This document shows positions 1-64,000 of a DNA stretch of 64,000 nt, piece after piece. A program made the position numbers and the translations under genes. The notes beneath the pieces were generated by a model. It saw only the letters and a program-made list of their open reading frames with translations, was not told where the DNA came from and ran no database searches. How positions within the stretch are numbered: the stretch's first letter is position 1; each line of letters starts with the position of its first letter. This DNA comes from Thermoanaerobaculia bacterium (lineage in GTDB: Bacteria > Acidobacteriota > Thermoanaerobaculia > Multivoradales > UBA5704), in the NCBI GenBank assembly GCA_035556715.1, contig DATMER010000063.1, positions 4,270 to 68,269 on the forward strand. Reading direction: 5' to 3'.

Positions 1-468
1 CGTCCGTGTAGGCCGGCCGCACCTTCCACTCCTGCAGCTCGTCCATGTCCACATACAGGTTCGACCAGCGGTCGTAGGAGGCGAGCTCGTAGGTCTTGGT
101 CGTGAGCCAGATCGACTTGGGCTCGGTCGGGCAGCCCTCCTCGCACAGGCCGCAGAACATGCAGCGCTGCACGTCGATGTCGAACCGGTCCAGGACCTTC
201 TCCTTCTTGTTCGTCTCCGGGTTCACCTCCTGGTGCCAGTCGATGTAGATGATGTCGATCGGGCAGTCCTTGGCGCAGATGGTGCACTTGATGCACCGGT
301 CCTCGTCCAGGCGAAACATGCCGCGGAACCGGTGCGCGGGCTCCCAGCGCTCCTCCGGATACTGGATCGTCACCTTCTTCTTGAACATGTTCCTGCCGGT
401 GATCGTAAGGCCGGCGACCAGGTCCCAGAGTATGAAATTCTTGAGGAAGCGCGTGATCGCAGACATGA
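1..468 (-). CDS. nuoI: NADH-quinone oxidoreductase subunit I (NuoI), C-terminally truncated by the window edge
   Basis: Minus-strand translation starting at the ATG complement at 466-468 gives MSAITRFLKNF... It carries two 4Fe-4S ferredoxin motifs, CIKCTICAKDCP and CMFCGLCEEGCP. The ORF runs off the window start, so it is missing from the supplied ORF track. Confidence 0.85.
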
Positions 469-471
469 AAC

Positions 472-1530
472 TCACCCCCGGTAGAGGAGCCAGAGCTTGA
501 TCGCGGCGGTGATGGCAATGTTCGCCAGCGCGAGCGGGATCATCCACTTCCAGCCCAGGTCCATGAGCTGGTCGAAGCGGTAGCGCGGGAACGTGCCGCG
601 GAACCAGATGTAGACGAACAGGAACGCGAAGACCTTGAGCGAGAACCAGATGACGCCGGGCACTACGCCGAGGAACGGGAGCGCGTTCGGGAACGGGGGC
701 AGCCAGCCGCCGAGGAACAGCGTCACGGCCACCGCCGAGACGACGATCATGTTCGCGTACTCGCCCAGGAAGAACAGGGCGAAGCGCATGCCGCTGTACT
801 CGGTGTGGAAGCCGGCAACCAGCTCGGACTCGGCCTCGGGCAGGTCGAACGGGTTGCGGTTCGACTCCGCCACGCCCGCCACCAGGTAGATGAAGAAGCC
901 GACGATCTGGGGGAAGACGAACCACACCCCCATATCCCGCTGCGCCTCGACGATCCCGACCAGCGACATGGTGCCGGCGAGCATGAGGGCGGGGACGAGT
1001 GAGAGACCCTGCGGCACCTCGTAGGAGATCATCTGCGCGGCCGAGCGCAGGCCGCCCATGAGCGAGAACTTGTTGTTCGACGCCCAGCCGCCGATGATCA
1101 GGCCATAGACGCCGATCGTGGCGAGCGCGATCACGAACAGCGCGCCCGCGTTGATGTCGGTGATGAACCAGTTCAGGCCCTCCTGGGTGGTGGCCTCCGG
1201 TCCGAAGGGGACGACGGCGAAGATGATGAACGCCGGCCCCACGACCAGACAGGGGGCGAGCACGAACGCCCACTTGACCGCCTGGTTGGGGATGTTGTCT
1301 CCCTTGACCAGCAGCTTCATCACGTCGGCGATGGGCTGCAGGATGCCCCACGGTCCCACGCGGTTCGGACCGACGCGGGCCTGCATGTAGCCCAGGATCT
1401 TGCGCTCGGCCAGCACCAGGTAGGTGATGAGCGGCAGGACCCCCAGGAACAGGAGGGCCATGATCTTGATCGCCGGAGAGAAGGCGTACTCGAAAAGGAA
1501 CGGACCGAAGAACTCGCGGATCGCATCCAT
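472..1530 (-). CDS. nuoH: NADH-quinone oxidoreductase subunit H (NuoH)
   Basis: 352-aa polytopic membrane protein with typical NuoH/ND1 sequence (…GPNRVGPWGILQPIADVMKL…GWASNNKFSLMGGLRSAAQMISYEV…). It lies between nuoD and nuoI. Confidence 0.9.
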   Translation of the reverse strand: MDAIREFFGPFLFEYAFSPAIKIMALLFLGVLPLITYLVLAERKILGYMQARVGPNRVGPWGILQPIADVMKLLVKGDNIPNQAVKWAFVLAPCLVVGPAFIIFAVVPFGPEATTQEGLNWFITDINAGALFVIALATIGVYGLIIGGWASNNKFSLMGGLRSAAQMISYEVPQGLSLVPALMLAGTMSLVGIVEAQRDMGVWFVFPQIVGFFIYLVAGVAESNRNPFDLPEAESELVAGFHTEYSGMRFALFFLGEYANMIVVSAVAVTLFLGGWLPPFPNALPFLGVVPGVIWFSLKVFAFLFVYIWFRGTFPRYRFDQLMDLGWKWMIPLALANIAITAAIKLWLLYRG

Positions 1531-1531
1531 C

Positions 1532-2692
1532 TCAGCGGTCGACCTCCCCGAGCACGATGTCGGTGGTGCCGATCAGGGCCACGAGATCGGCGAGCAGGTG
1601 TCCCTGGGTCAGCTCCGGCAGCGACTGCAGGTTGATGAACGAGGGCGCCCGGACGTGGCAGCGGTAGGGGTTCGGGGTGCCGTCGCCGACGATGTAGAAG
1701 CCGATCTCGCCTTTGGGTCCCTCGATACCGTGGTAGACCTCGGTTTCCTTGCCGGCTTTCAACACGCGCTGCCGCTTGGCCATGATCGGCCCCTCGGGGA
1801 GCTTGTCCAGGCACTGGGCGATGATGCGGTTGGACTGCCGCATCTCTTCCATGCGCACGATGTAGCGGTCGTAGGTGTCGCCGTTGTGGCGCACCGGGAC
1901 CTCGAAGTCCACCTCGCCGTACGCCTCGTAGGGCATGGCCTTGCGCATGTCCCATCCGATGCCGCTGCCGCGCAGCATCGGGCCGGTGATGCCGTAGTCG
2001 ATCGCCACGGCCGGGGGCAGGATTCCGATGCCGACGGTGCGCAGCTTCCAGATGCGGTTGTTGGTGAGCAGCCCCTCGTACTCGTCGACCGCGGCGGGGA
2101 ACAGCTCGACCAGCTCGCGGCACTTGTCGGTCCAGCCCACGGGCAGGTCATGCGGCAGGCCGCCGGGACGCATGCAATTGAGGGTCAGCCGGGCACCGCA
2201 GAACTGCTCGAAGAGGTCGAGGACCAGCTCGCGCTCGCGGAAGCAGTAGAAGAACGGCGTCATGGCGCCGATGTCGATGGCATGGGTGGCGAGCCAGAGC
2301 AGGTGCGAGGAGATGCGCTGCAGCTCGCAGAGGATCGTCCGGATGTAGCGCGCCCGCGGCGGGATCACGAGCCCGACCAGCTTCTCCACCGCTCCGACGT
2401 ACGCCAGGTTGTTGGTGGCCGCGGCCACGTAATCCATGCGGTCGGTGTGGGGGACGTTCTGGAAGAACGGGTGGAGCTCGAAGAGCTTCTCGGTGCCACG
2501 GTGGAGATAGCCGATGATCGGATAACAGTAGGTGATGCGCTCGCCGTCGACCCTGAGCTTCAGGCGGAGCACGCCGTGGGTGGACGGGTGCTGGGGACCG
2601 AAGTTGAGCTCCATCTCCTCGCCCTTGGCGAAGAGGGCGTCGCTCATCAGCGTCTCGGGCGGCGCGAACGGGCTCTGCATCGGATCAGTCAT
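1532..2692 (-). CDS. nuoD: NADH-quinone oxidoreductase subunit D (NuoD, 49-kDa subunit)
   Basis: 386 aa with characteristic NuoD sequence (…ELNFGPQHPSTHGVLRL…RMDYVAAATNNLAYV…HVRAPSFINLQSLPE…). Confidence 0.9.
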   Translation of the reverse strand: MTDPMQSPFAPPETLMSDALFAKGEEMELNFGPQHPSTHGVLRLKLRVDGERITYCYPIIGYLHRGTEKLFELHPFFQNVPHTDRMDYVAAATNNLAYVGAVEKLVGLVIPPRARYIRTILCELQRISSHLLWLATHAIDIGAMTPFFYCFRERELVLDLFEQFCGARLTLNCMRPGGLPHDLPVGWTDKCRELVELFPAAVDEYEGLLTNNRIWKLRTVGIGILPPAVAIDYGITGPMLRGSGIGWDMRKAMPYEAYGEVDFEVPVRHNGDTYDRYIVRMEEMRQSNRIIAQCLDKLPEGPIMAKRQRVLKAGKETEVYHGIEGPKGEIGFYIVGDGTPNPYRCHVRAPSFINLQSLPELTQGHLLADLVALIGTTDIVLGEVDR

Positions 2693-2716
2693 TTCATTTT
2701 CCCTGCTGAGGGCTCC

Positions 2717-3738
2717 CTAACTCGGCTCCGGAGGGGCAGGCTTGGTTCCCGCGGGGGGAATGCTCGGGGTCGGCGGCTCGGGAGGCTTGGCCGGCTTCCA
2801 GCCGGTGCCTGTGCCTGCGACCGGGCCGGCCGTCTCCTGGTAGTACTCGGGATAGATGGCGCTGCCGGTGTCGATCCCCTCGACCGGGAAATCCTTGCGC
2901 AACGGGAAGCCGTTGAACCCCTCCCAGAGGAGGATGCGGGTCATGTCCGGGTGTCCCTCGAAGCGGACGCCATACATGTCGTAGGTCTCGCGCTCCAGCC
3001 AGTTGGCGGCGCGAAACACGCCGGAAATGCTGGGCACCGTCGTGGCCTCGTCCGTGGAGACCTTGAGGCGGATTCGCCGGTTCGCCTCGAAGCTGTGCAG
3101 GTGGTAGACCACGTCGAAGCGCGGCTCCCGCTTGGGATAGTCGGCGCCGCAGAGGTCGATCAGGTAGGTGAACTTGTGCCGGCTCTTGAGCGAGGCGGCC
3201 ACCTGGGCGATGGCGTCGCGCCGCACCTGGAGGGTGAGGTCGCCCGCGAAGCTCCGGGCCGACTCGACGGCATCCCCGAGCTCCTCCTTGATGGCGACCG
3301 CCAGCGGGTCGTTGGAGCCGTCCCGCCAATCGGGCGCGACGGGGTCCTTCTCCCAGACCGGCTTGTTCGGGTCTTCCTCGTGCTTGGGCTTGGCCGGGGC
3401 AGCCGGCTTGTCACCGGCGGGAGCGGGAGCTGCTCCTCCGGCCGCCGCCTTGGCGGCCTTGGCCGCGGCAGCCTTCTCGAGGGCCGCAGCCTTGAGAGCG
3501 GCCTTCTCTTCGTCCGAGAGCGGCTTCTTCTCTCCCGGAGCGGGAGCCGTCTTGGCAGTATCGGCGATATCGGCCGGCTGCTGGACCGCTCCGGCGTTGG
3601 CTTCGCCGCCAGCGGCGGTCGCTGCGGCATTGACCGCCTCCGCCTTCGCCTCGGCAGCCTCCTTCTGAGCCGCCGCCTCCTCGGTGGGAGCGGCGGGCGG
3701 CTGGCCCTCGGGAGTCTTGTCCTGCTCGTCGCTCACGG
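2717..3738 (-). CDS. nuoC: NADH-quinone oxidoreductase subunit C (NuoC, 30-kDa) with a roughly 150-aa Ala/Lys/Glu-rich low-complexity N-terminal extension
   Basis: The C-terminal half is a NuoC domain (…[13 protein letters not shown]…[19 protein letters not shown]…[32 protein letters not shown]…FPLRKDFP). The N-terminal half is low complexity ([19 protein letters not shown]…[20 protein letters not shown]…). The track ORF starts at 3838, but that would overlap nuoB by 100 nt. A GTG at 3738 (VSDEQDK…) gives a 6-nt overlap with nuoB and is preferred; the start is still uncertain. Confidence 0.8.
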
Positions 3739-4257
3739 GCGCCCTCCCTCCCCGGTGAAGACTACGCCGGCCTCGGACGTGGTCTGGCGGGAACGGCTCA
3801 TGCGGTCGATCTTGCGCTGCAGGTGGAGGAGGCCCCACATCAGGGCTTCAGGCCGCGGCGGGCATCCGGGCACGTAGACGTCGACGGGGATGACCCGGTC
3901 GACGCCCTGGGTGACGGCATAGGTGCGGTACGGTCCGCCGCAGGTGGCGCAGGCGCCCATGGCGAGGGCCCACTTGGGCTCGGGCATCTGGTCCCAGAGG
4001 CGGCGCACGATGGGCGCCATCTTCTCGGTGACCGTGCCGGCGACGATCATCAGGTCGCTCTGGCGGGGCGTGGCGCGGAAGACCTCGGCGCCGAAGCGGG
4101 ACATGTCGTGGCGCGGGTCGAGCACGGCCATCATCTCGATGGCGCAGCAGGCCAGGCCGAACTGCATGGGCCAGATCGCCGAGCGGCGGGCCCAGTTGAA
4201 GATCTTGTCGTAGGTCGTGGTGAGGACGTTGGCCTCGTTGCTGTCCATCAAGCCCAT
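3733..4257 (-). CDS. nuoB: NADH-quinone oxidoreductase subunit B (NuoB, 20-kDa, N2 cluster)
   Basis: 174 aa with the conserved motifs …[11 protein letters not shown]… and …[10 protein letters not shown]…[16 protein letters not shown]…. Confidence 0.9.
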
Positions 4258-4604
4258 TTCAAGGCCCCCCGATTCCAGATGTAGACATACCCGACGATCA
4301 GGATGACCAGGAAGACCATCATCTCGATGAACCCGAAGAGCGCCAGCTTGTCGAACATGACCGCCCAGGGGTAGAGGAAGACGGTCTCGACGTCGAAGAT
4401 GACGAAGAGGACGGCGATCAGGTAGTAGCGGATGGAGAACCGGTGGTCATGGGCATAGGTCTCCGGCTCGTTGCCGCACTCGTAGGGGTCGCGGTTCGTA
4501 GTCGGGCTGCCGACATGCCGGAGGAGGCGAGCCGCGAGCAGGGTCACGACCAGGAAGCCGATCGCGACCAGCGTGAATATGAGGATGGGCAGGTAGCTCT
4601 CCAT
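4248..4604 (-). CDS. nuoA: NADH-quinone oxidoreductase subunit A (NuoA)
   Basis: 118-aa three-TM protein (…[44 protein letters not shown]…). It is the first gene of the minus-strand nuo operon. The 135-bp region 4605-4740 upstream should hold its promoter. Confidence 0.9.
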
Positions 4605-4743
4605 GGACTCCCTTCACCTCCTGAGCGCCGCTAAGTCCCTTTGGGCGGGCGTATTCTACCCGAGCACCGGGGGGTGTCAAGGAAGAGGCCCTCACCGGTC
4701 CGAGAGGCGCCACAGCCGGGTGTGACCGCGCTATCCTTGCCGT

Positions 4744-5418
4744 ATGACCGAGGACTGGGAGCGTCTGCTGGCAGCCGAGCGCCACCTCCAGGCGCTGGTA
4801 CCGGGCGCCGTGCTGGTGGGGGGAACCGCCGCTGCGCTCCATGCCGGGCATCGCGTGAGCCTCGATGGAGACCATGTGCTGGACGATCTGCGAGGCCGGT
4901 TCGACCAGGTGCTGGACGACCTCGAAGCCGCCGCCGGCTGGAAGACCTCGAGGGTCCGCCGGCCGGTCCTCATCCTCGGCCGCCTGCAGGGCGTCCTCAC
5001 CGGCATCCGCCAGCTCCGGCGTGTCCGACCCTTGGAGACCGAGGAGATCGCCGGCCTGCGGGTGCCCACGCTCGCGGAGATGGCGCGGATCAAATCGTGG
5101 CTGCTCGCGACCCGCTTCACCGTCCGCGACTATCTCGACACGGTGGTGCTCTTCGAGAGGCTGGGCGAGGAAGGGGTCCGCGATGCTCTCCGAGAGCTCG
5201 ACGAGTACTATCCGCAGGAGAGCGGAGCTTCGGTGCTGGCCGAGGTCATCGAGAGGTTGGGCTCGGGCCAGCCTGTCGATGCCGCGGAAATCGACCTCGC
5301 GGGCTATCGCGGGCTCAATCCGCCCTGGAACGACTGGGAGCATGTGACCGCCCGTGGGCGCGCATGGGCTCGGACGCTCGCGGAACTACTGCTCGGCGCA
5401 CAGGAGGACAAGGGATGA
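4744..5418 (+). CDS. Putative nucleotidyltransferase, AbiEii/DUF1814-like (type IV TA toxin-like)
   Basis: 224 aa. The N-terminal segment VLVGGTAAALHAGHRVSLDGDHV fits the NTase-fold G[GS]…RxSxDxD signature of AbiEii-family proteins. Its TGA stop overlaps the ATG of the next ORF as ATGA at 5415-5418. Confidence 0.4.
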   Translation: MTEDWERLLAAERHLQALVPGAVLVGGTAAALHAGHRVSLDGDHVLDDLRGRFDQVLDDLEAAAGWKTSRVRRPVLILGRLQGVLTGIRQLRRVRPLETEEIAGLRVPTLAEMARIKSWLLATRFTVRDYLDTVVLFERLGEEGVRDALRELDEYYPQESGASVLAEVIERLGSGQPVDAAEIDLAGYRGLNPPWNDWEHVTARGRAWARTLAELLLGAQEDKG

Positions 5419-5714
5419 GCCGCTTCGATCTGTCGCAGTCGGTGGCGCTCTGGAACCGCAACCGGCTGGATCTCCGGAGCGACGAAATCCTGGCTCAGAT
5501 CCTGGACCGGGGCGAGCTCGAAGCCTGGCGCGAGATCTACCGGCTCGCGTCCGGTCCTGGAGAGGAAGCCGCGGCCCTCCGCCGCCGGATCCTGCGCCTT
5601 TGCCAGACGGTGCCTCTCTCCTTTCCCCACCTCTTCATCGCAGCCATGAGGGCTCTCGGGGAGCCGGTCGAACCCTATCCAGACGTGCCGCCTCTCGCTG
5701 ACGACCTCGCGTGA
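5415..5714 (+). CDS. Small hypothetical protein (99 aa), translationally coupled to the upstream NTase-like gene
   Basis: ATG at 5415 inside an ATGA overlap gives MSRFDLSQSVALWNRNRLDLRSDEILAQILDRGELEAWREIYRL…. The track ORF 4641..5714 is the same frame with a spurious 5' extension. No recognisable motif. Confidence 0.35.
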   Translation: MSRFDLSQSVALWNRNRLDLRSDEILAQILDRGELEAWREIYRLASGPGEEAAALRRRILRLCQTVPLSFPHLFIAAMRALGEPVEPYPDVPPLADDLA

Positions 5715-6757
5715 GGTGAGACGGGCGCCCCCTCACCAGCCTTCACCACCTCTTCTGACCACGCGGGCAGATCCCCGCCCAGCTTCCCGGCCGCCGCGTT
5801 ATAGGCAGGCAGCAGCTGACGCGGATCACAGGCGCTGGCGACGAGCCGGTCCCGGCCGAGGGCCTTCTCGATCGTAGCGGCCATCTTCCACCCCACCGTG
5901 TACCAGGGACCCTGCTCGCCGTAGAAGGACGAGGCGGTCTTCTGTGCCTCCTCCTCCGAAAGCTTCCCTGAGAGGACATCACGGAAGAAGGCGTCGACCT
6001 TGCGGAGGTCCTCGGGGAAGCGGGCTACGTCTCGATCCCATCGCTCGCGGTCCGGAGCAGGGCTCACGGCGTGGGGATGGACGTTCGGCCCGCCGGCCGC
6101 GGCGAGCATGGCAAGCCCCTCGCCGAAGGCGCCCATCCAGAGCAGTGCGGTCCGGTCCTTCTCGGGGAGCTTCGCGATCTCCTCCTCCACAGCCTTGGGC
6201 GGGCAGCTCCCGCCGAAGCCGATGTGGTGGAGCTCATGGGCGAGGGTGTTTTCCAGCTTCTCCGGGGAGACCTCGGGATCGAGATAGAGGAAGATGGCCG
6301 GGTCGGTCTTCACCTCGAAGACGAAGCTGTTGTCCTTCGGCTTGATGACCGGGTAGACCTTGGCCCGGATGCTCGCTCCCTCCGGCAGGTAGGCGAGAGC
6401 GCGGCGGGCCGCGGTGGAAGGGTCCGCCCGGGTCCAGAGCGCGAGGGTCCTGGCCAAGGCCGGCGCCCGCTTGGCAAGGTCGTCCGACAGGACGAAGGTC
6501 TTGAAATCCGCCTCCTCGAACGGCCTCCCCATCCCCGTCTCCCGCTTCTTGAGCCGCACGTACCCCTCGCTCGTGAACAAGCGCTGCCAGTCCGCTTCCG
6601 TGATCGCCTGCCCCTGCACCTTCTTGGAGAGGATGTAGAGCACGGTCTCCGCCTCGTCCGTGACCATGCGGACGTCTACCGGGGGAGGGGGCTCGGCGGC
6701 CCGGACGGGCAGGGCGAGGGTAAGGACGGCGAGGAGGAGGGGGAGGCGGGTTCGCAT
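5675..6757 (-). CDS. Secreted hypothetical protein with HExxH motif (putative Zn-metallopeptidase-like)
   Basis: 360 aa with an N-terminal signal peptide (MRTRLPLLLAVLTLALPVRA) and a HELHHIGFGG (HExxH) motif. It is convergent with the upstream gene pair and overlaps its end by about 40 nt. Confidence 0.55.
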   Translation of the reverse strand: MRTRLPLLLAVLTLALPVRAAEPPPPVDVRMVTDEAETVLYILSKKVQGQAITEADWQRLFTSEGYVRLKKRETGMGRPFEEADFKTFVLSDDLAKRAPALARTLALWTRADPSTAARRALAYLPEGASIRAKVYPVIKPKDNSFVFEVKTDPAIFLYLDPEVSPEKLENTLAHELHHIGFGGSCPPKAVEEEIAKLPEKDRTALLWMGAFGEGLAMLAAAGGPNVHPHAVSPAPDRERWDRDVARFPEDLRKVDAFFRDVLSGKLSEEEAQKTASSFYGEQGPWYTVGWKMAATIEKALGRDRLVASACDPRQLLPAYNAAAGKLGGDLPAWSEEVVKAGEGAPVSPHARSSARGGTSG

Positions 6758-6892
6758 GGGCGGAAGCTTACGCGAGCTCCAGGCGGCGAAGCTCCGGCGT
6801 CGTGACCCAGGAACATTCTTCCCGCACGCGACTGGTACCTCGTCACAGCCCGGCTAACCATCAATCGGACTGTGACGTGGTACTGGCTTCTC

Positions 6893-8497
6893 TCAATGTA
6901 CCCGCGGCGGGCATGTCGGGCAGTTCGGAAAAGGAGGGTCCTCGGGCTGGGGATAGAGCCACGGCTGGCAAGAACCTTTCGCGGAGGCTGGAAGGCTTGG
7001 ATCCAACGGTCCTGGCAAGGGCTCGCAGTCCAACTTGATCGGGCATGGGGAAGGCAAATCTCGACACCGGGCCTTGTGGAGGGCCGTGCAGAGCGACAGC
7101 CTGTGGACCTTGGGGTGAGCCAGAAAGATCGGGGTGCCCTCCCTGAACCAGAAGTCCGCCTCAAAGCCGAGCTCTTCTCCGCTCCCGTCGAGGATATTCA
7201 TGACCTGATGGGAGTTGAGCCCGGGAAAGGAATCCCACACCACGGCGGCGATCGACGAGGCGACGGCCGTGGCAACGGAGCTGCCAGTGAGTATCGCCGC
7301 GGGCTCGTCGGGATCCGGGGTGGGCACCATGGCGTTTTCGGCGTAGGCGGCGCGCCGCGGCATCCCGCCAGGACGGGTGATCTCCAGGGGCCTGCCATCG
7401 GATTTCAATCCGCCTACTGCGTAGATGAGCGGCGCCTCTGGGGTTTTGCAGCTCTCATCCCGCAGAGCTTCTTTCTCCCAGGCAGCCGGCAGGAGAGGCC
7501 CGATGTTGGCGCAGGGATCACGTTTCTGGTTGCCCGCCGCCGCCAACACCAGGACGTCGAAGCCGGCCGCATATTGCAGGGCTCGATAGACCGCCTGCGT
7601 TCCCGCCCGCATATCGGCAATCTGCTTTTCATCGAGGCCGCCGAAGAGCTCTCCGTCCCAGCCCAGGGACAGGTTGAGCACGAGGTGCTTCTGTGAGCCC
7701 GCTCTCCGCCAGGTGTCCACCTCGTTCCGGATGGCCTCGGCCAGATCGCTATACATGCCGAGAGCGCCTCCCAGCTTTGTGTCAGCCTTGTTGTCTGCCT
7801 GACTCTTCGCGTCGAACTCGCGGAATGGCAGCGCCAGCCGGGTGGCGATCCACGCGGCGCAGTGAGCATTGGGCTCCAGAGTACAGACCAGGTGCCGGGC
7901 CATGTGAGCAAGAGTGTAGCCATGCCGCGATTTTCCCGATCGCCTGGGTACGCCCTCGCCGGTCGGCTGGGTATCCAGGAAGGCCAGGCGCACGGTTGGC
8001 TGGCTGTCGATCTCGATCGGTGCCCTCAGCCTTCCGGCCTGTGAAAGAAAGTGTGAGGAAAGCAGATTCTTGGTTTTTACCTCCAGCTTCGTCTCGGCGG
8101 AGGGAGTAAGCGCCGCGCAGTCCTGATCGAGCCGCGACAGCTTGGCACTCGCGGCAAGTGGGAACGGAAGCTTTTCCAGTTTTTTCTTCGGGTCTGCGAT
8201 CTCATACACGCAAAAGCGATTGAGCTCCTGGATGACCTCGCGACTGGGGCCGCTCCCTGGGGTTTGTTTCTCTTTGCAGCCTTTGCACTGCTGCTGGACC
8301 GGGTCAAGTTGAGGGAACAGGGGACGCACGGTCCAGCCCGCGATCTCCGGGCATTGGGCCTCGGGCTGGCTGATCCCGATCCAGCGCCAGTCGGCGCAGG
8401 CCTTCGCGGTATCCAGATGCGGAGGTGGAAATGTCTTGCAGGCGTTCAGCCCGATCGCAATCCCAACAGCGATCCAGAGCAGATGTCCTCGTCGCAT
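6893..8497 (-). CDS. Subtilisin-like serine protease (peptidase S8), predicted lipoprotein
   Basis: 534 aa. Lipoprotein signal MRRGHLLWIAVGIAIGLNAC (lipobox LNAC). Putative S8 catalytic motifs: D in …FLDTQPTG…, H in …HGYTLAHMA…, and a GTSxA-like Ser motif LTGSSVATAVASS. Confidence 0.7.
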   Translation of the reverse strand: MRRGHLLWIAVGIAIGLNACKTFPPPHLDTAKACADWRWIGISQPEAQCPEIAGWTVRPLFPQLDPVQQQCKGCKEKQTPGSGPSREVIQELNRFCVYEIADPKKKLEKLPFPLAASAKLSRLDQDCAALTPSAETKLEVKTKNLLSSHFLSQAGRLRAPIEIDSQPTVRLAFLDTQPTGEGVPRRSGKSRHGYTLAHMARHLVCTLEPNAHCAAWIATRLALPFREFDAKSQADNKADTKLGGALGMYSDLAEAIRNEVDTWRRAGSQKHLVLNLSLGWDGELFGGLDEKQIADMRAGTQAVYRALQYAAGFDVLVLAAAGNQKRDPCANIGPLLPAAWEKEALRDESCKTPEAPLIYAVGGLKSDGRPLEITRPGGMPRRAAYAENAMVPTPDPDEPAAILTGSSVATAVASSIAAVVWDSFPGLNSHQVMNILDGSGEELGFEADFWFREGTPIFLAHPKVHRLSLCTALHKARCRDLPSPCPIKLDCEPLPGPLDPSLPASAKGSCQPWLYPQPEDPPFPNCPTCPPRVH

Positions 8498-8608
8498 GGC
8501 TCTCTCTCCTTAGAATGGACGCTCAGCCGGAAGGCGGCTATTTGAGGCGTCGCAGAGATCCTTCGCCGCCGGAGGACGATTTCTGACAGGAAGCCCCCGA
8601 GCGGGCGC

Positions 8609-11185
8609 TCAGGGCTCGAACAGGCGGAAGCTCGCCCAGTCCGCTTTCGGATTCCGTTTCCGCCAGGAGAGCTGGGCATGCTGGAGCGCTACAGCGAGGT
8701 CCGGCTCACGTTCCCACTGACGGTAAAGCTCAGGGAAGAGCTCGGGCAGCGTGCGGTCGTCGGCGCGACGGGTGGAACCGACGACGGCCCGCGAGCCGGC
8801 CAGGAGAAAGGCTTGAGCCAGGCCGAGGCTCTCGACGGGAACCTCGGCGGAAGACCGGCCGGTTTCGCATCCCGAGAGGACGACCCAGGCCGGTACCCGG
8901 TCGAGCGCCAGGAGGTCGCCAAGGGTCAACCGGGTCTCTTCGGCGAGGAGAAGGCTGCTCTCCCATCCACCGAATCCTGAGAAGGTGCCATGGCCAGCGT
9001 AATGCAGGAGATCAGAGGCGGACAATGCGTCCCGCACGGCCTCGGCCGAAGCCTTCGCGCTCTTCAGCTCCTCGGCGATCCAGGGCGGGGATACGGATTC
9101 CAGAATCTCGCGGACTTTGCGGGTCTCATCGAGCGCGCCAGGCAGGTTGTCCCGGGAATCCGACACCAGGAGGGCGTGCCGCCCCGGAGTTTGCGCGGGC
9201 CTCGTGGAGACGGGGAGATCCAGCCCATACACCACAGGGCTGCTGGCCAGGAGGACGTCTCCGTCGAACGGAAGCGCGTGGAAATCCAGATCCTGCAAAG
9301 GACCGCTGGGCAGGATCCGGATCCGGCGGGCTTGCCGGATCAAGGCGTGGAACGGGCGCAGCAGCAGTTCGGCCGCTTCCTTCTTGGGCCGGGACAGGAC
9401 GTCCGGCGGGAGCTCGAAACGGTGCACCCTGACGGTCTTCCCGTCCGCGGCAAAGCCGACCCAGCCGTGAGGGAGCGGATGATAGGCGAGGATCAGCTCT
9501 CCAGGGCGGTGCGGCGGTGGCTCCTCTTTCGACCGTTCTCCGGGCAGCACCAGGAAAGCCTGGTCCAGGAGCTTCTTCACGGCCTCCGCCTCCGCCCTTC
9601 TCGCCGCGTGCTCGCGGCCGATCTGGTCTTCGGGCAGCTTCCATTCATCCTTCGCTCTCTCTTCCAGGGCTGCGCGCCTCTGCTGGTACTCCATGAGGAG
9701 GCGCTCCCACTCCGCCCGCAGCTCCGGTGTCAGGCTCGCCAGGCGGTCGCGCCGCTCCAGTTGCCGGAGCATTCGCGACCGCGCATGGCGTGCCACATCC
9801 AGGGCCTGCGCGTTCCAGCCCTGCTCCAGCAGGAGCTCGACGTGCAGGTCCACGATGGCCTGGCGCGTTGCAATGAAGGTTTCCCTCCCCTGGTGGAGCG
9901 GAATCTGGAGGCTCTGCTCGTCCAGCAGGGCCTCGGCCCTCCGAAGGGTCTCCAGGGCGGCGGTCCGATCCCCCAGCACCTCATGCGACCGCGCCTGTCC
10001 GAAGGCGGCCCGCAGCCTGCCGTCGGGGGAGCTCGTTGCCGCCGCGAGATCCTCGAGATCGTCGAAGAGATCCAGAGCCTCCGCAGGCCGCTCCTCCCGC
10101 AAGGCGATCCGCGCTTCCAGATCGAGCCACCACAGCATGTGGGAGAGAGGCGGATGAGGCTCGAGCTCATGTGCCCGGGCCAGGAGATCCTTCGCTTGCC
10201 GTAGACGGTCTTCCAGCAGATGGGCCAGGGCCAGATTGATCAGGATGTTCACCTTCTTCTCGGGCGTGACTCTCTCGCAGGTCTCGTAGATCTCGAGCGC
10301 TTTCTCGAGGAGGTGCTTGGGATCTCCGAATATCTCGCCGGCGTCGCGGGCCAGCAGCAGGGCCCACGCCTGGTTGCTGAGGAACTGAGCCTCTTCGCAG
10401 GAATCCGCAAAATAAGGCGTCTGGCGCAGGCGGTCGAAGAGATTGGCGGCCTCGGAAGAGCGGCCCAACCCGTGCAGGAGCAGGGCCAACTTTTCTTCGG
10501 CCATCCACCGGTAGCGGTCCAGCTTCCCGCGTTGCGCAATCTCCGCAGCCTTTCGGACTTCCGTCAACGCCGTGCGGAAATCGCCTTCCTGCTCGGCGAG
10601 AAAGCCGCGGTAAAAGGCCATGAGGTAGCGGGATTTCGCGTCCGCTTCGCGAGGGACTTGCAGGCCGTTCAGGGTCTCTCGGGCCGCCGTGAACTGGCGC
10701 TTCACGATGAGGCCGTACACGAGCTGCGTCGTCTCGTTGACCTCGCGCAGAACATCGCGGGACATCTCCTGCCGGACTTGCCGGACCAGAGGTCCCCGGT
10801 GCTCCTCGTCCTCCGGCTCCGCGAGGGACAAGGACCATAACCCCTGCCCAGCCTTCGCTTCGACGAGCACGTCCACTCTCTTCACACCGGAAGGCAGGGT
10901 CAGAGAAAACCGCCGACCCTCCCGGACATTCTCCCCCGCGGCGTCGATCCGCCTCCCTTCAACCTGGATCTCGATCTGGGCGTCCGTCGGAGCGCCGACC
11001 CAGAGCCGCAATTCCTGGCTCGGGTCGAGCCTGCACACGGGGCCGGGCAGCAGCACGGCCTGGCAGCCGGCGTACTCCATCTCCAGCGTGATCGCGGGCA
11101 CTGAGGCGGTACACACCGAGCTGATCCCGCAGACGAAGAGGATCGCGCCTCGCACAAGACAGGGGAAGGGGCAGGCGAGCGTCAC
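8609..11185 (-). CDS. TPR-repeat protein with C-terminal CHAT (caspase-like) domain
   Basis: A long helical TPR-like region is followed by CHAT hallmarks …LLHYAGHGTF… (His) and …VVLSGCETG… (Cys). The track ORF starts at 11323. A GTG at 11185 (MTLACPFPCLVRGAILFVCGISSVCTA, signal-like) overlaps the anti-sigma stop as GTGA and is preferred. Confidence 0.7.
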   Translation of the reverse strand: MTLACPFPCLVRGAILFVCGISSVCTASVPAITLEMEYAGCQAVLLPGPVCRLDPSQELRLWVGAPTDAQIEIQVEGRRIDAAGENVREGRRFSLTLPSGVKRVDVLVEAKAGQGLWSLSLAEPEDEEHRGPLVRQVRQEMSRDVLREVNETTQLVYGLIVKRQFTAARETLNGLQVPREADAKSRYLMAFYRGFLAEQEGDFRTALTEVRKAAEIAQRGKLDRYRWMAEEKLALLLHGLGRSSEAANLFDRLRQTPYFADSCEEAQFLSNQAWALLLARDAGEIFGDPKHLLEKALEIYETCERVTPEKKVNILINLALAHLLEDRLRQAKDLLARAHELEPHPPLSHMLWWLDLEARIALREERPAEALDLFDDLEDLAAATSSPDGRLRAAFGQARSHEVLGDRTAALETLRRAEALLDEQSLQIPLHQGRETFIATRQAIVDLHVELLLEQGWNAQALDVARHARSRMLRQLERRDRLASLTPELRAEWERLLMEYQQRRAALEERAKDEWKLPEDQIGREHAARRAEAEAVKKLLDQAFLVLPGERSKEEPPPHRPGELILAYHPLPHGWVGFAADGKTVRVHRFELPPDVLSRPKKEAAELLLRPFHALIRQARRIRILPSGPLQDLDFHALPFDGDVLLASSPVVYGLDLPVSTRPAQTPGRHALLVSDSRDNLPGALDETRKVREILESVSPPWIAEELKSAKASAEAVRDALSASDLLHYAGHGTFSGFGGWESSLLLAEETRLTLGDLLALDRVPAWVVLSGCETGRSSAEVPVESLGLAQAFLLAGSRAVVGSTRRADDRTLPELFPELYRQWEREPDLAVALQHAQLSWRKRNPKADWASFRLFEP

Positions 11186-11979
11186 GGCCGGGAACCCCCG
11201 GGCAGGATACGGATCTCTTGAGGGATGGCAACCCAGTCCCGTTGCCGGACCTGGGATTTCGCAGTAAGAGGCGCCAGATCGGCCGGGTCCGGCAGCTTGC
11301 CCGGCCGGCCGACAACGGCCCACAGCGTCCAGGTCCCCGGCCGGAGGTCGTGGTCCAGCGAGCCTTTGATCCTGACCGCTCCGCCGCCGCCGGGATCGAG
11401 CTCGCTCCGGACTGCAAGGCGGCGGGGCTCGTGGCCCTGGGAAAGGAAGGACAACGCCTCCAGTCGCTTTCCCCCGGAGGCCGCGGTCTTGGGTATAAAG
11501 TTGACTTGGAAACGGTCGCCCGGCGCGAAGTCCGTCACCATCTCCTCGGGCTCACCTCGCATCGCACTGGAGCCGCCGGAGACTTTCATGGAATAGTCCG
11601 GGAGCGGCACCGGCGGACGCAGGAACAGCACCAGAACAGCCGCCGCAGCCGCGCTCCAGCCGGCAAAGCGGAAGACAGGGAAAGGCAACAACTTCACCGG
11701 TGGCTTCGGGGCCGCGGACTCGGCCCCCTCCGCAAGGGCCTGCTCCCGGATCGCCCGCATGACGCCGGCGTGGAATTCGGGCCCGAGCGGCCGAAAGGCC
11801 TCATAGGCCTCGCGGACCTCCTCGGAAGCCTCGGCCATGGCGCGCAGCTCCGCCGCCTCCTCAGAGGAGAGATTTCCGCTGCTCAGGCGATCCCACCGCT
11901 CATCGAGGCGGTTCCGTTCTTCGGCCTCTTTCTCTCTGTTCACCTGTGCAAGCTCTCGTAGCCAATGGTTGTCGCTCAT
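11182..11979 (-). CDS. Putative anti-sigma factor (single-pass membrane protein)
   Basis: 265 aa: a charged N-terminal cytoplasmic region, then a TM helix (WSAAAAAVLVLFL), then a periplasmic domain. It overlaps the upstream ECF sigma gene by 4 nt (ATGA). Confidence 0.6.
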   Translation of the reverse strand: MSDNHWLRELAQVNREKEAEERNRLDERWDRLSSGNLSSEEAAELRAMAEASEEVREAYEAFRPLGPEFHAGVMRAIREQALAEGAESAAPKPPVKLLPFPVFRFAGWSAAAAAVLVLFLRPPVPLPDYSMKVSGGSSAMRGEPEEMVTDFAPGDRFQVNFIPKTAASGGKRLEALSFLSQGHEPRRLAVRSELDPGGGGAVRIKGSLDHDLRPGTWTLWAVVGRPGKLPDPADLAPLTAKSQVRQRDWVAIPQEIRILPGGSRP

Positions 11980-12629
11980 GCCCTTCCGTCCCTTGAAGGT
12001 CTTCGCGGGGCGGGCCGGCTTTCTGACTTCTCACTGAGCAGGCGGCAGGCCAGACGGCGCAACCGGCTTCTCCACGCATACACGGCGTCGGGGGTCATGC
12101 CCGTCTGCCGGGTCACCTCCTCGAACGGCAGCTCGCGCAGGAAGAGGAGATCGAAGAGGTGCCGGCCGAGGGGGCTCAGCTCCTCGGTGAGACGGTGCAG
12201 GAGGAGCTTCACCTGCTCGCGCGACGCGGTGATCTCCTCGGGTCCGCGCTCCGGAGCCGGCTGATTGAAATCCTCCGGAAGGGGGGACTCCTCTTTCCAC
12301 GGGCTCCGCTTTCCGCTGCGCAGAATCGAAGCCGTCTGCCGCTCCGCAACGAGCCCGACGAAGTTGAGGAGGCTCAGCCCTCGTTCCGGCTGCCAGCTTC
12401 GGAGCGCTTTGCCGCCATCGGCGAACAGGGCGAGAAAGATTTCCTGGGTAAGATCTTCGACCTCCTGCCGGATGTTGCGCCCGGAGGCTCTCCCCGTTCG
12501 CCGCAGGAGGAGACCGCGGGCCACCCGGCTCTGGATGACGGGCGTCAACGTCTGGACAAGCTGGGTGAGGGCGGGTTCCTCCCCCGCCAACGCACGCCGT
12601 ACCTGGTCCTGGATCGCCGCGTCGTCCAT
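11976..12629 (-). CDS. ECF-type RNA polymerase sigma factor (sigma-70 family)
   Basis: Sigma-70 region 2-like (…IRQEVEDLTQEIFLALF…) and region 4-like (…LRELPFEEVTRQTGMTPDAVYAWRSRLRRL…) sequence. The track ORF starts at 12698. The ATG at 12629 (MDDAAIQDQ…) has an upstream GGGAA and is preferred. Confidence 0.75.
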   Translation of the reverse strand: MDDAAIQDQVRRALAGEEPALTQLVQTLTPVIQSRVARGLLLRRTGRASGRNIRQEVEDLTQEIFLALFADGGKALRSWQPERGLSLLNFVGLVAERQTASILRSGKRSPWKEESPLPEDFNQPAPERGPEEITASREQVKLLLHRLTEELSPLGRHLFDLLFLRELPFEEVTRQTGMTPDAVYAWRSRLRRLACRLLSEKSESRPAPRRPSRDGRA

Positions 12630-12737
12630 TTCCCGTACTTTCGATGATGAAACTATTATAGAACAAAGAAGCGGAGCGACGGCAGGCGCGAAGCACACGC
12701 TCCTGTTTGATATAGACGAGAATCGGCTGGCGTTTCC

Positions 12738-13829
12738 TCACCGCGCGCGGGACAGGATCCGCAGATCCACCACCTCCTCCACCTCCACATCCCGGGCCTG
12801 AACCAGCACCCGGATGTCCTCCCCCATTCCTTCCCCGTCAAGGAGCGCCATGGCCTCCTGGCGGGCTTCGGGGCCGGCTTCCTGGAGGTCTTCGAAAAGG
12901 CCGCAGGCGGTGAGCCAAAGAGCCTGGCGGGTGAAGGCCACCGTCGTGAGCCCCGCCGCTTCTCCGGCTTGCCTCAAAGCCGTGAAGTCCACGTGGGCCG
13001 TGAGGTCCTGCTCTCCAACCAGCACGAACGGGTTGCGGTGGACCCGCTGGCGGGAGTAGCAGGCCAGAGTCCCATGCTGGCGGATGCGGACGTCCAGGAG
13101 GCGCTCGCGCTCGAAGCCGTAATCGCAGGTGACGAGGAGCCCGCGATCCAGACGGCGGGCCAATTCAGAGTAGAGCGGGACCCAGCCCGGGGCGAGGTCG
13201 GCGATCTGCCCAGACTGGAGGATGCTGTCCCCCAAAAGCTCCGGAAGCGCTGGGTCGGACAGTTCCCCCTCGCGCCAGGTGAAGCTGCCCTCGCCGTCCA
13301 GATCCACCCACAGCTCCCCCACTCCGCCCTCTCGCCCGATCAGGCGGTGGACCGGCAGGGCGTCGAACAGCTCATAGGAGAAGATCAGCCCCTCGACTGC
13401 TCCGATCTCCTCCAGCCGTTCCCGCCTCTCGACACCAGCCGGGACGACCCGGGCGATCCGGTCCCAGGCGAGGATTCTGCGCTCTCCATCCAGAGAGGCT
13501 GCGTTCCCCAGGTGAACTCCGGTCCCGTACCCCGCCTCGAAGAGATCGGCCGGACGGCCAAGCGCCCGATCCAGCCGATGGAGCAGCCTCGCGGTGGCCC
13601 GCCCGAAGAGCGGAGAGAAGGAGGAGCCGGTCACGAAGTCGCCCTCCTCTCCGATGGGAAGGTCCTCGCGCCGGTAGTACCCGCCCTCGCCATAGAGGGC
13701 CTCTTCCATGAAAGCCGCGAAGGGGATCGGGCCTTCGGCACGGATACGGTCGCGGAGGCGGGCGGCGGGAGTGCTCAATCGGGCAGATTCTATTAGGATG
13801 TCCAGGACATCTATGCAAGGAGAGGTCAT
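12738..13829 (-). CDS. SAM-dependent methyltransferase, MidA/NDUFAF7 (DUF185) family
   Basis: Sequence typical of the MidA family (…FMEEALYGEGGYY…FVTGSSFSPLFG…YELFDALPVH…). The likely start is MTSPCIDVLD… (ATG complement at 13827-13829) rather than the track's 13922. Confidence 0.65.
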   Translation of the reverse strand: MTSPCIDVLDILIESARLSTPAARLRDRIRAEGPIPFAAFMEEALYGEGGYYRREDLPIGEEGDFVTGSSFSPLFGRATARLLHRLDRALGRPADLFEAGYGTGVHLGNAASLDGERRILAWDRIARVVPAGVERRERLEEIGAVEGLIFSYELFDALPVHRLIGREGGVGELWVDLDGEGSFTWREGELSDPALPELLGDSILQSGQIADLAPGWVPLYSELARRLDRGLLVTCDYGFERERLLDVRIRQHGTLACYSRQRVHRNPFVLVGEQDLTAHVDFTALRQAGEAAGLTTVAFTRQALWLTACGLFEDLQEAGPEARQEAMALLDGEGMGEDIRVLVQARDVEVEEVVDLRILSRAR

Positions 13830-14694
13830 GATCCTGAACAAGAGAACGATCACGCTGGTCCTGCTGCTGACTCTTGCCGTCTCTCCGGCGGTGGCCAAGG
13901 AGTTGGGACCGTTCAACATCACGCTCCGCTACGCGCCGCAGGAGAGCACCGGCACCTCCGTGCCCACCCTCATGATGGGCATCTCGGACCTACCGGTGAA
14001 GATCTCCGTTTCGGATGGCCGCACCATCACCGATCCGGCGGTCATCGGCGACAGCACGGACGACGATGACCGGGTCTGGCCCATCCGCGCCGCCAACGAC
14101 GTGGTGGCCTGGTCCAACGAGGTGCTGCTCAAGAACGCCGGGGAGTGGGGGATCCGCGCCGCGGAGGACGCCCCGCTCCGAATCGACGGCACGCTGCTCC
14201 GCTTCATGGCCAACGAGAGCAACAAGGCGGTAGGATCGATGTACACCGCCGACGTCCGGGTCGGCCTCCGGCTTCTGGACAACCAGGGCCGCCTCCTCTG
14301 GGAAGGCACCGCCGCGGGCGACGCCACGCGCTACGGCAAGAGCCGCAGCCAGGACAACGCCAACGAGGTGCTGAGCGACGCCATCAAGGAGGCCTATGCC
14401 ACCGCGCTGGGCGATCCGGCCCTGCAGAACGCCTGGCTGGGCAAGAGCGGTCCCGTGGCAACCTCCTCGTCCGCCTCCTCCGCCCCGGCCACGCCGGGGG
14501 TGACACCCGACGAGATGCTGACCGAGTTGGTGAAGCTCAAGAAGCAGGGCTTCGACACGGGTCTCCTCGTGGACTTCGTCAACCAGAAGTCCCTTTCGAG
14601 CGGTCTGACGTCGGACGATATGGTGAAGTGGAAGAAGGAGGGGATATCTCAGGAGGTCATCCAGGCGGCGATGAAGCGCGCTCCGGGGGCGTGA
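13828..14694 (+). CDS. Secreted hypothetical protein
   Basis: ATG at 13828 is preceded by GGAGAGG. Signal peptide MILNKRTITLVLLLTLAVSPAVA. No recognisable catalytic motif. The start codon overlaps the divergent MidA start on the opposite strand. Confidence 0.5.
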   Translation: MILNKRTITLVLLLTLAVSPAVAKELGPFNITLRYAPQESTGTSVPTLMMGISDLPVKISVSDGRTITDPAVIGDSTDDDDRVWPIRAANDVVAWSNEVLLKNAGEWGIRAAEDAPLRIDGTLLRFMANESNKAVGSMYTADVRVGLRLLDNQGRLLWEGTAAGDATRYGKSRSQDNANEVLSDAIKEAYATALGDPALQNAWLGKSGPVATSSSASSAPATPGVTPDEMLTELVKLKKQGFDTGLLVDFVNQKSLSSGLTSDDMVKWKKEGISQEVIQAAMKRAPGA

Positions 14695-15683
14695 GGACAC
14701 CCCGCCCCATCGTCATCGCCCATCGCGGCGCCAGCGGGTACCGGCCGGAGCACACGCTCGCAGCCTATGAGCTGGCCATCGAGATGGGCGCGGACTTCAT
14801 CGAGCCGGACCTCGTCATCACCGGCAACGAGGTCCTCATCGCGCGCCATGAGAACGACATCTCAGGGACCACGGACGTCATCGACCATCCCGAGCTCCGG
14901 AACCGGCGCAGGACGAAGTGGATCGACGGACGGGAGGTCACGGGCTGGTTCAGCGAGGACTTCACCCTCGCCGAGATCAAGACCCTCCGCGCTCGCGAAC
15001 GCCTCGAATTCCGCGACCGCAGCTTCAACGGCAGGTTCGAGGTCCCGACTTTCCAGGAGATCCTCGACCTCGCCCGGCGGAAGAGCGCGGAGACCGGTAG
15101 GACGATCGGCGTCTATCCCGAGACCAAGCTCCCGTCCTACTTCCGGGGGCTCGGTCTTCCTTTGGAAGAGCCCATGGTCGAGGCGCTCCACGCCGCGGGC
15201 TACCGGGGCCGGGATGCTGCCGTCTTCCTCCAGTCCTTCGAGACGGGCAACCTCAGACTCCTGAAGACGATGACCGACCTCCCCCTCGTCCAGCTCCTGA
15301 ACGATGGGGGGCAGCCCTGGGACCTGCGCGCAGCCGGCGATCACCGCACGTATCTCAATCTGGCCACCCCGGATGGCCTCGCGGAGATCGCGACCTATGC
15401 CGACGGCATCGGACCCAACAAGCGGCTGATCGTCCCCGCCGATCCGGACGGACGCCTGCGTCCTCCCACATCCCTGGTGGACGACGCCCACCGCGCTAGG
15501 CTGCTGGTCCACCCCTGGACCTTCCGCAGCGACCCGGCCTTCCTCTCTCCCGACTATGAGGGCGACGCGGTCCGGGAGTATGAACAGTTCCTGGAGCTCG
15601 GCGTGGATGGGCTGTTCAGCGACTTCCCGGACCTGGCGCGAGAGAAGGTGGAAGCAAGACAACTCGTGAGGAGATCCCTATGA
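14691..15683 (+). CDS. Glycerophosphodiester phosphodiesterase (GDPD/GlpQ-UgpQ family)
   Basis: GDPD signature PIVIAHRGASGYRPEHTLAAYELAIEMGADFIEPDLVITGNEVLIARHEND. A GTG start at 14691 overlaps the upstream stop. The longer track ORF 14145..15683 overlaps the previous gene and is rejected. Confidence 0.8.
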   Translation: MRTPRPIVIAHRGASGYRPEHTLAAYELAIEMGADFIEPDLVITGNEVLIARHENDISGTTDVIDHPELRNRRRTKWIDGREVTGWFSEDFTLAEIKTLRARERLEFRDRSFNGRFEVPTFQEILDLARRKSAETGRTIGVYPETKLPSYFRGLGLPLEEPMVEALHAAGYRGRDAAVFLQSFETGNLRLLKTMTDLPLVQLLNDGGQPWDLRAAGDHRTYLNLATPDGLAEIATYADGIGPNKRLIVPADPDGRLRPPTSLVDDAHRARLLVHPWTFRSDPAFLSPDYEGDAVREYEQFLELGVDGLFSDFPDLAREKVEARQLVRRSL

Positions 15684-15767
15684 ATGTCATCAATCCTTCC
15701 AGTATCTCCGCCAAGCCGGCCGACTGGCTCGAGACGGTTTCGGACGAGCAGTACCGGGGACGGTAGG

Positions 15768-16120
15768 CGGGAAAGCTTCTTTCCCGATGTCCGAGACGAT
15801 CTCCGAGCTCGGGAAAGCTCCTTTCCCGACACCCGAAACGATCCCCGGCGGCGGGAAAGCTCCTTCCCCGCGTCTGAAACGATTCCCGGCCTCGGGAAAG
15901 CCTCTTTCCCGGCGCCTGAAATGATTCGGAAGCGTTCAGAATGATTCGCGGCCTCGGGAAAATCATTTTCCCGACCGGGAAAGTCGCTTTCCCGACAACG
16001 GGAATGATCTGCGAGGGCGGGAAAGTCGCTTTCCCGACGGCCGGAACGATTCACGAGGGAGGGAAAGTCATTTTCCCGGCCCTTGGAATGATTTCCGGAG
16101 GCGGGAAAGCCTCTTTCCCA
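15768..16120. repeat. Intergenic tandem array of about nine ~42-bp units, each with a perfect 8-bp inverted repeat (CGGGAAAG-N3-CTTTCCCG) and a conserved GAAACGATYC-like spacer
   Basis: Read directly: cgggaaagcttctttcccg…cgggaaagctcctttcccg…cgggaaagcctctttcccg…cgggaaagtcgctttcccg (×2)…gggaaagtcattttcccg…gggaaagcctctttccca. Spacers are similar to each other (gaaacgatcc / gaaatgattc / ggaatgatct / gaacgattca). It sits between the GDPD gene and hldA. Confidence 0.85.
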
Positions 16121-16125
16121 CCTCG

Positions 16126-17202
16126 GTGGACGGGATAGACTCCCCCGCGATGACCTCTCCTCCGTCCCCGACGACCGGGCGCCTGACCGGATTGATCGAG
16201 GCCATGGCCGGACAGCCGATCGTGATGCTCGTCGACCTCGTGGCCGACCTCTTCATCACCGGGACCCCGAAGCGGATCAGCCGGGAGGCCCCCGTGCTCA
16301 TCCTGTCCTACCAGGGGGAGAGGCTGATCCCGGGCGGCGGGGCCAATGCCGTGGCCAACGTGGCCGCGCTCGGGGGACGGCCGATTCCCCTCGGGATCGT
16401 GGGGGACGACGCCAGCGGCCGCGGCCTCCTCGATGCCTTCCGCGAGCGCGGGATCTCCACCCAGGGAGTCCTGGTCCGGCCCGGATACCGCACGCCCACC
16501 AAGGTGCGCATCCTGGGCGGCGGCAAGCACTCGATCAAGCAGCAGATCGTCCGCTACGACATCGAGGAGACCCTGGAGCTGACGGCGGAGGAGCGCGACC
16601 GCTTCTCCGAAGCCTTGCGGGAGAGGGAGGCGCGGGTGGCGATCCTCTCCGACTACGGATACGGCACGGTCGAGCCGGGGCTGCTCTCGCGGATGCGCGA
16701 GGCCCTCGGTCCCGAGGCGACCCTGGTGTGCGACAGCCGCTTCCGCCTGGGCGACTTCCGCGGGCTGGACGGGGCGACCCCGAACGAGGAGGAGGCCGAG
16801 GCGCTCCTCGGCGCCACGATCGACGACGACCCGGCCAGGTTGGAAGAGGGGGGCAGGACCCTGCTGGAGCGCCTCGGGGCGCGCTTCCTCCTTGTCACCC
16901 GGGGGAGCCGCGGGATGAGCCTGTTCGAGACCGATGTCGATCAGATACGGGCGGCGCACCTGCCCGTCCACGGCACCGACCAGGTGGCGGACGTGACCGG
17001 GGCGGGGGACACGGTCATCGGCACCTTCGCCCTGGCTCTCGCGGCCGGGGCCAAGCCGATCGAAGCCGCCCTGCTCGCCAACTACGCCGGCGGGGTCGTG
17101 GTCATGAAGATGGGGACGGCCACGCTCACCCGCGAGGAGCTACGGCACGCGGTGGAGAGCGACCGGCATCCCCTGGAGGAGCTGCGGTGGGCGAGGTCCT
17201 GA
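16126..17202 (+). CDS. hldA: D-glycero-beta-D-manno-heptose-7-phosphate kinase (RfaE/HldE domain I, PfkB family)
   Basis: PfkB-family carbohydrate kinase sequence (…VANVAALGG…GIVGDDASG…TDQVADVTGAGDTVIGTFALALAAG…). It is followed by a separate adenylyltransferase gene, so hldE is split. Confidence 0.7.
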   Translation: MDGIDSPAMTSPPSPTTGRLTGLIEAMAGQPIVMLVDLVADLFITGTPKRISREAPVLILSYQGERLIPGGGANAVANVAALGGRPIPLGIVGDDASGRGLLDAFRERGISTQGVLVRPGYRTPTKVRILGGGKHSIKQQIVRYDIEETLELTAEERDRFSEALREREARVAILSDYGYGTVEPGLLSRMREALGPEATLVCDSRFRLGDFRGLDGATPNEEEAEALLGATIDDDPARLEEGGRTLLERLGARFLLVTRGSRGMSLFETDVDQIRAAHLPVHGTDQVADVTGAGDTVIGTFALALAAGAKPIEAALLANYAGGVVVMKMGTATLTREELRHAVESDRHPLEELRWARS

Positions 17203-17672
17203 CACTCGACGCGCTCCGCCAGCGGGTGCGCTCCCTCCAGGCCCACGGCAAGCGGATCGCCTTCGCGAACGGCCACTTCGACCTGCTTCACGTGGGCCAT
17301 CTCCGCTACCTGCGGGCCGCCCGGGCCGAAGGGGACACCCTGATTGTAGCGATCAACGACGACGACTCGGTGGCGCGGCTCAAGGGGCCGGGCCGGCCGG
17401 TGGTGCCCGCGGCCGAGCGGGCCGAGCTGCTCGCGGCGCTGGAGCCGGTGGACTTCGTCGTGGTCTTCCAGGGAGACTCCCCCGCTTCCCTGCTCGAAGA
17501 GCTGCGGCCGGACGTCCACTGCAAGGGGACGGACTATGGCTCCCCGGAACGGGTGCCCGAGCACGAGGTGGTCCGCGCCTATGGCGGCCGCACCGCCCTG
17601 GTGGGAGACCCCAAGGACCACGCGACGTCGGACATCCTCTCCAAGGTGAAGGCGTTGCCGGAGAAGGGGTGA
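17187..17672 (+). CDS. hldC: D-glycero-beta-D-manno-heptose-1-phosphate adenylyltransferase (RfaE/HldE domain II, cytidylyltransferase-like)
   Basis: Nucleotidyltransferase motifs …IAFANGHFDLLHVGHLRYL… and …VAINDDDSV…. GTG start at 17187 overlaps the kinase gene end by 16 nt. It is the C-terminal part of track ORF 16728..17672. Confidence 0.7.
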   Translation: MGEVLTLDALRQRVRSLQAHGKRIAFANGHFDLLHVGHLRYLRAARAEGDTLIVAINDDDSVARLKGPGRPVVPAAERAELLAALEPVDFVVVFQGDSPASLLEELRPDVHCKGTDYGSPERVPEHEVVRAYGGRTALVGDPKDHATSDILSKVKALPEKG

Positions 17673-18700
17673 GAATCCTCCTGATCCGCACCAGCGCCCT
17701 GGGCGACGTGGTGCACTGCCTGCCGGTGCTCACGGCCCTGCGCCGCCATCTTCCCGAAGCGAAGATCGGATGGGTGGTGGAGGGGGCCATGGCGCCGGTG
17801 CTCGCCGGGCACCCCGACCTCGACGAGCTGCTCGTCGTCCGCCTCCGCGCCTGGCGGAAGAAGCCGTTCTCTCCCGAGACCCGGCGCGAGCTGGCGGCCT
17901 TCCGGGACGCCCTGGACCGCTTCGCGCCGGACGTGACCCTGGACCTCATGGGCAACCACAAGGCGGGGGTCCTTTCGGCACTCACCCTCTGCGATCGCCG
18001 GATCGGCCCGGCCCGGGCCTGGCGGCGGGAGCCGTCGAGCGCGTTCTGGATCAGCGAGCCGGTAGAAATCCGGGGGACCCACGCTGTGGACCGAGCGCTC
18101 TCCCTGCTCGACGCCCTCGGCATCCCGCCAGAGCCTGCGGACTTCGGAGGGGAGAAGATCTTTCGCCCAGAGCCGGATCAACTGCCGGGCGGGCTGCCGG
18201 AAGAGCCCTACGTCCTCATCCATCCCGGCGCCGGGTGGGCCAACAAGCGCTACCCTCCGGAGCGCTGGGGCGAGGTGGCGCGGCGCCTTCGGGAGTCGAT
18301 TGGGCTCCCGGCCTGGGTCCCTGTCGCCCCGGGCGAGGAGGGGCTGGCGGCCGAGATCGCGGCCACGAGCGGCAGGGCGGCCCGCACGGTGCCGGCGGAC
18401 CTCCCGACCCTGGCGGCGCTGCTCCGGCGGGCGCGTCTCGTGATGGGGGGCGACTCCGGCCCCACCCATCTCGCCCATGCCCTCGGTACCCCGGTGCTGA
18501 TGTTGATGGGGCCTACCGACCCGGAGCGGCACGGACCCTACGGCGCACCGGAGCGCGCGATGTGGAAGCTCCTGCCCTGCAGCTTCTGCTACCGCCGCTT
18601 CGACGAGACCAAGGCCTGCCTGCTGGAGATCCCCGCGGACCGGGTCGCGGAGCGGGCGAATGAATTCTTGAAGATCTCTCCTTGTCCCCCTTTCTGCTAG
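17669..18700 (+). CDS. ADP-heptose:LPS heptosyltransferase (glycosyltransferase family 9, WaaC/WaaF-like)
   Basis: GT9 sequence (MRILLIRTSALGDVVHCLPVL…, …GGDSGPTHLAHALGTPVLMLMGPTDPERHGPY…). The GTG start overlaps the hldC stop. Confidence 0.75.
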   Translation: MRILLIRTSALGDVVHCLPVLTALRRHLPEAKIGWVVEGAMAPVLAGHPDLDELLVVRLRAWRKKPFSPETRRELAAFRDALDRFAPDVTLDLMGNHKAGVLSALTLCDRRIGPARAWRREPSSAFWISEPVEIRGTHAVDRALSLLDALGIPPEPADFGGEKIFRPEPDQLPGGLPEEPYVLIHPGAGWANKRYPPERWGEVARRLRESIGLPAWVPVAPGEEGLAAEIAATSGRAARTVPADLPTLAALLRRARLVMGGDSGPTHLAHALGTPVLMLMGPTDPERHGPYGAPERAMWKLLPCSFCYRRFDETKACLLEIPADRVAERANEFLKISPCPPFC

Positions 18701-18732
18701 ACTGCACCCCGTAGATCCGGACGAGGAGACGT

Positions 18733-20538
18733 ATGGCTGGACTCCGCCTGAGGGCGGGGCGAGCAGGAGATTTCATGGCACCACCACCGGAAGCAGCAGC
18801 CCGCAGACCGGCTGCCAGCAACGCCCCCGACAAACTCGGAGAGCTCCTGATCCGGACCAACCGGATCAACCAGGCGCAGCTTCAGGAGGCCCTGGCCCTG
18901 CAGAAAGACCAGGGCGGCCGGCTTGGCACCAACCTGATCAAGCTGGGGCATCTGACCGAGCGGCAGCTCGTCGATGCGCTGTCCGAGCAGTTCAAGGTCC
19001 CCTCCGTCGACCTGCACAACATGGACATCGACGACGGGGTGATCAAGATCATCCCGGCGGACATCGCGCGCAAGTACACGATCTTCCCGGTCACCAAGGC
19101 GGGCGCCACGGTCACCGTGGCCATGATCGATCCGACGAACGTGTTCGCGATGGACGACGTGAAGTTCATGACCGGCTACCGGGTGGAGCCGGTGGTGGCG
19201 TCCGAGACCGCGATCCGCGCGGCGATCGACAAGTATTACGGCTCGACGCACGCCATCGAGCTGAAGAAGGTCATGGAGGACCTCTCGGAGGAGTCGGGCA
19301 GCGACCTCGAGGTCCTGGATGAGGAGGAGGACCTCGACCTCGCCACGCTAGAGGAGGAGTCCGAGCAGGCGCCGGTGGTCAAGCTGGTGAACCTGATCCT
19401 CACCGACGCCATCAAGCGCGGCGCGTCGGACATCCACATCGAGCCGTACGAGAAGGACTACCGGGTCCGCTACCGCATCGACGGCATCCTCTACGAGATG
19501 ATGCGGCCGCCGCTCAAGCTCAAGGAGGCGATCACCAGCCGCTGCAAGATCATGGCGAAGCTGGACATCGCGGAGAAGCGGCTGCCCCAGGACGGCCGCA
19601 TCAAGATCAAGACGAAGATCTCCGGCAAGACCAAGGACCTCGACTACCGCGTCTCGGTGCTGCCCACGCTGTTCGGCGAGAAGATCGTCATGCGCTTGCT
19701 CGACAAGGACAAGCTCATGCTCGACATGACCAAGCTGGGCTTCGAGGTGGAATCGCTGCGCAAGTTCGAGAGTGCCATCCTGCGGCCGTACGGCATGGTG
19801 CTGGTCACCGGCCCCACCGGCTCGGGCAAGACGAACTCGCTCTACTCGGCGCTGCAGCGCATCAACACCCCGGAGGTCAACATCATGACCGCCGAGGACC
19901 CGGTGGAGTTCAACCTGTCCGGGATCAACCAGGTGCAGATGCGCGAGAACATCGGCCTCAACTTCGCGGCCTCGCTGCGCTCGTTCCTGCGCCAGGACCC
20001 CAACATCATCCTGGTGGGCGAGATCCGCGACTTCGAGACCGCCGAGGTGGCGATCAAGGCCGCCATGACCGGCCACCTCGTGCTCTCCACGCTGCACACG
20101 AACGACGCGCCGTCCACGATCAACCGCATGATGAACATGGGCATCGAGCCCTTCCTGGTGGCCACCTCGGTGCACCTGATCGTGGCGCAGCGGCTGGTCC
20201 GCCGCATCTGCACGTTCTGCAAGGAACCGTTGGAAGTGCCCCCCGCGGCCCTGATCAGCGCCGGCTTCTCGGAGCACGAGTCGCGCACCCTGAAGCTCTT
20301 CAAGGGGCGCGGCTGCGACCGCTGCAGCAACACCGGCTACAAGGGGCGCGTCGGCCTCTACGAGGTGCTGGAGGTCGAGGACGAGATGCGGGAGATGATC
20401 CTCTCCGGAGCCAGCTCCTTCGAGCTGCGCCAGAAGGCAGTCCAGAACGGCATGATGACCCTGCGCATGAGCGGGCTGCAGAAGATCCGCGACGGCGTCA
20501 CGACCCTCGAAGAGGTCGTGCGCGAAACCGTTCTCTGA
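18733..20538 (+). CDS. pilB: Type IV pilus assembly / type II secretion ATPase (PilB/GspE family)
   Basis: GspE N-domain, Walker A (VLVTGPTGSGKTNSLYS), Asp box, Walker B (…PNIILVGEIRDFETAE…), His box, and a tetracysteine motif (CTFC…CDRCSNTGYKGR). An alternative ATG at 18775 is possible. Confidence 0.85.
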   Translation: MAGLRLRAGRAGDFMAPPPEAAARRPAASNAPDKLGELLIRTNRINQAQLQEALALQKDQGGRLGTNLIKLGHLTERQLVDALSEQFKVPSVDLHNMDIDDGVIKIIPADIARKYTIFPVTKAGATVTVAMIDPTNVFAMDDVKFMTGYRVEPVVASETAIRAAIDKYYGSTHAIELKKVMEDLSEESGSDLEVLDEEEDLDLATLEEESEQAPVVKLVNLILTDAIKRGASDIHIEPYEKDYRVRYRIDGILYEMMRPPLKLKEAITSRCKIMAKLDIAEKRLPQDGRIKIKTKISGKTKDLDYRVSVLPTLFGEKIVMRLLDKDKLMLDMTKLGFEVESLRKFESAILRPYGMVLVTGPTGSGKTNSLYSALQRINTPEVNIMTAEDPVEFNLSGINQVQMRENIGLNFAASLRSFLRQDPNIILVGEIRDFETAEVAIKAAMTGHLVLSTLHTNDAPSTINRMMNMGIEPFLVATSVHLIVAQRLVRRICTFCKEPLEVPPAALISAGFSEHESRTLKLFKGRGCDRCSNTGYKGRVGLYEVLEVEDEMREMILSGASSFELRQKAVQNGMMTLRMSGLQKIRDGVTTLEEVVRETVL

Positions 20539-20544
20539 GCTGAT

Positions 20545-20600
20545 TCGTGGAAGGTCCGAAGGCCGCCGGCGGTCCCGCCGGTGGTCTCTCTTGGTCTGAA
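20545..20600. terminator. Possible bidirectional intrinsic terminator in the convergent gap between pilB and the small membrane-protein gene
   Basis: GC-rich imperfect hairpin ggccgccggcgg-tc-ccgccggtggtc followed by a T-rich run tctctcttggtct. No folding was computed. Confidence 0.3.
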
Positions 20601-20605
20601 GTCCT

Positions 20606-20815
20606 TTATCTGAGGTTGGACGGCGGGATGTTCGTACCGCCGGGCGGCCGGGGTGCCTGGGTCCTCTTGACCGCGCTCAGGATGCCGATGCCGATCAGAC
20701 AGATGACTCCCACCGCGATCCACATGGGATCTGCGCCAAGCAGATGAGCCCCGATGGCCAGCCCGATGATCAGGATGATGAAGCCGGCCAGGTACATTCC
20801 GAATGAAGATGACAT
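20606..20815 (-). CDS. Small hydrophobic membrane protein (about 69 aa; DUF1328/UPF0391-like)
   Basis: Two predicted TM helices (MYLAGFIILIIGLAIGAHLLG / MWIAVGVICLIGIGILSAV). No other motif. Confidence 0.4.
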   Translation of the reverse strand: MSSSFGMYLAGFIILIIGLAIGAHLLGADPMWIAVGVICLIGIGILSAVKRTQAPRPPGGTNIPPSNLR

Positions 20816-20881
20816 GGTCCTATCCTCCGTGCTGCCCGCTTCGGGCGGGCATGCCCTGGAGGATTCAAAAGCCGGGCCAAC

Positions 20882-22399
20882 TCACCAGTCGAGCCCGGCG
20901 AACAGCGCGGCGAAGACCTCGATTCCGTCCCACAGGTTCTGCAGCCGCAGGTTCTCGTGCGCGGCGTGCTGGTTGTTGTCGTGATTGACGATGGGCATGG
21001 TGATGACCGGCACGTTCAAGGTGTCGACGAACATGGAGATGGGCACGCTGCCGCCGAGCATGGGCACGCGGAGGGCCGGCTCGCCCAGCATGCCGTCGAT
21101 CGCCCGCACCACGGCCCGCGAGACCGGCAGGTCCATGGAGGTGCGGGCCGCGGCGTAGCCGTCCTCCCACTGGAGGCGCACGACCCTGGGGTGCTTGCGC
21201 CGGGTCTCCGCGTCCGGCACGTCGTGGACCACGTGGAAGCCGAGGCTCCGGATGTGGGTCTCGGTGCGCTCGCGCACCTTGGCGGGCGTCTGGTCCGGGA
21301 CCAGGCGGAAGTCGATCGAGGCCGTGGCCTCGGTGGGGATCGCGTTCCGCGCTCCGGCCCCTACCTGGGCTGACTGGAGCCCGCGCACGTTGAGGGCGGG
21401 GCGCATCACGCTGTCCAGGAGGCGCTCTCCCCCCTCGGTCCAGGCCAGGGCGAGCTCGTTCCTGAGCTCCTCCTCCACGGGAGGCATGGCCGCGGTGGCC
21501 GCCTTCTCGCTCTCGGTGAGGGGCCGCACTTCGTCCCCGAAGCCGGCGATCCGGATCTCGCCGTCCGGTCCCCGCAGACCGGCGAGCAGCTCGACCAGCA
21601 GCGCAGCGGGGTTGGGCGCCCAGTTGCCGTAGTGACCGCTGTGCAGGGCCCGCGCCGGGCCGTAGGTGGTCAGCTCCAGCCCCATCACGCCGCGAGCGCC
21701 AAAGACGACCTGCAGCTTGCGGGTCTGGTGGACCGGACCGTCGGCGAGGATCCAGGCGTCGGCGGCCAGGAGGTCGCGGTGCTCCCGGACGATGCTCGTC
21801 AGGTGCGTGGAGCCGGCCTCCTCCTCCCCCTCCAGGAACATCTTGATGTTCACGGAGGGCTTCACCCCGGCGGCGCGCAGGGCGTCCAGGGCGGCGAGCA
21901 TGGCCACGATCGGACCCTTGTCGTCGCTGGCCGAGCGGGCGTAGAGGCGCGCTTCCGGATCGAGAGGAGAAGAGCCGAGAGGGATCTCCCCGGAGTCCGG
22001 CCCGCCGGCCCGCAGCACCGGCTTCCAGGGGTCGGCCCCTCCCCAGTCGGCGGGGTCGGCGGGCTGGCCGTCGTAGTGGGCGTAGAAGACCACGGTGTGC
22101 TTCGCCCCCGGCGAGGGGAGCTCGCCGTAGACGGCCGGAGGGGAGTCCCCGGCAGTGAGCAGCCGGGCCTGGAAGCCGCGCTTGCGCAGCAGGCCGAGCA
22201 GGTGGTCGGCGTTGCGCTGGATGTCGGCGCGGTCGGAGGCGACGTTGCGCAGGGCGAGCAGGCCCGCCAGCTCGCCGACGACCTCCTTTTCGTGCGCCGT
22301 CCTCCAGGCGCGCACCTGCTGTTTCAGCTCGGCCGGCGCCTGGGCTTCGGCAGCAGTCCCCAACGTCAACAGCAACGCGATCGCGATCGTTCTGGTCAT
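20882..22399 (-). CDS. Secreted M20-family metallopeptidase (dipeptidase / carboxypeptidase-like)
   Basis: 505 aa. Signal peptide MTRTIAIALLLTLGTAAEA. M20 sequence (…HTVVFYAHYDGQP…SASDDKGPIVAML…FLEGEEEAGS…). It lies 17 bp downstream of the cytochrome gene on the same strand. Confidence 0.7.
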   Translation of the reverse strand: MTRTIAIALLLTLGTAAEAQAPAELKQQVRAWRTAHEKEVVGELAGLLALRNVASDRADIQRNADHLLGLLRKRGFQARLLTAGDSPPAVYGELPSPGAKHTVVFYAHYDGQPADPADWGGADPWKPVLRAGGPDSGEIPLGSSPLDPEARLYARSASDDKGPIVAMLAALDALRAAGVKPSVNIKMFLEGEEEAGSTHLTSIVREHRDLLAADAWILADGPVHQTRKLQVVFGARGVMGLELTTYGPARALHSGHYGNWAPNPAALLVELLAGLRGPDGEIRIAGFGDEVRPLTESEKAATAAMPPVEEELRNELALAWTEGGERLLDSVMRPALNVRGLQSAQVGAGARNAIPTEATASIDFRLVPDQTPAKVRERTETHIRSLGFHVVHDVPDAETRRKHPRVVRLQWEDGYAAARTSMDLPVSRAVVRAIDGMLGEPALRVPMLGGSVPISMFVDTLNVPVITMPIVNHDNNQHAAHENLRLQNLWDGIEVFAALFAGLDW

Positions 22400-22416
22400 C
22401 GTCGCATCTTATCGCT

Positions 22417-24414
22417 CTACTCGATGATCAGCTCGGCACGGGCTTGCGCCTTGAGCGTCATCGCCTTGCTGAGCAGGCCGTCGCGCAGGGAGGCGTTGTT
22501 GGTGACCGACGCGGCCAGCTCCGCCGCGTAGGCTGCCTTCAGCTTGGCGACCGCCGGGAGATGGAGGAACCTCTGCTCCAGCACCTCCCAGCCGTCCTGG
22601 GTGTCGAACGAGGCGAGGCGCGCCAGCTCCTTGGCGGTGGCGGCGTTGTTCTCGTCGATGGCGGCCTGGTCGAGCAGCAGCGAGGCGCGGATGTTCTCCA
22701 ACGTGTTCATGACGCGCAGGAAGGCCGCGATGTTCTCGACCTCGGTGGTCTCCATGGCGAGCGTGGGCAGGTTCCCGCCCGACTGGGACCTCTTGAAGGC
22801 CTGGGCGTTGTAGTAGCCGACCGCCTCCTCGATGGTGAAGACGGCGTTGTTGTGGAAGAAGGGCGGGGTGTCGACGGCCTCGATAGCAGGCTGGGTGTTG
22901 AACCGGACGTCGTTGTTGAGGTTGCCGTAGCCGCGGAACTCATTGGTAACCGGATCGAAGGACGCGGCGGTGCCGAATCCGCCGTCGGGCGGGAGGTTGC
23001 CCGGGAGGATCACGTTGGCCGGGTGATTGGGCAGCCGGCCGATGCCGATGTCGAAGCTCCGGTTGGTGGGAGCGGCCGCGGGCGAGTTGGCGCCGCCGTT
23101 GACGTGGCAGACGAAGCAGCGGGAGCTCAGGCCGTTGTGCTGCACGCGGCCGAGGTCGGCCATCTTGTTCCTGAGCCGGATGGTTGTGATGTTCGGGTTG
23201 TCCTGCCGGCCGAGGGCGAGCTGGAAGGCCTCCAGCGCGTCGAGCTCGGCGTCGGTCGGGAGACGGAAGTCGGTGCCCGCCACCCGGTTCAGCCTCTTCG
23301 TGAGGTGCTGGATCACGGCGCCGGTCGCGAAGTCGCGGAGGGAGCCGCTGCCCGGCGCGCCGTCGCCGCCCCAGCCCATGCGCTGGTTCGGCGGCACGGT
23401 CCCGCCGTCGTCGCCCGGCAACAGATAGCGGGAGAGTCCCAGCAGATGGGGGACGCCGCGCATCACGAACTTGTTATTGAGGTCGTCGAAACCATCGGCG
23501 TTTTCGAGCACCAGGCCAAGCTCGCGCATCAGCGCGGGCTTCTCGAAATTGTTCTTCAGCGCGGAGTTGGTCTCGGCCACGAACAGGGGATCGTTGGGCG
23601 GCAGGGTGGCGATGAACTTGGGATCGATGGTGAAGTTGTTCTCCGCCGGATGGCACGTGGCGCAGGTGCGGCCGTTGCCGCCGAACTTCTCGTTGAAGAA
23701 CAGGTCCGCCCCCCTGGCGATCAGCGGGTCCATGCTGTTGAAGGGGGAGTCCGCGAAGGCGACCCGGGGTCCGAAGAGGGAGGCGATGCGCGCCGCGGGG
23801 CGGGGCTGCGCCTGCTCGTGGCTGGCCCGGGTATAGAGGCGCTGGAACAGGATCGGAGAGCCGTTCAGGACCATGCCCTCGTCGGGCCGGATGCCCTTGC
23901 GGGTCACGGCCACCACGTCCACGTCGAAGGCGGCGAACAGGTTGCCGTCGAAGCGGGCTTCGAGCACGGCCCGGGAGCCGTCCCTGGAGAGCCGTCCCAG
24001 CCTGTGCATGAGGTCGCCGGGCTCGGGCAGGGTGCTGCGCTCCGGTCCCTCCTGGTTGTCGACCAGCCAGACTTCCCAGTCGTCGGAGGCTTCCACGTTG
24101 TCGATCTCGACGCGGGCGGTGCCGCCGACCATGTCGATGCGGGCAAGGCCGCTGGCGTAGGTGTGCTCGGTGGAGATGCCCCGGGACCAGCCGAGCGCGA
24201 TCAGGTAGTTGCGGTTGCCGCCGCCGCGCTCGTAGCCTGCCTTCCAGGTCTGGTAGAGGGATTCGAGCTTGCCGTTCTCGGCCATTCGGACCTCGGCCGG
24301 CACCTTGGTAGCCACCTGGCCTGCATAGGGGGATGGAAACATCACGAACGACGGGATCCCCAGGGCGAGCGCCGCCACCAGCAGACCCGCGAAGAGCTTG
24401 GCTCGGCTTCTCAT
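22417..24414 (-). CDS. Secreted di-haem c-type cytochrome (cytochrome c peroxidase/MauG-like)
   Basis: 665 aa. Signal peptide MRSRAKLFAGLLVAALALG. Two CxxCH haem-binding motifs (…RTCATCHPAENNF… and …SSRCFVCHVNGG…). It starts 19 bp after the NRPS-PKS TE stop on the same strand. Confidence 0.65.
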   Translation of the reverse strand: MRSRAKLFAGLLVAALALGIPSFVMFPSPYAGQVATKVPAEVRMAENGKLESLYQTWKAGYERGGGNRNYLIALGWSRGISTEHTYASGLARIDMVGGTARVEIDNVEASDDWEVWLVDNQEGPERSTLPEPGDLMHRLGRLSRDGSRAVLEARFDGNLFAAFDVDVVAVTRKGIRPDEGMVLNGSPILFQRLYTRASHEQAQPRPAARIASLFGPRVAFADSPFNSMDPLIARGADLFFNEKFGGNGRTCATCHPAENNFTIDPKFIATLPPNDPLFVAETNSALKNNFEKPALMRELGLVLENADGFDDLNNKFVMRGVPHLLGLSRYLLPGDDGGTVPPNQRMGWGGDGAPGSGSLRDFATGAVIQHLTKRLNRVAGTDFRLPTDAELDALEAFQLALGRQDNPNITTIRLRNKMADLGRVQHNGLSSRCFVCHVNGGANSPAAAPTNRSFDIGIGRLPNHPANVILPGNLPPDGGFGTAASFDPVTNEFRGYGNLNNDVRFNTQPAIEAVDTPPFFHNNAVFTIEEAVGYYNAQAFKRSQSGGNLPTLAMETTEVENIAAFLRVMNTLENIRASLLLDQAAIDENNAATAKELARLASFDTQDGWEVLEQRFLHLPAVAKLKAAYAAELAASVTNNASLRDGLLSKAMTLKAQARAELIIE

Positions 24415-24433
24415 GGTTGGACTCCTTTTGCGT

Positions 24434-48294
<23,861 letters not shown>

Positions 48295-48298
<4 letters not shown>

Positions 48299-51200
48299 GA
48301 GCCTTCCTTCCGCCCGATCGCGGAGCGCGACCGGAGGCTGGACGCGGAGCGGGAGAGCGAGGCGATCCGGGGCACGGCCGGCGGCTGCACGGCGGTCCGC
48401 GCCTCGCGCACCGCGTCGAGGAGGCGAGCCACCGTGGGCGACTGGAACAGGGCGCGCAGCGGCAGCTGGACCTCGAAGTCCCGCCGCACGCGCGCCACGA
48501 TCCGCGTAGCCAGCAGCGAGTGCCCGCCCAGCCGGAAGAAGTCGTCGTGGAGCCCCACCCGCCCCTCCCGCGGCACTCCGAGCACCTCGGCCCAGATCGC
48601 GGCCATCCGGCGCTCATCCTCGGTCCCGGGCTCGACGAAGCCTTCGCGATCTCCCCCATCTGGAAGAGTGCGTCCGGAGAGCGCTTTACGATCCACCTTG
48701 CCGTTCGGGAGCCGCGGCAGGGCGTCCACGAAGCCGATGGAGGAGGGGACCATGTGGATGGGGAGGCGGGCGGCGAGCACGGCCCGCAGCTCACCCTTCT
48801 CCTCTCCCGCCACCCATGCCACCAGGCGGCGATCTCCTCCTTCACCCACGGCCACGACGGCGGCCTCGGTCACTCCAGGACAAGCCAGCAGGGCCGCCTC
48901 AACCTCGCCCAGCTCGATACGGAAGCCGCGCACCTTGACCTGGTGATCGATCCGCCCCAGGAACTCCAGGCGGCCGTCGGCGCGGAAGCGGGCGAGGTCG
49001 CCGGTGCGATAGAGGCGTCCCCCTTCTCCCTGGAAGGGATCCGGGACGAAGCGCTCGGCGGTGAGGTCCGGCCGGTGGAGGTAGCCGCGGGCCAGGCCGG
49101 CGCCGCCGAGCCAGACCTCGCCGGGCGCTCCGATGGGCGCGGGGCGCTGCCAGCGGTCGAGCACGTAGGCGCGGCCGTTCGCCAGGGGCCGGCCGATCGT
49201 GGCCGGCTCGTCCCCGCGGCGGCGGGTGAACGTGGAGTAGGTCGTGTCCTCGGACGGGCCGTAGAGGTCGAAGACCTGGGCTCCGGACCGGCTCTCGATC
49301 TCCGCGACGAGGGCCTGCGTGAGCGGCTCGCCGGCCAGGGTCACGGTGCGCACCGAGGGCGGCAGGGCGTCCAGCCGGAGCAGCTCCGCCATGGCGGACG
49401 GCACCGTGTTGACCAGCGTCACCTTCCCGGTCTCGGGCAGCCCGGCCAGGGCCGGGGCCAAGGCCAGGGCATTATCCGCGAGGATCACCGTGCCCCCCAG
49501 CGACAGCGACACGAACAGCTCGAAGACCGAGAGGTCGAAGTTGATCGAGGTCGAGGCCAGGACGCCCGCCAGATCCTCCGGGGAAAAGACCTCCGCGGCC
49601 CACCGGACCAACGCCACGGCATTGCGGTGCTCGATCGCCACGCCCTTGGGGCGGCCGGTCGATCCCGACGTGTAGATCAGGTAGACCAGGTGCTCCGGCA
49701 GCACGCCTGCCTCGGGATCAGCCTCGCTCGCGGCCGGGAGGGTATCCAGGCAGACGGCGCGGGGCTGTCCCGGAAGCCGGGCCAGGAGCGGCTCCCGGGT
49801 GACGACGAGGTCGCAGTCCTCCAGGAGAAGGGCCAGGCGCTCGGCCGGGTACGTGGGATCGATCGGCAGGTAGACGCCACCCGCCTGCAGGATGCCCAGG
49901 AGCGCGGCCACGAGGTCAGGCGTTCGCTCCAGGCAGACTCCCACCGGCCTCTCGTTTGCGACCCCCAGCGTCCGGAGGTGGTTGGCCAGCCGGCGGGACC
50001 TCCGCAGCAGCTCGCCATAGGTGACCCGCTCGCCCTGGCAGGCGACGGCCACGGCATCCGGCGTGCGCCCGGCCTGGGCGGCGAACAGGTCGTGCAGGCA
50101 GCCCGTGGAGTGGTCCATCCCGGTGTCGTTCCACTCGACCAGGGCCTGATGCTGCTCGGCCGTGGAGAGGAGCGGGAGTTCCGAGAGCCGCCGTCCAGGC
50201 TCGGCCGCCGCGGCTTCGAGCAACCCGGTCAGCGAGCCGAGCAGTCGGGCGATGGTGGCGCGGTCGAAGAGGTCGCGGCTGTATTCGGCCTGGAAGAGCC
50301 GCTGGCCGCCGGGGCGGTCCACCATGGCCAGGGTGAGGTCGAACTTGGCCGTGCCGGTCTCCACCGGGAGCGGCTCCAGCTCGAGCCCCGCGGCGGCAGG
50401 AGGCGCGAGCGGCGCGTTCTGCACGATGAGCAGGACCTGGAACACCGGCGAGTGGCTCAGGTCGCGCTCCGGCCGCAGCTCCTCCACCAGCTTCTCGAAG
50501 GGAAGGTCCTGGTGCGCGTAGGCGTCCAGGGTAACGTCCCGCACGCGGGCTAGGAGGTCCGCGAAGGAGGGATCGCCCGAGAGATCGGCCGGCAGCGCCA
50601 GGGTGTTCACGAACAGGCCGATGAGCCCCTCGGTCTCGGCGCGCTGCCGGTTGGCGATCGGGGTGCCCACCGGCGGGTCCTCGCGGCCGGTGAGGCGGCC
50701 GAGCAGGGCCTGGAATCCGGCGAGGAGGACCATGAACGGGGTGGCTCCCCGGGTGTATCCCAGCCCGGAGGCGAGCAAGAGGTCCTCCCGGCCGCCGCGG
50801 GTGCCCTGGACCGGGGGACGGGGCCGGTCGGCCGGCAGTTCCAGGAGAGGCGGCAGTCCCGCGAGGCGCTCCCGCCACCAGCCGAGCTGCCTCTCCAGCG
50901 TCTCGCCCTGGAGCCATCCGCGCTGCCAGGCCGCGAAGTCCGCGTACTGGACCGGCAGCGGCGGCAGGGCCGCGCCCTCGTAGAGCCGCATCAGCTCGCG
51001 CAGGAGCACGCCCATGGACCAGCCGTCCGAGACGATGTGGTGCATCAGGAGGAGGAGCTGGTGATCCTCTTCTCCAGTCCGGAAAAGGACACCCCGCACC
51101 AGCGGTCCGAGAGCCAGATCGAACGGCCGCGCCGCCTCCGCCTCCGCCACACGCCGAACCTCCGCCTCGGAGAGCTCGATTACCGGCAAAGACAGGCGCA

Positions 51201-54200
51201 GCTCCGGAGCGACGATCTGGACCACCCGCGACTCGTCGACGAGAGAGAACGTAGTCCGCAGGGCCTCGTGGCGGCGGACGACCTCGTTCAAGGCATCGGC
51301 CAGCCGCGGGACCGACAGGGGTCCGCGCAGCCGCAGAATGGCCGGAATGTTGTAGGCCGCCCCGCCTTCGCCGAGCTGGTCGAGGAACCAGAGCCGCTCC
51401 TGGCCGAAGGACGCGGGCAGCTCGCCGGTCCTGGGGACCGGGACGATCGGCGGCGCCAACATCTCCCCACCCCGCCGCGTCGCCTCGACCCGCTCGGCCA
51501 GTCCGGCAATGGTCGGAGCCTCGAACAGCGCCCGCAGCGGAATCTCGACGCCGAGGGTCTTGCGGACGCGGGAGACCACCTGCGTGGCGAGCAGCGAGTG
51601 TCCGCCCAGCTCGAAGAAGCCGTCGTGGATCCCGACCTGGGAGCGGCCCAGCACCTCGGACCAGACCGCGGCGAGCAGCTCCTCCGTTGGAGTGCGCGGA
51701 GCGGCGAAGCCCTGGCTTGCCGCCTCGTCCCAGTCGGGATCGGGAAGCGCCCGGAGGTCTACCTTGCCGTTCTGGGTCAGGGGCAGGGCGTCCAGGACCA
51801 CGAAGGCCGAAGGGATCATGGCGGGGGGGAGGCGGGCGGCGAGGTAGGAGCGGAAGGCCCCCTCCCCGACCACGTACGCCACCAGCACCCGCTCACCGCC
51901 CCGCTCCCGCACCGTCACCACCGCCTCGCGAACCTCCGGGTGCCCGGACAGGACGGCCTCGATCTCCCCCAGCTCGATGCGGACGCCACGGATCTTGACC
52001 TGGTGGTCGATGCGGCCCAGGAACTCGATCTCGCCGTCGCTCTGGTGCCGGGCCAGGTCGCCGGTCCGGTAGAGCCGGCCCCCCGTCGAGAACGGATCGG
52101 GCACGAAGCTATCGGCGGTCAGGTCCGGCCGGCCGAGATAGCCGCGCGCCAGACCCTCGCCGCCCAGGCAGAGCTCTCCGGCCACGCCGGCCGGCAGCGG
52201 ACGGCCGCCGCGGTCCAGGATGTAGACCAGAGTCCCGTCCATGGGCCAGCCGATGGGTGGCGCGCCCTCCCCCGGAGAGACATCTCCCCAGGTGGCAACG
52301 ACCGAGCTCTCGGTGGGGCCGTAGTGGTTCACCAGGCGGAAGCGGTGACGGGCATCGGGGCGGCGGCGCAGGCGGTCGCCCCCCGCGAGGAGCGCGCGCA
52401 GACGGTGCTCCGGCCAGGGCTCGTCCAGCACCAGCTCGGCCATGGGCGTGGGCAGGAAGGCGAGCGTGATCCCGGCCTCGGCCAGCCAGGGGACCAGGGC
52501 CGCGGGATTGGCCCGCACCCCCTCGGGCGGGAAGACCATCGCCGCGCCCGAGGCCAGGTAGGGCCACAGCTCCCAGACCGAGGCGTCGAACCCCTCCCCC
52601 GCCATCTGTGGCGCCCGGTCGTCCGGCTTCACTCCATACGCCCGGCGGTGCCAGCGCACCAGGCTGAGCAGCCCGCGGTGCGGCACCTCCACCCCCTTGG
52701 GGCGGCCCGTCGATCCCGACGTGTAGATGACATAGGCGAGCTGCTCGCCCTCCACCCGGATGCCTGGGCTCGTGGACGGCCCCGCGGCGGCCGAATCGGA
52801 GAGCACCACCGGGGCGCCGCAGTCCTCCAGGGCCAGGGCGAGGCGGGGGTCTCCCGGATCGAGCGAGACGTAGATGCCGCCGGCCTTGAGCACCGCGAGC
52901 AGCGCCACCACCCGCTCCGGCGAATGGCGCATCACCACCGCCACCCGGGTTTCGGGCTTCACCCCCCGGGCGATGAGATCGTGCGCCAGCCGGTTGGCCC
53001 GGGCGTCCAGCTCCGAGTAGGAGACCGTCCCCTCTCCGGAGATCAGCGCCGGAGCGTCCGGCGTCCTCTCGGCCCACGCCTCGAACCATTCATGGACCGC
53101 ATCCGGTCCCCCAGGCTCCATGGACGTGGCGTTCCAATCCACGACCACCTGGCGGCGGGCTGCCTCGGTCAGCACAGGCAGCTCGCCGAGGGGGAGATCG
53201 GGATGAGCCGCCGCGCCCTCGATCAGCACCGCGAAGCACTCCAGCAGCCGGCCGGCCGCCGCGGCATCGAAGAGATCGGCGTCGTAGTCGATCCGCGCTC
53301 CCCGGCCGCGCTCGACCGACACGGCCAGATCGAGCTTCACTTGGCCGTGGTGGACCTCCAGCGGCTCCGTCTCCACACCCGCCAGCCGCAGCCCGCCCAG
53401 GCCATCCTGGAGGCCGAAGACGACCTGCACGACCGGATCGTGATCGAGGTTGCGGTCCGGCCGCAGGTCCTCGACGAGGCGCTCGAAGGGGAGGTCCTGG
53501 TGCGCGTAGGCCTCCAGGGCCACGGTCCGCACCCGGCCCAGCTGCTCGCGGAAGGACGGGTTTCCGGCCATGTCCGCGCGCAGCGCCAGGGTATTCACGA
53601 ACAGGCCGATCAGCCCCTCGGTCTCCTCGCCGGAGCGGTTGTCGATGGGCGTGCCCACGACCACGTCCGTCCGCCCCGAGAACGGGGTCAGGCGGAAGAG
53701 CAGGGCCTGGAAGGCGGCCAGGAGCGCCACGAACGGCGTGGCTCCCTCGCGCCGGCCCACCTCTTCCAGGGCCGGAGCAGCGGGCAGCGGCAGCGTCTGC
53801 CAGGCGCCCCGGTGCCCGCGGGCCGCCTGTCTCTGTCCTGCCATGGGCAGCTCCTGGACCGGCGGCGCATCCGCGAGCCGCTCCCGCCACCAGGCGAGCT
53901 GTGCCTCCATCTCCCCGCCCGCCAACTGCTCCCGCTGCCAGACCGCGAAGTCCGCGTACTGGATCGGCAGGTCCGGCAGCGCGATGGCGGCGATACCGCC
54001 GTATAGACTCCCCAGCTCGCGGGCGAAGATCGCCAGGGAGCGGCCGTCCCACACAAGGTGGTGGACGTTGACGAAGAGGACATGGTCATCCGGCCCCAGG
54101 CGCAGCAGCAGGGCGCGGAAGAGCGGCCCGCGCTCCAGGTCGAACGGCCGGGCCGCTTCCGCCGCCAGCGTCCTCCGGACCTCGGCCTCAGGCAGGTCGG

Positions 54201-54488
54201 CTATGGGCAGTGACCGTGGCAGGTGAGGATGGACGACCTGGACGGGCTCGTCCGCCTCCACCTCGAAGGTGGTGCGCAGGACCTCGTGCCGGGCCACGAT
54301 GCCGTCGAGAGCGCTCGCCAGGGCCGCGGGATCGAGCGGGCCACGCAGGCGCCACGCCGCGGGCACATTGTAGAGCGGCGTTCCCGGCTCCATCCGGTCC
54401 ACGAACCAGAGCCGGCGCTGGGCATACGAGACGGGGAGGACATAGACCTCGTCCTCCGATCCGGCGCCCTGCTGGAGAGGCTCCGCGA

Positions 54489-54492
<4 letters not shown>
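48295..54492 (-). CDS. Non-ribosomal peptide synthetase, two modules (C-A-T-C-A-T), 2065 aa
   Basis: Two C domains (HHLVWDG / MHHIVSDGWS), two A domains and two T domains (serines near 51600 and 48525). Hand-derived codes: DAWFLGHVVK, 9/10 to the Leu code DAWFLGNVVK; and DLFNTALTYK, 9/10 to an Ala code. Its GTG start overlaps the upstream stop as GTGA (54489-54492); its TGA stop overlaps the next ORF's start as GTGA (48295-48298). Confidence 0.9.
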
Positions 54493-62534
<8,042 letters not shown>

Positions 62535-62567
62535 GGCTCCCCTTCCTTTCGCCTCCGGAATGCGGCT

Positions 62568-62945
62568 CTACGAAGAGCCGCCGAGGAACCGGCGTACCTG
62601 TTCGGCCAGGACGACGCCGTTGAACTTGGTCTCCTTGGGCAGGCCCTGCTTCTCGATCCACATGAAGTAGGGCGGGACCGGCGGCTTCTCCTCCCACCGG
62701 ACCCCCGGCGGGAAGACCATGTACAAGTCATAGCCGGTCTCGTCGTCCACCACTCCCAGGACCTGCGCCCACGCGTCGGCGAGCACGTCGTCGTCCGTCC
62801 AGAAGTGGGTCGCCCGCGGGTCCGGCGCGTTGATCGTCACCTTGCGCGCATGGGCCTCTGAGTCCTCCTCCTCCATCGGCCCCCAGACCACGTACAGCCG
62901 TATGCGCGGATCGTCCATCGCCTTCATCACGTAGCGGGACACCAC
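62568..62945 (-). CDS. Hypothetical protein (125 aa) immediately upstream of, and co-oriented with, the first NRPS gene
   Basis: ORF with no recognisable motif. Checked against the MbtH signature (NPFDD…LVNxExQxSLWP) and it does not match. Its stop lies 33 bp before the NRPS start. Confidence 0.35.
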   Translation of the reverse strand: MVSRYVMKAMDDPRIRLYVVWGPMEEEDSEAHARKVTINAPDPRATHFWTDDDVLADAWAQVLGVVDDETGYDLYMVFPPGVRWEEKPPVPPYFMWIEKQGLPKETKFNGVVLAEQVRRFLGGSS

Positions 62946-62969
62946 CCGGGTGTCCTGGAGGCAGACCGG

Positions 62970-64000
62970 TCACGTGGGGGACAGGACGAGCACCAGGCGC
63001 AGCTTGTCCTGCTCGCGGTTGAAAAGCTCCTTCAGCTCATCGCCCCGGTCGGAGAGCATGCGCAGCTCCGGTGCCACCGGCGCCGGCCGGTCCGCTCCCG
63101 CCTCGGCGATCCGCTGGAGGGCGAAGTCGAACGTCTTGCCCTCCTCCAGGAACTTGCCGGCGATCGTCCGGCCGTCCGCGGACAGCTCACCCTCGAAGCG
63201 CGTGTCCACGGCCGCCACCGTTCCTTCGGCCGGACGGTGGATCTCGAACGAGACCTTGGAGCCCTGCACCGCCACGTTGCTCAGCGGCACGAACTGGAGC
63301 CCCTGCGTCGGCAGGTCGGCGCTGCCGGACCAGCCCGTGGCGCCCCCGTCGAACAGCTCGATCATCAGCTCGACCTCCAGCCAGCCCCGTTGAATGAAGA
63401 TGACTCCTTCCCACAGTGCCTCGGCGCTCGCCTTTCGGGACGGTGCTGTCGAAGACGAACTGGGAGGAGGAGCCGGAGAGGCAGGAGCTGCGGGCAGGAC
63501 GAAGGCGACCTTCTGTGGCTCACTGGTACACGAGGCGTCCAGCCCCTCCACGCTGCCTCGGGCCAGGAAAGCGCCCAGGATCTTCCGCACACAGGGCGAG
63601 CGGCCCGCGTGGGCGCCCCGGGGGAAGACCACGTGCTTCGCACGCGCGAGACCGCGCATCACCTGCTCGCCGTAGCGCGGCGGCGTCGCCGGATCGCGCT
63701 CGCCCGAGAGGAGGAGCACCGGAACCTCCGAGCGCACCTCTCCGGAGAAGCCGGCCGGGACCTTGCCCCGGGGCCAGACCGAGCAGGCCCGCACCTGCTG
63801 GTCCACCCGGTAGGTCCCCAGGAACGTGCCCTGCGCCAAGCGCTTCGCCTCCTCCGGGTCGAGGAACGGCACGTCCTCCGCGCAGGTCACCGAGAGCCAG
63901 GTCCCCAGGCTCAGGGCCGCGCCCGAGGCGATCACCCGGCGCTGGCGCAGGAGCGTGGCCGCGAGCTTCGAGAAATCCCCCTCGTGCGCCTTCCGGATGT
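62970..64000 (-). CDS. Alpha/beta-hydrolase (TAP-like / S33-type C-terminal region) with an extra C-terminal domain; N-terminus lies outside the window
   Basis: The reading frame stays open from 64000. The C-terminal hydrolase region carries …VPVLLLSGERDPATPP…VVFPRGAHAG… with a putative catalytic His. A Pro/Ser/Ala-rich linker (PAAPASPAPPPSSSSTAPS) follows, then a domain of about 170 aa. It is on the same strand as the NRPS genes. Confidence 0.5.
   Translation of the reverse strand, partial: IRKAHEGDFSKLAATLLRQRRVIASGAALSLGTWLSVTCAEDVPFLDPEEAKRLAQGTFLGTYRVDQQVRACSVWPRGKVPAGFSGEVRSEVPVLLLSGERDPATPPRYGEQVMRGLARAKHVVFPRGAHAGRSPCVRKILGAFLARGSVEGLDASCTSEPQKVAFVLPAAPASPAPPPSSSSTAPSRKASAEALWEGVIFIQRGWLEVELMIELFDGGATGWSGSADLPTQGLQFVPLSNVAVQGSKVSFEIHRPAEGTVAAVDTRFEGELSADGRTIAGKFLEEGKTFDFALQRIAEAGADRPAPVAPELRMLSDRGDELKELFNREQDKLRLVLVLSPT

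Follow-up and report, generated by a model that had tools for sequence, protein, structure and literature searches.

Oxidation of non-ribosomal peptides usually takes place in the cytoplasm and is the work of P450s or non-haem iron enzymes. Pyoverdine is a precedent for a non-ribosomal peptide that leaves the cytoplasm first and is oxidised or trimmed afterwards, in the periplasm (PvdM/N/O/P/Q); among these proteins are a tyrosinase (PvdP), an M19-like enzyme (PvdM) and an Ntn acylase (PvdQ). To our knowledge, every MauG-type di-haem enzyme described so far either modifies protein tryptophan (MADH, MbnP) or is an orphan (BthA). MauG of Paracoccus denitrificans (PDB 3L4M and related structures) is a periplasmic c-type di-haem enzyme of the mau operon, with methylamine dehydrogenase as substrate. 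Its Tyr294 is the tyrosine ligand of the six-coordinate haem, which permits a bis-Fe(IV) state (PMC6405878). The MauG-like, periplasmic MbnH (PDB 6E1C) is encoded in the methanobactin operon and oxidises the protein MbnP rather than the product (PMC11951088); it converts a Trp of MbnP to kynurenine, in a RiPP/copper-uptake operon. BthA of Burkholderia (PDB 6NX0) is an orphan MauG-like di-haem peroxidase with a His/Tyr haem and extra sequence (PMC6405878), paired with a putative phosphatase.

We analysed a 64,000-nucleotide stretch of DNA (hereafter, the window) from a Thermoanaerobaculia (Acidobacteriota) MAG, a soil acidobacterium, in which a di-haem protein and an M20 peptidase are encoded directly behind an NRPS-PKS gene. 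With modest confidence, we propose that the di-haem protein is an accessory of the biosynthetic cluster with an oxidative role in the periplasm, and that the M20 peptidase is an ordinary neighbour from the adjoining core block.

The three minus-strand ORFs run in the same direction and are transcribed in the order NRPS-PKS (24434..48298; 7954 aa), di-haem protein (22417..24414; 665 aa) and M20 peptidase (20882..22399; 505 aa), with spacers of 19 bp (24415..24433) and 17 bp (22400..22416), in agreement with the coordinates of the original prediction. Also as predicted, the megasynthase ends in a TE: the last and largest gene of the cluster, analysed as an ORF with a motif map and with Pfam on its last 2999 aa, closes in the order ...A-T-sulfotransferase-C-A-T-KS-AT-ACP-TE (matches to Condensation, AMP-binding, PP-binding, Sulfotransfer_3, ketoacyl-synt, Acyl_transf_1 and Thioesterase), and the TE domain lies at ~24461-25183 on the minus strand. 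Beyond the M20 gene there is a hydrophobic ORF of 69 aa (20606..20815, minus strand) without a Pfam match, which accompanies the M20 gene in relatives, and then a convergent gene for a type II/IV secretion ATPase (T2SSE; 18733..20538, plus strand; Pfam T2SSE and MshEN). The T2SSE protein is 91-96% identical in relatives, with the NRPS present or absent; its gene is the first of a conserved housekeeping block and marks the cluster boundary.

Read-through from the NRPS-PKS gene into the di-haem and M20 genes is likely, because the three genes are co-directional and the spacers are too short for a terminator. The 19-bp spacer carries an AAGGAG ribosome-binding site 7 nt ahead of the di-haem ATG; it has no promoter-like or terminator-like site and folds into a hairpin no better than chance (z = +0.49), and folding of the 17-bp spacer gave no significant hairpin (z = -1.95). 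Around the M20 stop codon lies a GC-rich 12-bp hairpin followed by UUUU (20867..20899, minus strand; -51.6 kcal/mol for a 91-nt piece, z = -4.24, matched by none of 200 shuffles), likely an intrinsic terminator that closes the transcription unit. In the window the di-haem gene is thus probably co-transcribed with the megasynthase. This arrangement is not conserved, because an opposite-strand CBM9/DUF5916 gene intervenes between the NRPS and the di-haem gene in three related loci (L003, L006 and L176).

The N-termini of both smaller proteins, judged by eye, are Sec-like, with a basic start followed by a hydrophobic stretch, consistent with the signal peptides predicted earlier and with export of both proteins. 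In the 665-aa protein the putative signal peptide (aa 1-~32) precedes a beta-sandwich N-domain (~40-200), a di-haem core (~230-550) and a C-terminal four-helix bundle (556-662). Its only four cysteines belong to two genuine CxxCH motifs, CATCH (C251, C254, H255; aa 251-255, 23650..23664) and CFVCH (C433, C436, H437; aa 433-437, 23104..23118), both encoded on the minus strand and invariant in 85 of 85 family members, as are H370, H521 and Trp348, a candidate inter-haem Trp in a GWGGDG motif (23371..23373, minus strand). Tyr535, in an F/Y-Y-N motif (22810..22812, minus strand), is a candidate axial ligand of the six-coordinate haem; this position is Tyr in 80 of the 85 members.

A family profile of 40 sequences, searched against solved structures, matched MbnH best (6e1c, E 1.4e-6) and then MauG (E 2.5e-6), with alignments reaching both haem regions (aa 228-261 and 418-535); BthA was a marginal match (E 0.46). 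CATCH aligns with C31/C34/H35 of MauG and CFVCH with its second motif, CRLCH, and a TGP-x-x-HN...FYN segment aligns as well. Tyr535 falls on Tyr294 of MauG chain 3rn0_A (LFYNKY), which makes a His/Tyr-ligated second haem probable. The likeness of Trp348 to MauG Trp93 is one of motif resemblance alone, HMMER having left that region unaligned. The protein is also nearly twice as long as MauG (665 versus 373 aa), with an additional N-terminal beta-sandwich and C-terminal helical bundle; in having extra sequence on a MauG-like orphan it resembles BthA, whose physiological substrate is unknown. The genomic partners differ: here it is an NRPS-PKS gene, and the mau operon and methylamine dehydrogenase are not among the neighbours, which include the NRPS-PKS, M20 and T2SSE genes.

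The MauG/CCP-type assignment of the original prediction is upheld by this distant profile homology and the placement of Tyr535. Classification by HMM stood only as far as the profile kinship with MbnH and MauG, since the protein scored below the cut-offs of both relevant models: 16.0 bits against PF03150 (CCP_MauG; gathering threshold 25.6), with aa 235-263 alone matched, and 13.4 bits against the NCBIfam MbnH model TIGR04039 (cut-off 362.85). No other Pfam or NCBIfam model reached its cut-off either, most homologues carry no precomputed Pfam domain, and fold searches, made with a structure model of mediocre quality in the haem core (pLDDT 67.5), returned no CCP/MauG structure as a significant match. 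On profile evidence, the protein is a member of an undescribed ~660-aa branch of the bacterial CCP/MauG superfamily, comprising 817 clusters at 50% identity (E<=1e-30). Neither it nor the M20 protein showed homology to the PvdM/N/O/P/Q families in Pfam or NCBIfam.

All 11 sampled di-haem members of at least 60% identity (clade A: the window, L003, L006, L007, L008, L010-L013, L175 and L176) sit downstream of an orthologous NRPS-PKS C-terminus, a count inflated by shared ancestry because all these loci come from one lineage. The orthologous C-termini share 58-78% identity along ~2000 aa, except where a contig end leaves them partial, and in eight of the 11 pairs both genes point the same way, 19 to ~140 bp apart. 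Among the sampled loci no clade-A member was found apart from the NRPS, and the orthologous NRPS adjoined none of the di-haem homologues of 56% identity or less. Two of the 13 loci with an orthologous NRPS, L090 (80% identity) and L177 (58%), have no di-haem gene between that NRPS and M20, which indicates that the enzyme is dispensable or encoded elsewhere. By these neighbourhoods, the clade-A di-haem gene is a usual, not obligatory, accessory of the NRPS-PKS cluster.

It might be argued that neither gene has a functional tie to the NRPS, that both ride as passengers in the variable stretch separating the cluster from the core T2SSE block, and that the adjacency of di-haem gene and NRPS reflects shared descent in one lineage. 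There is indeed a hot spot from the NRPS stop to the start of M20, with differing cargo (CBM9/DUF5916, PIN, M10 peptidase, sigma factor, extra NRPS, MT/GT2/PMT_2), the di-haem gene is missing from L090 and L177 although the NRPS is there, and most of the di-haem family is not near an NRPS, one large clade being paired instead with an ankyrin-repeat gene. We nevertheless regard this explanation as unlikely. Clade-A downstream flanks are of three kinds (the T2SSE block; ThiG and others; beta-helix/SbcCD), yet the di-haem gene stays directly behind the NRPS in L007, L011 and L012, which lack the M20/T2SSE block, as it does in L008 and L013 with their other flanks, and no member of the clade has been found away from the NRPS. 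Moreover, two further branches of the family independently adjoin non-orthologous NRPS genes in other arrangements: in a second clade of the NJ tree (L015, L019, L034 and L058) the di-haem gene is followed by CBM9/DUF5916 and then a FAAL-starting NRPS, and in L064 an NRPS-TE is followed by the di-haem gene and then MacB.

Under the explanation that we prefer, the di-haem protein would most likely be a Sec-exported oxidase or peroxidase that uses peroxide or O2 for a periplasmic oxidation linked to the exported peptide-polyketide. Its target could be the product itself, which would be tailored, or an envelope protein that handles the product. Such a periplasmic oxidative role is plausible, and an exported product may mature in the periplasm. 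A bolder version sees in the ~660-aa family a class of MauG-like bis-Fe(IV) oxidases with a new architecture, whose NRPS-linked clades would cross-link or hydroxylate the exported peptide-polyketide in the periplasm; we consider this speculative and rather improbable. In one variant of it, the Trp-bearing beta-sandwich N-domain would be an intramolecular MbnP-like substrate, yielding a cofactor or a ligand-binding site for the metabolite.

Alternatively, the di-haem protein may work like MbnH or a CCP and support the metabolite without acting on it, by modifying a Trp in an envelope protein or in its own N-domain, or by detoxifying peroxide; a modified Trp might, for example, form a metal- or ligand-binding site for metallophore uptake, or the peroxide might arise from a redox-active product. 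The best solved relative does belong to a natural-product operon and oxidises a protein rather than the product (PMC11951088), Trp57 and Trp116 are invariant in the N-domain, and the genes next door in other clades encode outer-membrane-like or envelope proteins (a CBM9/DUF5916 protein ending ...YAVLW, a CarboxypepD_reg protein and MacB). We judge this alternative quite unlikely, however: no MbnP-like gene or domain was found in the window or in the loci of relatives, TIGR04039 scored 13 against a cut-off of 363, the N-domain has no His, Met or Cys conserved throughout the 85 family members as a hint of a metal site, and nothing points to the product as a metallophore.

The M20 assignment was borne out by Pfam (PF01546, 78.3 bits, cut-off 24.6; PF07687, M20_dimer, 50.3 bits, cut-off 21), and its sequence shows the metal and base motifs HYD, SDDKG and EGEEE. 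Subfamily placement by HMM went no further than these domains, as the protein fell below every NCBIfam equivalog cut-off (best match the dipeptidase model PRK08201, 251.7 bits, cut-off 441; DapE and ArgE models far below theirs). Full-length homology to the M20A/M20F exopeptidases Sso-CP2 carboxypeptidase (4MMO), carnosinase CN1 (3DLJ), DUG1 (4G1P) and CNDP2 (2ZOF), with E values of 6.5e-42 to 1.8e-32, points to a metallo-exopeptidase of the carboxypeptidase/dipeptidase type, Sso-CP2, carnosinase and DUG1 being its closest relatives of solved structure; most of these relatives are cytosolic, whereas the window's protein carries a putative signal peptide.

Orthologues of the M20 protein (73-85% identity in the context comparison) keep company with the core block rather than with the cluster. 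The 69-aa ORF follows M20 directly, at 77-84% identity, in L003, L006, L010, L090, L092, L095, L175 and L177, and M20 has no fixed upstream neighbour (di-haem, PMT_2, CBM9 or a divergent 184-aa gene). L092 (M20 80% identity) retains the order M20/small ORF/T2SSE/GT9/PfkB, and the 10 kb upstream contain neither an NRPS nor a di-haem gene; in L094 (73%) the context is unrelated and lacks an NRPS; and none of 37 metagenome M20 loci (48-67% identity, each with at least 3 kb of upstream sequence) has a di-haem gene. The distance between M20 and the di-haem gene ranges from 0 to 8.5 kb in relatives, filled by variable genes, and M20 abuts the di-haem gene in the window because this variable region is absent there. 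That both proteins are dedicated periplasmic maturation enzymes, one for cross-linking or hydroxylation and the other for leader removal or self-resistance, is very unlikely: despite the signal-peptide-like N-termini of both, the presence of M20 in 10 of the 13 orthologous NRPS loci, and the adjacent, co-directional NRPS, di-haem and M20 genes in the window, L010, L175, L008 and L013 (the last two keeping this adjacency with a different downstream flank that lacks the T2SSE block), M20 holds its place in the small-ORF/T2SSE block without the NRPS (L092), occurs elsewhere without it (L094 and the 37 metagenome loci), is missing from the NRPS/di-haem loci L007, L011 and L012, lies 3 to 8.5 kb away from the di-haem gene, with unrelated genes between them, in L003, L006 and L176, and is of no known prodrug-peptidase type. 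These distributions do not support M20 as a dedicated prodrug or resistance peptidase, and the premise of the original prediction that M20 peptidases often activate NRPS prodrugs found no support in this analysis; the prodrug peptidases known to us are of the S12 ClbP type.

On its genomic distribution, the M20 gene is best described as a conserved core gene that is not cluster-specific, for which a dedicated role is not supported. It belongs, we propose, to the neighbouring core block of M20, the small membrane ORF and the convergent T2SSE/heptose genes, and it may be read through from the cluster without being a dedicated tailoring or resistance enzyme. Its presence in most of the NRPS loci and its adjacency in L008 and L013 leave room for what may be a secondary role in the cluster. 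Tight spacing and a shared strand had made a core peptidase resemble a tailoring enzyme, a resemblance that comparative synteny corrects.

If the di-haem protein does act on the product, it would be, among MauG-type enzymes, the first with a small-molecule natural product as its substrate. With its roughly 800 sequence clusters, overlooked by current Pfam and NCBIfam models, and its repeated position next to large NRPS genes of uncultured Acidobacteriota, the family would suggest that metabolites are matured or handled there with an oxidative step in the periplasm, and would serve cluster-mining tools as a new marker gene.

The open reading frame listing placed the di-haem gene (22417–24414, − strand, 665 aa) between the NRPS/PKS genes (54489–62534, 2681 aa; 48295–54492, 2065 aa; and 24434–48298, a 7954-aa megasynthase with a terminal TE; all − strand) and the M20 peptidase gene (20882–22399, − strand, 505 aa), with spacers of exactly 19 and 17 bp, and thus bore out the order and spacing on one strand described in the original prediction. 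The label "NRPS-PKS TE" was likewise correct, since the last 2999 aa of the megasynthase comprise, in Pfam, ...A-T, Sulfotransfer_3, C-A-T, KS-AT-ACP and a terminal Thioesterase. The window has a GC content of ~65–74%. An AAGGAG lies 7 nt ahead of the di-haem ATG, both spacers fold no better than shuffled sequence, and a 12-bp GC-rich hairpin followed by UUUU surrounds the M20 stop codon (20867–20899; z = −4.2; equalled in 0 of 200 shuffles). This anatomy fits a putative single transcript running from the NRPS through the di-haem gene and ending past M20. A consensus scan of 20300–24900, with a consensus that is uninformative for Acidobacteriota, found no sigma-70-like promoter sites.

Inside the 7954-aa megasynthase, a sulfotransferase domain (PF13469, E = 6 × 10−30; ~31583–32230, − strand) separates a T domain from the C domain that follows, unlike the CurM type, in which it occupies an ACP-ST-TE end; the internal position suggests that the growing peptide may be sulfated on-line. 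The final module (~24461–28156, − strand) is KS-AT-ACP-TE with KR, DH and ER all absent in Pfam, so the chain would leave the enzyme either in beta-keto acyl form or once cyclised or decarboxylated.

We compared the neighbourhoods of di-haem homologues at loci from other genomes and metagenomes (L numbers) by tblastn with five window proteins (di-haem, M20, a 69-aa ORF, the last 2000 aa of the NRPS-PKS, and the secretion ATPase T2SSE), grouping them with a neighbour-joining tree of the di-haem family. Clade A, with at least 60% identity to the window protein, comprised 11 distinct loci (the window, L003, L006, L007, L008, L010, L011, L012, L013, L175 and L176), and at all 11 the di-haem gene lies downstream of an orthologous NRPS-PKS C-terminus (58–78% identity). 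Eight are co-directional with the NRPS-PKS across a gap of 19 to ~140 bp, and the other three (L003, L006 and L176) have a CBM9_1/DUF5916 gene on the opposite strand in between. Downstream, the flank is the M20/T2SSE block at some clade A loci, M20 followed by beta-helix/Rce1/SbcCD genes in L008, ThiG and unrelated genes in L007, and free of both M20 and T2SSE in L011 and L012. The orthologous NRPS was absent beside every collected homologue of ≤56% identity. The tree revealed two more associations with an NRPS: clade B (48–53% identity; L015, L019, L034, L058) runs in the order di-haem, CBM9/DUF5916, NRPS opening with a fatty-acyl-AMP ligase, and L064 (42%) has an NRPS-TE, the di-haem gene and then a MacB permease. 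None of the CBM9/DUF5916, ankyrin or MacB partner genes occurs in the window.

At L090, whose NRPS is the nearest one encountered (80% identical), and at L177, NRPS and M20 are present and the di-haem gene is absent, which speaks against an obligatory role. We read the di-haem gene as an accessory of the NRPS cluster, usually present but dispensable, and its link to the NRPS is on balance probably functional. That both it and M20 are unlinked to the NRPS would be in keeping with these two loci and with sister branches of the NRPS-linked di-haem genes, which have no NRPS; set beside the 11 clade A loci, we consider this unlikely.

A large di-haem clade of 39–44% identity that lacks an NRPS, mostly from Blastocatellia and Pyrinomonadaceae, is paired with an ankyrin-repeat gene (20 loci) whose ~300-aa product is encoded directly beside di-haem and in the same direction (e.g., L050 8812–9687, L035 8517–9476), which suggests a protein partner in this clade. 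In the sister clade of B, likewise free of an NRPS, the gene immediately downstream of di-haem is conserved and encodes a ~1380-aa CarboxypepD_reg protein (L016 11903–16054; also L018 and L020); genes for an AI-2E transporter and a VirJ-like protein lie upstream.

Among close relatives, the interval from the NRPS stop to the M20 start (window 22400–24433; L003, L006, L090, L176, L177) is a variable hot spot, its content lying anywhere between a lone di-haem gene (2 kb) and ~13 kb of cargo that includes CBM9/DUF5916, di-haem, PIN toxin genes, an M10 peptidase, a sigma factor, an extra T-C-A-T NRPS and an MT/GT2/PMT_2 trio. The CBM9_1 + DUF5916 protein (~750–780 aa; L003 7378–9642, L006 7545–9782, L176 7519–9777, L177 7573–9879, L015 12878–15208, with equivalents in L019, L034 and L058) recurs beside NRPS genes, accompanied by di-haem in two different clades but not in L177. 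The protein carries a signal peptide and ends in ...GYAVLW, similar to an outer-membrane beta-barrel signal; we found neither a solved relative nor a literature description of it. A ~540-aa Trp_halogenase-family gene stands beside PfkB in L003, L006, L090 and L092 (between PfkB and the GDPD gene in L090); the corresponding window gap (15683–16126) spans only ~440 bp, and the gene is therefore missing there.

The di-haem protein matches, at 100% identity, a hypothetical protein of a Thermoanaerobaculia bacterium MAG. Its predicted CxxCH motifs were confirmed as CATCH (aa 251–255) and CFVCH (aa 433–437), which hold all four of its Cys, invariant across 85 diverse homologues. Full-length homologues are many, ~660 aa long and mostly without a Pfam domain; the family profile retrieved 817 clusters at E ≤ 1 × 10−30 from 1.84 billion representatives, and one-per-species genomes place the family in Acidobacteriota, Planctomycetota, Deltaproteobacteria, Nitrospirota, Methylomirabilota and a few Gammaproteobacteria. 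As a single sequence, the protein fell below the Pfam CCP_MauG cut-off (16 versus 25.6 bits) and matched no PDB sequence better than E = 0.05. A profile of 40 family sequences (A1) matched MbnH (6E1C, E = 1.4 × 10−6) and MauG (E = 2.5 × 10−6) across both haem regions, pairing DTPPFFHNN...YYN with VTGPYMHNG...FYN of MauG. In this alignment Tyr535, a Tyr in 80 of 85 family members, meets MauG Tyr294. In MauG this residue ligates the six-coordinate haem, and mutating it removes the bis-Fe(IV) signature (PMC6405878). The invariant Trp348 in GWGGDG may be the counterpart of the inter-haem Trp. An AlphaFold model (pLDDT 67.5, pTM 0.72) consists of a beta-sandwich N-domain (aa ~40–200, pLDDT 70–90), a poorly modelled haem core and a confident four-helix bundle (aa 556–662). 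The predicted MauG/CCP type stands on motifs and profile homology, which support superfamily membership, and not on curated thresholds or fold search. As judged from sequence, the family is a distant, architecturally expanded, unannotated CCP/MauG branch of the MauG/MbnH (Tyr) type.

RoxA-type rubber oxygenases have a similar length and two haems; this reading was rejected because the profile search of PDB sequences returned no RoxA entry at E ≤ 1. Canonical CCPs have Met at the position of MauG Tyr294, and the aligned Tyr would argue against a His/Met haem. The nearest known systems are MauG, MbnH and BthA. The locus has no mau genes, so the protein is not MauG; nor is it MbnH, as the NCBIfam model (TIGR04039) scored 13 bits against a cut-off of 363 and the partner MbnP is absent. 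An MbnH-like or protective role with no action on the product would draw on the profile match to MbnH and is, beside these results, improbable.

By Pfam, the M20 protein is a genuine member of its family and includes the dimerisation domain; its nearest relatives are exopeptidases (Sso-CP2 carboxypeptidase, carnosinase, DUG1, CNDP2), and it falls below all NCBIfam equivalog cut-offs. Close homologues are abundant, the best 120 all being at least 63% identical. The prediction that M20 serves the NRPS product found no support. L092 (80% identity) reads M10 peptidase, 184-aa gene, M20, 60-aa ORF, T2SSE, GT9, CTP-transferase, PfkB, with NRPS and di-haem both absent from the 10 kb ahead of M20, and L094 (73%) has M20 in an unrelated context. 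Among 37 metagenome M20 loci (48–67% identity, at least 3 kb upstream), none had the di-haem gene and four had just weak 23–30% matches to parts of the NRPS query; L007, L011 and L012 have NRPS and di-haem and no M20 within ~10 kb. The gene before M20 is di-haem in the window, L175, L010, L008 and L013, PMT_2 in L006, L090 and L176, a divergent 184-aa gene in L003 and L092, and a divergent CBM9 gene in L177, and the distance from di-haem stop to M20 start runs from 17 bp to ~8.5 kb. It is the 69-aa hydrophobic ORF (20606–20815, − strand) and T2SSE (18733–20538, + strand; 91–96% identical) that accompany M20, not the NRPS, and below ~20.5 kb the window contains housekeeping genes (T2SSE, GT9, PfkB, GDPD, methyltransferase, CHAT/TPR, S8, NADH dehydrogenase subunit). 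The context kept without an NRPS, the varying upstream gene and these companions argue that M20 heads a flanking core block. M20 is an ordinary gene, and the 17-bp junction is a local result of a compact variable region. The refuting pattern named in the original prediction, homologues of both genes side by side where the NRPS is lacking, was not seen as such, but M20 on its own does keep its position there. That both are dedicated maturation enzymes, as first proposed, retains one residual point, the di-haem/M20 adjacency kept without the T2SSE block in L008 and L013, and is quite improbable.

The 69-aa ORF, which has no Pfam match, is always next after M20 in close relatives, NRPS or not (77–84% identity), and a second hairpin just upstream of it overlaps its ribosome-binding site.

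Both the di-haem protein and M20 begin with a basic N-terminus and a hydrophobic segment that, by eye, form a Sec-like signal; covalent haem attachment in itself requires export. We infer all that follows on catalysis by either enzyme. Cautiously, we favour a role in which the exported di-haem enzyme would use H2O2 or O2 at its five-coordinate haem, the His/Tyr second haem permitting a MauG-like high-valent state, and would oxidise either the peptide-polyketide once exported or a protein of the envelope that takes part in handling it; M20 would provide general-purpose peptide trimming in the periplasm. The recurring envelope neighbours elsewhere (CBM9/DUF5916, MacB, CarboxypepD_reg protein) are consistent with an envelope-located function. 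Pyoverdine maturation sets the conceptual precedent of an NRPS product being tailored in the periplasm, and shares no component with this system. In the literature on MauG with NRPS clusters, DUF5916 and Thermoanaerobaculia NRPS we came across no account of the di-haem family or of its NRPS association, and we regard the protein as a variant on the known CCP/MauG theme.
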